Part shown: positions 1 to 64,000 of the stretch, in pieces
How positions within the stretch are numbered: position 1 is the stretch's first letter
Layout of the letters: every line of letters begins with the position of its first letter
Source of the DNA: Ginsengibacter sp.
GTDB lineage: Bacteria; Bacteroidota; Bacteroidia; Chitinophagales; Chitinophagaceae
Assembly: GCA_039915005.1 (NCBI GenBank)
Contig: JBDSOE010000172.1
Location: 348 to 64,347 of the forward strand
Reading direction: 5' to 3'
Length of the DNA stretch: 64,000 bases
Program-made: the position numbers and the translations under genes
Notes under the pieces: generated by a model
Database searches by the model: none
Told to the model about the DNA's origin: nothing
The model's input: only the letters and a program-made list of their open reading frames with translations

Positions 1-1264
1 CATCCCGAAATCTATAGAAAATTATTACCAGGAAACTGGAAGAGCTGGCAGGGACGGACTGGAGGGTAAATGCCTGCTTTATTATTCGCATAAAGATGTG
101 GCTAAATTAGAGCACCTTATGCGCGATAAATCTTTAACAGAAAGGGAAATAGGTGCTCAACTAATCAATGAAACAGTGGCTTATTCTGAAAGTGGGGTTT
201 GCCGTAGAAAAATGTTGTTGAATTATTTTGGCGAAAGTTATACTATTGATAATTGCGGAGGAAAGTGTGACAATTGCAAAAATCCCAAAGAACTTATTGA
301 AGCCAAACCGCAGGCCCTGATTGCTTTAAAAGCAATTCAGGCATTGGGAGAGCGGTTTCCCATAACTTACATGATACCGGTAATAATAGGTAAGCTGAAC
401 CCGCAAATAAAGATGTACCGTCATGAAGAAAAATCTGTTTTTGGAACAGGGAAAGGCAAAGATGAACATTTTTGGAATTCTTTGATAAGGCAAATGATAC
501 TTGAAAATTACATCCAAAAAGATATAGAAGATTATGGCGTTTTAAAGATAACGAAAGAGGGAGAGGCTTTTTTGAAAAAACCTTCTTCCTTCAAAATTGC
601 CTTGAATCATATATATGAGACAGACGGTGAAGAAGAGGAGGAAACATCAGAGACCGGTGAGGCCGCCACTATAGACGACAAATTATTTGAATTATTAAAA
701 GATCTGCGCCAGGCGGAAGCCAAAAAGCGCAATTTGCCGCCGTTTGTTTTATTTCTTGAAAACAGCCTGAATGATATGGCGACGCTATATCCCACCACTT
801 TAAAAGAATTGGAGAAATGCCAGGGAGTTAGTTCAGGGAAGGCTTTGAAGTTTGGAAGACCCTTTGTCAATCTTATTGAAAAATATGTGGCAGAGAATGA
901 TATAGAAAAACCTGATGATTTTGTAATGAAAAGCGTGGTTAATAAAAACAGCAATAAGGTTTTTATTATTCAGAACGTAGATAAGAAGATGCCGCTGGAG
1001 ACCATTGCTAAAAACAGGACGCTTAAACTTGAAGAGCTTTTGGAGGAAATGGAAACCATAGTGGCGAGCGGCACTAAATTGAACCTTGATTATGCCATAG
1101 AAGATTTGGTGGAAGAATATGAGAGAGAAGAGATCATAGATTATTTTAAAGGATGCCAAACCTCAAGCCTGGATATTGCCCGTGAAGAACTTTCTGACGG
1201 TAACTATACCATGGAACAATTAAAGATTATGCGGATAAAATTTTTGTGTGAATATGGAAATTAA
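1..1264 (+). CDS. recQ: ATP-dependent DNA helicase RecQ, 5'-truncated by the window edge
   Basis: Frame is open from nt 2 and reads YYQETGRAGRDG (helicase motif VI). Zn-binding CRRKMLL..CGGKCDNC, RQC winged helix and HRDC domain (LFELLKDLR..PFVLF) follow. Confidence 0.95.
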   Translation, partial: IPKSIENYYQETGRAGRDGLEGKCLLYYSHKDVAKLEHLMRDKSLTEREIGAQLINETVAYSESGVCRRKMLLNYFGESYTIDNCGGKCDNCKNPKELIEAKPQALIALKAIQALGERFPITYMIPVIIGKLNPQIKMYRHEEKSVFGTGKGKDEHFWNSLIRQMILENYIQKDIEDYGVLKITKEGEAFLKKPSSFKIALNHIYETDGEEEEETSETGEAATIDDKLFELLKDLRQAEAKKRNLPPFVLFLENSLNDMATLYPTTLKELEKCQGVSSGKALKFGRPFVNLIEKYVAENDIEKPDDFVMKSVVNKNSNKVFIIQNVDKKMPLETIAKNRTLKLEELLEEMETIVASGTKLNLDYAIEDLVEEYEREEIIDYFKGCQTSSLDIAREELSDGNYTMEQLKIMRIKFLCEYGN

Positions 1265-1305
1265 ATAAAGGCAAAAATTGAATTTTTATTTTAAGTGAAT
1301 AATTC

Positions 1306-1313
1306 TATTTTTG
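1306..1313 (+). promoter_or_regulatory. Bacteroidota sigma70 -7 element (TATTTTTG) for tRNA-Phe
   Basis: Matches TAnnTTTG, 13 nt upstream of the tRNA 5' end. Confidence 0.6.
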
Positions 1314-1326
1314 CCGGCCAATTATT

Positions 1327-1399
1327 GGTGCGGTAGCTCAGTCGGTAGAGCAAAGGACTGAAAATCCTTGTGTCGGCGGTTCGATCCCGCCCCACACCA
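1327..1399 (+). tRNA. tRNA-Phe (GAA); CCA not encoded
   Basis: GGTGCGGTAGCTCAGTCGGTAGAGC D-arm, anticodon arm AAGGA-CTGAAAA-TCCTT, T-arm GGCGG-TTCGATC-CCGCC. Acceptor stem has one C.A mismatch. Confidence 0.95.
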
Positions 1400-1400
1400 C

Positions 1401-1427
1401 AAAACCCCTTTTCCGGGGTTTTTTTAT
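1401..1427 (+). terminator. Intrinsic terminator after tRNA-Phe
   Basis: AAAACCCC-TTTTCC-GGGGTTTT hairpin followed by a T-run. Confidence 0.75.
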
Positions 1428-1572
1428 TTTAGCCCTTTTTAGCTGCAAACCATTGTAAATACTAATCCTTATTGAATTAATTAAGTAAAGAGAGGCCAAG
1501 AGAAATTAAAAGAAAGTAAGATTTTTTACCCCCTATATTACCCCCCGGAACAAAAACGAACCTAAAAAGTAC

Positions 1573-1580
1573 TATATTTG
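1573..1580 (+). promoter_or_regulatory. -7 promoter element (TATATTTG) of the integrase gene
   Basis: TAnnTTTG consensus 19 nt upstream of the ATG at 1600. Confidence 0.5.
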
Positions 1581-1599
1581 GTTTATAAATATCAATGCA

Positions 1600-2922
1600 A
1601 TGAAAGTAAAATTTCAAATTAAAACCAATGCTACAAAAGGCGATTGCCTGTTATTTGCTGAAATTTATTACAGCTATAACCCTAATACTAAAAAATATTT
1701 AAGGGTTAAATATTACACCGATTTAAGAATTTCAAAAAATTGTTGGGATGGAAAAAATCAATGTGCAAAAAAAGGAATGATAGGTAAGGCAGAATTTGAT
1801 TTAAGAATTACCAACGTAAAAGAGAAAATTCAAAAATGTTTTAACGGTTATGTAAGTACCAACGCAAAGGAGCCCGACCCGGAAACTTTAAAAAAACTAT
1901 TGTTTAAAGAATTTACAGGAATTAGCCTTGAAACTAATAATGACAAGCTCAAAACCTTTTGGGGTTACTTTACCGACTTTATTAATCAGTCAATCAATGG
2001 CAGCCGCAAAAATGCCAACGGCGACACAATAGCACCCAGCACTATAAAAAGTTACAAGACTTTAAAACACCACCTGCAAAAGTTTGAAATTGAGGCCCGG
2101 CAAAAGATAGATTTTGATAAAATAGATTTTGAATTTTACACCGACCTACATCACTTTTTAGAAACTGATTTGTTACTGGCAAAGAATAGCATTAGTAAAC
2201 ATATTCGTACTTTAAAAACGGTATTGCGTGAAAGTTTAGAAAAAGGTTATCACAATAACAGCAAGTTTAGCAGCCGTAAATTTGCCGCTCCTACTGAATT
2301 AACCACAGCCGTATATTTGAATGAGAAAGAGTTAAAAGAACTGTACACCCTGGATTTGACAAATAACCCACGATTAGAAAAAGTACGGGATTTGTTTATT
2401 ATTGGTTGCTACACCGGTTTAAGATTTGGCGACCTGTACCAAGTAACTACAAAGAATATACAGCCCGACCCAAAGAACCCGACCGACCTTTATTTGACCC
2501 TTAAACAAACCAAAACGGGCAAACCGGTTACTATTCCTATTCCAACAGTATTAAGTCAAGTTTTGGCAAAATATGGCAACGTATTACCCAAACCGATTAG
2601 CAACCAAAAAACCAATTTATTTTTAAAAGAAATTTGCCAAATGATACCGGCATTAAATGAAAATACCGAAATTGAGTTTACAAAGGCAGGTGCAAAGGTT
2701 TATGAGAATCACAAAAAGTATGAGTTAATAAGTACACATACCGCCCGGCGAAGTTTTGCAACAAATGCCTATTTAGCAGGGCAACAAACTTTAAATATTA
2801 TGGCAGTTACCGGGCACTTAACAGAAAAGAGTTTTAACCGGTACATAAGGGTAACACCAATGGAAAAGGCAAGGTTATTTAAACAACACGAAGAAAACAG
2901 GAACCATTTGAAGGCCGTTTAA
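1600..2922 (+). CDS. Tyrosine recombinase / site-specific integrase (Bacteroidota type, with SAM-like core-binding domain)
   Basis: Catalytic residues in context: YTGLRFGD (R), KQTKT (K), HTARRSFAT (HxxR), TGH, FNRYIR (Y). Lies directly downstream of a tRNA. Confidence 0.93.
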   Translation: MKVKFQIKTNATKGDCLLFAEIYYSYNPNTKKYLRVKYYTDLRISKNCWDGKNQCAKKGMIGKAEFDLRITNVKEKIQKCFNGYVSTNAKEPDPETLKKLLFKEFTGISLETNNDKLKTFWGYFTDFINQSINGSRKNANGDTIAPSTIKSYKTLKHHLQKFEIEARQKIDFDKIDFEFYTDLHHFLETDLLLAKNSISKHIRTLKTVLRESLEKGYHNNSKFSSRKFAAPTELTTAVYLNEKELKELYTLDLTNNPRLEKVRDLFIIGCYTGLRFGDLYQVTTKNIQPDPKNPTDLYLTLKQTKTGKPVTIPIPTVLSQVLAKYGNVLPKPISNQKTNLFLKEICQMIPALNENTEIEFTKAGAKVYENHKKYELISTHTARRSFATNAYLAGQQTLNIMAVTGHLTEKSFNRYIRVTPMEKARLFKQHEENRNHLKAV

Positions 2923-2940
2923 TTTTTAAACTATTAATGC

Positions 2941-3495
2941 ATGATTATTCAAAGTATTCAAAACAGGATTTATGAATTAAGAGGCGAAAGGGTAATGCTG
3001 GATAGGGATTTGGCAGCCCTTTATGAAACGGAAACAAAACGGCTAACCGAAGCTGTAAAGCGAAATATAAAACGGTTCCCGAAAGATTTTATGTTTCAAC
3101 TTACTAAAAATGAATTTGAAAGTTTAAGGTATCAAATTGAAACCATAAAGAATGATAATTCTTTGAGGCCGCAAATTGCGACCTCAAAAGGCAGAGGCGG
3201 CACAAGGTATTTGCCCTATGCCTTTACGGAACAAGGCGTGGCCATGTTAAGCGGTATATTAAACAGCGATAAGGCGATAAATATGAACATAGCCATAATG
3301 AGAGCCTTTGTAGAAGTGAGAAAAATAATATACCGGCAAAATGATTTGAAAGAACAAATGAAGGAAATAAAAGAACGTTTAGGCGAACATGATGCACAAC
3401 TAAGCCAGATATATGATGCAATGGAAAACCTGTTAGATAAAAAGGCGGCGCAAAGAAAATGGAATGACAGGCAAAGAATAGGGTTTAAAAAATGA
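2941..3495 (+). CDS. ORF6N domain DNA-binding protein
   Basis: IYELRGERVMLDRDLAALYETETKRLTEAVKRNIKRFPKDFMFQLT and PYAFTEQGVAMLSGILNS are hallmark ORF6N segments. Confidence 0.92.
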   Translation: MIIQSIQNRIYELRGERVMLDRDLAALYETETKRLTEAVKRNIKRFPKDFMFQLTKNEFESLRYQIETIKNDNSLRPQIATSKGRGGTRYLPYAFTEQGVAMLSGILNSDKAINMNIAIMRAFVEVRKIIYRQNDLKEQMKEIKERLGEHDAQLSQIYDAMENLLDKKAAQRKWNDRQRIGFKK

Positions 3496-3603
3496 TTGCC
3501 CAAAAAAGGTAATGCTACGAAAATCTACAAGAGTTACAAGTGGGCAAAGAACTGGCAACAATTCAGTTTATACCTTACGTTTCCCGACAATTTCTTAGTG
3601 AAA

Positions 3604-4119
3604 TTACCTTCCAAAATCGTCTTGTACCCTTACAATATCTTCTTCGTTACTAGGATTAGTATTGTCTGTATGCTGCCAGATTTCTGCAATGATTCCCCAC
3701 TGGTCGGTTCCTATTAACCGGTGGCGTTGGCCTTGCTTTAAAATAATGATGTCATTAATTTTTTTTGTTTGCAAGGGAGTCTCTTTATCTGTATCACTAA
3801 TAATCACTCCTGCCTCTCCTCCGATTACTTTCCATACTTCCGAGCGGCGATGATGATATTGCCAGCTAAGTCTTTTGTTACTTTCTACAATAAGAATTTT
3901 TGGACTTATTTTTCCATGGATCTGTTGATTGGCTTCAGGAACTTCCGAAAAGAAGTGGCTAATGAATTTTTGTGATTGCGATTCATCAATGACATAGAAT
4001 CCACCCCAGGGGCGGGTTTCATCACAATTAATGATTTTAAAATCGTTTTTTTCAAGAAAGGTTTTTACTTCCTGAAATACTTTCTTCTTTCCGAAATCCG
4101 GGTTTAAGTTTAGTACCAT
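3604..4119 (-). CDS. Cupin-fold mannose-6-phosphate isomerase (type II C-terminal)-like protein
   Basis: RPWGGF, KILIVESNKRLSWQYHHRRSEVW, HRLIG and EEDIVRVQDDFGR motifs. Confidence 0.85.
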   Translation of the reverse strand: MVLNLNPDFGKKKVFQEVKTFLEKNDFKIINCDETRPWGGFYVIDESQSQKFISHFFSEVPEANQQIHGKISPKILIVESNKRLSWQYHHRRSEVWKVIGGEAGVIISDTDKETPLQTKKINDIIILKQGQRHRLIGTDQWGIIAEIWQHTDNTNPSNEEDIVRVQDDFGR

Positions 4120-4125
4120 TTTTGT

Positions 4126-4152
4126 TATATAACGGTTATGCGTAAACGCAGT
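4126..4152 (+). repeat. 27-bp repeat, copy A (TATATAACGGTTATGCGTAAACGCAGT)
   Basis: 26/27 identical to the reverse complement of 7490-7516; contains the TGCGT-AA-ACGCA palindrome. Confidence 0.85.
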
Positions 4153-6014
4153 TATCTGCCCATAAAAACCATCAGGATCTGTACATCGCTAGGATTTACT
4201 CCGCTGATCCGGCTTGCCTGGCCGAGCGTTTGGGGCCTTATTTTTTTAAATTTTTGTCTTGCCTCGTTTGATAAGGACGAAATATTTTCATAATTAAAAC
4301 TATCAGGAATCACCTGGTTTTCGAGACTACTCATTTTGGCTACCATTTCTTCTTCTTTATGGAGATATACTTCATATTTTATTTGAATCTCTGCTTGTTC
4401 CCGTACTTCTTTTGAAAATTGGTCAATTTTAATTTTTAAGGCAGGAAGGACATTTAACATGTCGTCTAAATTAATTCCAGGCCTTAGTAAAACCTGGGAG
4501 GCTTTTATTTTTTGGGAGACAGGGGAAGATTCGGAATTCGCAAGAAAAGGATTGATTTCATTTATGTCAAATTTTGTTTGACTTAGAATTTCAGTAACCC
4601 GAAGAATTTCTTCTTTCTTCTTTTTTACTTTTTCCATCCTTTCTTGTGAAGCAAGCCCAATCCGGTACCCTTTTTCTGTTAATCTCAGGTCGGCATTGTC
4701 CTGCCTTAGTAAAGTTCTGTATTCGGCGCGACTGGTAAACATTCTATAAGGTTCATCTGTTCCTTTATTAATTAAATCGTCAATGAGTACACCAATGTAA
4801 GCTTCGTTTCTCTTTAATACAAAGGCTTCTTTATGGGTGCATGCCTGGTGGGCATTAATACCAGCCATAATTCCCTGGCAAGCGGCTTCTTCATAACCAG
4901 TTGTGCCATTGATTTGACCAGCAAAGAATAAATTTTTTACCCGCTTGGTTTCTAATGAGAACTTCAATTGCGTGGGAGGGAAATAGTCATATTCAATGGC
5001 ATAGCCCGGCCGGAATATTTTGCAATTCTCAAAACCCGGTATCTTTCGAAGTGCACGGTATTGTACTTCTTCCGGCAAAGAAGAAGAAAATCCATTTACA
5101 TAAACTTCAATCGTATTCCATCCCTCCGGTTCTACAAATATCTGATGGCGGTCCCGGTTGGCAAATCGGTTTATTTTATCCTCAATACTTGGGCAATATC
5201 GCGGCCCTATTCCGTGTATCCTTCCCTGGAACATAGGACTTTCATCAAATCCGGTTCTTAGAATATCATGAACTTCAGGATTCGTATAAGTAATCCAACA
5301 ACTTTTTTGGTTTAATGGTTTTTGGGTATCAGTGAATGAAAACCCTGTGACACACTCATCTCCTTTCTGTTCTTCCATTTTGGAATAATCCAACGAACGG
5401 CCATCCGCGCGTGCAGGGGTTCCTGTTTTCAGGCGGTCGGTCTCAAAGCCCCACTCTACTAATTGCTCCGTTATTCCCGTGGAGGGCTTCTCAGCAATTC
5501 TTCCTCCTTTGGTTTGTTTAAGTCCAATATGTATGAGCCCATTTAAAAAAGTGCCGTTGGTTAAAATAACAGATTTTGCAAAGATGTTATGCCCTAAGGC
5601 GGTTTTTACGCCCGTAATGGTGTCTCCTTCTTTTGTTAATCCTACTACTGCATCCTGATAAAAATCAAGGTTGGGAGTGTTTTCGAGCATTAGCCTCCAT
5701 TTCCAGGAAAACAACATACGATCGCTTTGTGCCCGTGGGCTCCACATAGCCGGGCCTTTACTGCGGTTAAGCATGCGAAACTGAATCATGGTCTCATCGG
5801 TAACTATTCCTGAGTATCCTCCCAGCGCGTCAATCTCGCGCAGAATTTGTCCTTTGGCAATTCCACCCATTGCAGGATTACAACTCATTTGAGCCATATT
5901 CTGCATATTCATCGTTATAAGAAGAGTTTTACTCCCCAAATTAGCAGCAGCAGCAGCAGCCTCGCATCCTGCATGGCCCGCCCCGACAACTATCACATCA
6001 TATTCTGAAAACAT
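4152..6014 (-). CDS. mnmG: tRNA uridine-5-carboxymethylaminomethyl(34) synthesis enzyme MnmG (GidA)
   Basis: DVIVVGAGHAGCEAA FAD motif, MSCNPAMGGIAKG, GPRYCPSIEDK, AGQINGTTGYEEA. ATG at 6014 preferred over the ORF-track start at 6032. Confidence 0.98.
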   Translation of the reverse strand: MFSEYDVIVVGAGHAGCEAAAAAANLGSKTLLITMNMQNMAQMSCNPAMGGIAKGQILREIDALGGYSGIVTDETMIQFRMLNRSKGPAMWSPRAQSDRMLFSWKWRLMLENTPNLDFYQDAVVGLTKEGDTITGVKTALGHNIFAKSVILTNGTFLNGLIHIGLKQTKGGRIAEKPSTGITEQLVEWGFETDRLKTGTPARADGRSLDYSKMEEQKGDECVTGFSFTDTQKPLNQKSCWITYTNPEVHDILRTGFDESPMFQGRIHGIGPRYCPSIEDKINRFANRDRHQIFVEPEGWNTIEVYVNGFSSSLPEEVQYRALRKIPGFENCKIFRPGYAIEYDYFPPTQLKFSLETKRVKNLFFAGQINGTTGYEEAACQGIMAGINAHQACTHKEAFVLKRNEAYIGVLIDDLINKGTDEPYRMFTSRAEYRTLLRQDNADLRLTEKGYRIGLASQERMEKVKKKKEEILRVTEILSQTKFDINEINPFLANSESSPVSQKIKASQVLLRPGINLDDMLNVLPALKIKIDQFSKEVREQAEIQIKYEVYLHKEEEMVAKMSSLENQVIPDSFNYENISSLSNEARQKFKKIRPQTLGQASRISGVNPSDVQILMVFMGR

Positions 6015-6053
6015 TCCGCAAAAGTACCACAATTGAAAAGGACGTGAAAAATT

Positions 6054-6069
6054 TGTTTCACGTGAAACA
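6054..6069. other. parS centromere site 1 (TGTTTCACGTGAAACA)
   Basis: Perfect 16-bp parS palindrome, extended to a 24-bp palindrome at 6050-6073. Confidence 0.92.
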
Positions 6070-6090
6070 AATTATGCCCCCAAAGATTTA

Positions 6091-6106
6091 TGTTTCACGT
6101 GGAACG
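6091..6106. other. parS centromere site 2 (TGTTTCACGTGGAACG)
   Basis: Reverse complement CGTTCCACGTGAAACA fits the parS consensus; overlaps the last codons and stop of ybeY. Confidence 0.85.
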
Positions 6107-6523
6107 TAAGAGCCCGAGGTAATGATCTTCTCTTTTGCGCATTTCTGATTTTAAAGCAACAGTATGATCAGAACGTCCGCATAAATGTAGGATGCCGTGT
6201 ATCATTACTCTATGGAGCTCATCTAAAAAATTGATGCCCAAGGATTGGGCGTTTTCTTTAACTCTTTCTATACTTATATATATTTCTGAAACAATGGGCA
6301 ATGAAGTTTCAGAGAGAGTGAAGGTGAGTATATCTGTATAAGTATCGTGGTTGAGGTATTTCTGATTTAGTTGCAATAAATATTCATCTGAGCAAAAAAC
6401 ATAAGAAATTGATTGGAACTCAAATCCCTCCTCCACAAAAATTGTGGGAAGAAAAGTCTTTAGGTAGAGCTTATTTTTTAAAATGAGCGAAACCCGGTTA
6501 TTGTTAAATGAAATTGTACCCAC
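6095..6523 (-). CDS. ybeY: rRNA maturation RNase YbeY
   Basis: LNQKYLNHDTYTDILTF and ELHRVMIHGILHLCG (H3xH5x metal motif). Confidence 0.95.
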   Translation of the reverse strand: MGTISFNNNRVSLILKNKLYLKTFLPTIFVEEGFEFQSISYVFCSDEYLLQLNQKYLNHDTYTDILTFTLSETSLPIVSEIYISIERVKENAQSLGINFLDELHRVMIHGILHLCGRSDHTVALKSEMRKREDHYLGLLRST

Positions 6524-6578
6524 TTGTTTTTTCTAAAATCGAAATTGGTATTTCGGAATGAATGATATATTTACCTGG

Positions 6579-6824
6579 ATGAATCTATCTGAGATAAATG
6601 CAGGCACAAAAGTAAAAATTAAGTCATTTAAAAGTGACGATATTATTTTAAAGTTAATGGAAATGGGTTGCCTGCCGGGCGAAGATATAATGGTATGGAA
6701 AAAAGCGCCTTTAGGTGACCCTATATATGTCCTTGTTGCGGGTTATTCGCTGAGCCTTAGGTTAGATGAAGCCGCCCAGATACTCGTAGAGACGATTGTA
6801 ACTGACCCAAAACCAATATATTAG
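6579..6824 (+). CDS. feoA: Ferrous iron transport protein A
   Basis: KLMEMGCLPG..KAPLGDPI..LSLRLDEA (FeoA SH3-like fold). Start is 6579 or 6558. Confidence 0.9.
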   Translation: MNLSEINAGTKVKIKSFKSDDIILKLMEMGCLPGEDIMVWKKAPLGDPIYVLVAGYSLSLRLDEAAQILVETIVTDPKPIY

Positions 6825-7397
6825 GTGAAAATCGGTTTATATTTCGGCTCCTTTAATCCCATCCATACAGGCCATTTAATTATTGCAAACCATTTAACCA
6901 ATTATACCAGCTTAAACCAGGTTTGGTTGGTTGTTTCTCCCCAAAACCCCTTGAAAAAGAGTAATTCGTTATTAAACGAAAATCATCGTAAGTATTTAAT
7001 AGATCTTGCTATTGAGGGGGAAAAGAAGTTGCGTTCCTCCAATATTGAATTCAAATTGCCACGGCCATCCTACACCATTGATACCCTCACTTATTTGTCG
7101 GACACCTATCCTCAGCATCAGTTTTCAGTTATTATGGGCAGTGATGCGTTTAGCAACATAAAAAAGTGGAAAAATTATGAAGTGCTTCTGAAAAGTTATC
7201 CTGTTTACATTTATGAAAGACCGGGATTTAAAGTGAAACAGGAAATGATTAATGAAAACATTCATGTACTGGATGCACCTCTCCTTCAAATTTCGAGTAC
7301 GCATATCCGCGAGATGATCCGGCAAAAAAAATCAATTCGCTATTTAGTACCTGATATTGTGAAAGAAGAAATTGAACAGCAACAGTATTATGGTTGA
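6825..7397 (+). CDS. nadD: Nicotinate-nucleotide adenylyltransferase
   Basis: GLYFGSFNPIHTGH, PSYTIDTL, MGSD, ISSTHIR. Confidence 0.97.
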   Translation: MKIGLYFGSFNPIHTGHLIIANHLTNYTSLNQVWLVVSPQNPLKKSNSLLNENHRKYLIDLAIEGEKKLRSSNIEFKLPRPSYTIDTLTYLSDTYPQHQFSVIMGSDAFSNIKKWKNYEVLLKSYPVYIYERPGFKVKQEMINENIHVLDAPLLQISSTHIREMIRQKKSIRYLVPDIVKEEIEQQQYYG

Positions 7398-7489
7398 TTA
7401 ACCTGAAGTATGCACGTTTCATTTTACGGATGCGGAAGTTTTACAGGAAGAGTATCGCTGTAAAGGGAAGCTTACGTTGAAAAAGAAAT

Positions 7490-7516
7490 ACTGCGTTTAC
7501 GCATCACCGTTATATA
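7490..7516 (-). repeat. 27-bp repeat, copy B (inverted relative to 4126-4152)
   Basis: Plus strand reads ACTGCGTTTACGCATCACCGTTATATA. Confidence 0.85.
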
Positions 7517-7536
7517 CAACGAATGTAACATCGGTG

Positions 7537-8757
7537 TTAGAAAACAAAGCTAATCAGCAAGCATCCCAATACAATTAATGGTGGCGGAATTTTGGTGAAA
7601 GTGAGTAGGTAAAAAGTGCCTATGATTACAAAAATGTTTACAAAGCTTACTGTATTCAACTCGGTGATAGAAATATCTTTTAATAAATATAGAAAGGATG
7701 CCCACATTATTCCTACCACTACCGCATTAATTCCTTCCAGGGAACGATACACGACTACGTATTTTTTCAGATTTTGCCATACCGGAAAAAAAAATAAAAC
7801 CAACAAGGCGCTTGGCAAAAAGATCATAATACACCCTATTACGCCGCCCAATATTTGCATATTTGTCCCTTTGTCTCGAAGAACCATTCCTCCGGTGTAT
7901 GAAGTAACTGCGAATACAGGCCCAGGAATCGCTCTGATCAATCCCCAGCCGGTCAGGTATTCTTCTTTGGTCATGTATTTTGTTTTTTCGCGAACTACAT
8001 ATTGTTCATACATCATTGGCATCAATACATCTCCGCCGCCGAAAACCAGGCTGCCAAAACGATAGGTGTTTTCAATAAGATTATACACTCGTTTGTTTTC
8101 CCAGTTTTGTTTTCTTGCCGTTTCACTTAGAAAACCCACTATAACAAACAGGAGAATGAACAACCAGATGTTGGTCCATTTTATGTGCCTGGGCCGGATG
8201 TTTTCTTTTTCAGGGTAGCGCTTATTGCTGAAGTTGGTAACCACGCCGCCAAGGATGATTAGTATGGGAAATATCCACGGTGTTTTAAAAAACAGATAAG
8301 TAGCAATGGCGGCCACTACCATTGTAACATAGGTTATGGTGTTTTTTATGGAAACCCTGAACATCTTAAAAGCAGCAAATGCTATAAAGCCAACCGCCAT
8401 TGGCTGGATGTAGTTAAATATATTAAGGCTTACATGAAATGTGTTTACATAATGTACCAGGAAAGAAAATAGGCACATTAAAATACTGGCCGGCAATATC
8501 CAGATTATTAAGGTAAGAATAGCCAGCGGAACGCCTCCTCTTTTATAGCCAATAAGCGTAATGGTTTGTGTAGAAGAGGCACCCGGCAACATCTGGCAAA
8601 AGGCAACATACTCCATCAGTTCTTCTCTGCTTACGTCTTTTCTGCCATCTACAAAGGTCTTCATCATCATTCCAAGATGGCCCTGCGGGCCACCAAAGGC
8701 AGAAATAGTATAATAAAATACAGCTTTTAAAAAAGGAATATGCCTCGTAAGTACCAT
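7537..8757 (-). CDS. chrA: Chromate efflux transporter (CHR family, long-chain)
   Basis: [30 protein letters not shown]; two CHR halves. Confidence 0.92.
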
Positions 8758-8819
8758 TTAAAAAATATGAAGTATAAAATGTTTAAAAAAGGTAGTATGG
8801 CCGTTAGAAGTTAGTATGG

Positions 8820-9305
8820 CTATTTCTTTTGAAGTTTAAAATTATGCTCAAGCGCGAAGGCCTCCTGTGCCAAATTTACACTGGATTCAAGTTTATTTGC
8901 TTTTTTCTTACTGTTTAAGAAATCAATCTCAATTCTGTCTTTTTCTTCTTTTGAAATATTCGTTGGTGCCAATTTTCCGATTTTATCAATTATATCTTTT
9001 TCAAATTCTAACTGTTTTAAAATAGCAGCTTTCAAATTTTCCCCGCCTTTTGGTGTATTTAAACGTTGTGCTTCTTTGATTTTGGTATCAATGTGCAAAG
9101 CAATTTTCTGGGCTTCTGATTTTATATTGGATAATGGTAAGGGATCTGTATTTATTTCCTGTAACTTTTTGCCAAAGTCCTGAACCTGTGTCAATACACT
9201 TTTTTGAATGCTCACCAAATTATCATTAAAAGTAACCTCTTTGTTTTTGCAGGAGTACAAAAAGCCAAAAGTAATAAAAAGGTAAATGCAATTTTTGACT
9301 GACAT
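8820..9305 (-). CDS. Hypothetical lipoprotein (helical)
   Basis: Signal peptide with lipobox-like FLYSC followed by KNKE; no family recognised. Confidence 0.7.
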   Translation of the reverse strand: MSVKNCIYLFITFGFLYSCKNKEVTFNDNLVSIQKSVLTQVQDFGKKLQEINTDPLPLSNIKSEAQKIALHIDTKIKEAQRLNTPKGGENLKAAILKQLEFEKDIIDKIGKLAPTNISKEEKDRIEIDFLNSKKKANKLESSVNLAQEAFALEHNFKLQKK

Positions 9306-9317
9306 GCTATTCGGGAG

Positions 9318-10262
9318 TTATTTTTTCAATCCGATTTCCCGCAAGCGCTCATCAAGATATTCGCCCGCGGTAATATCCTCATTCGCTTTTGGATGGTCTT
9401 TGTCCACACAGCTTTCCAACGCGGCCAAACTCATTGCTGATTTTGGATGAAGAAAAAAAGGAATTGAAAACCGGGATGTGTGCCATAATTCTCGTGGCGG
9501 ATTTACCACACGGTGCGTGGTGCTTTTCAATTTATTATTAGTGAGGCGCTCCAGCATATCTCCCACATTTACCACTATTTGTTCGGGTAAAGGAGTAACG
9601 CCAACCCATTCATTTTTTTTAGTAAGAATTTCCAGGCCACCTGCAGAAGCCCCTACTAATAATGTGATCAGGTTAATGTCTTCATGTTGCTCTGCACGAA
9701 TGGCGCTTTTGGGTTCCTGTGTAATGGGAGGATAGTGAATGGCGCGAACAATCGAATTTCCCTCCTCTACAAAATCATCGAAGTAATATTCATTAAGGCC
9801 CAGGTACAGAGCGATAGCCTGCAACAGCGATTTTCCCGATTTTTCAAAAGCACGGTAAGCTTTAAAAAGGGTTTCGTTAAATCCCGGAATCTCAGCCACA
9901 CTCACATTGTCAGGGTATTCTGGTTTTAGTTTATGATCCGCCGGAACTATTTGCCCATACTGAAAAAATTCTTTCAAATCGGGAGCTTCACTTCCTTTTG
10001 CATGCTCTTTGCCAAAAGACGTGTAACCGCGCTGGCCTGCCAGTTCAGGAATTTCATAGGCTCTTTTTTTTTCGGAAGGAAGCGAAAAGAATTGCTGTAC
10101 GTATTTATACAAATCAGCAATAAGCTCATCTGGGACACCATGATTTTTTACGCCCACAAAACCTACTTCTTCGTATGACTTGCCCAGTTCTTGCACAAAG
10201 GCAGATTTTTGTTCGGCATCTCCTTTAGTAAAATCAGATAAATCAACCACAGGAATTGTCAT
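9318..10262 (-). CDS. Isopenicillin N synthase family 2OG-Fe(II) oxygenase
   Basis: IPVVDLS, HEDINLITLL (HxD), NVGDMLERLTN, STTHRV, RFSIPFF. Likely start MTIPVV. Confidence 0.92.
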   Translation of the reverse strand: MTIPVVDLSDFTKGDAEQKSAFVQELGKSYEEVGFVGVKNHGVPDELIADLYKYVQQFFSLPSEKKRAYEIPELAGQRGYTSFGKEHAKGSEAPDLKEFFQYGQIVPADHKLKPEYPDNVSVAEIPGFNETLFKAYRAFEKSGKSLLQAIALYLGLNEYYFDDFVEEGNSIVRAIHYPPITQEPKSAIRAEQHEDINLITLLVGASAGGLEILTKKNEWVGVTPLPEQIVVNVGDMLERLTNNKLKSTTHRVVNPPRELWHTSRFSIPFFLHPKSAMSLAALESCVDKDHPKANEDITAGEYLDERLREIGLKK

Positions 10263-10301
10263 AGTTTTATGTTTTAAAATTTTAAAAAACACCTGGTAAT
10301 T

Positions 10302-11369
10302 TTGGGAGTGTCAATTTACAAAAGATATTTTTCATACAAAGATATTGTTATCGGTTTTTTAGTTTTTTCTTTTATAGCTCTTTCATCCTGTACGCGCAAA
10401 ATGTATTCTCAATCCATAAATTATACCTTTAAGAGCGAGGACGGAAAACCGGATTATACAAATTTAAATTATTGGGCAGCACACCCTTTTAAACAGGACC
10501 CATCAGATAATGTGCCTCAACAATTGCAAGCCCAGCCAAAGGATTCTCTTGCTGATGTTTTCTTTATTTATCCCACTTCTTATACCGATATGAAACCTAC
10601 CGAAGCGTGGAACGCGTATATAGATGATGAAGCGCTGAATAAAAAAACAGACAATGGTTCCATACTGTACCAGGCCAGCGTGTTTAATAAATATTGCAGG
10701 GTGTTTGCGCCAAGATATCGCCAGGCCAATCTGCGCGCCTTTTTTTCAAAAGATAAGGAGGCGGTAGATGCAGCATTAGACACCGCTTATGCCGATGTAA
10801 AAAAAGCATTTGAATATTATTTACAAAAATATAATCAGGGCCGTCCTGTTATTATTGCATCGCATAGCCAGGGTACTTTACATGCCGGAAAGCTGTTGAA
10901 AGAATTTTTTGAAGGAAAGCCATTGCAAAAGAAATTGGTATGCGCTTACCTCATTGGCCTGCCGGTTTTTTCTAATTATTTTTCTGAACTAAAGCCTTGC
11001 AGGGATTCTACCGCCACCGGTTGTTTTATTAGCTGGCGTACTTTTAAGGAAGGATATACCGCGCCATTTGTAGAAAAAGAAAAACTAAAAGCCTACGTAA
11101 TCAACCCGCTTACGTGGACGATGGACACTTTCTTAGCGCCTGCTTATTTAAACAAAGGCGGCGTACTTCGCAACTTTGATAAAGTGATTCCGGGGCTTGT
11201 ATATGCACAAATTCATGAGAATGTTTTATGGGTAAATAAGCCCCATTTTTTTGGAAGCATTTTTCTTAAAACCAAAAATTATCACATTGCAGATTACAAT
11301 CTTTTTTATGAAAACATAAGAGAGAATGTGGGCACAAGAATAAAAGCTTTTTTGAATAAAAAATATTGA
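10302..11369 (+). CDS. DUF3089 family alpha/beta-hydrolase lipoprotein
   Basis: DVFFIYPT, APRYRQA, ASHSQG nucleophile elbow, YHIADYNLFY. Confidence 0.88.
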   Translation: MGVSIYKRYFSYKDIVIGFLVFSFIALSSCTRKMYSQSINYTFKSEDGKPDYTNLNYWAAHPFKQDPSDNVPQQLQAQPKDSLADVFFIYPTSYTDMKPTEAWNAYIDDEALNKKTDNGSILYQASVFNKYCRVFAPRYRQANLRAFFSKDKEAVDAALDTAYADVKKAFEYYLQKYNQGRPVIIASHSQGTLHAGKLLKEFFEGKPLQKKLVCAYLIGLPVFSNYFSELKPCRDSTATGCFISWRTFKEGYTAPFVEKEKLKAYVINPLTWTMDTFLAPAYLNKGGVLRNFDKVIPGLVYAQIHENVLWVNKPHFFGSIFLKTKNYHIADYNLFYENIRENVGTRIKAFLNKKY

Positions 11370-11381
11370 GCCAAAGCGCGG

Positions 11382-11813
11382 CTAAATTTGTTTCGCGTAA
11401 AATTTTGAAGTAACTATTTTTCTGCAAATCCAAAACCCAATTAAAACTCCTGCAGTATCCGCGGCCCAATCGAGAAGATCGAAACTACGGCCGGGGACAT
11501 AGAACTTTTGAATAAACTCTATTGTAATTCCCCATGTTATGGCTGCTAAAGAGATTCGGATAAAATAGTTTATTTTTTTTTGTAAAGAAAAATGAGCCTT
11601 AAAAAAGGGAAGGCAAAACAAAATCGTTAAGCCACCAAACAAAGTGGCGTGTACTATTTTATCGAAATAGGGTATGTTTAACCATCCTATTTTTGGTACA
11701 TCGCTGCCCGGTATAAGCGTTAAAATATCTACAATAAAAAACCAGGCTATGCCTGGTAAAAACTTTTTAAAAGAAATTTTTTGACCTTCCATTTTATAAT
11801 TTTTATGAAACAA
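11382..11813 (-). CDS. VanZ family membrane protein
   Basis: DKIVHATLF..IEFIQKFYVPGRSFDLLDWAAD. Confidence 0.85.
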   Translation of the reverse strand: MFHKNYKMEGQKISFKKFLPGIAWFFIVDILTLIPGSDVPKIGWLNIPYFDKIVHATLFGGLTILFCLPFFKAHFSLQKKINYFIRISLAAITWGITIEFIQKFYVPGRSFDLLDWAADTAGVLIGFWICRKIVTSKFYAKQI

Positions 11814-12180
11814 GGTTTTGATAGGCTTCGGCAGTCAAAAGCTTGTTCACCTCTTCCATATTATCCACTTTCATTTTCACCATCCACCCATCGCCATATG
11901 GGTCCGTGTTTACTTTTTCAGGCTCACTTTCCAAAAGCGGGTTTACTTCAGTAATGGTGCCTGCCACCGGCAAAAAAAGATCACTTACGGTTTTCACAGC
12001 TTCTACAGTTCCAAAAACAGCATCGGCGGCAAGTGGTTTATCCTTGGCTTCAATTTCCACGTAAACAATATCACCCAGTTCATGTTGTGCGAAATCGGTA
12101 ACGCCAACTGTGGCTACATCGCCTTCAATGGAAATCCATTCGTGGTCCTTGGTATATTTCAGATTTTGTGGAAAATTCAT
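11803..12180 (-). CDS. gcvH: Glycine cleavage system H protein
   Basis: YTKDHEW, VGVTDFAQHELGDIVYV, VEAVKTVSD (lipoyl-Lys), NTDPYGDGW. Confidence 0.97.
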   Translation of the reverse strand: MNFPQNLKYTKDHEWISIEGDVATVGVTDFAQHELGDIVYVEIEAKDKPLAADAVFGTVEAVKTVSDLFLPVAGTITEVNPLLESEPEKVNTDPYGDGWMVKMKVDNMEEVNKLLTAEAYQNLVS

Positions 12181-12294
12181 AATGATTTTTTTAAGTGTTG
12201 AATTGTTATACTGTTATATTTTTGAATTGCTAAATTGTTATATTGTTAACTGTTCTCTTTTTACTGTTTCACATGCAAAATAATATTTTTCTTT

Positions 12295-12984
12295 CTACTT
12301 CTTAAAATGATTTCGTTTTAAGATAGTGATCTTCATTCTTATATCCTGCAATGGCCTGTTATTAGCGTCTTTTGGCGCATTGGCTATTTTGTCTATCACC
12401 TCCAGCCCGCTTTCGACCTCTCCAAAAACAGTATAGCTCATATCAAGAAAAGGTGCCCCGCCAAGGCTACGATAAACGACACGATGATTCTCGGGTATTT
12501 TTATTTTAAAACGGGTTTCTATTTTATCCATTTCATCATCGGTGAAAGTTTTGCCTTCCACAATGTAAAATTGGGTTCCGCTGCTTTCTTTTTTAGGATT
12601 CTCTTCGTCGTTTTCTCTTGCGGCAGCGAGAGCGCCCTTTTTGTGGAAGAATAAAGTATCAAATTCCGCCGGTAGGGTGTATTTCAATCCTCCTTCACCA
12701 AGCAGCGCTCCGGGTTTCGCGTTTTTGCTACCAGGGTCGCCGCCTTGTATCATGAAGTTTTTTATTACCCTGTGAAATAAAAGACTATCGTAAAAATGCT
12801 CCTTCACCAGTTTGATAAAATTGTTCCGGTGTAAAGGAGTTTGGTTGTATAATCTGGCAACCATTGTTCCTGAATCCGTTTCGATTTGTACACGAACGGG
12901 CTCGTTTGCTTTCACGCGGTTTGATTTTGTGGCCGTACATGAAATGAAAAAAATAAAAGCCAACAGGTAAAGTAGATGTTTCAT
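12295..12984 (-). CDS. Cyclophilin-type peptidyl-prolyl isomerase (lipoprotein)
   Basis: FHRVIKNFMIQGGDP, QFYIV, YTVFGEVESGLEVIDKI. Confidence 0.93.
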   Translation of the reverse strand: MKHLLYLLAFIFFISCTATKSNRVKANEPVRVQIETDSGTMVARLYNQTPLHRNNFIKLVKEHFYDSLLFHRVIKNFMIQGGDPGSKNAKPGALLGEGGLKYTLPAEFDTLFFHKKGALAAARENDEENPKKESSGTQFYIVEGKTFTDDEMDKIETRFKIKIPENHRVVYRSLGGAPFLDMSYTVFGEVESGLEVIDKIANAPKDANNRPLQDIRMKITILKRNHFKK

Positions 12985-12997
12985 TTACTTATTGATT

Positions 12998-13351
12998 TTA
13001 AAAGGAATTATCGGTGTTTTCAAAGTAAAGCAATATATGATCTTTCAAAAAGTTTTCCTGCTCAATAATATTATGCTCCGGTAAGGCTTTCAACTGCCTG
13101 AAATGAGGCCAGCCATCCTCATCAAAACTTTCAACTTCATAATATCCGCTTTGCGCCAGCACCGTACACACGGCTACGTGCATGAGATCCTGTTTTTGTT
13201 CTTTGGTAAATTTCTTTTTTAAATTTCTTATCTCCTGTATGCCTGTCAAAAATAAAACAGCCTCTACGTCGGGCTTTTTACCAAATTTTTCTTTGAATTT
13301 TTCCTCAAGTTTCCACCATCTTATTTGTAAGTCGTCTTGTACATTTTGCAT
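12998..13351 (-). CDS. Conserved hypothetical Bacteroidota protein
   Basis: FGKKPDVEAVLFLTG and KEQKQDLMHVAVC..GYYE..DEDGWPH look like a recurrent Bacteroidota family. Confidence 0.75.
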   Translation of the reverse strand: MQNVQDDLQIRWWKLEEKFKEKFGKKPDVEAVLFLTGIQEIRNLKKKFTKEQKQDLMHVAVCTVLAQSGYYEVESFDEDGWPHFRQLKALPEHNIIEQENFLKDHILLYFENTDNSF

Positions 13352-13493
13352 GGGACGAAATTACTTTAAAAATGGATGATAGGTTTATTCATTAAATAAG
13401 GTTGGGTTAATGAGTACTGTGTTTATAAAAAAGCCATTCATCAATTGAACAATACAATTATTCAACATTCCTCTAACCATACTCCTAATTAAA

Positions 13494-13501
13494 TATATTT
13501 G
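13494..13501 (+). promoter_or_regulatory. -7 element (TATATTTG) for serS
   Basis: TAnnTTTG 28 nt upstream of the ATG. Confidence 0.55.
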
Positions 13502-13529
13502 CAATTCATCTTAAGAGAAGAATCCATCT

Positions 13530-14798
13530 ATGTTACAGGTAAATTATTTAAAAGCAAACAGGGAAGAAGTATTACAAAGGTTGGCCGTAAAGAATTTTTC
13601 AGAAAGTTTTTTGGTGGACAATATTATTGCGCATGATGACGAAAGAAAAAAACTTCAGTTTGAACTGGATGAGTTTCAATCGAAGATAAATGCCGCCTCA
13701 AAGGAAATAGGAAAATTAATGGGTGCGGGAAAAAAGGAATTGGCGGAAGAAAAAAAATTGGAAGTGGCAGCATTGAAATCTCTTTTACAACCAGTAAGTG
13801 AGAAGTTGCCCACGATTGAAGAAGCCATTTACAAAGATTTGGTAAAGCTTCCCAACCTTCCACACGCATCTGTTCCCTTGGGAAAAACGCCGGAAGAAAA
13901 TGAAGTGGTAAGAGAAGGCGGGCAGAAACCTGAACTTTTTGAAGGTGCGCTGCCCCATTGGGATTTGGCCAAAAAATATGACCTCATCAATTTTGAATTG
14001 GGCAATAAAGTAACCGGCGCAGGTTTTCCTTTTTATAAAAACCAGGGCGCCAAATTGCAACGCTCATTAATCCAATATTTTTTAGATTTCAACACTGACG
14101 CCGGTTACGAAGAATATGAACCGCCCTTCATGGTGAACGAAGCGAGCGCTTTCGGCACCGGCCAATTGCCCGACAAGGAAGGGCAAATATATCACGCTAC
14201 TGAAGATAATTTTTATCTGATCCCAACGGCGGAAGTGCCGCTTACTAATATTTATCGTGATGAAATAGTAAAAGAAAATGAATTGCCCATCAAGATGACA
14301 GCTTACACGCCCTGCTTTCGCCGCGAAGCGGGAAGCTATGGAAAAGAGGTACGTGGCCTGAACCGGGTTCATCAATTTGATAAAGTAGAGTTGGTACAAT
14401 TGGTGCATCCCGAAAAAAGCTATGAAGTATTGGAAGAAATGCTTTTGCATGTAGAAAAGCTTTTGCAATCTCTTGGGCTTCCTTACCGTATTCTGCGACT
14501 TTGCGGTGGCGATATGAGTTTTACTTCCGCGCTTACTTACGATTTTGAAGTGTATAGCGCCGCGCAGAAGAGATGGCTGGAAGTGAGCTCTGTTAGTAAC
14601 TTTGAGGCTTTTCAGACCAACCGTATGAAGATCCGTTTTAAGTCCGGCGGCAAAACACAATTGGTTCATTCATTGAATGGGTCTTCCCTGGCGCTGCCTA
14701 GAATTGTGGCGGCGTTGCTGGAAAATAATCAGACGGAAAATAACATTCTATTACCTCATGCTTTGCATTCTTATTTTGGAAGAGAAGTGATTCAATAA
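13530..14798 (+). CDS. serS: Serine--tRNA ligase
   Basis: LIPTAEVP, CFRREAGSYG, GLNRVHQFDKVE, EVSSVSN, LNGSSLALPR. Confidence 0.98.
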   Translation: MLQVNYLKANREEVLQRLAVKNFSESFLVDNIIAHDDERKKLQFELDEFQSKINAASKEIGKLMGAGKKELAEEKKLEVAALKSLLQPVSEKLPTIEEAIYKDLVKLPNLPHASVPLGKTPEENEVVREGGQKPELFEGALPHWDLAKKYDLINFELGNKVTGAGFPFYKNQGAKLQRSLIQYFLDFNTDAGYEEYEPPFMVNEASAFGTGQLPDKEGQIYHATEDNFYLIPTAEVPLTNIYRDEIVKENELPIKMTAYTPCFRREAGSYGKEVRGLNRVHQFDKVELVQLVHPEKSYEVLEEMLLHVEKLLQSLGLPYRILRLCGGDMSFTSALTYDFEVYSAAQKRWLEVSSVSNFEAFQTNRMKIRFKSGGKTQLVHSLNGSSLALPRIVAALLENNQTENNILLPHALHSYFGREVIQ

Positions 14799-14941
14799 GT
14801 ATATGCGTGTACTTATTTTTCCTTCGGGGGAGCATTGGGCGAAATTGCTGAAATACGGTTTTTAAACTTTCGTTGTTGCATTTAGTCTATCGTTCATAGC
14901 CGGGAACATAAACTGTTTACAAACCCGTCAATAGATTAAAT

Positions 14942-16375
14942 ATGCCGTTGACTAATCAATTAAAAAACCAGCACCTTCTCTGGCGAGCTGCTTTTGGGCC
15001 TATGGCCGAAAATGTAAATGAGCTTGAGCACGTTTCTCAAAAAGAATTATTTACTCTTTTGCTAAAAACTTCTTCTAAAAGGCCTGACTATATAAATGTA
15101 GCGAACAATGCTTTGGATGGATTGGTGAAAGGAGTGCAGGATCTGGGGAAAATGCAGCAGCTTACACAGGAACAAAAGAAGCAATTGAGGAAACAATCTG
15201 CGAGCGATATTAAAAACCTGAACCTCACCTGGCTTAGCGAAATGATCAACAGCGAAGCACAACTCAGGGGAAAAATGAGCCTCTTCTGGCACGGGCATTT
15301 TGCCTGCAGAGTAGTCAATATATATTTTCAGCAACAGCTTTTGAATGTGATCCGGGAGAATGCGCTGGGCAATTTCGGCGACCTGCTTCGCGAAGTAAGC
15401 AAAAGTCCCGCGATGCTTTCTTTCCTGAATAATCAGCAAAATAACAAGAAACATCCCAATGAAAATTTTGCCCGTGAAGTGATGGAACTCTTTACCATGG
15501 GCCGTGGAAATTACACAGAGGAGGATATAAAAGAAGGAGCGAGAGCCTATACTGGCTGGGGCTTTAATTTGAAAGGGGAATTTGTTAACCGCCCATTTCT
15601 TCATGATACCGGTAAAAAAACGTTCCTCGGTAAAACGGGAAATTTTGACGGCGATGATGCTATTGACATTATCCTGGAGCAGAAAGCAACCGCGAAATTC
15701 ATCACCCAAAAGATTTATAAATACTTTGTAAATGATAAGGTAGATTCTGAAAAAATAAACTGGCTTGCTGAAAGATTTTATCAAAGCAATTACAACCTGC
15801 AAAAATTGATGACTGATATTTTTACGAGTGATTGGTTTTATAACGAAAAAAATATTGGAACCAGAATAAAAAGCCCGGTGGAATTGCTGGCAGGCATTCG
15901 CAGACTGATACCCATGGAGCTTGAGAGACCGGAAGTGCAATTATTATTTCAGCGTACCCTTGGGCAGGTTTTATTTTACCCGCCCAATGTGGCCGGGTGG
16001 CCGGGGGGTAAAAACTGGATAGACAGCAGCGCCTTGATGCTGAGGATGCGCCTTCCCCAAATTCTTACTAATGCAGATGAATTTACTTTGCGACCAAAGG
16101 ACGATGATGATGTAATGATGGGTATGGAGGGAGTGGATAAAAAACCTAATCCAAACCAGTTGCAGGCAACTGTTGACTGGAAGAAAGTGATAAAAGTTTT
16201 TGATAAAACGCCGAAAGAAAATCTGATGAAAAAAGTAAGTGATGTGGTATTGCAGGGCGGAAGCCGTATTGCCCCCACCCTTTTAAACAGGTACATTGAC
16301 AACGCGTCAAAGGATACTTACATTAAAACGGCCATGATAGAGCTGATGAGTACGCCCGAATACCAGTTAAGCTGA
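14942..16375 (+). CDS. DUF1800 family protein
   Basis: LFWHGHFA, PAMLSFLNN, PNENFAREVMELFTMG, PPNVAGWPGG. Confidence 0.92.
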   Translation: MPLTNQLKNQHLLWRAAFGPMAENVNELEHVSQKELFTLLLKTSSKRPDYINVANNALDGLVKGVQDLGKMQQLTQEQKKQLRKQSASDIKNLNLTWLSEMINSEAQLRGKMSLFWHGHFACRVVNIYFQQQLLNVIRENALGNFGDLLREVSKSPAMLSFLNNQQNNKKHPNENFAREVMELFTMGRGNYTEEDIKEGARAYTGWGFNLKGEFVNRPFLHDTGKKTFLGKTGNFDGDDAIDIILEQKATAKFITQKIYKYFVNDKVDSEKINWLAERFYQSNYNLQKLMTDIFTSDWFYNEKNIGTRIKSPVELLAGIRRLIPMELERPEVQLLFQRTLGQVLFYPPNVAGWPGGKNWIDSSALMLRMRLPQILTNADEFTLRPKDDDDVMMGMEGVDKKPNPNQLQATVDWKKVIKVFDKTPKENLMKKVSDVVLQGGSRIAPTLLNRYIDNASKDTYIKTAMIELMSTPEYQLS

Positions 16376-16502
16376 AGAGGAAGGTATGATGAGCGATATT
16401 TTAAACCTATAAAAGTTGCGGGACTGAGTGGTGAAAAGTAAATCTTATAGCGGTCATAGTCTATCTAACGGTGGACGATAAACGAAAATAAAAAAATGTT
16501 TT

Positions 16503-17696
16503 ATGCTTTTTAAACGTAAAGAATTTTTACAGATCGGATCATTAGCTACGGCCTCTTTAATGGTGCCTAAATTTTTGAAAGCCTTTGAAAAGACGGCCAC
16601 GGTACCTCCCGGCAATAAAGTAATGGTGGTGCTCCAATTTAGCGGAGGCAATGATGGATTGAATACCGTTATTCCGTTCAGGAATGATATTTATTATAAA
16701 TCGCGCCCACGGCTTGGCATACAAAAAGATAAGGCGCTTCAGCTTACGGATGAGGCAGGACTTAATCCGGCGCTTGTTTTTTTTAAAGAGCTTTTTGATG
16801 AAGGTGCTCTCGGAATTATGAATAATGTGGGATATCCCAATCCCGACCGCTCGCATTTCAGAAGCATGGATATCTGGCAAAGTGCAAGCGATAGTAATGA
16901 ATACGTTTCCACCGGGTGGCTTGGTCGCTACCTGGATGCGCAATGCAGCGGCTGCGATAAACCCACTCAGGCGCTTGAAGTGGATGATGTGCTAAGCCTC
17001 GCACTAAAAGGAGAAAACAAAAAAGGGCTTGCATTAAAAGATCCTAAAAAGTTGTTCAACACAAGCAATGAACGATATTTTAGAGAAATAAACGCCTCTC
17101 ACGAACAGGGCGAAGCGGCGGCAGATTATCTTTACAAAACGCTGAGCGAAACATTAAGCAGCGCGGATTATATTTATCAGCAAAGCCGGCGGCATCTTTC
17201 TTCGCAAACCTACCCCGTTACTGAATTGGGAAAGAATTTAAAAACGATTTCTTCGCTTATTATGAGCGACATCAATACTAAAGTTTATTACGTTAGCCTG
17301 GGCAGTTTTGATACACACATAAATCAGGAAAGTCAGCAGAAAAGATTGTTTACCGAATTGAACGATGCGGTAAGTGCTTTTGTAAAAGATTTGAAAAGTA
17401 ACAACCGTTTCCAGGATGTAACCATAATGACCTTCAGTGAATTTGGAAGAAGGGTAGCGCAAAATGCAAGCGGCGGTACCGACCATGGCACGGCTAATAA
17501 TATGTTTTTTATTGGTGGAGGATTAAGGCAAAAAGGAATACTGAATGCCATGCCGGATTTAAACGATTTGAACCAGGGCGATTTAAAACATACCGTTGAT
17601 TTTAAAAGCGTGTATGCCACTATGCTCAATAAATGGCTGGGTGCAGATGATGAAAAAATATTGGGGAAGAAGTATGAGATTATGGATTTTGTGTAG
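16503..17696 (+). CDS. DUF1501 family protein
   Basis: GGNDGLNT, PDRSHFRS, FDTH, SEFGRR, GTDHG; standard partner of DUF1800. Confidence 0.92.
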   Translation: MLFKRKEFLQIGSLATASLMVPKFLKAFEKTATVPPGNKVMVVLQFSGGNDGLNTVIPFRNDIYYKSRPRLGIQKDKALQLTDEAGLNPALVFFKELFDEGALGIMNNVGYPNPDRSHFRSMDIWQSASDSNEYVSTGWLGRYLDAQCSGCDKPTQALEVDDVLSLALKGENKKGLALKDPKKLFNTSNERYFREINASHEQGEAAADYLYKTLSETLSSADYIYQQSRRHLSSQTYPVTELGKNLKTISSLIMSDINTKVYYVSLGSFDTHINQESQQKRLFTELNDAVSAFVKDLKSNNRFQDVTIMTFSEFGRRVAQNASGGTDHGTANNMFFIGGGLRQKGILNAMPDLNDLNQGDLKHTVDFKSVYATMLNKWLGADDEKILGKKYEIMDFV

Positions 17697-18118
17697 AAAT
17701 CTTTAGGAATTGAGAAGGCGTAAGGACAGGCAATTGAGAAACAAACTTTTTGAAATCTTTGATATTTCTTGTAATAAAATAATCAATGCTTTCAGTTTTG
17801 GCTGCAGTGTAATATTGAATAGCATCTTCTACATCAGTAAATTTAGATTTGTAGGCTTTTTTAATAATGTTTATGTCTGCTTCTATGATAAGAAATAATT
17901 CAAAAAGTAATTTATTGCCCACCTGCACTCATCCTTTCCAATCTGTTTTTGACCCACATATTGTGCATTGATTATTATTGAAGTTGAGGTAAATTAAATA
18001 ATAACACATCTTCATTTTCAAATTTTTTAAATATAGCTGAACTATCTTCGAAAAATTCTTTACGATCAAGCAAAATATCCAGTATTATATCTATATCGAT
18101 AAATAAATTACTTGTCAT
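17680..18118 (-). pseudogene. PIN-domain (VapC-like) toxin with two frameshifts
   Basis: N-terminus LFIDIDIILDILLDR and C-terminus FTDVEDAIQYY..ITRNIKDF are in different frames, bridged by a third-frame segment TSTSIIINAQYVGQKQIGKDECRWAIN. An ATTTA tandem duplication and a 1-nt loss explain the shifts. Confidence 0.85.
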
Positions 18119-18350
18119 ATTTTCTGAGTAAGTACATTGTCTTTGTTTCTTTCCAATCAAAATTCTTAGGCGCTTTTCCAAATGCCCCTTTTAACTTCAT
18201 GATGTCCAATTTCTCATGTTCATTTTTTGAAGTGATTTTGTCAATATGCTTTTCAACAATTTTAGAAATGCTGATACCTTTTTCTTTGGAGTATCGTTTT
18301 ATCCTTTTTACTTTTTCATCGTCTAGGCTTAGAGTGAGTTTAGTGGTCAT
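18108..18350 (-). CDS. DUF6364 family antitoxin (ribbon-helix-helix-like)
   Basis: MTTKLTLSLD..KRYSKEKGISISKIVE; overlaps the PIN start. Confidence 0.85.
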   Translation of the reverse strand: MTTKLTLSLDDEKVKRIKRYSKEKGISISKIVEKHIDKITSKNEHEKLDIMKLKGAFGKAPKNFDWKETKTMYLLRKYDK

Positions 18351-18502
18351 AAAAAACTTTTCTTAAAGACACGTATAAAATGTAAAGTTCACGTACAAAA
18401 TGGGTGCAAATAATAAGGCAGTATATTCTTTAGCAAAGTTGAAAATACTTCTTCAACATTGCTTAAAGAGATGATTGTTTTCTGTTACAAAGTGAGATAA
18501 GA

Positions 18503-19942
18503 TTAAAACTCTGCATTTTTCGGAAACCTCGGAAAAGGAATTACGTCTCTTATATTTGTCATGCCGGTTACAAAGAGAATTAAACGCTCAAAGCCAAGCC
18601 CAAAGCCAGCATGAGGAACGCTCCCGAATCTTCTTGAGTCTAAATACCAATACATTTCCTCTGCAGGAATGTTCATTTCTTTCATTCTTTTTTCCAGCAC
18701 TTCCAATCTTTCCTCACGTTGTGAGCCACCCACTATTTCGCCAATCCCCGGTGCTAAAATATCCATGGCCGCCACCGTTTTTCCATCTTCATTCTGGCGC
18801 ATGTAGAAGGCTTTGATTTCTTTGGGATAGTCAATAAGGATCACCGGTTTTTTAAAATGCTTTTCTACCAGGTAACGTTCATGTTCACTTTGCAGGTCAA
18901 TTCCCCATTCAGTAACGAGGTATTGGAATTTTTTCTTTTTGTTAGGTGTTGAATTTTTTAATATCTCAATGGCCTCTGTATAAGTGAGTCTCTCAAAATC
19001 GTTATTGACTACAAACTCCAGTTTTTCAATCAACCCCATTTCACTTCTCTCCTGTTGTGGCTTTTGTTTCTCTTCTTCTATAAGGCGCGCCGCGAGAAAT
19101 TCAAGATCTTCACGATTATTATCCAACGCGTATTTAATAATGTATTTGATGAACGCTTCAGCGAGATTCATATCATCTTCCAGATCCGAAAAGGCCATTT
19201 CTGGTTCAATCATCCAAAACTCAGCGAGATGCCTTGCGGTGTTAGAATTTTCTGCGCGGAAAGTGGGTCCGAAAGTATAAACATCGCCCAAAGCCAGGGC
19301 AGCCAACTCGGCCTCAAGCTGGCCGCTTACGGTTAAATTGGTAGCCTTTCCAAAAAAATCTTCTTTAAAATTAATAGAACCATCTTCATTTTTGGGTGGA
19401 TTTTCCAAATCAAATGCGGTTACGTGGAAAGTTTCACCAGCCCCTTCTGCATCTGAAGCGGTTATAATGGGCGAATGCAAATACACAAAACCTTTATCAT
19501 GAAAAAACTGGTGAATAGCAAAAGCAAGAGAGTGTCTTACCCTGAATATAGCGCCAAAAGTGCTGGTGCGAAAGCGGAGATGTGCAATGTCACGCAGAAA
19601 TTCCAGGCTATGCTTTTTAGGTTGCAGGGGAAATTTGTCCGCATCGCTATCACCCAATATTTCAATAGAATCAGCTTTCAATTCCAGCTTCTGGCCTTTG
19701 CCCAAAGAAGGAACGATCTTTCCGGAAATTTTTAATGCCGACCCAGTCGTAATTCTTTTCAAAATAGCCTCGTCAAATTTACCAAGCTCCGCTACTATTT
19801 GCAGATTTGTGTTGGTGCTACCGTCGTTTAAAGCGATGAACTGATGATTTCTGAAAGTGCGAACCCAACCCATAACGATTACCCCTTCATTACTTACCTC
19901 GCTCTTTAAAATTTCTTTTATGCGCGTCCTTTTGTTAAACAT
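18503..19942 (-). CDS. asnS: Asparagine--tRNA ligase
   Basis: GWVRTFR OB fold, [40 protein letters not shown]. Confidence 0.98.
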
Positions 19943-20223
19943 TTCTTTTTTTTAGAAATGCAAATATAAGTAAGCAGGTAAAATTTTTGGTCTAATCCTT
20001 GATTTAAAAGGATTGTAAGGAAAGGAATCCGAAAACTTTAAAAAATATTTTTGAAGAAAAATATTTCGGGTTTTATAAATTTGATGTAATATTGCAGCAA
20101 GAACACTGACTGGTTTTTCATTTGCTATCCCATCAGTATAAAAGATCCATTCCACAATAAATATCAAACTTTAGATTTTACAACTTCAATTGAGTTTTTT
20201 GACTAATAACGATACATCTCTTT

Positions 20224-21897
20224 ATGTATGACATTTTACAACTGAACGATATGCTCGTTCCTGAGTTGCTTGACGTAGCTGAGCAACAAAATATAACTAA
20301 CGCCAAAAATTTAGAAAAACAGGAATTGATCTATCAAATTCTTGATAAACAAGCAGTAATGACACCAGAGAAAAAAGAAATCACTTCTACGGAAAAGCCA
20401 AAGAGAAAGCGCATTGTAAAGCCTGCTGCTACTCAAAAGATCGCTGAGGAAATTCCCTTTGTAGAGGAAAAAGAAGCGAAGGCCAAAAAGCCGGAAGAAA
20501 AGAAAAAGATCGTAAGGAAACCTAAAGAAGAGGCGGTGGTAGAGGTAAAACTTCCGGAAGAGAAAAATGAAGATCATTCGAAAGAAGATCATCAGGAAAA
20601 AGAATATCATGTGGAACATCTTGCCGACCCCAAAACGATTGCTCCTGCATTACTTGAATTGCTGAAGGATGATGACGATGAAGAGGAAGACATGGAGATG
20701 CCGCCGTTGCCTTCTAATAATGGCCATCAGAACCACCAGAAGCCCTTTCCCCCCAAAAAAGAACCGGTATTTAATATTGAATTTGATGGGATTATACTGG
20801 CCGAAGGCGTATTGGAAATGATGCCTGACGGCTACGGATTTTTGAGAAGCAGCGATTACAATTATCTGTCCTCTCCTGATGACGTATATGTGTCTCCTTC
20901 ACAAATAAAATTATTTGGTTTAAGAACCGGAGATACGGTTTATGGTTCTGTTAGACCTCCTAAAGAAGGTGAAAAATATTTCGCGCTTTTGAAAGTGGAA
21001 ACGATCAATGGAAAAGGTCCCGATGAAGTTCGCGACCGGGTTCCGTTCGATTATTTAACACCTCTTTTCCCTTTTGAAAAACTTAATTTATTTACCACAC
21101 CCAATAATCTTTCTACAAGGATTATTGATTTATTTACTCCGATTGGAAAAGGGCAGCGCGGACTCATTGTAGCTCAGCCCAAAACGGGTAAGACCATGTT
21201 GCTGAAAGAGATTGCCAATGCCATCGCTGCCAATCATCCGGAATGTTATTTAATGATTGTGTTGGTAGATGAAAGGCCGGAAGAAGTAACAGATATGGAG
21301 CGCAGTGTAAGGGCGGAAGTAATCGCTTCCACTTTTGACGAGCCGGCAGAGAAACATGTGAAAGTTAGTACCATGGCTTTGCAAAAAGCTAAGCGCCTTG
21401 TGGAATGTGGCCACGATGTGGTGATTTTGTTGGACAGTATTACTCGTTTGGCACGCGCGCACAATACGGTTTCACCGGCAAGTGGAAAAGTTTTGTCGGG
21501 TGGTGTGGAAGCCAATGCGATGCAGAAACCCAAGCAGTTTTTTGGTGCGGCTCGTAAAATAGAATTTGGCGGATCGCTAACCATTATTGCCACCGCGCTT
21601 GTGGATACCGGAAGTAAAATGGATGAAGTAATTTTTGAAGAGTTTAAAGGAACAGGAAATATGGAGCTTCAGCTCGACAGAAGATTGTCGAACCGCAGAA
21701 TATTCCCGGCTATTGATATTATTTCTTCTTCCACACGCCGAGATGATTTGTTGCTGGATAAAGAAGTGCTTCAGCGCATGTGGGTATTGCGCAATCACAT
21801 GGGCGATATGAACCCGGAAGAAGCTATTAACACTTTGATGAAAAACATGAAAGGCACCAAAGACAATGCTGAATTTCTTACTTCTATGAATGGATAA
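20224..21897 (+). CDS. rho: Transcription termination factor Rho with charged N-terminal insertion
   Basis: [43 protein letters not shown]. Confidence 0.98.
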
Positions 21898-22333
21898 AAA
21901 AATCTTTACTGAAGACCATTGTGAAAAATGATTAAATAAACCGTTCAATAAATCACTTGATCTTTCTCTTTTATTTTATGGAAGAAAAAGAGCTTATTAG
22001 CAAGAGAAAGGGATTTTCATTTTTGTGTTTCCCTCCTTTCTTTTCGTCTATCTTCTGATTAAACTTGATGCCGTATTGTCGCCAGATTATCTAATTTTCA
22101 TTTCACTGTTTCTTTTAGGCCTGATAAAAAGCGCAGGTTTAATTCTTCGGGAAGCTTTTCTTTCTTAATTATTCAGGTGCTGGGTGGAAAGCTGATTGGC
22201 AAGACGAAGAAGCCTTCTTTGTTTAACCCGATTAGAAAAAAATTATCCCGGCAAATGCATTGGTTATGGAAATTGAATTAGATTAAATAAGGGATCTCTC
22301 CTTTTTGTTCGGTAAGAAAATGTAATTTGTAGA

Positions 22334-23464
22334 ATGCCCATCCAACCGATTAATATTGATAAATTTATAGAACTTTCAAAAGTCTTTCCCGTTCTGGATG
22401 TGCGAAGCCCGGGAGAATTTTTGCAGGCCCACATTCCGGGGGCACTTTCTATTCCATTATTTACAGACGAACAAAGAAAAATTATAGGTACTGCCTACAA
22501 GCAGGAAAGCAGGCAAATTGCGGTTAATCTTGGATTAAAATTCTTCTCTGAAAGAATGAAAATAATACCGGGTGAGGTATTAAAAACTATCTCTGAATTT
22601 GATAAATTCAAAAACCATCCTCTGTCTTCTCGTCCTCCGGAAGAGAAGGGGCTTCTCATTCATTGCTGGAGGGGTGGAATGCGAAGTGAAGCCGTTGCGT
22701 GGCTTTTGAGCCTTTATGGCTATAAAATTTATTTATTGAAAGGAGGTTACAAATCATTTCGCAGATGGGCGCTTAGGCAGTTTGAAAAAAAATATTTTTT
22801 TAAAATTCTGGGCGGCTATACCGGCTCCGGCAAAACGGAAATTTTAATTTCATTAAGAAAAAGAGGCAAGTCGGTTATTGACCTTGAAGCACTTGCAAAC
22901 CATAAAGGTTCTGCTTTTGGCTCGTTGGGGCAAAGTGCGCAACCTTCGCAGGAAATGTTTGAAAACTTACTGGCGATGGAATTGTGGAAAACGAATTTTG
23001 AAAATGAAACCCCATCTAACGGTGAAGCACAAACGAAAAGAAGTAACGAAATCTGGCTGGAGGATGAAAGCAGGCATATTGGCTCTGTTGGTTTTTCTCA
23101 ATCATTTTGGGAACAAATGCGTAATGGTAATTTATTTTTTTTAGACATTCCCTTTGAAGAGAGGTTAAAATTTGTTATTTCGCAATACAGTGGCTTTGAT
23201 AAAAAATTATTGGTAACGGCTATTATGAGAATTCAAAAAAGATTGGGTGGCCTTGAAACCAAAAATGCAATTAATTTTTTATTGGAAGATAAGGTAACAG
23301 AATGTTTTTCAATTTTGTTACATTATTATGATAAAATGTACTCCAATGCCCTGTATAATAGGGAAAATATCCCGTCTTTATTAAATAAAATATCCTGTGA
23401 AAGCGTTGATATTGATAATGCAAAGTATTTTTTTGAGCAGGAGTTTTTGAGCACTGTTTCTTAA
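22334..23464 (+). CDS. mnmH: tRNA 2-selenouridine(34) synthase
   Basis: Rhodanese DVRSPGEF..HCWRGGMRS plus P-loop GYTGSGKT and DLEALANHKGSAFG. Confidence 0.95.
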   Translation: MPIQPINIDKFIELSKVFPVLDVRSPGEFLQAHIPGALSIPLFTDEQRKIIGTAYKQESRQIAVNLGLKFFSERMKIIPGEVLKTISEFDKFKNHPLSSRPPEEKGLLIHCWRGGMRSEAVAWLLSLYGYKIYLLKGGYKSFRRWALRQFEKKYFFKILGGYTGSGKTEILISLRKRGKSVIDLEALANHKGSAFGSLGQSAQPSQEMFENLLAMELWKTNFENETPSNGEAQTKRSNEIWLEDESRHIGSVGFSQSFWEQMRNGNLFFLDIPFEERLKFVISQYSGFDKKLLVTAIMRIQKRLGGLETKNAINFLLEDKVTECFSILLHYYDKMYSNALYNRENIPSLLNKISCESVDIDNAKYFFEQEFLSTVS

Positions 23465-25293
23465 TGCAAATTTTTAAAATGAAATTTCTTTTTCTTTTTT
23501 TTCTTTTTCCATTACAGCTTTTGGCGCAACCTGGTACCAAGGATATCACAGGTGTGTGGACCGGTAGCCTGTACAATGATACCACCAAACAATTCATTCA
23601 TTATGAATTGGCTATAAGTGAATACAAAGGAAAGCTGAGCGGCTATTCTCACACCACTTTTATTATTGATAGCATTAAGAATATTGGCGTAAAAGCAGTG
23701 AAGATTAAAAACCAAAAAGGCCTCATTACTGTTGAAGATGAAAAATTAATTGATAATAATTATACGGCGCCTCCGGCAAAAGGCGTAAGAACATTTATTA
23801 GTTTCATCCTTTCTGAAAATGACAGCACCGAAATCCTTAGCGGTTCATGGCATACGAATAGCACCAGAGAATATAATAGTCTTACGGGAACCGTTTTTCT
23901 TGAAAAGAAAAAGAAAATACATGAAACAGCGATTGTACCAAAGCTGGAACGAATGGGGCTCTCCGATAGATTATCATTTTTAACCGCATCAGAAAATCAG
24001 AAGGAGTCGGTTGCTGTAAATAATAAAATGTTGAAGGATGAAAAGAAGGGAACTCCCATACCTGCAGAAATTACCGCCCTCAATAAAAACGCAACCACAA
24101 CTATAATACCCGATACCACAATTATTAATCCCGAGATTGTGGTCCTGGTGTTTAAAGACAAAAACAAGGAAGCCGTACAAAGCAACAACGTTGCGAAATC
24201 ATTAACCGGAAAGGAGAACCTGCCTGATAAAAAAGATAATGATAAAGCAAAAATAACAGCTATTGTTTCTGATAAAAAAACGATTCATCAAGATGCAAAT
24301 AGTACTGTAATAAATGTACCAGGCAGATCACAAAAAATAATTGCCGCTGAAAAATCAGGGTTGATTGCAAACGATAACAACATTGAGAATAAGAAAATTG
24401 TTGCTGATAAGGGAGATACGCAGGTTACGGGAATTCAGAAAGAATCCAATATGGATGCAGCAGACAAGGAAGAGAAAACTGTAAAGAAAGGGGTTAGCAA
24501 AGAATCTTCTTTTTCTGAAATGAATAAGAAAACGGCGAACACAATGACTGACGTGCGTAAAGAAGAAATAAAATCAAACCTTCCACACAAAGAAAATGAG
24601 CAGAAAATAAATGCCATTGCGGAAAACAATCCAAAGCAAGCAAGCAAGAAAGGTAATGATGAAGAAATTATAAGATCAGAACCTGCGATAAAAGAAGTAC
24701 AGAAAGATCTGAATAAATCTTTTAAACAAGTTGCCATAGAACCATCAAAACTGCCTCTTGAAGACAAGAAGGCGTTGGACAAAAAGGTAGCATTAAAGGA
24801 AGAGATTAAAACAAATATTTTCAATGCAAAAGTTTTAGAAGAGAAAAAACAATCCTTGCCGGAGGAGGCTGTAGAAGAAAAAATGAATACGTTGATCAAC
24901 AATTCATCAAAAAAAATAATGCCCATTGCCGCTGCAGAAATTTCTAAAAGGGAAATTGAAACCATTCGTACCGTAGAAATAATACAGGACAGCCTTGTGT
25001 TTTCTCTTTATGATAATGGTACGGTGGACGGAGACACGGTGAGTGTTTTATTAAATGGTCATGTTATTATGCCAAGGGTTGGGCTATTGGAAAGGGCTTA
25101 TAATAAAACGATTTATCTTACCCCTGAGATGGGAGATTCTATCAATATAATTATGTATGCGGAAAACCTGGGAAGTATTGCACCCAATACGGGCCTGCTT
25201 GTGATTCGCGATGGCGGTATTGATTATGAGATTCGGTTTAGCGGAGATTTGAAAAAAAATTCGGCCATTATTTTAAAAAGAAAAAAGAAGTAA
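23464..25293 (+). CDS. Exported hypothetical protein: N-terminal domain, ~300-aa charged linker, C-terminal beta domain
   Basis: Signal peptide; ITGVWTG.. N-domain; K/E/N-rich middle; YDNGTVDGDTVSV..MYAENLGSIAPNTG C-domain. Confidence 0.75.
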   Translation: MQIFKMKFLFLFFLFPLQLLAQPGTKDITGVWTGSLYNDTTKQFIHYELAISEYKGKLSGYSHTTFIIDSIKNIGVKAVKIKNQKGLITVEDEKLIDNNYTAPPAKGVRTFISFILSENDSTEILSGSWHTNSTREYNSLTGTVFLEKKKKIHETAIVPKLERMGLSDRLSFLTASENQKESVAVNNKMLKDEKKGTPIPAEITALNKNATTTIIPDTTIINPEIVVLVFKDKNKEAVQSNNVAKSLTGKENLPDKKDNDKAKITAIVSDKKTIHQDANSTVINVPGRSQKIIAAEKSGLIANDNNIENKKIVADKGDTQVTGIQKESNMDAADKEEKTVKKGVSKESSFSEMNKKTANTMTDVRKEEIKSNLPHKENEQKINAIAENNPKQASKKGNDEEIIRSEPAIKEVQKDLNKSFKQVAIEPSKLPLEDKKALDKKVALKEEIKTNIFNAKVLEEKKQSLPEEAVEEKMNTLINNSSKKIMPIAAAEISKREIETIRTVEIIQDSLVFSLYDNGTVDGDTVSVLLNGHVIMPRVGLLERAYNKTIYLTPEMGDSINIIMYAENLGSIAPNTGLLVIRDGGIDYEIRFSGDLKKNSAIILKRKKK

Positions 25294-25295
25294 TA

Positions 25296-26375
25296 ATGAA
25301 AGAGGATGAAAATGCGGGTCAGGAGGAGGCGCCCATAAAACTTACTGAGTATAGCCGCGGAGCCGGTTGTGGTTGCAAAATATCCCCACAGGTGTTGGAA
25401 GAAATTCTTCATTCTGAAATCGCTTTCCCCAATAATAATTTACTGGTAGGAAACAACAGCAATGACGATGCGGCGGTTTATGATTTAGGCAATGGCACTG
25501 CCCTTATCTCTACCACTGATTTTTTTATGCCGATTGTGGATGATGCTTTTGATTTTGGAAGAGTGGCTTCTGCAAATGCCATAAGCGATGTGTATGCTAT
25601 GGGGGGAAAACCCGTGATGGCTGTGGCTGTGTTAGGATGGCCTGTAGAAAAACTACCATCATCATTGGCCAAAAAAGTAATGGAAGGCGCAAGAACCATT
25701 TGTGCAAAAGCGGGAATTCCATTGGCTGGCGGACACAGCATTGATTCTGCTGAGCCTTTTTTTGGATTGGCTGTTAGCGGAATGGTTTCTGTTTCCTGTC
25801 TTAAAAAAAATAATACTGCTGTAGAGGGAGATCTGCTTTTTTTGACCAAACCGATTGGCGTAGGAATTTTATCAACCGCACAAAAAAGAAAACTGATTAA
25901 AGAAGAACACCTGAAAGTTTTAATGGATCAGCTCACTTCATTAAATTCTGTGGGAGAAGAACTGGGAAAAATAAAAGGTGTTTCTGCCATGACGGACGTT
26001 ACCGGATTTGGGCTTGCCGGCCATTTAATAGAAATGGCGGAAGGAAGTAATTTATCTGCAGAACTTTATTACTCACGGTTATGCATAACCGAAGGTGCAA
26101 AAAATTATCTTTCCCAACGTATCGTTCCGGATGCTACTTACCGCAACTGGAATAGCTACAGTAAAAAGATTGATTTTGAAAAGGGAGTGAATGTGATGGA
26201 AGCATTTTCCTTACTACCCGATCCGCAAACTAATGGCGGATTGTTGATTGCTGTAAATCCCGATTCGGTGGCGGATGTAAAAGAAATATTAAGCGGGGCA
26301 GGATTACAAAATTTTTTAGACCCTATTGGTAAATTTGTCGCTAAGCACGAAAAAACGGTTCTGGTAAAAAGCTGA
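25296..26375 (+). CDS. selD: Selenide, water dikinase (Cys-type)
   Basis: GAGCGCKISP, DDAAVY, TTDFFMPIVDD, DVTGFGLAGH, DPQTNGGLL. Confidence 0.97.
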   Translation: MKEDENAGQEEAPIKLTEYSRGAGCGCKISPQVLEEILHSEIAFPNNNLLVGNNSNDDAAVYDLGNGTALISTTDFFMPIVDDAFDFGRVASANAISDVYAMGGKPVMAVAVLGWPVEKLPSSLAKKVMEGARTICAKAGIPLAGGHSIDSAEPFFGLAVSGMVSVSCLKKNNTAVEGDLLFLTKPIGVGILSTAQKRKLIKEEHLKVLMDQLTSLNSVGEELGKIKGVSAMTDVTGFGLAGHLIEMAEGSNLSAELYYSRLCITEGAKNYLSQRIVPDATYRNWNSYSKKIDFEKGVNVMEAFSLLPDPQTNGGLLIAVNPDSVADVKEILSGAGLQNFLDPIGKFVAKHEKTVLVKS

Positions 26376-26426
26376 TTCCCTTTAGAAAAAATTTGTGATA
26401 GATAAAAAATTTTAAATTAGTATAGT

Positions 26427-26753
26427 ATGAATTGGATTCTGCTAATTATCGGGGGTTTGTTTGAAGTGGGCTTTGCCACTTGCCTCGGAAAGGCCAAAGA
26501 AGCAACGGGCACAACGGCTGCGTGGTGGATCATAGGTTTTTTTGTATGCCTTTCCATCAGCATGTATTTCCTTTACCGGGCAACGCTTACCTTACCTATC
26601 GGCACTTCTTATGCGGTGTGGACCGGCATTGGTGCGGTGGGTACTGTTTTGGTTGGGCTGGTTATTTTTAAAGAGCCCGCAGATTTTTGGAGATTATTTT
26701 TTATAACAACCCTTATCTTCTCCATCATTGGGTTGAAAGTAGTGACGCATTAA
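26427..26753 (+). CDS. sugE: SMR-family small multidrug transporter (SugE/Gdx-like)
   Basis: WILLIIGGLFEV (conserved Glu), LPIGTSYAVWTGIG; four TM segments. Confidence 0.85.
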   Translation: MNWILLIIGGLFEVGFATCLGKAKEATGTTAAWWIIGFFVCLSISMYFLYRATLTLPIGTSYAVWTGIGAVGTVLVGLVIFKEPADFWRLFFITTLIFSIIGLKVVTH

Positions 26754-26786
26754 GGAACGTCCTTAGGATTGTTGAGCTACAAGTCT

Positions 26787-27020
26787 TCAGATAGTGAAGC
26801 CATCAATAATTTTTGCCAGCTTATGATCTCTCTCAGTAACCACATTTCCGGCGTCGTGCGATGAAAGCCAGATCTCCAGCTTATTATATTCGTTGGTCCA
26901 TTTTGGATGATGGTCCATTTTTTCTGCGGCCAAAGCCACCTGTGTCATAAATGCAAAGGCTTCTGAGAAATCTTTGAACTCAAATTTTTTATGAAGCGTA
27001 TTGTTTTTTTCTTCCCACAT
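26787..27020 (-). CDS. phhB: Pterin-4-alpha-carbinolamine dehydratase
   Basis: [28 protein letters not shown]. Confidence 0.93.
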
Positions 27021-27040
27021 AAAATTGTTTTTTAAAAGTT

Positions 27041-27197
27041 ATTAAGTCTGACCGTCCCGGTCTGACTTATGATTAAGTGCCCGCCCCCGGTCTGACTTAT
27101 GATTAAATGAGCGTGCCGGTCTCACTTTTATTCCCGCATAAGAGCCATACAAAGATCGTCCCAATTTCTCAAACAGTCAGATGAAGACCCTCAGACT
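27041..27197. repeat. Three tandem ~30-bp hairpin units plus one inverted 23-bp copy
   Basis: ATTAAGT-N-CCGGTCTGACTTATG-type units at 27041, 27072 and 27102; AGTCAGA-N9-TCAGACT at 27175-27197 mirrors AGTCTGA-N9-TCTGACT at 27045-27067. Confidence 0.8.
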
Positions 27198-27199
27198 AT

Positions 27200-27634
27200 T
27201 TAAAAAACCAGGTGCTGACGATTCTTTATTTTCTCATTCGTTAGCTCCACCACCATCTGCACCACCGGAATCGTTTTGATGGTGTTGATGAAAATATTTA
27301 TTTCATCGTCTTTCATTATATCGTCTTTCATCAGCCATAAAAAATCAAGATGCCTGAATTCAGGAAGCAGGTACTCGCCATCATCTTCATTATTATATAG
27401 GTAATGCTTTATGGTGCCTGATTGCTGACCGTATTGATAAATGGGGAAGAAGTATTTTCGCTCCTTTTTATTCAATTGAATTTCTATGTTGTTGTTGATC
27501 CTGAAATCGAAGTTGAGAATATGGTTCAACTGCCAGCAAAAACGATATTGTTCAATAGGCGCTACAATCCCCAGGAGACGCGTGTCTTCAAAAAAATCAT
27601 CAAACATCGCTTCATTGTCAATACGCAATTTCAT
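27200..27634 (-). CDS. IPExxxVDY-family Bacteroidota protein
   Basis: YLLPEFRHLDFL matches the family motif; RLLGIVAP..YRFCWQLN. Confidence 0.8.
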   Translation of the reverse strand: MKLRIDNEAMFDDFFEDTRLLGIVAPIEQYRFCWQLNHILNFDFRINNNIEIQLNKKERKYFFPIYQYGQQSGTIKHYLYNNEDDGEYLLPEFRHLDFLWLMKDDIMKDDEINIFINTIKTIPVVQMVVELTNEKIKNRQHLVF

Positions 27635-27655
27635 TTCCTGTTTTTCTCTTTTATA

Positions 27656-29293
27656 TTAAAAGATTATATCAAAAACCAATTCCTCTTTTGCTCTTTGCAC
27701 CGTAACTTTTGTGGCCTCGCCTTTTTTATACTTGCTTAAGGCGGTCATGTAAGTGTTGATATCAGTTACCTTAAAATCTCCTAATTGAATAATTATATCT
27801 CCGGCGTGCATTCCCACATTACTGGCAATCTTTCCATCAATGATGCCATCTGCCCGCAAGCCTGCACCACTAAAAGTATAATCCGGCATAATCCCCAGGC
27901 TTACTGTAAATCGGGGACCACCCATTTGCGGCTCGCGTGTTTTTAAAAAAGCAAGTTTGTCAATGCCATTGGTTTCTTTTATTACGTTAAAGATGTATTG
28001 TATGATGCGTAGTTCTCCTGTGAAATTAATTTTGTCTGCATCGTCTGTGGGCTTGTGATAATCTTTGTGAATACCGGTAAAGAAGAATAATACCGGAATA
28101 TTTTTTAAATAAAATGACGTATGATCGCTTGGCCCTATTCCGCTTGAATCAAATTTTACAGATAGCGCTTTTGTTTTTTGAGGAAGTATTTTTCCCCATG
28201 CTGGCGAAGTACCAAAACCTCCGATAGTAATTGTGTGCGAACTGTCATTCAGCCTTCCCACCATATCGCAATTGATCATGTAATTTATATTTTCAATGGG
28301 TATGCTGGGGTGTTCTGTAAAATATTTTGAACCAAATAATCCGAGTTCTTCTCCGGAAAAACAAATGAAGAGATAATTATTGTTTTTGAACTTTGAGTTT
28401 TTGATCAACTTCGCTAATTCAATAACGGTGGCAGTTCCGCTGGCATTATCATCGGCTCCATTGTGTATTTCGGCTTCCCCTGTCCATAAAGAATTATGGT
28501 CTTCGCCATAACCCAAATGATCGTAATGGGCGCCGATTACAATGGTGTTGGCGGCGCCATTGTCAACATATCCTATTACATTATGACCGGTTCTTTTTTT
28601 ATCGCCAATAGCCACCTCTATATTCAAATCAACGTCGGAGGTTTTCTCGTTTAAATATTTTGCTGCCACATTTTTTGAGAGAAAAATAACGGGTATATCC
28701 AGGGGTGTTATTTTTGAGGTTGGCTCAAACTTCAATTCATCATCCTGCATTCCGGTGTTATAAACAATTAAAGCAGCCGCACCTTTTGCAGCGCTTTCAA
28801 TGGCTTTATTTCGGATGGCATCTTCCAGGTCGAAATGCGGATTGCTGGCATTTTCTTCTATCAGCTCTCTACTATCAAAAAACCAGGGAGCGTTATTTTC
28901 TTTTATTGAGGGGGAAGCGAGTGCGCTTACAGATCCGTTGCTGCTGAAAATAAATGGGAAAAAATCTTTCTCCACTTCAAGAGAAACGCCATTAACAGAC
29001 AAATGCGTTTGGGGTAAAACTTGCTTTCCTTCATTCACTTCAAAAGCCTGCAGATATGTGCCGGCGTCGCCTTTGGGCTCAAGGCCTGCTTTTTCAAATT
29101 CACCCGATAGGAATTCATAAGCGAGTTTTTCACCTGGCGTTCCGGTTCTTCTTCCCTCTAACGAATCACTGGCGAGGTAAGTAATAGTAGATTTCAGGTT
29201 ATTAATGATTACCCAGTCGGCCTTTTTTAATTTTTGCCCAAACGCAAATGAAGACGAAAAAAGCAGGATAAGTAAAATATGTTTCATAGTCAA
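27656..29293 (-). CDS. M28 family peptidase with PA and PDZ domains
   Basis: GAHYDHLG, GADDNASG, FSGEELG, SDH, DYHKPTDD; C-terminal LGIMPD PDZ. Confidence 0.92.
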   Translation of the reverse strand: MTMKHILLILLFSSSFAFGQKLKKADWVIINNLKSTITYLASDSLEGRRTGTPGEKLAYEFLSGEFEKAGLEPKGDAGTYLQAFEVNEGKQVLPQTHLSVNGVSLEVEKDFFPFIFSSNGSVSALASPSIKENNAPWFFDSRELIEENASNPHFDLEDAIRNKAIESAAKGAAALIVYNTGMQDDELKFEPTSKITPLDIPVIFLSKNVAAKYLNEKTSDVDLNIEVAIGDKKRTGHNVIGYVDNGAANTIVIGAHYDHLGYGEDHNSLWTGEAEIHNGADDNASGTATVIELAKLIKNSKFKNNNYLFICFSGEELGLFGSKYFTEHPSIPIENINYMINCDMVGRLNDSSHTITIGGFGTSPAWGKILPQKTKALSVKFDSSGIGPSDHTSFYLKNIPVLFFFTGIHKDYHKPTDDADKINFTGELRIIQYIFNVIKETNGIDKLAFLKTREPQMGGPRFTVSLGIMPDYTFSGAGLRADGIIDGKIASNVGMHAGDIIIQLGDFKVTDINTYMTALSKYKKGEATKVTVQRAKEELVFDIIF

Positions 29294-29433
29294 GCAAAGA
29301 TTTATCGGGCAAATTTAAGCTGAATAAATTAGTGAAGGTTATGATAAAATCGGGAATAGAATTTCTCTTTTCTTATTTCGTAAATCCATAACTTAATGAT
29401 GTAGCTAAATTTACCGATACTATAAGAAACACT

Positions 29434-31554
29434 TTGAACCAACAACTCCATATAGCTTTAGTAGGAAATCCAAACTGCGGTAAAAGCTCTCTTTTTAATG
29501 CCCTCACAGGGTTGAATCAAAAGGTGGGAAATTTTCCGGGAGTTACGGTTGATAAGAAAACAGGTATCAGCAAAATTTCTGAAAAACTTACTTCAAAAAT
29601 AATTGATCTTCCCGGTACTTATAGTTTGTATCCGAAAAGGAATGATGAATGGGTTTCTTACAAAGTATTAATTGATCAGGATCCTCATATAAAAACGGAC
29701 ATAATTGTGTTGGTGGCAGATGCCAGCAATCTGAAAAGGAATCTTCTGTTTTGTTCCCAGATCATTGATTTGAAAAAGCCGGTGGTGATAGCGCTTACCA
29801 TGATGGACATTGCCCAAAAGAATGACATTAAAATTGATGTAGCCGGCCTGCAGAGGGAGTTAGGCGTATTGGTGATCCCGGTAAATCCCAGGAAGAACAA
29901 GGGGATTCAGCAATTAAAAAAAGCGATAGAGCAAACCTCCGAAAATGTTCATCCTATACCGGAAAAAAACTTTATTAATGTAGAGCCTTTCGCACCCGAA
30001 GCCATTAAAAAGATACAACAAATTTTCCCCGGAACCAGTAGTTACAGGGCGATTCATTACCTCATCAATCACGAAAATTTCAATTTAAATGATACGCTCC
30101 AGGAAACGATAGAAAATATTGAGATAGAAACAAAATTCAATCCGACAAGGACACAGGCGGAAGAAATTTTACAACGATATGGTAAAATAAAAACCATTAT
30201 GAAGCAGACGGTAGTGGAATCTGATCCGCTGCAAAAAGCGTTATTTACTCAACGGCTCGATGACGTTTTATTGCACCGCACCTGGGGGTATGTGATATTG
30301 CTCGCGGTTCTTTTTCTATTATTTCAAAGCATTTTTGTTATTGCCCAATTTCCCATGAATGCTATTGAGTGGACGTTTGCGGAAGCGGGAGGTTGGCTCG
30401 GAAAGGTGTTACAAGCTGCCTGGTACAGTGATCTTTTTATAAATGGAATACTGGCAGGCCTTAGCGGCATCATCGTTTTTGTGCCGCAAATAATGATTCT
30501 TTTTGGATTGATAACCTTGCTGGAAGATACAGGCTATATGGCACGCATCAGCTTCCTGACGGATAAGGTGATGCGAAAAGCAGGGCTAAACGGAAAAAGC
30601 GTAATGCCCATGATAAGCGGCCTTGCCTGTGCGGTGCCGGCCATAATGAGTGCGCGGAGTATTGAAAATAAAAAAGAGCGGTTATTGACCATTATGGTTA
30701 CGCCGCTCATGAGTTGCAGTGCAAGATTGCCGGTATATACTGTATTGATCGCGTTAGTAATTCCGAATAAGATGTTTTTGGGTTTTGTGAGTTTGCAGGG
30801 GTTGGTGATGATGGCGATGTATTTTATGGGCACCTTTATGGCACTGGCTTCAGCATTTGTAATGAAGTGGTTTATAAGAAGCAAAGAGAAAAGTTTTTTT
30901 ATTCTGGAACTACCTGCTTATCGGGGCCCGAGGTGGAAAAATGTAGTAACTACTATGGTGGAAAGGGCAAAAATTTTTGTAGTGGATGCCGGAAAGGTTA
31001 TTATGGTGATCAGCTTATTGCTTTGGGTTTTAAGTTCATTTGGTCCTGCTAAAAAAATGTCGGCAGTTACCGCGAAGTACGAAACGCTGATACAACAAAA
31101 TCCTTCACAGCAAAAGCAATTGAATAAACAAAGAAGCACCGATTATCTTGAAAATTCCTATGCCGGTATCCTCGGCAGATCCATTGAGCCGGTAATAAAA
31201 CCTTTGGGTTACGACTGGAAGATAGGCATTGCATTGATTACTTCATTTGCGGCTCGCGAAGTTTTTGTGGGTACCATGGCCACTCTCTATAGTGTAGGTG
31301 ATGATGCCGATGAAAACAATTCGACGTTAAGGGAAAAAATGACGGCAGCTACCTGGCCCAATGGCGATAAAGTTTATACCATGGCTGCGGGTTTATCGCT
31401 TTTGATTTTTTATGTGCTGGCCATGCAATGTATGAGCACCCTTGCTATTGTAAAAAGAGAAACCCATAGCTGGAAATGGCCCATCATCATGCTTACTTAC
31501 ATGACGGGACTGGCCTATGTGATGAGCTTTATAACGTTTCAGATATTTAAGTAA
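29434..31554 (+). CDS. feoB: Ferrous iron transport protein B
   Basis: GNPNCGKSSLFN (G1), NFPGVTV, DLPGTYSL, MSCSARLP, FAAREV. Confidence 0.97.
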   Translation: MNQQLHIALVGNPNCGKSSLFNALTGLNQKVGNFPGVTVDKKTGISKISEKLTSKIIDLPGTYSLYPKRNDEWVSYKVLIDQDPHIKTDIIVLVADASNLKRNLLFCSQIIDLKKPVVIALTMMDIAQKNDIKIDVAGLQRELGVLVIPVNPRKNKGIQQLKKAIEQTSENVHPIPEKNFINVEPFAPEAIKKIQQIFPGTSSYRAIHYLINHENFNLNDTLQETIENIEIETKFNPTRTQAEEILQRYGKIKTIMKQTVVESDPLQKALFTQRLDDVLLHRTWGYVILLAVLFLLFQSIFVIAQFPMNAIEWTFAEAGGWLGKVLQAAWYSDLFINGILAGLSGIIVFVPQIMILFGLITLLEDTGYMARISFLTDKVMRKAGLNGKSVMPMISGLACAVPAIMSARSIENKKERLLTIMVTPLMSCSARLPVYTVLIALVIPNKMFLGFVSLQGLVMMAMYFMGTFMALASAFVMKWFIRSKEKSFFILELPAYRGPRWKNVVTTMVERAKIFVVDAGKVIMVISLLLWVLSSFGPAKKMSAVTAKYETLIQQNPSQQKQLNKQRSTDYLENSYAGILGRSIEPVIKPLGYDWKIGIALITSFAAREVFVGTMATLYSVGDDADENNSTLREKMTAATWPNGDKVYTMAAGLSLLIFYVLAMQCMSTLAIVKRETHSWKWPIIMLTYMTGLAYVMSFITFQIFK

Positions 31555-31616
31555 GGGCTTTCCTATGGATTGTAAAGCAAGAAATTCCCACTATCCACTA
31601 CCTTGTATCCATTTTT

Positions 31617-31818
31617 CTCTGTGGCTCTCTGTGTTTTCTCCGTGCCACTCTGTGTAATGCCTTCTTTATTACACAGAGAACCGCAGAGAACCACTGAGTT
31701 GCACAGAGTTTTTGTATCCCTTTTTTCTTTGTGGCTCTCTGTGTTTTCTCCGTGACACTCAGTGTAATACCTTCTTTCTTACACTGAGAATCGCAGAGAA
31801 CCACTGAGTTGCACAGAG
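31617..31818. repeat. Heptamer-hairpin array, left arm (two 110-bp units)
   Basis: Each unit is 4 x CTCTGTG-like, then TAA-N11-TTA, then 4 x CACAGAG-like heptamers at 10-11-nt pitch. Confidence 0.92.
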
Positions 31819-31820
31819 CG

Positions 31821-32204
31821 TTAACGAACATATCTTTTCAGGCCGTTCTTTAAAAGGATTACATTAAAATTAATTAACAATCCTACGGGTTTTTCGGCAA
31901 ACTTCATATAAGTAAGTATCTGCGCTTCATGCACGTCATTAAATACCTCTACTGTTTTTAATTCAAAAACTATTGTGCTTTCTACAAGAATATCCATGCG
32001 ATACCCTCATTCCAGCTTTATTTCTTTGTACACTACTGGAACGGCCTTTTGCCTCTCAATATTCAAACCGGCTTTTATTAATTCATAAACCAGGCATTCC
32101 TCATAAGCAGATTCTAATAATCCGGGACCTAATAATTTATGCACCTCCATTGCGCATCCAATGATGGTATGAGTTAATTGTTGATATTTAAATTCCTTTT
32201 CCAT
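31821..32204 (-). pseudogene. GxxExxY protein (PD-(D/E)XK-like), single in-frame TGA at 32007-32009 (nonsense or recoded)
   Basis: GPGLLESAYEECL..VPVVYKEIKLE*GYRMDILVESTIVFELKTVE..HEAQILTYMK..GLLINFN..NGLKRYVR*. The frame is intact through the stop for 127 codons. Confidence 0.88.
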
Positions 32205-32249
32205 CTTATTTGATTTTCATGTTATAAATACTTAATGACCAACTTTTTT

Positions 32250-32380
32250 CTCTGTGGCTCTTTGTGTAATGCCTTCTTTCTTACACTGAGAACCGCGGAG
32301 AACCACAGAGTTTCACAGAGTTTTTTTGTAGCCTTTTTTCTCTGTGGCTCTCCGTGCCTTCTCCGTGCCACTCTGTGTAA
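32250..32380. repeat. Heptamer-hairpin array, right arm (1.5 units)
   Basis: Same heptamer blocks and same spacers (TGCCTTCTTTC; TTTTTGTA..CTTTTT) as the left arm. Confidence 0.9.
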
Positions 32381-32407
32381 TAGATAATAAAGAACGTCTG
32401 TTTGCTT

Positions 32408-35014
32408 TTAATATCTCCTGGCCAGCACCACCGTGTTTTTAAAAGCCTTCTTTTTTCCTTCCACATTAAAAATTTCGGTGTAAACAATATAAATTCCTTG
32501 CGGAAGTTTCCGGTTTTTATCATCCAGGCCATCCCAGCGATAGTACCCATTTATGCCGCTCAATGAATTTTTTTGAAGATAACGCACAGGCCTGCCCGAA
32601 GCATCGAACACGGTTATGTTGGCAACAAAACCGGCGGAAGGAAAACTGTAACTGATCGTAACAAAATCATCTATGCCGTCATTATCGGGAGAAAATATTT
32701 CCGGCATAACGGTGATGTCTCCACGCACTTCTTCATATGGCAGGTATTGGGAATTTTTATATCCCGGAGTGCCGTATCCCACTGAGGCAGCCGCGGAATG
32801 AAAATTGCTTTGCCCGGAAGCCGCGTCATAATCTATTCTTTCCAAAGCAACGCCCTGTGCATTTTTTATCAATGGGAAATGCCAACTTTGATCATAGGCA
32901 ACTTCATCTACGATGTTTCCCTGGTGGTTTAAAATAATTACATTTCCGTGGGTATTGGAAAAAGAAGGGAAGCTATTTAGTTTTAAAAAGGCATCAGGGT
33001 TGGTAGTAAGGTATTGATTTTTTACTGCGTCAATATCGGTACTTAATAAAATGAATTGTTGTGGGAACAATAAAATACTTTCCTGAGATACCTGTTGAAT
33101 GCCGCTGATGATGTTTCTGCTGTTGCGATTGGCAATAAATATTTTATTCAGATCAATGATTTTTTTAGAACGATTATAAAGTTCCACATAGTCAGCACCC
33201 ATTGGCCTGGGGTTAAAAAGAATTTCATTAATTACTAAATCGAGGTTGTCTGCATCCTGCGCCAAACCAAATTGGGCGGTGTTCTTTGCGCCAATGATAT
33301 TACCCTTGCAATCCGAAATATTTTTCGTTGTAATGGTATATACCGTACCGGAAACTATGGGATTAATAAGTGTAATATTTACTTTATCAAACAGCGGAGG
33401 AAGGGCTATGGCCTCTCTTGCGATCAACCCGTTATTGAATGTATAATTACTTATGAAAGCGGCTTTCAGGCTGTCTAAAGGTTCATCAAAAACCAAAGTG
33501 AGTTTGTCTTCACCGGTGGCAAAGGCACGTAATAATTTGGGGGAGGTATCATCTTTATTGATTCCGTCCACGGAATTTTTTCTTCCTGGAGTGCCACCAT
33601 TTGGATCCACACTTGCTTTCCAGTTAGAAGATCCTGCGCAGGGATTCTGAGTATCTATCATCTCCAATGTCCATCCGCCATTTTTTTTAAGCTCATTTTT
33701 ATACCAGCCAACTTCATAACGCAATGCATGGATTGTTTTGCCCGAGGCATCAGAAAGAAAAATTAATTCTCCATCATTATCAAGCGAGGGAAAATTACTT
33801 ACGCTTATTGCGTGGCCGAAAGAAGAAAGGCCGGCAATTGCCGATCCCGTACTAATTATAACGAAACTATCAGGCTGTAAAATATAGTTGGGCATAAGCC
33901 CGCTTGTGCCTGAAAGATCGCCGAACTTCCATCCCTTTAAATTGATAGCAAAGGAAGAAGTGTTTTTTAGTTCAATCCATTCATTATTTGGCAAGCCAAC
34001 CTGTGGAGATGGATCAGCCATTAACTCATCTATAACTACATCATATTGTTGGGGAGTGTAAAAACTAAAAGTGGTGGTAGCGTTATTGACTGGGTTGCCA
34101 GCTACATCTTTTACGCCATTTACAGTCAACGTATATAAAGCACCGTTAGTGAAGGGGGAATTAAAAGTAAGATGGACCAGTGAAGCATTCCCGGCATCAG
34201 CGACAACACTCACGGGCATTCCCAGATTATTAACAGAGTAGTTGGAAAATACTCCGCTGCTTGCAGGATCTAAAGGTTCATTGAACCATACATTGAGCTG
34301 TGTGTTGGAGACAGCAGTGGCAGAATCTATTATAGGTGGCGTAAGATCGGGCGAATAATAGCTGATTTTAATATCATCAAAAAAATGTTTTTGGAAAAAA
34401 GCGGCGGTGCTTTGTTTTATAAAAAAACCAAAATACGAGGAGGTTGTGTAGGTGGCATCCGTGGCCGAACCTTCGCTGGTGTAGCCGGTATCCATTCCGC
34501 TCACTTCTCTTAAAAGCGTCCATTTATTGTTAGCGTCTCTTACCACTTTAATTCGCATTGCATTATTGCCTGTGTTGAGAATGTCATCTTTTCCGTCAAT
34601 AATTTTTACAATGGTTCCTGAAGGGCTTTTGCGATAAAGAGAAATTTCATCATCGGTATTTCCTATTCGTACAAAATATCCATAAGTGGCATTCAGGCTT
34701 ACATCACTTGCCGAAGCAGTTAGATACACATCAATATAGTTAGCGGAGGAAGGATTGAAAGCCATTTTAACCCAGAATTCCCACTGGGCATTTGTGGCAA
34801 GCGTATTTACAGTGCTCAGGTAAAAAGTATGATTTGCAATGGTATTATTACTTTGTAAGTGATAGGAATTATTTACTACAAAATCAGAGACGTTACCAAT
34901 CCATTCAGGGCTGTTGGTAAAGTCGCCATCACTGAAATTTTCAGTTATCTGTGCTTTGGTAATTGAGCCAGGGATTAGAAAAATAATAAGACAGAAATAA
35001 AACTTTCTACCCAT
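32408..35014 (-). CDS. Lamin-tail-domain / Ig-like (SbsA) protein with C-terminal gliding-motility (CHU_C, T9SS type B) domain
   Basis: VVIDELMADP..EWIELKN and VINEILFNP..DYVELYN (two LTDs), FNEPLD Ig-like repeats, PEIFSPDNDGIDD..WDGLDD..GIYI C-terminal domain. Confidence 0.85.
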   Translation of the reverse strand: MGRKFYFCLIIFLIPGSITKAQITENFSDGDFTNSPEWIGNVSDFVVNNSYHLQSNNTIANHTFYLSTVNTLATNAQWEFWVKMAFNPSSANYIDVYLTASASDVSLNATYGYFVRIGNTDDEISLYRKSPSGTIVKIIDGKDDILNTGNNAMRIKVVRDANNKWTLLREVSGMDTGYTSEGSATDATYTTSSYFGFFIKQSTAAFFQKHFFDDIKISYYSPDLTPPIIDSATAVSNTQLNVWFNEPLDPASSGVFSNYSVNNLGMPVSVVADAGNASLVHLTFNSPFTNGALYTLTVNGVKDVAGNPVNNATTTFSFYTPQQYDVVIDELMADPSPQVGLPNNEWIELKNTSSFAINLKGWKFGDLSGTSGLMPNYILQPDSFVIISTGSAIAGLSSFGHAISVSNFPSLDNDGELIFLSDASGKTIHALRYEVGWYKNELKKNGGWTLEMIDTQNPCAGSSNWKASVDPNGGTPGRKNSVDGINKDDTSPKLLRAFATGEDKLTLVFDEPLDSLKAAFISNYTFNNGLIAREAIALPPLFDKVNITLINPIVSGTVYTITTKNISDCKGNIIGAKNTAQFGLAQDADNLDLVINEILFNPRPMGADYVELYNRSKKIIDLNKIFIANRNSRNIISGIQQVSQESILLFPQQFILLSTDIDAVKNQYLTTNPDAFLKLNSFPSFSNTHGNVIILNHQGNIVDEVAYDQSWHFPLIKNAQGVALERIDYDAASGQSNFHSAAASVGYGTPGYKNSQYLPYEEVRGDITVMPEIFSPDNDGIDDFVTISYSFPSAGFVANITVFDASGRPVRYLQKNSLSGINGYYRWDGLDDKNRKLPQGIYIVYTEIFNVEGKKKAFKNTVVLARRY

Positions 35015-35094
35015 TATTATTAGTTTTGATTTTAAAGATAAATATTTTAGCCTTTCTTTGTAAATAATCATTTATAAATTTGAAATAAAACAAA

Positions 35095-36120
35095 ATGAAA
35101 ATCGCCGTAGTTGGAGCAACAGGCCTTGTGGGTAGTAAAATGTTGCAGATTCTAGAAGAAAGAAATTTTCCGGTAACAGAATTGATTCCGGTAGCCTCTG
35201 AAAAGTCAGTCGGGAAAGAAGTTTCCTTTAAAAATAAAAAATACAAAATCGTTTCAGCGGAAGACGCTATTGCCGCAAAACCTGATATAGCCTTGTTTTC
35301 AGCAGGGGGAAGCACTTCTCAATTATTGGCGCCGAAGTTTGCCGCCGCAGGAATTACCGTAATTGATAATTCTTCCGCATGGCGCATGGACCCTACCAAG
35401 AGATTAGTGGTTCCTGAAGTGAATGCCAATGTGCTAAGCAAAGAAGATAAAATAATTGCCAATCCCAATTGCTCTACCATCCAAATGGTATTGGTTTTAA
35501 ATCCTCTTCATAAAAAATACGGCATAAAAAGAGTAGTGGTTTCCACCTATCAAAGTGTAACAGGAACGGGTGTAAAAGCAGTAAAGCAAATGGAGAACGA
35601 GAGAAATAATATAGAAGGTGAGATGGCGTATAAATATCGTATTGATAAAAATGCGCTTCCGCACATTGATGTTTTTCTTGACAATGGATACACCAAAGAA
35701 GAAATGAAAATGGTGAATGAAACACGGAAAATAATTGGTGATGATACCATTCAATTAACCGCTACTTGTGTACGCATCCCTGTAATGGGCGGGCATAGCG
35801 AGAGTGTAAATGTTGAGTTTGAAAATGATTTTGACCTTGATGAAGTAAGAAAGATATTATCTGATGCACCCGGTGTGATTGTTCAGGATGATGTGGATAA
35901 TTTCGTCTATCCGATGCCATTAACTGCACACGAAAAAGATGAGGCTTTTGTGGGAAGGATTCGCAGGGACGAATCACAGCCTAAGACGCTGAATTTTTGG
36001 GTAGTAAGTGATAACCTTAGAAAAGGCGCGGCTACCAATGCGGTGCAGATAGCAGAGTACCTGGTGAAGAATAATTTGATCACAGAATCTTCTGCATCTT
36101 TATCAACTGCTATGGCATAG
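35095..36120 (+). CDS. asd: Aspartate-semialdehyde dehydrogenase
   Basis: VVGATGLVG, IDNSSAWR, IIANPNCSTIQM, DNLRKGAATNAVQIAE. Confidence 0.98.
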   Translation: MKIAVVGATGLVGSKMLQILEERNFPVTELIPVASEKSVGKEVSFKNKKYKIVSAEDAIAAKPDIALFSAGGSTSQLLAPKFAAAGITVIDNSSAWRMDPTKRLVVPEVNANVLSKEDKIIANPNCSTIQMVLVLNPLHKKYGIKRVVVSTYQSVTGTGVKAVKQMENERNNIEGEMAYKYRIDKNALPHIDVFLDNGYTKEEMKMVNETRKIIGDDTIQLTATCVRIPVMGGHSESVNVEFENDFDLDEVRKILSDAPGVIVQDDVDNFVYPMPLTAHEKDEAFVGRIRRDESQPKTLNFWVVSDNLRKGAATNAVQIAEYLVKNNLITESSASLSTAMA

Positions 36121-36185
36121 TAATTTTTTTGTAAAAAAAATTAAGAGAGGTATTAATAAACTTTTGGAAAGTTGTTAATACCTCT
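36121..36185 (+). terminator. Two adjacent hairpins after asd (probable terminator)
   Basis: TAATTTTTTT/AAAAAAATTA and AGAGGTATTAA..TTAATACCTCT stems. Confidence 0.5.
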
Positions 36186-36566
36186 TGGTAATTTAAGGTG
36201 GGGAGGCATTGTAAAAGTTATACCCGTAAAGTCCTCTAAAACTTTCTATAATACAGGCAAGATACCCATCTTTTCTCCGCCCATTGCATTATTGCCCCTC
36301 TCAATATTTCATTTAAGTCTCACCCAAAATAAGCCTTTCGCGCCTTGGCAATCTCTTAAAGGGTGAAAATGAGATAAGCAAGCACGGGACTACCTTTTCA
36401 CGGAAAATTAGTGAAAATTTTAAGTAGGAATTTTGCCCGGAAAAAAAGAGAGGTTGATACTTCATTTTTGTTGCGTTTTTTGGGTCAACAAAACATTTAT
36501 AAGAGCTTGATGATTTTTAAATTCCCATTTACACTAAATTTGGAAAGTCCAAATATCTGATCTACG

Positions 36567-38630
36567 ATGAAAAAGCGTTTTCCGAAACTTTCTTCTGAAT
36601 GGCTATTGCTGCTTTTATACTTCGCTGTTTTTATTTCATTAGTCATTTTGCGAAACTCCCAGTTTTGGAGTCAAAGACAAGCAACTTCTGCACTTGTTCA
36701 GTTGGTTACCGAAGCAAATGATCGTCAGACAACGTGTAACGATCTTTATCGGGCAGAGCTTAATGAGCAAGCCGAAATTTTAGAATTATTAAATGTAGTT
36801 CAGGAAAAAAAGGGACGAAGCTTTTCAAAATCAATTGTTGATATTACTAAACAAAATGATAGTTCTCTGGCGCAATTAGAAAGTCTTCTTAAAGGCCATG
36901 ATGAGCAAAAACTATACAATAGCCTAAGATCAATTGCGGAAGAGAAAAGAGGTTCACTGAATGTTTTTTTTCAACTGGTTGAGCAAGAAAAATATGATGA
37001 GGCTTTAATGTATTATAAGAATAATTTAAAAGCTTTATACCCGCAGATTTTTCATGCAAACATTCAGTTGTTAAATTATGTGGTAAAGAAAGATAAGGCA
37101 GTAACTCAAGGGTATAAAGACAAGATAACTTTCTTTGCCCAATTAAATTTTGGGATAATTATATTGATTTTGATTGTCTTAACTTCTTTAGGATTATTTA
37201 TCTTCAAAATTATAAAGAAGTCTCGGAAAGCGAACCTTGACTTGAAAGAAAGCGAAAGAAAATACAGGACATTCATTGAGCAAACCAATGAGATGATTGA
37301 AAAATGTGATGCAAATGGAAAATTTGTTTTTGCAAATGATTTTTTTAGGAAGAGGCTTGAATATGATGAGGAAGAACTTTCCAAACTTACCTTATCAGAT
37401 ATATTGGCTGAAGGCATTATGGATATAAATCCTGACATGGCAAAAGATAAGGTGATTACAAATGTTCAAAAGATATTCAAAAGCAAAAGTGGTAAAAGAA
37501 TTTATATAGAAGGCACTATTCTTTTAGAGTATAAAGAGGGAGAATTTGATGGGGCAATTGGATTTTTCAAAGATGTTACTGAAAGGAAAGTATTGGAAGA
37601 ATCTTTAATTGCTTCTGAATTAAAATTTCGGAATTTTTTTAACCTCGCTCCTATACCTATGTGGGCAATTGATCCCCAAACAAACCATTTTGTTTTGGTA
37701 AACAAAGCCGCTATCGAGCATTATGGATTCTCTAAAGATGAGTTTTTGAATATGACGATTTTTGAAATCAGGAGTGTAACAAACCCTTTAAAACAAAGCA
37801 AAGATATTCAAAGGATAAAAGAGGAAACACTTGAACTTGCTGAAGACAAAACGGGTAAATATAATATCAATCATGTAAAGAAAAATGGAGAAGAAATAAA
37901 TGTTGAAATCTATACCACTCCGCTTATTATCAACGATAATAAATGTATTTTAGCCATTGTCATTGATGTTACGGAACGTAATGATTTTGAAAATAAAATA
38001 ACCAAGGCTATCATAAAGACCCAGGAAGATGAACGTTATGAAATTGGTAGCGAATTGCATGATAATGTTTGCCAGATCCTTGCCGCCGCAAAAATGAGTC
38101 TTGGAACGATTAAACACTCACTGGATGATGACGTTATGCCGTCCTATAATAAATCCTGTAATTCTATCCTTCTTGCCACCAACGAAATCCGGAACTTATC
38201 TCACCGGTTAGCGCCTGCCTTTTTTGACAATACCAAACTGGACGAAGCATTTGAAAGTTTATTAAATACTTTCAATATTGGAGATAAATATAACATCTCT
38301 ATGCATTTTGACGAGCATATGAAAAATATTTCCATTGACCAGGATTTACAGCTAAATTTTTACCGGATACTGCAGGAGCAGTTGCGCAATATTATCAAAC
38401 ATTCAGGTTGCACTGATATTGAAGTAGATGTTTTTGTATTTAATAACCAGCTTCAAATGAGAATTGCAGATAATGGGATTGGCTTTGAGGCAAATCAGGT
38501 AAAAAAAGGGATTGGCTTTGCCAATATGAAGAGACGTGCAGAGTTGTTTGGCGGGAAATTCCGTATTAATACCCGGCCCGGTAAGGGTTGTGAAATAATG
38601 ATAATAATTCCCATATCGAAAACGAATTAA
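36567..38630 (+). CDS. Membrane PAS-PAS sensor histidine kinase (HisKA_3 / NarX-like)
   Basis: Two TM segments around a helical sensor, two PAS domains, QEDERYEIGSELHDNVCQ H-box, IADNGIGF..GIGFANM..G.G ATP lid. Confidence 0.92.
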   Translation: MKKRFPKLSSEWLLLLLYFAVFISLVILRNSQFWSQRQATSALVQLVTEANDRQTTCNDLYRAELNEQAEILELLNVVQEKKGRSFSKSIVDITKQNDSSLAQLESLLKGHDEQKLYNSLRSIAEEKRGSLNVFFQLVEQEKYDEALMYYKNNLKALYPQIFHANIQLLNYVVKKDKAVTQGYKDKITFFAQLNFGIIILILIVLTSLGLFIFKIIKKSRKANLDLKESERKYRTFIEQTNEMIEKCDANGKFVFANDFFRKRLEYDEEELSKLTLSDILAEGIMDINPDMAKDKVITNVQKIFKSKSGKRIYIEGTILLEYKEGEFDGAIGFFKDVTERKVLEESLIASELKFRNFFNLAPIPMWAIDPQTNHFVLVNKAAIEHYGFSKDEFLNMTIFEIRSVTNPLKQSKDIQRIKEETLELAEDKTGKYNINHVKKNGEEINVEIYTTPLIINDNKCILAIVIDVTERNDFENKITKAIIKTQEDERYEIGSELHDNVCQILAAAKMSLGTIKHSLDDDVMPSYNKSCNSILLATNEIRNLSHRLAPAFFDNTKLDEAFESLLNTFNIGDKYNISMHFDEHMKNISIDQDLQLNFYRILQEQLRNIIKHSGCTDIEVDVFVFNNQLQMRIADNGIGFEANQVKKGIGFANMKRRAELFGGKFRINTRPGKGCEIMIIIPISKTN

Positions 38631-38657
38631 GCCCTAAAGTTAGAACGGTGTCTCGTG

Positions 38658-38992
38658 AAGACGGGAGGGTGGCTTGTCATTGTGGTTGCGGTTCCGCCAT
38701 TGTGCTGTTTCTGTTTACCCGTCATTGCGAATCTCCCCCCATCCGTCATTGCTTTTGCGATTTTATCATGGCAAGGCGCTCAATTTTCGTCATTGCGATG
38801 CGCCCATTTCCGTCATTGCGATGCGCCAGGAATAGCTCCGTAATTGATAATGCTTTCCGGCGCGGAGGGTTTGTAATAATTTGAAGTCCGAACTGCGCCT
38901 TGCAAAGACGGGAGATTGGCTTGTCATTGTGGTTGCGGTTCCGCCATTGTGCTGTTTCTGTTTCCCGCTACTGCGATTCTCCCCCCATCCGT
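38658..38992. repeat. Two ~88-bp direct repeats (38658-38746, 38905-38992) with interspersed GTCATTGCG motifs
   Basis: 47-bp identical core TGGCTTGTCATTGTGGTTGCGGTTCCGCCATTGTGCTGTTTCTGTTT; CGTCATTGCGATGCGCC occurs twice (near 38788 and 38811). Confidence 0.88.
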
Positions 38993-39081
38993 AATCCCAT
39001 ACAATAATATTTAAAAAAATCCGTTGACTTATTGTAATCCTTACGGGTACCATTTATTTAAAAAAAACAAATCCCCTGTAT

Positions 39082-39603
39082 ATGAATCCAGTCGCCATTA
39101 TGGTAATCTTGCTGACATTCGGTTTGCTTTTTTGGGGTTCCGTGTCATTTATTACAGTACACGCTAAAAAGAAAAAAGAACATCTTTTAAGAAAACTATG
39201 CCGGGAAGGCGCTGCCCATGATCTTATTTTCTGCAGCCAGGAGATTCTTCAAAATAAAGTAATGGGTTTTGATGGCATACACAGAAAAATAATGATCCTC
39301 GAAAAAAAGAAGAAAGCCTACCAATGTTCCACCATATCGCTGGATGAGGTACATGATTGCCAACTGGTAACCCATTCGGGGTCGCCCCAAAAAGGCTACC
39401 ATGAAAGATCAAATAGTGGCCACCGGGCGGCTACCCTGGAACTCCTGTTTGAATTCAACAACCACTCCCGGCCTGCTTCCATTATCTTCAGCAATGGATT
39501 AATTAATTCCACCAGGGAATTTGTCTTATTAAAAGCCAAAGCAACCTATTGGTGTGTAATGTTTTCCAAAATGTTGAACAGGCAAGTGGAACTGAGGGCG
39601 TAG
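39082..39603 (+). CDS. Hypothetical protein with N-terminal membrane anchor
   Basis: Hydrophobic N-terminus followed by a beta-rich domain; no family recognised. Confidence 0.65.
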   Translation: MNPVAIMVILLTFGLLFWGSVSFITVHAKKKKEHLLRKLCREGAAHDLIFCSQEILQNKVMGFDGIHRKIMILEKKKKAYQCSTISLDEVHDCQLVTHSGSPQKGYHERSNSGHRAATLELLFEFNNHSRPASIIFSNGLINSTREFVLLKAKATYWCVMFSKMLNRQVELRA

Positions 39604-40068
39604 TGATCGCTGTAAGCATTTTATGCATCTTTCCCCTCACATTCTACCATCGGGTTTTTTTGAACCATATTCGCGTGGCTATTGCGCCCAGGAGGCGTGG
39701 AAAAATAACGGCTACAATAACCAATGTTCCCAACATGGGTATTTAAAATATTCAGAGTACAAAATGCTTTATGCTATCCTTATAAAATATTGAAAATTTT
39801 CTATAATTTTAATACGTCCATCTTCTTAAAAACCCAGGCTTCCCCGAATGTTTTCCTCTCAAGAAAAAACAGGAAGTGCTCACAACAATTGGAAGAGAAA
39901 TAGGTCTGACCTCGTTCATTAAAAGCGTCTTCAATCAATTAATATAGTTATGAAATCAAAATCTTTTAGGGAGATAGCCGGTCTTTAAATTTTTTGAAAT
40001 GAAAAATTTAAAGCCATCCCATAACTTAAAAAAAAGAGCGGGAGATATCATATTGCTCCAAAAAGAAG

Positions 40069-40347
40069 ATGCTTGAATGGGAATGGAATATAAAATCCCT
40101 TCACTCCACCCGGAAAAGCATTATCAGTTTTAAATTCTACTATTTAGACCCCAATGACTCTGTTCTCAATTATTTATTGGAAAAAACGATCCCTATTTCT
40201 GTAAGGGTGGACGCCAGAAGTTTTATAGATAAATGGGAAGATTTTTTATTGGATAATCCCAAAACCACTACCACTGCCATCGTGATTCCTTTATTTACAT
40301 TTTTAGGAGGCTTTATCACCGGCAAAAAAAAGAAAAAAGATCCATAG
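40069..40347 (+). CDS. Small hypothetical protein, possibly degenerate
   Basis: 92-aa ORF with C-terminal hydrophobic stretch and basic tail; start uncertain. Confidence 0.3.
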   Translation: MLEWEWNIKSLHSTRKSIISFKFYYLDPNDSVLNYLLEKTIPISVRVDARSFIDKWEDFLLDNPKTTTTAIVIPLFTFLGGFITGKKKKKDP

Positions 40348-40511
40348 CCTCTTTCGGTAGTAATTTATTTCTTTAACCCACTAAATTATTTACCATTCAC
40401 TTTTCATTTTTGCCCACAATTTATAATTATAAAAGATGTTAATTGTGATGCACCTCTCTGCTTTTCCACTTCATAGAAAACCAGAAACACCAAAATGTCG
40501 TAATTTTAAGC

Positions 40512-40982
40512 ATGAAACCAATTAAAATTATCCATGTGTTACTAATGGCTTTGGTAGTGAGCCTTACAGCATGTGCCCAAAAACAGCAAAATTCAAAAAC
40601 AATAAAAGATATGAATCATCCAGAATGGAATGTATTGACACCCGAAGAAGCAAGAGTAATCGTAAATAAAGGAACCGAATTTCCGGGCACAGGAGCCCTT
40701 CTTCATAACAAGGCAAAAGGTACTTATGTGTGCAGGCGGTGTGATGCCCCCTTGTACAATTCTTCAGATAAATTTGAATCAACCTGCGGCTGGCCCAGCT
40801 TTGACGACGAAATAAAGGGAGCCGTAAAGCGGGTTCCTGATGCTGATGGTATGCGTACAGAAATTGTTTGTGCCAATTGTGGCGCACATTTAGGACATGT
40901 TTTTCTGGGAGAACAGGAAACTGCCAAGAACGTCCGCCACTGTGTAAATTCCATTTCTCTGAAATTTATTCCTGCTAAGTAG
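40512..40982 (+). CDS. msrB: Peptide-methionine (R)-S-oxide reductase with lipoprotein-type signal
   Basis: [38 protein letters not shown]; N-terminal LVVSLTAC. Confidence 0.95.
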
Positions 40983-41005
40983 AGACGTGATGCATCGTGT
41001 CTCTA

Positions 41006-41845
41006 CTATTCAAAAACTATGGTCTTATTGCTACTAATAAAAACCTGGTCGTGGCAAACCAATTCAATGGCTTTATTCAGAACTGTTTTCTCCACTTCCT
41101 GCCCGGCTTTCACTATTTCATCAATGGTGTAAGTGTGGTCTATGGTAATTGTTCTTTGGGTAATTATGGGGCCATCGTCAAGGCTTTCCGTAACAAAATG
41201 CGCGGTAGCCCCGATTAACTTTACTCCGCGGACGAAAGCCTGGCGATAAGGCCGGGCGCCTGCAAAAGCGGGGAGGAAGGAATGATGAATATTAATGATC
41301 AGGTTAGGGTATTGAGCCACGAAATGGGGAGAAAGTATTTGCATAAACTTGGCAAGCACCAGGTAATCGGGCTTATAACTGTTTAGAATTTCCTGTACTT
41401 CATTTTCAAAATTTTCTTTCGGCTTGTCTTTGTTAGATATATGATAAAAGGGTACTGTAAACCCTTCAGTAAAGGGTTTTAGATCTTCATGGTTACCAAT
41501 GACGCAACAAATTTGGGTGTCTTTTGTTTGGAAGAAGTTACGGACAAGTATATCACCGAGGCAGTGGTATTCTTTAGTAACAAGTACCGCCAGCTTTTTG
41601 GGGCTTGCCGGATTTACCGTTACCATTGCGTGCTCCGGCAGTTGATTTGCCAGTTCGTCTCTGAGTAATTCGCTGTCAGTACCCGTGCCGGTGCATTCAA
41701 ATCGTGCGAAAAAAAGGAATTCACCCACATCCACGAATTCCTGCATGGCGTCAATATTCAAATTATGTGCTACTATGATCCGGGCAATTTGTGATACCAG
41801 TCCCATTTTATCCCGGCACTGTATCAGGATGAGCGTTGATGCCAT
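41006..41845 (-). CDS. purU: Formyltetrahydrofolate deformylase
   Basis: ACT domain CRDKMGLV, VLVTKEYHCLGD, INIHHSFLPAFAGARPY, GATAHFVTESLDDGPII. Confidence 0.96.
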   Translation of the reverse strand: MASTLILIQCRDKMGLVSQIARIIVAHNLNIDAMQEFVDVGEFLFFARFECTGTGTDSELLRDELANQLPEHAMVTVNPASPKKLAVLVTKEYHCLGDILVRNFFQTKDTQICCVIGNHEDLKPFTEGFTVPFYHISNKDKPKENFENEVQEILNSYKPDYLVLAKFMQILSPHFVAQYPNLIINIHHSFLPAFAGARPYRQAFVRGVKLIGATAHFVTESLDDGPIITQRTITIDHTYTIDEIVKAGQEVEKTVLNKAIELVCHDQVFISSNKTIVFE

Positions 41846-42250
41846 AAAACTAATTGTTGGTAAATAATTTGAAAGTAAAGAGTCAAAATTAATGGTTTAT
41901 TATCAAGGTCAGAGCATTGGTTGGTACTGGCCATTGGTGAGGCAACGTATGTTTTGGAGGCAAGGACAAAAACATCCTGTTTACTACGGCTTCCAAACCA
42001 ATTTATACTTTGCGCATTAAGGTGAAAGGCGGCAGTGAAATGGTTGCCTGTAGTGATTTCTCGTTCAAATATCTAGATTAGAAATAAACCATTGGCTATA
42101 TGCAGTCATCTCTTGATATACGCCGGTAACTGTTGTGAATACAGATGGGAATGTCTATAACAATTAATCATTATTCGCCATTAGTATTGTTAGTATTTTG
42201 CAAACTTTACAGCTTCAGAAAATTATTTGTTTTGACTTGACGAATTATTC

Positions 42251-42258
42251 TATTTTTG
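42251..42258 (+). promoter_or_regulatory. -7 element (TATTTTTG) for tRNA-Ile2, with TTTG -33 candidate at 42226
   Basis: Bacteroidota consensus with plausible 21-nt spacing. Confidence 0.55.
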
Positions 42259-42287
42259 CAGACCTTAAAATTACCGCTTTGGTAATT

Positions 42288-42361
42288 GGGCCTATAGCTC
42301 AGTTGGTTAGAGCACCTGACTCATAATCAGGTGGTCCCAGGTTCAAGTCCTGGTGGGCCCA
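42288..42361 (+). tRNA. tRNA-Ile2 (CAT, lysidine-type); Met less likely
   Basis: GGGCCTATAGCTCAGTTGGTTAGAGC, anticodon arm CCTGA-CTCATAA-TCAGG, GTTCAAGTCC, acceptor GGGCCTA/TGGGCCC, A73. Confidence 0.92.
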
Positions 42362-42371
42362 CTTGAAAATC

Positions 42372-42405
42372 AAAGAGTTACAATTAAACCTGTAGCTCTT
42401 TTTTT
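42372..42405 (+). terminator. Hairpin / terminator after tRNA-Ile2
   Basis: AAGAGTTACA-N8-TGTAGCTCTT followed by a T-run. Confidence 0.65.
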
Positions 42406-42592
42406 ATTATACGACCACGACTGTAACTTGCTAAGCCGCACCTTAATTAATAAGTTCATTAAGCAGGAAGAAAAATAAAAGGGGGAAATGTATTTCAAAA
42501 AACCTGTGTTTTTGTACTAAGATTCTATGTTTACAGAATAGAAATTGAAGACCAAAAAATAATTTGTTTATCTTTAAATAAAACTTTTTCTT

Positions 42593-43180
42593 TTGCCGGA
42601 ATGCTCACAATATGATGAAAAAGCTATGCTTGTAGAGATTGCTGCTGGAAATGAGTACGCGTTTAGACAATTATTTGACTTGTATAAAGAGCGCTTTTAC
42701 TCTGTGGCGCTGAAGATGACGCGATCTGATGAAGTGGCTGAGGATATTGTGCAAGATGTGTTCATGAACATCTGGAGCAAGCGCGAAAGTTTGGTGAATA
42801 TTGATAACCCTTCTTCTTATTTTTTTACTGCAGTGTACAGACGGGTATATAATCATTACCGAAAGATAGCCCTTGAAAAAAAATTATTGCAGGCTGCGCC
42901 GCCTCCTATGGAATCTGTGAATATAACAGAGGAAATGGTACTGGCTCATGAAAGTAAAAATCTGATAGCTGAGGCAGTAGAGAAACTACCATCCCAGCAA
43001 CAATTAGTATTCAAACTAAGCAAACAGGAAGGGCTTAGTAGAGAAGATATCGCACGCCAATTAAAGATATCGCCCAATACAGTTAGAAATCATTTGGCCG
43101 ATGCCATTAAATTTATTCGCGGTTGTTTGCGCAATTCCACTCTTATTTTTATGATTATTTTCTGGTTTTTTAAAAAATAA
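42593..43180 (+). CDS. ECF RNA polymerase sigma-70 factor (Bacteroides expansion type)
   Basis: AFRQLFD..AEDIVQDVFMNIW..LPSQQQLVFKLS..IARQLKISPNTVRNHL; TTG start. Confidence 0.93.
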   Translation: MPECSQYDEKAMLVEIAAGNEYAFRQLFDLYKERFYSVALKMTRSDEVAEDIVQDVFMNIWSKRESLVNIDNPSSYFFTAVYRRVYNHYRKIALEKKLLQAAPPPMESVNITEEMVLAHESKNLIAEAVEKLPSQQQLVFKLSKQEGLSREDIARQLKISPNTVRNHLADAIKFIRGCLRNSTLIFMIIFWFFKK

Positions 43181-43251
43181 TTTTGCACCGGGTAGTACAA
43201 ATGCTTCAGTCGTGTATCTGTCTGATATAAACGATTGAAAATTGAAAAGGC

Positions 43252-44436
43252 ATGTCATTAACTAAAGAGAGGATTCATTATTTACTAAAAGCTTATATTT
43301 CTAAACAGGCGAATTTCGCCGAAGAGACTGAACTCATGAACTGGGTCCTTGAAGTAGGAGAAGACTCTGAACTAAAAAGTTATGTACTTGATATATGGAA
43401 TGAGTATAAACCTGCTGAAGATCTTTGTTATGTAAAATGGAATGAAATATATTCCCGCATTGTGCAGGCTCCGGTTGTTTCCATGGAACCGAAAGTGAGA
43501 AAAATGAAATGGGCAAGACTAACTGCAGCAGGGGTGATCCTGGTTGCGTTGACAGCAGGAACCTATCTCTTCCTTACTTCCCGCACACAGAAAACAATTG
43601 CGACCGTACAACCAAAACAAACCGACATAGCCCCGCCCTCATATAATAAAGCAGTACTGACACTCGCCGATGGAACAAAAATCGAGATAGACAGCACCGG
43701 AAAAGGAACTCTTGCAGTGCAAGGGAATGTCCATATTATCAAAAAAGCCACTGGAGAGATCAATTACCTGGGAGTTGCTGCAGGAGAGGTTATTTATAAC
43801 ACACTTAGTGTGCCTAGGGGTAGCAAACCCCTGAGACTTGTGCTATCTGATGGGAGTAAAGTGTGGATTAATGTAGGGTCAAGTCTGACTTATCAAGCTG
43901 CATTTACAGAGAATGAACGAAAAGTAAAAATTACTGGTGAGGCCTATTTTGAAGTAGTGCATAATGAGAAAATGCCTTTTATAGTGCAGAATGGTGATTT
44001 AATGATAAGAGATTTAGGAACACATTTTAATGTAAATACTTACGAAGATGAACCTACTGAAAAAGTTACGCTGCTGGAAGGTTCAGTTCGCGTAACAAGG
44101 AATTCGCTTTCTCAATTATTAAAGCCTGGACAACAACTGAGAAGTAACAAAAGGAACATGCAGGTATCGAACGATGTGGACATGCAAGAGGTGATGGCCT
44201 GGAAGTATGGTAAATTTATGTTTGATAAGGATACAGATATAGGCACTATTATGCGTCAGATTTCGCGCTTGTACAATGTGGAAATAGAATACCAGGGAAA
44301 CATTGATCAGCGTTTCTGGGGAACCATCTCGAAGGATGTGAATGTATCACAGGTGCTGAAAATACTGGAGGCCACGGGTGGTGTAAAATTTAAAATAGAG
44401 GGGAATAAGATATTTGTGATGCCCCCTCATCGCTAA
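43252..44436 (+). CDS. FecR-family anti-sigma factor
   Basis: TM segment, LSDGSKVWIN..GEAYFEV, LGTHFNV, TLLEGSV, AWKYG; C-terminal DUF4974-like domain. Confidence 0.93.
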   Translation: MSLTKERIHYLLKAYISKQANFAEETELMNWVLEVGEDSELKSYVLDIWNEYKPAEDLCYVKWNEIYSRIVQAPVVSMEPKVRKMKWARLTAAGVILVALTAGTYLFLTSRTQKTIATVQPKQTDIAPPSYNKAVLTLADGTKIEIDSTGKGTLAVQGNVHIIKKATGEINYLGVAAGEVIYNTLSVPRGSKPLRLVLSDGSKVWINVGSSLTYQAAFTENERKVKITGEAYFEVVHNEKMPFIVQNGDLMIRDLGTHFNVNTYEDEPTEKVTLLEGSVRVTRNSLSQLLKPGQQLRSNKRNMQVSNDVDMQEVMAWKYGKFMFDKDTDIGTIMRQISRLYNVEIEYQGNIDQRFWGTISKDVNVSQVLKILEATGGVKFKIEGNKIFVMPPHR

Positions 44437-44458
44437 TTTTTTTAAAGTTAACGGAACA

Positions 44459-44491
44459 AAAAAACCGGGAAGTGTTTGCCCACGACCCGGC
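44459..44491 (+). promoter_or_regulatory. Hairpin between anti-sigma and susC (attenuator / processing-type element)
   Basis: AAAAAACCGGG-AAGTG-TTTGCC-CAC-GA-CCCGG; resembles motifs I recall upstream of susC in ECF-controlled PULs. Confidence 0.5.
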
Positions 44492-44564
44492 GATAAGTTC
44501 AGATTAACCTTATATAGTAAATCGCTAAAGACAACTATTTCATTAACCTAAACCAAACAAAGTT

Positions 44565-47500
44565 ATGAATTTTAAAGTTCATTATTACTGTTGGCCTTCT
44601 TTGCCGAGAGTATCTAAACAAACGCTGAAGATTATGAAGCTTATGGCAATCATATTATTTGCAGCATGTCTCCAGGTGAGTGCGCGGGGATATTCACAGA
44701 TTACACTTTCTGAGACCAACACGCCATTACAAAAAGTATTTCAGAAAATACAAGCGCAAAGCGGTTATGATTTCGTATCTAAATACGAAACGCTGAAGGA
44801 AGCGGGAAACGTTACTGTAAATGTGCAAAATGTATCACTGCAAAGAGCTCTGGAACAATGTTTGAAGGATAAACCGCTTTCTTACGAAATTATTGGTAAG
44901 ACAGTGGTGATTCAATTGAAAGAAAAAGATTACTACAAGGTTAGAAATAATACAATTTCTTTAGAGCCTTCACTACCGCCCCCAATTGAAATTCATGGAA
45001 GAGTTGTAAACCAAAAAGATGAGCCTTTGCAGAATGTTTCCGTAGTGGTATCCGGTACGAAAACAGGAACCACAACGGATAAAAATGGGCGCTTTACTCT
45101 ATCTGTCCAAAACAATAAAAATATTGAGTTGGAAATCTCCAGCGTAGGATATCAAACGAAGAAGGTTAAATTGGAAGGTCAAACGGAAATCAATGTTACT
45201 TTAAAATCGGAAGCTACAGGGTTAAGTGATGTGGTGATAATTGCTTACGGTACAGAAAAGCGTTCTGATTTAACTGGATCTATTGCTACAATTAAAACTT
45301 CTGAACTAAAGCAAACCTCCATTATGTCTGTGGATCAGGGTTTGGTTGGACGCGCTTCAGGTGTTCAGGTAACTCAAACTTCCGGAATGCCGGGTGCTAT
45401 AGCATCTATACGTATTCGTGGAACCAGTTCCTTACAGGGAGGAAATGAGCCATTATATGTGATTGATGGAGTACCCGTTTATAACGGAGACGGTTATGGA
45501 AACACAGGAGGTAAAACACAAATGAGCCCCCTTTCGACAATAAATCCAAACGATATTGCTAGTATAGATGTTCTTAAAGATGCATCAGCCACAGCCCTTT
45601 ATGGCTCTCGCGCTGCAAATGGAGTTATTCTTATCACTACTAAAATGGGAAAAAATGGGCATGATGTTATTTCCTTTGACGCTTACTATGGTACTCAATC
45701 TGTAGCTAAAAAAATCAATCTAATGGATGGTACAAACTATGCTAATTTGGTAAATGAGGCCTATACAAATGACGGGCTTGCTCCTGTTTATAGTGCAGAT
45801 TCTATTGCAAAAATTCCAAATAATGGAAAAGGAACAGACTGGCAGAATGAAATTTTTCGAGCTGCTCCTGTTAAAAATCATAATCTTTCGTTTTCAGGAG
45901 GAGATGAAAAAACTACTTATGACGCATCGTTGAATTATATGGATCATAAAGGAATTATAATTGGCTCCGACATGAAACGCTATTCAGGCCGTTTAAATCT
46001 CAATAGGAAAATAGGGGAAAGATTACGTTTATCTTCCCATTTATCTATAAGCCGGATTTTAGCAAATGCAATTTCGACTGATGTAGGGAATATGGGAGGG
46101 GCTATAACGGGAGCGCTTGGTTTTAATCCTGTAAGTAGCGTTTATGCAGATAAGAAAACTAATACTTATAATCTTGTTAATCATCCTGGGCTTTTTGTCG
46201 CTAATCCTGTAGCTACCGCATTAGAATTGAAAAACTCAAATAATACTACTAGAATATTGGGTGATATTTCCGGTGAATATGAGATAATAAAAGGGCTAAA
46301 AGCTAAAGTTTTATTCGCATTGGATTATTTTATGAATAAAGATGGATCGTACATACCGTCAAATATTTATCAAAGTAATGGAGTGGCAAAAGGATCGGTT
46401 TCAGATCAAATGTATACAAATTGGCTGAACGAAAATACTATTACATATTCAAAGAAAATTAATCAGAATAACAAAATTAACCTTTTGGGGGGAGTTACTT
46501 TTCAAAGACAACAAAACGAAGGTGTTACTGCTGCCTCAGAAGGTTTTGTAAACAATATATTGCAGAATTATAACTTAGGTAGTGGATCCGTTTTCGACCA
46601 GCCAGGTTCGAGTAAAACTCAATGGAGCATCATGTCTTTCCTTGGACGCGCCAATTATATTTTTAAGGATAAATATTTATTTACAGTCAGTGGCCGGTAT
46701 GACGGGTCTTCAAGATTTGGAGAGAATAATAAATTCGCATTCTTCCCTTCAGTAGCCGCAGCCTGGAAAGCCAGTGAAGAGGAGTTTATTAAGAGGCTTA
46801 ACTTATTTTCAAATTTAAAAATCAGGGTAGGGCATGGGGTAACAGGTAACCAGGAATTTGGAGTATATCAGTCACTTCCTACTTTGGGTTCACTTAATTA
46901 TACCTTAGGTTCAAATTTAGTTACCGGTTTTATGCCAAACAAAATTCCTAATCCCAATTTACAGTGGGAACGTAGTAGCGAATATGATGTTGGACTTGAT
47001 GTGAGTGTTTTAAATAATAATATCGCACTAACTATGGATTATTATTATAGAAAGACTACTAACCTTATATACAATGTATCCATTCCTCTGATTTCCGGTT
47101 TTGGTACCTCTTTGCAAAACATGGGAAGTATGCAAAACAAGGGTTTCGAATTGAATTTAGAGACTAACAATATCAACAAAGAGTTTAAATGGAGTACCGC
47201 CATTAATATGTCTTTCAATAAAAACAAGATTCTCCAACTTGGTGGTGAACAATACAAAGATATTGGTAACGGTGACGGTAGTTTAAAAACGGGACCGGTT
47301 CATCGCCTTATTGTGGACAAACCAGTTGGCCTTTTCTATGGGTATGTTTTTGATGGAATTTTTCAAAATCAGGGTGAAGTAGATAACGGGCCATCAGGTC
47401 CTACAAGTTTTGTTGGAGGTAAAAGATATAAAGATATCAGTGGCCCGAATGGGACACCTGATGGGAAGGTTGATGCAACATATGATCGTGTTGTTATTGG

Positions 47501-47996
47501 TAATCCCAATCCAAAGTTTTATGGAGGAATATCAAATGTGTTTGGTTATAAGGGATTTGAACTTAATATTTTTATGAATTACTCGTACGGAAACGATATT
47601 TTAAATTATAATGCCATACTACTTGGACTGCCATCAGGTGGACAAAATGTTTATGCTGACTTAGTCCCGTGGAGTCCTGATCACCCGGGAAATAAATATG
47701 GAAAAGCGACAACAAATGTGTCAGCCGTATTTAACAGTCAGTTTATCGAAAACGGGTCTTATATCAAATTTAAAACAATTACCCTTTCCTATCTTTTCCC
47801 AAAGTTGAGAAGCAAAATCCTGACAGGATTGAAAGTGTATATTACCGGACAGAACCTTTTATCATTTACCAATTACAACGGTTATGATCCTGAGGTAAGT
47901 TACAGGGGAGCATCTAATCTTGAAATGGGTGAGGATTTAGGAGGATATCCACAAGCAAGAAGTTTTTTGTTTGGAGTGAGTTTCAATTTAAAGTAA
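44565..47996 (+). CDS. SusC/RagA TonB-dependent receptor with N-terminal STN signalling domain
   Basis: STN, carboxypeptidase-like, plug (EPLYVIDG..NPNDIASIDVLKDASATALYGSRAANGVILITTK), C-terminal GVSFNL. Confidence 0.96.
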   Translation: MNFKVHYYCWPSLPRVSKQTLKIMKLMAIILFAACLQVSARGYSQITLSETNTPLQKVFQKIQAQSGYDFVSKYETLKEAGNVTVNVQNVSLQRALEQCLKDKPLSYEIIGKTVVIQLKEKDYYKVRNNTISLEPSLPPPIEIHGRVVNQKDEPLQNVSVVVSGTKTGTTTDKNGRFTLSVQNNKNIELEISSVGYQTKKVKLEGQTEINVTLKSEATGLSDVVIIAYGTEKRSDLTGSIATIKTSELKQTSIMSVDQGLVGRASGVQVTQTSGMPGAIASIRIRGTSSLQGGNEPLYVIDGVPVYNGDGYGNTGGKTQMSPLSTINPNDIASIDVLKDASATALYGSRAANGVILITTKMGKNGHDVISFDAYYGTQSVAKKINLMDGTNYANLVNEAYTNDGLAPVYSADSIAKIPNNGKGTDWQNEIFRAAPVKNHNLSFSGGDEKTTYDASLNYMDHKGIIIGSDMKRYSGRLNLNRKIGERLRLSSHLSISRILANAISTDVGNMGGAITGALGFNPVSSVYADKKTNTYNLVNHPGLFVANPVATALELKNSNNTTRILGDISGEYEIIKGLKAKVLFALDYFMNKDGSYIPSNIYQSNGVAKGSVSDQMYTNWLNENTITYSKKINQNNKINLLGGVTFQRQQNEGVTAASEGFVNNILQNYNLGSGSVFDQPGSSKTQWSIMSFLGRANYIFKDKYLFTVSGRYDGSSRFGENNKFAFFPSVAAAWKASEEEFIKRLNLFSNLKIRVGHGVTGNQEFGVYQSLPTLGSLNYTLGSNLVTGFMPNKIPNPNLQWERSSEYDVGLDVSVLNNNIALTMDYYYRKTTNLIYNVSIPLISGFGTSLQNMGSMQNKGFELNLETNNINKEFKWSTAINMSFNKNKILQLGGEQYKDIGNGDGSLKTGPVHRLIVDKPVGLFYGYVFDGIFQNQGEVDNGPSGPTSFVGGKRYKDISGPNGTPDGKVDATYDRVVIGNPNPKFYGGISNVFGYKGFELNIFMNYSYGNDILNYNAILLGLPSGGQNVYADLVPWSPDHPGNKYGKATTNVSAVFNSQFIENGSYIKFKTITLSYLFPKLRSKILTGLKVYITGQNLLSFTNYNGYDPEVSYRGASNLEMGEDLGGYPQARSFLFGVSFNLK

Positions 47997-48026
47997 CTAA
48001 TCAAATAAAATCATTAAAAAGATATC

Positions 48027-49520
48027 ATGAAAAAATTATTATATCTGCTTATAACTATTTGTTTAGTTACAAGCTGCAACAAATCTAATTTCTTAAAAGA
48101 GTCACCCTCCGGCACATTTGTAGAAAGTAATTTTTACGGTCAAGGTGGAGCATCGGAAGCTCAGGCGGCAGTTGATGCCATTTATAATGGATTGTATAGT
48201 ATTTATGATAGGTCTATGCTTCTGCTTAATGACTTGCCTACTGATGATGAAAAAAATGGAATTGGAATGGGCAATCAGTTCCTTCAAGACTTGGAATATT
48301 TAAAATACTCGTCCCAAAATTCAATTATACAAGGCATGTGGGCCGATAATTATTCTGCGATTGGCAGAGCAAACAATGCTATTAAGAATATTGGAGTAAT
48401 GTCGATAGATACTGCTCTCAAATCCAGATTAATTGGTGAGGCTTCATTCCTTCGGGCTTTATTCTATTTTAATTTGGTTAGGTATTATGGTGATGTACCA
48501 TTGATATTAAGTCTCAAAACAGTGCAGGATGCCTATATTCCCAGGGTGCCTAAAGAGCAGGTTTATGCACAAATTATAAAGGATCTTCAATTTGCTGAAG
48601 ATAATTTGCCAATAAGTTACAACAATAAAAATATTGGACGAGCTACTTCAGGGGCTGCTATTATTCTTTTAGGTAAAGTTTACCTGACTAGACACGATTT
48701 TCAAAAAAGTGCTGATGAATTAGCTAAGGTTGTAGAAAATGAAGGTAAATATGGTTATAGTCTGTTCAATGATTTTGGGGATAACTGGAAGTTAGCTACT
48801 GAAAATGGCAAAGAGATGGTTTTTTCTGTTCAATATAGCTCACCGCCAGGACATACTAATATTAAGATGAGAGCTGCAGCTGCAAGATATTCTGTTTCTG
48901 GTGGAAACGTACCTGGAATTATAGGTGCTTTCGAATCGGATATTCCAACTATGGATTTATATTCTAATTACATTGACCAAGATACACGGAAGAATGTAAC
49001 ATTTAAGTTAGAATATCTCAGCCCCAAAAATGGCAAAATTTACAAATCTTCTATACCGCTTTTTGGCAAATTTTGGCAGGAGGGATTAGCCAGTACACCT
49101 GATTGTAGTATAAACACACCCGTGTTCCGCTATGCAGATGCTTTGCTAATGTATGCAGAGGCTTTAAATGAAATTGATAAAACAAGTAAAGCAACAGATA
49201 TTTTAAATCGTATTAGAGAAAGAGCTTTTCACGATACACAACATAATTACTTCGGATTGACACAATCGGAATTTAGAGATAAAGTTTATTTTGAAAGAAG
49301 GCTTGAGTTTGCATTTGAGGGTATGCGTTGGTTTGACCTAGTAAGAACTAATCGTTTACTTGATATAATGAAAGCGCATGGTACATTGGAAGCGCAAATG
49401 GCAGGAACAAGTATTAAAAGCTCTATTACTACTAATGCAAAAGAATATCAATCACTTTATCCAATTCCTCAGGTGGAAATTGACCTAAATAAATTACTTA
49501 CACAGAACCCGGGTTATTAA
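48027..49520 (+). CDS. SusD/RagB nutrient-binding lipoprotein
   Basis: Lipobox LVTSC, GEASFLRALFYFNLVRYYGDVP, FRYADALLMYAEA, ERRLEFAFEGMRWFDLVR, YPIP..QNPGY. Confidence 0.96.
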   Translation: MKKLLYLLITICLVTSCNKSNFLKESPSGTFVESNFYGQGGASEAQAAVDAIYNGLYSIYDRSMLLLNDLPTDDEKNGIGMGNQFLQDLEYLKYSSQNSIIQGMWADNYSAIGRANNAIKNIGVMSIDTALKSRLIGEASFLRALFYFNLVRYYGDVPLILSLKTVQDAYIPRVPKEQVYAQIIKDLQFAEDNLPISYNNKNIGRATSGAAIILLGKVYLTRHDFQKSADELAKVVENEGKYGYSLFNDFGDNWKLATENGKEMVFSVQYSSPPGHTNIKMRAAAARYSVSGGNVPGIIGAFESDIPTMDLYSNYIDQDTRKNVTFKLEYLSPKNGKIYKSSIPLFGKFWQEGLASTPDCSINTPVFRYADALLMYAEALNEIDKTSKATDILNRIRERAFHDTQHNYFGLTQSEFRDKVYFERRLEFAFEGMRWFDLVRTNRLLDIMKAHGTLEAQMAGTSIKSSITTNAKEYQSLYPIPQVEIDLNKLLTQNPGY

Positions 49521-49540
49521 GATTATGCCATAGGATTTAA

Positions 49541-49786
49541 ACTGGTGACGGAACTATAAAAATACAATGAAGTGTATCGAATACCGGCAAAACAAAATGG
49601 GCTGAGGTTGTTCAGCTATATATTCATGATAGCAAGGCAAGTGTTTGCCGACCTGTAAATAAATTGAAGTGGTTTAAAAAGATATTTTTAAACCCGGACG
49701 AAAATAGAGTGATAGATTTTACCATTAACCGTAGAGGTGTATCCTTTTTGGATATAAAGCCACCAGTGGAAGCCGGGGAATTTTAA
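49541..49786 (+). pseudogene. Remnant of a GH3 beta-glycosidase C-terminal Fn3-like domain
   Basis: Translates as TGDGTIKIQ*SVSNTGKTKWAEVVQLYIHDSKASVCRPVNKLKWFKKIFLNPDENRVIDFTI..SFLD..VEAGEF*. Confidence 0.82.
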
Positions 49787-49840
49787 TCTCTTCCCGGGGT
49801 AGAGACCCGCAAAAATTAAATTGAGTATTAAATAAAACTA

Positions 49841-51349
49841 ATGATGAAAAGAATTGGATGCTTACCGTTATTAATTTTTAGCTTGTGGGTAAATGCACAA
49901 AACGTAAAGTATAAAGTACCCGAAAATAATGCACCTAAACTGGAAACTATCCTGGGAAATAAACAAATGAACGTCATTTTTATTTTAACCGATGACCACC
50001 GGTATGATTTTATGGGCTTTACCGGTAAACTACCTTGGTTAAAAACTCCGGCCTTAGATGAAATGTCGAAAGAAGGCGCATGGTTTAAGAATTCATTTGT
50101 TACAACTTCTTTATGTTCACCAAGCCGAGCCTCTATTCTTACCGGTGAATATTCGCATGTGCATTCAATAGTAGATAATAATGCACCGGAGCCTGCCAAC
50201 CTCATTTATTTTCCCCAGTATTTGCAAAAGGCGGGGTATCAAACTTCTTTTTTTGGCAAATGGCACATGGGCAATGCCTCGGACAGGCCACGACCAGGTT
50301 TTGACCACTGGGAAAGCTTTAGTGGGCAGGGAATTTATTATAATCCTAAATTGAATATTGATGGAAAAGAAGTGCAATATAAAGACAGTACCTATATTAC
50401 AGATTTACTTACTGAACACGCCATTGACTGGTTAAAAAACAGAGATAAGAAAAAACCGTTCTTTTTGTACCTATCACATAAAGCAGTGCATGCTCCGTTA
50501 GAGCCTGCAATACGCCATCGCGGTATGTATACTAACCAACCTTATATTTTACCACCTACGTATTATCAAACATTGGGGGATGAGTATAAAAAGTTAGACT
50601 GGCCTGAGTGGGTAAAACAGCAAAGATATAGCTGGCATGGTGTGGATTATTTATACCATACACATCAGAATATTGAGAAAATTGTGCAAACCTATTGCGA
50701 GACTTTGATGGCGGTTGATGAAAGCGTAGCTACTTTAATGAAGTATTTAAAAGACAATCATCTGGAAAATAATACCATGGTAATTTATATGGGCGATAAT
50801 GGATTTAGCTGGGGCGAACATGGCTTAATTGATAAACGCCAGTTCTATGAAGAGTCTGTAAAAGTGCCGTTTTTGGTGTATGCACCCGGTTTGTTTAAAG
50901 GTGGTGTAGTGATTGATAAAATGGAGCAGAATATTGATGTAGCTCCAACCATCCTGCAACTCGCGGGGCTTAAAAAACCCGATTATATGCCAGGCAAATC
51001 TTTTGTTCAGTTATTAAAAGGAGATACTACTAAATGGCGTAACAAAATATTTTATGAATATTAATGGGAATACGATTTTCCAATGACACCAACTGTGTAT
51101 GGTGTGCGGACTGACCAATACAAATATATCCGATACATGGGAGTTTGGGACCAGAATGAATTGTATGATATTAAAAATGACCCAAACGAAATTCATAATC
51201 TTATCAATCAGCAAAAATTTCAGCCAATAGCTAAAAAAATGGCAGGAGAATTATTTGACTGGCTGGAGGAGACAAAGGGATTGCAAATACCAATTAAACG
51301 AACCGTTAAACACCCATTTGGAGATTACAGGCATCCTCTACAATATTAA
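49841..51349 (+). pseudogene. Cys-type S1 sulfatase (GlcNAc-6-sulfatase-like) interrupted by in-frame TAA at 51062-51064
   Basis: TDDHR, LCSPSRASILTG, GKWH. ORFs 49841-51064 and 51083-51349 share a frame: FYEY*WEYDFPMTPT. Confidence 0.88.
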
Positions 51350-51354
51350 TAATA

Positions 51355-53019
51355 ATGAAAGAAATAATCTTTAGCCTTTTTTATTTATTTACTGGTACAC
51401 TTGCCAATGCGCAATCCCGTATCAATAAGGACAGCACAGTCGTTCATCCAAATATTATATGGATTGTTTGTGAGGACATTTCCATGCACCTGAGTTGTTT
51501 TGGTGAGACAGAAATAAAAACGCCCAACCTTGATGCCCTGGCCAAAGATGGTGTAAAATATACAAATACTTATGCTGTGGCAGGAGTTTGCGCACCCAGC
51601 AGGGCCGGTATCATTTCCGGAATGTACCCTATGGAATTTGGGGCAGACAACATGCGTAATTTTTCTGAAACGAAAAAAAAACCGGCCAAGCCAATGATTT
51701 CAGGATTTCCTTCCTATTCAGTGGTGCCTCCTGCTTACTTTAAAGGCTTTCCGGAATTTTTGCGAAGGGCCGGTTATTACTGCACCAATAATCCCAAAGA
51801 AGACTACCAGTTTGAAGCGCCCGTAACTATGTGGGATGAAAGCAGTGAAAAAGCAACTTATAAAAACAGGCCTTCAGGCAAACCTTTCTTTGCCATTTTT
51901 AACCTGGACGTTACTCATGAGTCTTTTATATGGAAAAATGCTAAACTACCACTCACTGTTGACCCAAAGAAGGTTATAGTTCCGCCATACTACCCTGATA
52001 TTAGGGAAATACGTGAGGATATTGCCAGAAACCTGAGTAATGTAGTGATAATGGATGAGCAAGCGGGTAAAATTATTCAGAATCTGAAGGATGAGGGTTT
52101 ATATGATAATAGTATCATTTTCTTTTATAGCGACCACGGCGATGGATTACCCTATGTAAAAAGGGAAGTTTTGATGCGTGGTTTACATATTCCTTTGATA
52201 ATTAAATACCCTAAAAATAAATATGCCGGGCAAACGGACCCGCAATTGATAAGCGGAGTGGATTTGGGGGCTACCGTCCTTTCACTGGCAGGCGTGCCGG
52301 TTCCTGCTTATATGAAGGGTAGGGCATTTACAGGAATTCAAAGTAGCAAATCAGAAAGAAAATATATTTATGCTGCGAGGGACCGTATGGATGATTGCGT
52401 AGATAGGGTAAGGGCTGTTTATGATGGCCATTATCAATACATACGTAATTATATGCCTAAAAAACCACGTTATCAAAACATCGAATTCAGATTACAGCAA
52501 CGGGGGATGCGTCGTATCATTAGTTTGCGTGATAGTGGGTTATTAAATCAAACGCAAATGCTCTGGTTTAAAGCGCCTAAACCTGTGCATGAATTATACG
52601 ACATTCAAAATGACCCTGACGAGTTGAATAACCTTGCAGATAACAGTGCTTATAAAACGGAATTGGAAAAGTTGCAAAAGGTTATGAATAAATGGGAAGC
52701 TGAGGGAGACTGGAATGCCACACCTGAAGCTGAGTTGATAAAGAAGATGTGGAATGGCAAGTCTGTATTGCCATCAACTGATGTATCTGTTGTTACAGAA
52801 ACCAAACAAGGCCTTTACATCCATTGCAGAACTCCCGGCGCATCCATTGGTTATAAAATTATAAAGGCAGGAACGGAACTACCTGCAGATTGTGAAGAAA
52901 ACAGGAAAGATTGGATGATATATAACTTTCAACCTGTTTGGTTAAATAAAGGCGATCAAATAATTATAAAAGCGCAGCGGATAGGTTATAAATCCTCTGA
53001 ACTAATATATACTAAGTGA
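51355..53019 (+). CDS. Cys-type S1 sulfatase with C-terminal Fn3/chitobiase-like extension
   Basis: PNIIWIVCED, VCAPSRAGIISG, YSDHG, ELYDIQNDPDELNNLA. Confidence 0.92.
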   Translation: MKEIIFSLFYLFTGTLANAQSRINKDSTVVHPNIIWIVCEDISMHLSCFGETEIKTPNLDALAKDGVKYTNTYAVAGVCAPSRAGIISGMYPMEFGADNMRNFSETKKKPAKPMISGFPSYSVVPPAYFKGFPEFLRRAGYYCTNNPKEDYQFEAPVTMWDESSEKATYKNRPSGKPFFAIFNLDVTHESFIWKNAKLPLTVDPKKVIVPPYYPDIREIREDIARNLSNVVIMDEQAGKIIQNLKDEGLYDNSIIFFYSDHGDGLPYVKREVLMRGLHIPLIIKYPKNKYAGQTDPQLISGVDLGATVLSLAGVPVPAYMKGRAFTGIQSSKSERKYIYAARDRMDDCVDRVRAVYDGHYQYIRNYMPKKPRYQNIEFRLQQRGMRRIISLRDSGLLNQTQMLWFKAPKPVHELYDIQNDPDELNNLADNSAYKTELEKLQKVMNKWEAEGDWNATPEAELIKKMWNGKSVLPSTDVSVVTETKQGLYIHCRTPGASIGYKIIKAGTELPADCEENRKDWMIYNFQPVWLNKGDQIIIKAQRIGYKSSELIYTK

Positions 53020-53020
53020 T

Positions 53021-54550
53021 ATGAAAAAAATAAACCTTAAACCAATTTTTAAATTGAAAAATATTTTTTTAATCTCACTTGTTATTATAACAGCCTCGTG
53101 CATTTTATTTTCCTTCAAAAAAAGAGCGTTACAGAAAAAACGCCCTAATGTAATCATCCTCATTGCCGACCAATGGCGTGGGCGTTCACTTGGCTTTTTG
53201 CACGAAGATCCTGTGATGACACCGCATCTTGATTCGCTCGCTAAACATAGCCTTGTATTGAATAATTTTATCAGCAATTATCCCGTTTGTTCTCCTGCAA
53301 GGGGTATGCTGATGACAGGCCAATACCCGCTTGCTAATCACGTGTATGATAATATACAAACCGCATCAGCGCCTTACGGTGTTCAATTAAGGACAGATGC
53401 AATCTGCTGGAGCGATGTACTGAAACAAAATGGGTATTCTCTTGGGTACATTGGTAAATGGCATTTGGATTCCCCGCATCCGCCCTACATTTCCACATCC
53501 AATAATAAAGAAATGCTAAAATGGAATGAATGGACGCCCCCGGAGCGCCGCCATGGTTTTGATTACTGGTACGCCTACGGCACTTATGATGTGCATACCT
53601 GTCCAATGTATTGGGATACTCATGCAGCAAGAAATGATTTTCACTACGAGGATGAGTGGGAGCCTCAGCACGATATAAACAAAGCCATTAGTTTTTTAGA
53701 AAATAAAAATGACAGTTTTCGCAATGGTGCTAAACCTTTTGGCCTGGTAGTTTCTATGAATCCGCCGCACGGAGGCTATCAATTTGTGCCGGAAAAATAT
53801 TATAGTCTTTATAAAGATATTCCTCTTGATTCATTTTTAAAAGACCCTGATATTCCTGCTGCCGGTACGCCAATGGGAAATGCTTATCGCAGTGACATCA
53901 AATATTATAATGCCGCCATTACAGGTGTGGATGAACAGATTGGCCGACTGATGGCTGCTTTGAAACAAAATGGTTTAGAGGAAAATACCATTGTATTATT
54001 TATTTCTGACCATGGAAACTGCCTTGGAAAACACAACCAGATTACTAAGAACAATATTTATGAAGAGTCGCTTCGAGTGCCGTTTATGCTTTATTGGAAA
54101 GGCCATGTTGTATCAGGTATAGACAGTAAATGTTTACTATCTTATCCTGATATTTATCCTACACTTTTAAGTATGATGGGGATGAAGAATAAAATTCCCA
54201 AAGGTGTTCAGGGTAAAAACTATTCTTCGTATATACTTAACCGTAAGGGAGCGTTTCCTCAAACACAATTTTTTATGGGCAACATTAAGGCCCCTGATTT
54301 ACAAACCGGTTTTCGCGGAGTGCGTACAGAGGAATACAAACTGGCTTTTTTCAAAAAGAATGCTTCCGATTCCCTGCATAGCTATTTATTCAACCTGAAA
54401 AAAGACCCTTTTGAAATGAATAATCTTTTTGGTCAATTTCCTTCGTTACAGGAAACTCTGAAAAGTAAATTAGTAAAGTGGCTCAGGGAAAATAAAGATC
54501 CTTTTGTTCAATTGATTGAGCAGGCTATTCCGGATATGCCAGAGCAGTAA
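53021..54550 (+). CDS. Cys-type S1 sulfatase
   Basis: RPNVIILIADQ, VCSPARGMLMTG, GKWHL, ISDHG, LFNLKKDPFEMNNL. Confidence 0.93.
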   Translation: MKKINLKPIFKLKNIFLISLVIITASCILFSFKKRALQKKRPNVIILIADQWRGRSLGFLHEDPVMTPHLDSLAKHSLVLNNFISNYPVCSPARGMLMTGQYPLANHVYDNIQTASAPYGVQLRTDAICWSDVLKQNGYSLGYIGKWHLDSPHPPYISTSNNKEMLKWNEWTPPERRHGFDYWYAYGTYDVHTCPMYWDTHAARNDFHYEDEWEPQHDINKAISFLENKNDSFRNGAKPFGLVVSMNPPHGGYQFVPEKYYSLYKDIPLDSFLKDPDIPAAGTPMGNAYRSDIKYYNAAITGVDEQIGRLMAALKQNGLEENTIVLFISDHGNCLGKHNQITKNNIYEESLRVPFMLYWKGHVVSGIDSKCLLSYPDIYPTLLSMMGMKNKIPKGVQGKNYSSYILNRKGAFPQTQFFMGNIKAPDLQTGFRGVRTEEYKLAFFKKNASDSLHSYLFNLKKDPFEMNNLFGQFPSLQETLKSKLVKWLRENKDPFVQLIEQAIPDMPEQ

Positions 54551-54552
54551 TA

Positions 54553-54735
54553 ATGGCAACACAAATCTGTTTTAAAGGATAGACTAATGTTTTTACGGAT
54601 GGAAAATAAACTTTTCGCCTACAAGCCAATGGCAAAGCATTTTTGAGCGCCCATGAGGTTACCTTAATAGATAAAGATTATGGTAATACTCCCGGGGCTT
54701 TAAACTCTTAAACATTATTATTAAAAAAGGGTTAA
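54553..54735 (+). pseudogene. Remnant of a PA14-like domain (sulfatase-associated type)
   Basis: QICFKG*TNVFTDGK*TFRLQANGKAFLSAHEVTLIDKDYGNTPGALNS*TLLLKKG*. The first two stops sit where Tyr is expected. Confidence 0.55.
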
Positions 54736-54902
54736 TTAAATACGGCTATCCTACATGAAAAATCAAAATAAAAATTCATCTGTAAAATTAGAATGGGCGT
54801 TCGGTAACTGGATATTTAGCTACATTTCTAAATATATCTAGAGCAATTCATAAATGATTAAAGCATTTAAATTGCAGGTGCTTTTTAAATAAAGTAGTAA
54901 AA

Positions 54903-56816
54903 ATGAAAATCATCATACGCATAATTTTCTTATCAGTTCTCTCCTGCCCCTTTATTACAATCGCGCAAAATAAAAAAATTGTAAAACCCAATATTTTATG
55001 GGTCACCATTGAAGATACCTCACCTAAGTTCATTGGGGCTTATGGAAATATAGATGCAAGAACACCCCACATGGATAATCTGGCAAAAAATGGAATCCGT
55101 TTTGCAAATGCGTTTTCTACTGGAACAGTATGCTCTCCAAGCCGCTCCTGTATTATAACAGGTGTAAAAACTTATAAACTCGGAACAGGCCACCATAGAA
55201 GCGATGTTCCAATTCCTGGCTTTATTAAAGGCTTTCCTTACTACCTGAAACAGGCAGGCTATTATGTTTCTAATAATAGCAAAACTGATTACAATATAGC
55301 CAACGCAAAACAATTCATAAATCAAACCTGGAATGAAAGTTCAGGGGAGGCAGGCTGGTGGAACCGCAAACCGGGGCAGCCTTTTTTTGCCGTTTTCAAT
55401 TTTATGGATTCTCATCAATCCAGAACGATGACATGGCCATATGACCAATACAAGAAAGAGATTTTTGATAAATTGTTACCCCGGGAACGAATTGGAGATA
55501 ATGATTTTAAACTTCCACCCATCTATCATGAATCTCCCGAAATGCGCCACCAATTTGCCAGAATATATAATTCTTTGAAACGTACAGATAATGAAATAGG
55601 TGAGTTGCTAGATCATTTAAAGAAAGATCATTTGATGGACAGCACCATCATATTTTTTTATGCAGATCACGGAGAAGGAATGCCACGCGGCAAAACCAAT
55701 GGCATTGACTATGGTTACCGTGTTCCATTCGTAATCTGGTTTCCACCGATGTATAGTTATCTGTCTCCCTGGGGTAAGGCTGGATCTGTAACTGATGAAT
55801 TAATAGATTTTGAGGATTTTGCACCAACGATTATCGGTCTTGCGGGGGGCGATATTCCCGACTATCTTAAAGGAAGAATTTTTTTAGGAAATAAAAGATC
55901 AAAAACAAGGCAGGAACTATTTCTCTCGAACGATCGTTCGGATAACAGCCCTGATCTTGGAAGGGCAGTAACCAATGGCAGATTTATGTATTCAAGGAAT
56001 TTCATGCCTTTTGAGCCGGAGTTAAGATACATCCGCTATATGGAAATAGGAGCCATCAAGCAACAAATGCGGACCGATCTTAAAGGCAATCTGATTAATA
56101 GTTTTCAGCAAAGCTTGTTTGCGCCACGGGCGCCTGAAATGCTTTTTGATATAAAAAATGACCCATGGGAAATGAACAACCTTGCTGATGAAAAACAGTA
56201 TCAGGATAAATTAATGGATTTTCGTAAAGCACTAAAAAGAAACATTATTAAAGAACGGGACGTTTTATTATTGCCGGAATATGAAACGAATCAAATTTCT
56301 AAGACAACAACATTATATGAATACAGGCAGCAGGATAAGAAATTTTCTGTAAAAGAAATTTATGAAGCAGCTTCGCTTTCAGGATTTAGGAATTTCGTCA
56401 CTGCAGAAAAGCAAATTGAACTTTTAAAAAATAAAAATTCCATAATAAGATATTGGGCAATCATTGGATTGCGTTGCCAGCCCAAGGAAGTTTTACAAAA
56501 ATATATACAGGAAATTATTTCAGCTATGGATGACAATTATCTACCGGTTTCTGTAACATCTGCAGCCATTGCTTATGATTGTTTTGATAATAGCAAAGCA
56601 GAAGAAATATTGAAACAAGCTTGTAAAAATACCAACATGGATGTTGCGCTGCTGGCTATAAATTATTTGTTGTATGTGCAGAAGCCGGAGCCATTTACGG
56701 ATGTGATTAATGAAGTAAAAAATGCAAAAGTTATTTACAATGTAAAGGCAGCCTGCAATGATTTTCTTGGTAAAATGAATTTGGTAGATAACAATGCGGA
56801 AAATGAGGATAATTAA
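54903..56816 (+). CDS. Cys-type S1 sulfatase with C-terminal HEAT-like repeats
   Basis: KPNILWVTIED, VCSPSRSCIITG, YADHGEG, DPWEMNNLA; IRYWAIIGL helical repeats. Confidence 0.92.
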   Translation: MKIIIRIIFLSVLSCPFITIAQNKKIVKPNILWVTIEDTSPKFIGAYGNIDARTPHMDNLAKNGIRFANAFSTGTVCSPSRSCIITGVKTYKLGTGHHRSDVPIPGFIKGFPYYLKQAGYYVSNNSKTDYNIANAKQFINQTWNESSGEAGWWNRKPGQPFFAVFNFMDSHQSRTMTWPYDQYKKEIFDKLLPRERIGDNDFKLPPIYHESPEMRHQFARIYNSLKRTDNEIGELLDHLKKDHLMDSTIIFFYADHGEGMPRGKTNGIDYGYRVPFVIWFPPMYSYLSPWGKAGSVTDELIDFEDFAPTIIGLAGGDIPDYLKGRIFLGNKRSKTRQELFLSNDRSDNSPDLGRAVTNGRFMYSRNFMPFEPELRYIRYMEIGAIKQQMRTDLKGNLINSFQQSLFAPRAPEMLFDIKNDPWEMNNLADEKQYQDKLMDFRKALKRNIIKERDVLLLPEYETNQISKTTTLYEYRQQDKKFSVKEIYEAASLSGFRNFVTAEKQIELLKNKNSIIRYWAIIGLRCQPKEVLQKYIQEIISAMDDNYLPVSVTSAAIAYDCFDNSKAEEILKQACKNTNMDVALLAINYLLYVQKPEPFTDVINEVKNAKVIYNVKAACNDFLGKMNLVDNNAENEDN

Positions 56817-57176
56817 AAGAGATTGATCAAAAAAGATAAAGATACTGATGGTGATTTTATAAGATTTATGAAAAACAAGTGATGAATTGTTTAATTTTTT
56901 TACCTCAAAAACCAAACAGGTCAAGTTTATAAAGCTAAGGCATATTCACCTCATGTTTGTAAGGTATGTTAACCCTTATTGATTATTTCCTTCAACTCCC
57001 ATCTTTGTTAGTTTGATTGTATAGCGTTATTTCAAATTAGTAAAGATAAACTGAATTTAGTTTTCATAACAGGTGACGCTGGTTTAAGTTTTGGAGGGGC
57101 GCTTGAATTTTAAAAATGTTCTATTAATTTAGAGCGTTTCATATTTCTGAAATGTCATTTAAAATCCAACAGCGAA

Positions 57177-57791
57177 ATGCAAAAAATTGAAAACGTCATT
57201 TTTGACCTCGGAGGGGTTATCCTCGACATTGATTACAATCTTACGCGCACTGCATTTGAAAAGTTAGGAGTAGTTAATTTTGATGAAATGTATTCACAAG
57301 CAAGCGCCGACAAACTTTTCCAGAAATTAGAAACCGGGCTCATTGCTGAAGATGATTTTTTTGCAGAGCTGAATAAATGTACCGGGCTTCGGTTGTCTCC
57401 TCTTGAAATCACTACTGCCTGGAATGCCATGTTGTTGCAATACAGAGAAAAGAGCCTCGGTTTTCTTACCACGATCCAGCCTAAATACAATTTATTTTTA
57501 TTGAGCAACACCAATTTTATACATTTAACGGCTCTGGAAAAAATGTTTAATAGTAAAAAAAGAAATAAAACATTTGGGGAATATTTCAACAAAGCTTTTT
57601 ACTCCTGTGAAATCGGATTGCGAAAACCCGATGCCGAATGTTACCAATGGGTAATTGACCATTTACATATTGATCCTGCAAAATCTCTTTTCATAGATGA
57701 CCTTGAAGATAATGTAGCGGCAGCAAAATCGGTAGGATTGCAAACGATCCAGTTAAAAGCAGGAAATAAAATAGAAGAATTGGGTTTGTAA
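57177..57791 (+). CDS. HAD-family phosphatase (YihX-like)
   Basis: VIFDLGGV, LLSNTN, LRKPD, FIDD. Confidence 0.92.
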   Translation: MQKIENVIFDLGGVILDIDYNLTRTAFEKLGVVNFDEMYSQASADKLFQKLETGLIAEDDFFAELNKCTGLRLSPLEITTAWNAMLLQYREKSLGFLTTIQPKYNLFLLSNTNFIHLTALEKMFNSKKRNKTFGEYFNKAFYSCEIGLRKPDAECYQWVIDHLHIDPAKSLFIDDLEDNVAAAKSVGLQTIQLKAGNKIEELGL

Positions 57792-57837
57792 GTGTAGGGT
57801 GCAACCTGTCTCTATACAGAAACAATTTGCATTCTCA

Positions 57838-58080
57838 TTAGGGAGTTTTTACTTCCTCGAACTCAATATAATCTTCTTCTTTCTTTTGTACAGGCTCCTG
57901 TGGCTGCGGTTTTGGTTGGCTTTGATATCGGTTCATATCGCTTTGCATTTTAGAGCTCATTTCTCCAAACTGTTTTTTAATTTTCTTTGTAGATTGATAA
58001 ATAGGGATAATAAAATTGAATATCAATTTATATAAAAGGTAAATCAAAAATAATTCGGCGGCGAGTCTGAAAATATTCAT
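57838..58080 (-). CDS. Small membrane protein (DUF4834-like)
   Basis: N-terminal TM segment and C-terminal EEDYIEFEEVK. Confidence 0.7.
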   Translation of the reverse strand: MNIFRLAAELFLIYLLYKLIFNFIIPIYQSTKKIKKQFGEMSSKMQSDMNRYQSQPKPQPQEPVQKKEEDYIEFEEVKTP

Positions 58081-58199
58081 GAAGCAAAAATAATTATTTT
58101 AAATCAATTGGCTTTGTGACGTGATGAATTTCATACCAAAGATTTGTTAATCCATTTGTAGGGGTAAAACATAATTTGGGACGTAAGTCTTATTTGCCC

Positions 58200-58207
58200 T
58201 ATATTTG
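58200..58207 (+). promoter_or_regulatory. -7 element (TATATTTG) for rimP-nusA-infB
   Basis: TAnnTTTG about 70 nt upstream of rimP. Confidence 0.55.
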
Positions 58208-58276
58208 CACGCGAAAATGAAAAGTGAAAGGGAACGGAAGCGTTCCCTTATTCTATTTTAAAAAGGGTTTTTAATA

Positions 58277-58747
58277 ATGAGTATGGTATCCCCGTTAGAG
58301 CGAATTGAAGAGTTTGTATTACGGTTCATCGAAAAGTGGCCGGAAGTTTTTTTGGTTGAAATTAAAATGACCCCCGGAAATCAGATTACCGTTTTGGTAG
58401 ATGCGGATAACGGAATAACTATTGAAAAATGCACCGCCATCAATAGAGCTCTTTACAAGTACATAGAAGAATCAGCATTATTTACGGATGGAAATTTTTC
58501 GTTAGAGGTTTCCTCGCCCGGTGTAGATAATCCGCTGAAGTGGCATCGCCAGTATTTAAAAAATATGGGTAGAAAAGTAGAAGTGTTATTGAATGATGGC
58601 ACTAAATTGGAAGGAGTTCTTCTCCGGGTAAATGAAGAAGAAATAATTTTAGAAGAAAAAAAAGGAAAAGGAAAAAACATAACAATGAAAGAAACAACAA
58701 TTTTATTTAATCAGATAAAGCACACCACTGTGCTGATAACTTTTTAA
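58277..58747 (+). CDS. rimP: Ribosome maturation factor RimP
   Basis: VDADNGITIEKC, FSLEVSSPG; first gene of rimP-nusA-infB. Confidence 0.95.
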   Translation: MSMVSPLERIEEFVLRFIEKWPEVFLVEIKMTPGNQITVLVDADNGITIEKCTAINRALYKYIEESALFTDGNFSLEVSSPGVDNPLKWHRQYLKNMGRKVEVLLNDGTKLEGVLLRVNEEEIILEEKKGKGKNITMKETTILFNQIKHTTVLITF

Positions 58748-58756
58748 AAATACAGC

Positions 58757-60007
58757 ATGGCAAGTATTAACTTAATAGAATCCTTCCAGGAATTCAAAGA
58801 CGCTGAAAATATAGACAGGCCTACCTTAATGAAGGTAATGGAAGACGTGTTTAAAACACTCATCCGCAAAAAATACGGATCTGATGACAATTTTGACGTG
58901 ATCGTAAATGATCAGAAAGGCGATCTGGAGATTTTCCGCCGTCGCACCATCGTGGACGATGATGATCTTTATAATACGCTTAGCGAAATAGAACTGAAAG
59001 ATGCTATCAAAATTGAGCCCGATTATAAAGTAGGCGAAGAATTGTATGAAGAAGTTGACATACAAAAAGAATTTGGAAGAAGGGCCATTCTTGCAGGTAA
59101 GCAAACGCTGGCCAGCCGTATCAACGATCTTAAGAAGAATATTTTAATAAAAAAATACGAAGGCAGGGTCGGCGATATTGTAAGCGGAGAAGTATATCAG
59201 GTTTGGAAAAAAGAGATTTTATTACTGGATGAAGAAGGTAATGAAATGCTGCTTCCCAAATCTGAACAAATACCTTCAGACTATTTTAAAAAAGGGGAAA
59301 CCATAAGAGCTGTAGTAAAGAAAGTAGAATTAAAAAACAACCAGGCGGTAATTATCGTTTCAAGGACTGATAATTCTTTCCTTGCTAAATTACTGGAGAT
59401 AGAAGTTCCTGAAATATTTGATGGCCTTATCGTAATAAGAAAAATTGTAAGAGATCCGGGAGAAAGAGCCAAAGTAGCCGTGGAGAGTTTTGATGATCGC
59501 ATAGATCCCGTGGGCGCTTGTGTGGGCATGAAAGGAAGCAGGATACACGGTATAGTGCGTGAGTTGAAGAATGAAAATATTGATGTCATTAACTGGACTA
59601 ATAACATTCAACTTTTGATACAACGCTCTCTTACTCCTGCTAAGATTACCAGCATGGAGGTGGATATGGAAGCCAAACACGCAAACGTTTATCTAAAGCC
59701 TGACCAGGTTTCACTGGCCATTGGCCGTAGAGGCGTAAATATTAAATTGGCTTGCGAACTTACCGGTCTTGAAATAGATGTGTTTCGCGACAACGAAGGC
59801 GAGGTGGAAGAATACGATGTGGATCTCGATGAATTTACAGATGAACTGGAAACATGGGTTATTGATGCCTTTAAAAAAATTGGGTGTGATACAGCGAAAA
59901 GCGTTTTGGATTTGTCTGATGAAGAGTTAGAACGCAGAACTGACCTTGAAAAAGAAACCATTGCGGAAGTAAAAAGGATTTTGAAAGAAGAATTTTCGGC
60001 TGAATAA
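58757..60007 (+). CDS. nusA: Transcription termination / antitermination factor NusA
   Basis: FGRRA, S1 domain, RDPGERAKVAV, DPVGACVGMKGSR, LAIGRRGVNIKLA. Confidence 0.98.
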   Translation: MASINLIESFQEFKDAENIDRPTLMKVMEDVFKTLIRKKYGSDDNFDVIVNDQKGDLEIFRRRTIVDDDDLYNTLSEIELKDAIKIEPDYKVGEELYEEVDIQKEFGRRAILAGKQTLASRINDLKKNILIKKYEGRVGDIVSGEVYQVWKKEILLLDEEGNEMLLPKSEQIPSDYFKKGETIRAVVKKVELKNNQAVIIVSRTDNSFLAKLLEIEVPEIFDGLIVIRKIVRDPGERAKVAVESFDDRIDPVGACVGMKGSRIHGIVRELKNENIDVINWTNNIQLLIQRSLTPAKITSMEVDMEAKHANVYLKPDQVSLAIGRRGVNIKLACELTGLEIDVFRDNEGEVEEYDVDLDEFTDELETWVIDAFKKIGCDTAKSVLDLSDEELERRTDLEKETIAEVKRILKEEFSAE

Positions 60008-60103
60008 ACTTTCTTTTATTACTACAAATAATTGAAAAGTTTTTTTGATATAATTTTAAACATAAAAAATTACCTTCTGAAAAGAAGGCAAGGAGAGGCT
60101 TTA

Positions 60104-63022
60104 ATGGCAGAAGTAATTACACCACGTTTAATGGCAGCAGCCAAGGAGTTTAACATAGGTACCCAAACCTTGACGGATTTTCTTACGTCCAAAGGTTTTG
60201 ATGCCGATGAATTAAAACCCACATCAAAAATTACGGGAGACATGTACCTCGCATTGCAGGTAGAGTTTCAGCCCGATAAAGTAGCCAAGCAAAAAGCCGA
60301 ACAAATTGATCTTCCCAAAAATGCGCCTACAGACAATAAAAAAAGAAGAGATGAACAAGATCTTTCCTTTACAAAAAAAGAACCGGTAAAGTCTAAAGAA
60401 GAAGTTGTAAAACCAAAAGAAGAAGTAGTAGTAGAACCGGTACAAGAACCCGAACCCGAACCTGTTGTAGAAATTAAAGCGCCTCCGGTAGAAGAACCGG
60501 CTCCCGTTGTGGAAGAAAAACCGATTGAGAAACCCGTGGAAGTTGAAAAAGAAAAACCCGTGGTGGTTGAAGAGGTGCCCGTTAAAGAAGCGGAAGTTGT
60601 TCATCAGCCGGAGATAATGAAAATTGAAGTTCCTGAAGTGGAAGGGTTAAAGGTGATTGATAAGATTGATTTGAGCACCATTGATTCTTCCGTAAGGCCT
60701 AAAAAAGACAGCAGGAAGAAAGAAGAGAAAGCGAAAGAGGAGAAAGCAAAGGTTAAAGGAGTAAAAGCGAAAGAAATAGCGCATGTTAAGGTGGAAGTGA
60801 AACCGGAACCCGCTGCCGGCCCTATAGTAGAACCCGTGAAAGACGTACCGGCAATAATTACCAATATAAAGGCAGCGAAGCTACAAGGCCCTAAAATTAT
60901 GGGCAAAATAGAACTACCTGTTAATAATGATACGAGGCCAAGGCCATCAGAGGAGAGAAGGAAGAGAAAGCGCATTGTTGTAGAAAAGAAAACACCAGGA
61001 GGACAACAACATCCTCCGGGAAGTTTCCATCGCCCGCCAGCAGCGCATGGCCCTCATCGCCCGGCAGGTGCGGGAGGCGGCAGGTTCAACAGGAATGCAC
61101 CTTTGCCCCGTCGGGAAGAAAAAGAAATTGACCAAAAAGAGATCCAGGATAAAATAAAGGAGACCCAGGCAAAACTGGCAGGCTCCGGCGGAAGAGGAAA
61201 AAGCCTGAAGGCAAAATACCGTAAGCAGAAAAGAGAAGAAGCCGCTGAAAATGCAGGAGAAGAAGTAGCTGATAATAAATTATTGGTAACCGAGTTTATT
61301 TCGGTAAGTGAATTTGCCAATTTAATGGATGTAAGCTTTGCCGATGTGATCAGCAAATGTATGAGCCTTGGAATTATGGTTTCTATTAACCAAAGACTTG
61401 AGGCCGATGTGATAGAGCTGGTAGCCAGTGAATTTAATTATGAAGTGGAGTTTATTGATCTTGAAGACCAGTCTGATTCGGAAGAAGAAGAAGAAGAAAA
61501 TGAAGAAGACCTGAAGCCACGTTCTCCTATTGTAACAATTATGGGCCATGTGGATCATGGTAAAACCTCCCTTCTTGATTATATACGCCACGCAAATGTA
61601 ATTGCGGGAGAAGCCGGTGGTATTACGCAGCATATTGGTGCCTATGAAGTTACCGTTAAAAATGGCAGGTCCATTACCTTCCTCGATACACCGGGCCACG
61701 AAGCATTTACCGCTATGCGTGCCAGAGGCGCAAAAGTTACCGATATAGCCGTAATCGTTATTGCCGCTGATGACGCGGTAATGCCGCAAACCAAGGAAGC
61801 TATTTCCCATGCGCAGGCTGCAGGGGTACCTATGGTTTTTGCATTAAATAAAATTGATAAAGAAGGAGCCAATCCTGAAAAAATAAAAGAACAACTTTCA
61901 GCAATGAATATTTTGGTGGAAGATTGGGGTGGAAGTTTTCAAAGCCAGGAAATTAGTGCCAGGCAGGGATTGCATGTGGATGACCTGCTTGATAAGGTAC
62001 TGCTGGAATCGGACTTGCTTGAATTAAAAGCTAATCCCAAAAAGGCGGCAAGTGGTACTGTAATTGAAGCTTCTCTTGATAAAGGACGTGGTTATGTGGC
62101 GACAATCCTGGTACAAAACGGAACATTGAGACAAGGAGATCTTTTGGTTTCCGGACAACATTATGGCCGCATTAAAGCCATGTTTAATGAGCGAAACCAA
62201 CGGGTGGAGATCGCCCCACCGGCCACACCGGTTTTAATTCTTGGATTAAACGGAGCACCACAGGCTGGGGAAACTTTTAAAGTTTTTGCTGACGAATCAG
62301 ACGCAAAAGATACGGCCAACAGAAGAGCGCAGATATTACGCGAGCAGGGTATCCGGGCCAAGAAGCATATTACATTGGATGAAATTGGCCGCAGGCTGGC
62401 ATTGGGTAATTTCAAAGAATTAAACCTTCTTATCCGCGCCGACGTGGATGGTTCAGTAGAAGCGTTGAGTGATTCACTCCAGAAATTGAGCACAGAAGAA
62501 ATTGCCGTAAATGTCATTCACCAGGGTGTGGGACAAATAACCGAAACTGACGTAATGTTGGCAACCGCATCCGATGCAGTTATTATTGGCTTTAACGTGC
62601 GGCCGGCTTTGCAGGCATCCAAACTTGCCGAGCACGAAGGCGTGGAAATAAAGACCTACACCATTATTTACGATGCCATTGACGAAGTGAAGAGCGCTAT
62701 GGAAGGCATGCTGGAACCGAAGATCCAGGAAAAAGTATTGGGTATAGCAGAAATAAAAGAAACTTACAAATTTGATAAAGCGACTGTGGCAGGATGTATG
62801 GTAGTGGAAGGGAAAATTGCGAGGAACAGCCGTATTCGTTTAGTAAGGGATGGTATCATCATTCATACCGGCGAGCTCGGAAGCCTGAAGCGTTTTAAAG
62901 ATGACGTAAAAGAGGTAAGCAACAATATGGAATGCGGTATGATCATTAAAAACTATAACGATTTGAAAATTGCTGATATGGTGGAAGCCTTTGAGGAAAT
63001 AGAAGTGAAGAGAACACTGTAG
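60104..63022 (+). CDS. infB: Translation initiation factor IF-2
   Basis: [45 protein letters not shown] at 60104 preferred over TTG at 60032. Confidence 0.98.
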
Positions 63023-63157
63023 CGGCCATTCAAAAAATAATTTCTTTAACAAAAGCTTCCTGACTTTTAACTTTCCAAAAAAACAAACCCCGTTTTACAA
63101 GTGTATTTTTGGCAACTGTTTTACAGATTACCCGCACGCCTAAAAATAATATTACTG

Positions 63158-64000
63158 ATGAAAAAAAGTTTGTTCCTGCTTTGCTTTATGGCAACCACCT
63201 TCATTGTATTTGCCCAAGCAAAAAAAGTGGTGGCTGATAAAATTATAGCCACTATTGGAGATAAAATTATTCTTAAAAGCGAAATAGACAATAGCATACA
63301 CGATATGCAGCGGCAAAATATTGATATTCCTGCCAATGCAAATTGTTTGTTGCTGGAGCAGGCTTTGGGTTTAAAAGCCCTGGTAGTGCAGGCTGAAAGG
63401 GATTCTATCCCGGTTGATGACGCTGAAGTAGAGGCCGACATTGACAATAAAATACGTTATTATATTAATCAATATGGCTCAAAGGATGTATTGGAACAAA
63501 TAGCCGGCAAAACCGTTTTCCAATTAAAAGAAGATTTCAAACAAACTTTTCGCGAACAAAAATTAGCGCAGGGCGAGCGTAATAAAATTGTAGAGAATAT
63601 AAGGATCACTCCGGCAGAAGTGCAGGATTATTATGAAAAGATTCCTAAAGACAGCCTTCATTTTTATGAGGCCGAACTGGAAGTGGGTGAAATTATTATG
63701 TATCCGAAACCGGGACGCGACCTGGAAACTTACGCTTCAGACCAATTGAAAGAATATAAAAAGGAAGTGGAAGACGGGAGCAAAAAATTTGAGGTGCTTG
63801 CCTCATTATATACCGATGATCCGGGAAGCAAAGAAACGGGTGGTAAGTATGAGATCAACCGTAATGAAAAACAATGGGATCCTGTGTTTTTGGCAAAAGC
63901 GTTCAGCCTAAAAGAAGGACAGATTTCCAGTGTTTTCAAAACAAAATTTGGCTACCATATTATTCAGATGGTAAGCCGCCGTGGCGATGATGCCACTATA
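63158..64000 (+). CDS. surA: SurA-like periplasmic chaperone / parvulin PPIase, 3'-truncated (absent from the ORF track)
   Basis: Hand translation: MKKSLFLLC..VADKIIATIGDKIILKSE..KFEVLASLYTDDPGS..GG..FGYHIIQ. Confidence 0.88.
   Translation, partial: MKKSLFLLCFMATTFIVFAQAKKVVADKIIATIGDKIILKSEIDNSIHDMQRQNIDIPANANCLLLEQALGLKALVVQAERDSIPVDDAEVEADIDNKIRYYINQYGSKDVLEQIAGKTVFQLKEDFKQTFREQKLAQGERNKIVENIRITPAEVQDYYEKIPKDSLHFYEAELEVGEIIMYPKPGRDLETYASDQLKEYKKEVEDGSKKFEVLASLYTDDPGSKETGGKYEINRNEKQWDPVFLAKAFSLKEGQISSVFKTKFGYHIIQMVSRRGDDATI

Follow-up and report, generated by a model that had tools for sequence, protein, structure and literature searches.

What is a small nuclease-like gene doing in the middle of an array of short, regularly spaced words downstream of feoB in Ginsengibacter sp.? 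In the window, meaning the whole 64-kb stretch of DNA that was analysed, the exact heptamer CTCTGTG or its complement occurs 14 times versus 2.7 expected, a count reached in none of 100 shuffles, and 12 of the 14 copies fall within positions 31617-32377. Scanning for the degenerate word CTCNGTG/CACNGAG with at most one mismatch, and leaving out four more overlapping out-of-phase matches, gave 26 phased words at 31617-32380, of which 21 were exact and five carried one mismatch (CGCAGAG twice, CGCGGAG once and CTTTGTG twice). The layout of 26 heptamers described in an earlier note on this DNA, L1-R1-L2-R2-gene-L3-R3-L4, was thereby recovered. Its two alternating spacer types were found again both as direct-repeat families and in the sequence itself, and the coordinates agreed with the placing of the gene where a type-b spacer would be, its stop lying 2 nt from R2. 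The array begins 49 nt past the stop of feoB (29434-31554, plus strand; Pfam FeoB_N, Gate and FeoB_C), which is convergent with the cassette. Its right edge, the terminal TAA of L4, is 27 nt from the stop of an LTD/Big_5/CHU_C gene (32408-35071, minus strand), which carries a type IX secretion signal and is co-directional with the nuclease-like gene and upstream of it. The Pfam domains of both neighbours bore out the flanks named in the earlier note, feoB and an LTD gene for type IX secretion cargo.

With unit ends (GTGTAA / TTACAC) taken from other loci, the array was parsed anew into four parts standing head to tail: a half unit, then a gene-less unit, the gene unit and another gene-less unit. 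The words follow a pitch of 10/11/10 in the L blocks and 10/10/10 in the R blocks. Spacer a (TAA-tgccttcttta-TTA, 17 nt) is present in three copies, and spacer b (tttttgtatccctttttt, 18-19 nt) in two copies plus a partial one. The half unit consists of the partial spacer b that opens the array (ttgtatccattttt, 31603-31616, where direct-repeat family D2 starts) and L1 (31617-31654, plus strand), with four CTCNGTG words. Spacer a1 (31655-31671) is the junction at which the outer ends of neighbouring units, GTGTAA and TTACAC, meet. The first gene-less unit, 99 nt with its TTA/TAA ends (31669-31767), comprises R1 (31672-31708, plus strand; four CACNGAG words, one of them CGCAGAG), spacer b1 in the gene's place (tttttgtatccctttttt, 31709-31726) and L2 (31727-31764, plus strand; CTTTGTG, CTCTGTG, CTCCGTG and CTCAGTG). 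Spacer a2 (31765-31781; direct-repeat families D3/D4) leads into the gene-bearing unit, 491 nt with its TTA/TAA ends (31779-32269). The four words of R2 (31782-31818, plus strand) form, on the sense strand of the gene, a CTCNGTG x4 arm right after the stop, and the two words of L3 (32250-32266, plus strand) form a shortened arm 5' of the gene. Spacer a3 (32267-32283), recovered as a direct repeat, is followed by the second gene-less unit, 100 nt with its ends (32281-32380), composed of R3 (32284-32320, plus strand; four words), spacer b2 (tttttttgtagcctttttt, 32321-32339, evident from the sequence and a direct repeat) and L4 (32340-32380, plus strand; four words at 32340-32377 and the terminal TAA). 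Local tandem duplication is the most likely way in which the array in the window expanded.

The embedded gene (31821-32204, minus strand, 127 codons) encodes a GxxExxY protein of the PD-(D/E)XK type, an assignment made earlier from the letters and now upheld by profile scores above cut-off. Its two halves scored 67.3 and 61.4 bits against PF13366 (cut-off 22) and 71.1 and 60.7 bits against TIGR04256 (cut-off 35), and the gene read as one frame scored 142.8 bits against PF13366. That profile is the only Pfam match of the enzyme, which has no transposase domain. The earlier wording of the break as a frameshift did not hold: a single in-frame TGA at 32007-32009 interrupts the gene, at a position where related proteins carry Cys or Tyr, with Q, F, S, I and T also seen. 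The gene is a pseudogene, inactivated by one nonsense codon. A selenocysteine reading of the TGA was rejected, since no tRNA-Sec was found in the genome and the residue is variable among relatives. The motif of the protein reads G28-L-L-E31-S-A-Y34, D71 and E81-L-K83. Identity with Cas4 was also rejected: the PADLOC match was weak (E = 0.0015, only 16.8 bits), no cas genes adjoin, and a Foldseek comparison with SSO0001 gave E = 2.6e-3 and a TM of 0.45. An A-rich leader of 45 nt (32205-32249, minus strand) separates the upstream arm from the ATG, and no sigma-70-like promoter site was found in it. A 'tRNA-Stop(tta)' reported by ARAGORN on C2 was a weak false positive with 30% GC and many G-T pairs.

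Among 69 sequences, E31, Y34, D71, E81 and K83 were invariant and G28 was at least 90% conserved. The GxxExxY protein is under strong purifying selection, with dN/dS values of 0.03-0.12 among relatives. A structure model (pLDDT 94.8) showed a restriction-endonuclease-like fold, nearest to those of lambda exonuclease, Cas4, RecE and Hjc; no solved structure was matched by sequence. From the invariant residues, the dN/dS values and the confident model, the protein family looks functional, and the existence of fused two-domain versions hints at a dimer. With E <= 1e-3, the PF13366 profile matched 32,786 clusters (50% identity); with E <= 1e-10, it matched 14,079. The function of PF13366/GxxExxY is listed as unknown by Pfam and in a 2012 survey of PD-(D/E)XK proteins.

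The association between gene and array was surveyed at 80 loci that carry genes for close relatives (60-89% identity) in Bacteroidota, Ignavibacteriota, Chlorobiota and Fidelibacterota. At least three phased words were located within 150 nt of the gene at 73 of these loci, and on both sides at 41, versus two word blocks in 511 kb around feoB homologues, a control set drawn from a metagenome scan with FeoB (at most 84% identity). The gene-array link is beyond local chance, and the expected enrichment of heptamer arrays beside GxxExxY homologues was confirmed. The arrangement R...gene...L occurred in 45 loci, the common layout being TTA-(CACNGAG)x4-ATG...stop-(CTCNGTG)x4-TAA. At 7 of the 80 loci, and in genome G046, a second architecture was found in which GTGTAA and TTACAC enclose the gene, placing it outside the units. 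Given this architecture, the arms are more than just the ends of a transposon that carries the gene, which counts against the reading favoured below. At the genome level, a close GxxExxY gene was present in 24 of 27 array-rich genomes versus 11 of 32 array-free ones (Fisher p = 2e-5), and any homologue in 26 of the 27; in the array-rich G227, no homologue was detectable. Array matches were few in most genomes and ranged from dozens to more than 100 in some (140 in G046, 65 in G154). A genome scan for blocks with and without the gene, as the earlier note had proposed, revealed gene-less arrays both here and in relatives; in G020, G030 and G008, most array loci do not adjoin a GxxExxY gene. The anticipated co-variation of word and protein was also found, the word shifting between GxxExxY clades to CGCAGAG, CACCAAG, CACATAG, CATTAAG, CACGAAT or CACGAAG. 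The gene-array link was not described in anything found by a literature search.

Comparison of loci with unrelated flanks indicated that the cassette is a discrete unit. Homology between such loci is confined to the cassette and ends exactly at TTACAC / GTGTAA, with 477 nt in common between L056 and L061 (-57 to +47 relative to ATG and stop), 463 nt between L051 and L081 (-47 to +44) and 508 nt between L044 and L045. The block in common is ~465 bp and the gene encodes 123-127 aa. Presence and absence of the cassette were shown within a conserved gene order: Dysgonomonas carries gpsA-[cassette]-pgi, and in Paludibacter gpsA and pgi are separated by 235 nt without words, its own cassette being elsewhere. 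The GxxExxY protein tree mixes phyla, which supports horizontal spread of the cassette, and copies from Chlorobiaceae and Ignavibacteriales differ by a dN of 0.01 and a dS of 0.26. Neither a target-site duplication nor a recurrent target motif was seen at the cassette ends beyond TTA/TAA, which are mutually complementary. No close GxxExxY relatives were found on viral contigs, a point against the favoured reading, and a PHROGs search gave no match.

In this genome there are only two CACNGAG loci, 78-84% alike, and no near-identical dispersed cassette copies, which again weighs against mobility. The second locus (C145) is a gene-less array between divergent genes; a terminator role of the array is unsupported because of this position and because no terminator-like site was found. 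The second GxxExxY gene of the genome (C274) is frameshifted and followed by AATTCGTG words, which form ~31 gene-less intergenic clusters in this genome. That both GxxExxY genes are broken is a further point against the favoured reading. The C-terminus of feoB was searched in 40 same-genus genomes and 29 loci were examined. None of the 29 had a GxxExxY or LTD gene within 1.5 kb of feoB, and the region downstream of feoB was non-syntenic in these 29 genomes, with at least five neighbour arrangements. They therefore offered no empty counterpart to the insertion between feoB and the LTD gene that the earlier note had suggested. No same-species contig was found by exact-protein look-up with the GxxExxY fragment and FeoB.

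These observations lead us to favour, by a little more than even chances, the reading that the window carries a decaying copy of a widespread GxxExxY nuclease cassette of ~0.47 kb with word arms, to which a mobility mechanism would belong. Such a cassette consists of a GxxExxY gene between two inverted arms, each of about four CACNGAG words one helical turn apart, with outer ends reading TTACAC...GTGTAA, and the units in the window are joined head to tail by the conserved 11-nt linker. Expression would most likely occur by read-through from the co-directional upstream gene. The protein, probably a dimer or higher multimer, may bind the phased words of both arms on one face of the duplex, draw the arms together and then cleave at the ends or close to them. 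The cassette and, in trans, the gene-less units could then be copied, excised or inserted, in a mode similar to that of a transposon with miniature derivatives or of REPIN/RAYT systems. Against this, we know of no minimal PD-(D/E)XK protein that acts as a stand-alone transposase.

The parallel with REP/RAYT systems drawn in the earlier note was retained for the logic and dropped for membership, as the locus has no HUH enzyme and no REP palindromes. The logic is similar because of the enrichment, the clade-linked words, the gene-less arrays and the co-occurrence across genomes. As in REPIN/RAYT systems, one small enzyme gene is placed between inverted copies of a short repeat, gene-less and hairpin-capable copies are scattered or in tandem in intergenic regions, each enzyme lineage has a repeat sequence of its own, and the gene can pass vertically for long periods. 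However, RAYTs are HUH Y1 tyrosine transposases resembling the TnpA of IS200/IS605, whereas the enzyme here is of the PD-(D/E)XK type. REPs are imperfect palindromes of 20-40 nt with a conserved 5' tetranucleotide, paired as REPINs, in contrast to the 4+4 phased 7-nt words with helical pitch and free spacers of the cassette. Copy numbers here are mostly low, and RAYTs are found in Proteobacteria while the cassette is found in Bacteroidota, Ignavibacteriota, Chlorobiota and Fidelibacterota.

Insertion sequences and MITEs resemble the cassette in being discrete units with inverted ends (here TTACAC...GTGTAA), in that the unit alone is common to unrelated contexts, and in that gene-less miniatures retain both ends. 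The cassette differs in having no visible target-site duplication, no recognised transposase family and, in this genome, no near-identical copies, the two CACNGAG loci being as divergent as noted above. Moreover, its arms are multi-word arrays in which the words alone are conserved, and a minority of loci have the gene beyond the inverted pair. Multi-site systems include the ends of Tn7, with TnsB sites and the PD-(D/E)XK protein TnsA, the ends of Mu, and the iterons of R1 parC bound by ParR; TnsA is a precedent for a restriction-fold nuclease able to cut transposon ends. These share with the cassette a short site repeated at about one helical turn, a core flanked by two sets of sites and an expected cooperative, multimeric binding, but they require extra proteins (a DDE transposase, an ATPase), whereas the only gene of the cassette encodes a protein of ~123 aa. 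Free-standing homing endonuclease genes are known from the seg/mob type of phage T4, and PD-(D/E)XK homing enzymes such as I-Ssp6803I exist. They are similar in that conserved neighbours (here gpsA-pgi and leuC-leuD) enclose a small nuclease gene at a site that is empty in related genomes, but homing genes do not need repeat arms, nor do they leave arrays lacking the gene. In homing, the nuclease cuts the empty allele and the gene is copied in by way of the homologous flanks; for the cassette, the observation is one of presence or absence in a conserved gene order.

Rather than at the level of DNA, the arms might act in RNA: co-transcribed, they would pair as a stem around the ORF and serve, like those of ORF-bearing intervening sequences of 23S rRNA, as a signal for processing, stability or translation control, with the nuclease acting on RNA or being mere cargo. 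Six of the seven word positions are complementary between the arms, and folding is strong (z = -5.5 to -6.2; the R3-b2-L4 unit as single-stranded DNA, -21 kcal/mol, z = -5.5); hairpin formation is possible. The transcriptional setting also fits, since in 61 of 68 loci the upstream neighbour runs in the direction of the gene, with a median of 97 nt from its stop to the ATG, cassettes occur within operons such as leuC-leuD, and the leader here has no promoter-like site. However, conservation between the arms is limited to the words. Within one element, word positions were 94% complementary between the two arms, and spacers 43.6% complementary versus 43.0% between different elements, i.e. at background level. 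The central base was likewise complementary at background level, with no robust arm-to-arm covariation (22 of 44 antiparallel and 25 of 44 same-order matches). The word variants, few in number, showed no strand asymmetry of the G-U type (four wobble-compatible versus three incompatible transitions). Complementarity confined to the words favours word-by-word recognition over a conserved hairpin. Furthermore, some arrays run in a single direction and lack a partner arm (L104, L085 and AATTCGTG arrays such as C224 and C271), the gene-less array C145 is placed between divergent genes, and no Rfam family was matched, the hairpins giving nothing but sub-threshold, microRNA-like chance matches. The intervening sequences of Leptospira and Coxiella likewise have a small ORF within complementary arms, inserted in the sense direction in a transcribed unit; but their ORF belongs to PF05635 rather than PF13366, the cassette is found between protein-coding genes with no rRNA or Rfam match, and complementarity of its arms is not maintained beyond the words. 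An RNA-level element is considered unlikely.

It is likewise rather improbable that the cassette is a domesticated, non-mobile DNA-binding system, in which the words would be iteron- or operator-like sites for autoregulation, local chromosome structuring or repair, and inheritance would be largely vertical, with ordinary recombination now and then moving the cassette horizontally. In Cytophagales, the cassette is located between leuC and leuD with an intact ORF in Dyadobacter, Arcicella and Runella. A position kept across three genera implies that the cassette can stay stable for very long, which agrees with domestication and speaks against the mobile reading. The strong purifying selection on the protein, the lack of any target duplication seen and the low copy number in most genomes point the same way, and conserved words in helical phase, set apart by spacers free to vary, are a typical mark of proteins that bind cooperatively. 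Nevertheless, the invariant catalytic residues argue for cleavage and not for binding alone, only the cassette is homologous between unrelated contexts, phyla are mixed in the protein tree, and array matches number from dozens to over 100 in some genomes. As for the arrays being an independent REP-like family moved by another factor, with GxxExxY sharing their niche or hitch-hiking, this is very unlikely: the arrays distant from any GxxExxY gene in G020, G030 and G008, the gene-less C145 and the homologue-free G227 would fit it, but it is opposed by the extreme enrichment and fixed position of the arms, which abut start and stop, at 73 of 80 loci in four phyla, by the word type differing with the protein clade and by the homologue in 26 of 27 array-rich genomes.

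Taken as a candidate mobile unit, the cassette looks like a repeat-plus-enzyme element without an earlier description. It is possible, though doubtful, that GxxExxY cassettes at large represent an unrecognised class of minimal mobile or selfish elements, in which a word-recognising nuclease of ~123 aa would mobilise both gene-bearing and gene-less units and the word specificity would co-evolve with it across tens of thousands of lineages. The fixed pairing of gene and array provides a specific candidate substrate for a large protein family, one that is cheap to test, and the clade-specific words offer natural variation in specificity. For annotation, the cassette accounts for one class of intergenic hairpin-like repeats and, in Bacteroidota and related phyla, for some of the contig breaks. 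Should the nuclease turn out to move or maintain the arrays, the two would form a repeat-plus-enzyme system with a fold unlike that of REPIN/RAYT or known transposases, spanning several phyla and sitting within housekeeping operons.

The array around 31617-32380 is built from a unit of ~110 nt that, by sequence inspection and repeat search, recurs around a small minus-strand gene. Exact CTCTGTG or CACAGAG words occurred 14 times in the 64-kb window where chance predicts 2.7; 12 of them fell within 31617-32377. Allowing for CTCNGTG and CACNGAG, 26 phased words were counted (21 perfect matches and 5 that differ at one base) in blocks ordered L1, R1, L2, R2, gene, L3, R3, L4, where L3 holds two words and the pitch is 10/11/10 nt in L blocks and 10/10/10 nt in R blocks. 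The blocks are separated by alternating spacers of two types, a (TAA-tgccttcttta-TTA) and b (tttttgtatccctttttt). Since the conserved outer ends read TTACAC and GTGTAA, spacer a marks where adjacent units meet by these ends, and spacer b takes the place of the gene. The array thus comprises a half unit (31603-31657), a gene-less unit R1-b-L2 (31669-31767), the gene unit R2-gene-L3 (31779-32269) and a gene-less unit R3-b-L4 (32281-32380), all head to tail, with a linker between each neighbouring pair. The L-a-R-gene-L-a-R neighbourhood was also present in two loci from other genomes (L063 and L073). On one side the array is flanked by feoB and on the other by an LTD/CHU_C protein gene with a type IX secretion signal. 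The layout, spacers and flanks agreed in every particular with the earlier note, except that a stop codon, rather than a frameshift, breaks the gene.

To place the array in context, the protein's closest relatives (60-89% identity) were compared at 80 loci, drawn from many orders of Bacteroidota and from Ignavibacteriota, Chlorobiaceae and Fidelibacterota. Word clusters were present in 75 loci and lay within 150 nt of the GxxExxY gene in 73 (on both sides in 41), whereas two clusters were counted in a 511-kb control set taken from the surroundings of feoB homologues in similar organisms; this bears out the predicted enrichment of heptamer arrays beside this gene. The usual sense-strand 5' arm reads TTA-CACNGAG-n3-CACNGAG-n4-CACNGAG-n3-CACNGAG, followed by 0-20 nt and the ATG; on the 3' side, 123 codons and the stop are followed by 0-5 nt, four CTCNGTG words and TAA. 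This R-gene-L order was found in 45 of the 80 loci. The reverse architecture, in which the gene stands between GTGTAA and TTACAC and hence between two direct copies of the palindromic unit, occurred in seven loci and in the complete 6-Mb genome G046. In such examples (L065, L071, L055, L085, L098 and L039:3990-4440), the two copies are complete and the gene lies outside any unit. Among Chitinophagales-order genomes, a homologue (E <= 1e-30) was detected in 24 of 27 with at least seven array matches, compared with 11 of 32 array-free genomes (Fisher p = 2e-5, kinship ignored).

What the arms conserve was assessed in 11 elements with a strict 4+4 template. Word positions were 94% complementary between the arms of one element and equally so between arms of different elements; the corresponding within- and between-element values were 43.6% and 43.0% for spacers and 50% and 34.5% for the central N. 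The arms are therefore kept neither as perfect inverted repeats nor as a stem that covaries, and the conserved feature is the word together with its helical phasing. Arrays running in one direction only also exist (L104, L085). An RNA stem around the ORF is accordingly an unlikely account of the element, which had no match in Rfam. Single-stranded folding was nevertheless favourable for L1-a-R1 (-22.4 kcal/mol, z = -6.2) and R3-b-L4 (-21 kcal/mol, z = -5.5), so the arms may adopt hairpin or cruciform forms. In L104 (2853-2959 and 3385-3491), arms of 8-10 words have identical spacers (CACAGAGata repeated), a pattern resembling the slippage of 10-nt units, in contrast to the free spacers elsewhere.

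The window's own genome, a Chitinophagaceae-like metagenome-assembled genome (289 contigs, 90.6% complete), was scanned for arrays with and without GxxExxY, as had been proposed, and one other CACNGAG array was found. It is gene-less (C145:4141-4325, R-L-R-L) and occupies the gap separating htpG from a secreted-repeat gene; the divergent transcription of the two means that the array cannot be a terminator. It is 78-84% similar to the window units, which are 89-92% alike among themselves, fitting a local tandem duplication in the window. BLAST recovered the array family in a few of 60 relatives; a pattern search gave 140 matches in G046, 46 in G020 and 4 in G060, with 0-1 for the reversed-pattern control. 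A GxxExxY gene abuts an array in G046 and G060, and in G060 the sole array flanks the sole GxxExxY gene. In G020 (C48:1-17000; L036, L037), tandem MacB/FtsX-type permease paralogues are separated by word arrays at intervals of about 3 kb, with no GxxExxY gene nearby.

The cassette behaves as a discrete unit. When the 80 loci were compared all against all, some pairs had only the cassette in common: 477 nt in L056/L061 (-57 relative to the ATG to +47 relative to the stop), 463 nt in L051/L081 (-47 to +44) and 508 nt in L044/L045, the pair most closely related to the window's gene. The shared homology ends at TTACAC and GTGTAA; neither a target duplication nor a common target was seen at these ends. 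In one instance, a conserved gene order was seen both with and without the cassette: two Dysgonomonas species carry gpsA-cassette-pgi, and Paludibacter sp. 221 has a word-free 235 nt between gpsA and pgi and its own cassette on another contig. The protein tree intermixes phyla, and Chlorobiaceae and Ignavibacteriales copies differ by dN 0.01 and dS 0.26. At the window's own locus no empty site could be demonstrated, the region downstream of feoB being non-syntenic in 29 same-genus genomes, and no same-species contig was found. At least five gene arrangements occur downstream of feoB (window 31555-31602; loci L125-L153) among species of the genus, marking its 3' side as a rearrangement-prone boundary. 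Great stability is also possible: between leuC and leuD, the cassette lies in the sense direction with an intact ORF in Dyadobacter, Arcicella, Runella and another Cytophagales genome (L086:2943-3437, L087, L064, L113). In these arms the inner words have decayed, but those at the outer and innermost positions persist. A domesticated, non-mobile binding system, as such stability might suggest, is improbable next to the pairs sharing only the cassette.

The words are also specific to the protein clade, a point that the earlier note had proposed to check. More distant GxxExxY genes in relatives (34-54% identity) bear different flanking words (CGCAGAG, CACCAAG/CTTGGTG, CACATAG/CTATGTG, CATTAAG, CACGAAT), and among the 80 loci the carriers of the CACGAAG variant group together on the protein tree (12 of 500 shuffles equally low). 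The second GxxExxY gene of the window's genome (C274:8-411), from another clade, is frameshifted, begins 7 nt from the contig end and is directly followed after its stop by AATTCGTG words. These form about 31 clusters in the genome (<1 expected by chance; 33 of 34 intergenic), including C224:3602-3668, C271:21301-21375, C51:10486-10583, C101:13788-13835 and ~26 more, and the pair provides an internal replicate of the clade-word pairing. An ARAGORN 'tRNA-Stop(tta)' abutting a AATTCGTG array (C2:2348-2437; 30% G+C, many G-T pairs) is almost certainly a false positive. That the gene is a passenger among independent repeats, as gene-less arrays might suggest, is very improbable beside this pairing.

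The protein itself is under selection, with dN/dS of 0.03-0.12 in seven pairs and E31, Y34, D71, E81 and K83 invariant in 69 sequences. Its AlphaFold model is confident (pLDDT 94.8); no sequence match to solved structures was found, and the nearest folds were lambda exonuclease, Cas4 SSO0001, LHK-Exo, RecE and Hjc, all weak (E > 1e-3, TM about 0.5), with a marginal Cas4 profile match. A GxxExxY profile search returned 32,786 clusters at 50% identity. The top matches (P0001-P0012; 270-295 aa) contain two fused GxxExxY domains, the second without the E-x-K catalytic motif; these natural pseudo-dimers suggest a dimeric working form for the family, perhaps with a single active site. The window's gene (32204..31821, minus strand; PF13366/TIGR04256) has a single in-frame TGA (32007-32009) where close relatives have Cys (22), Tyr (9) or, in a few, other residues. 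As no tRNA-Sec was found in its genome, the TGA is a plain nonsense mutation and the gene a pseudogene. Its 45-nt leader contained no promoter-like site. Across 68 loci a co-directional neighbour lay upstream in 61 and downstream in 52, with a median of 97 nt separating the upstream stop codon from the ATG. The window conforms, its LTD gene being upstream and co-directional. Read-through is the simplest reading for expression.

In full-text searches, GxxExxY/PF13366 came up only in passing, its function listed as unknown. The parallel to REP/RAYT drawn earlier holds for the way the system would work, but the enzyme family and repeat type differ from those that define REPIN/RAYT; a transposon with miniatures is similarly alike in working but differs in defining features, including target duplication. 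It is possible, though rather doubtful, that the cassette represents a minimal mobile element of a categorically new kind. The reading we favour, with chances we consider about even, is a repeat-associated nuclease whose substrate would be its own phased words: it would bind and cut them, and would thereby maintain or move the cassette and its gene-less units.
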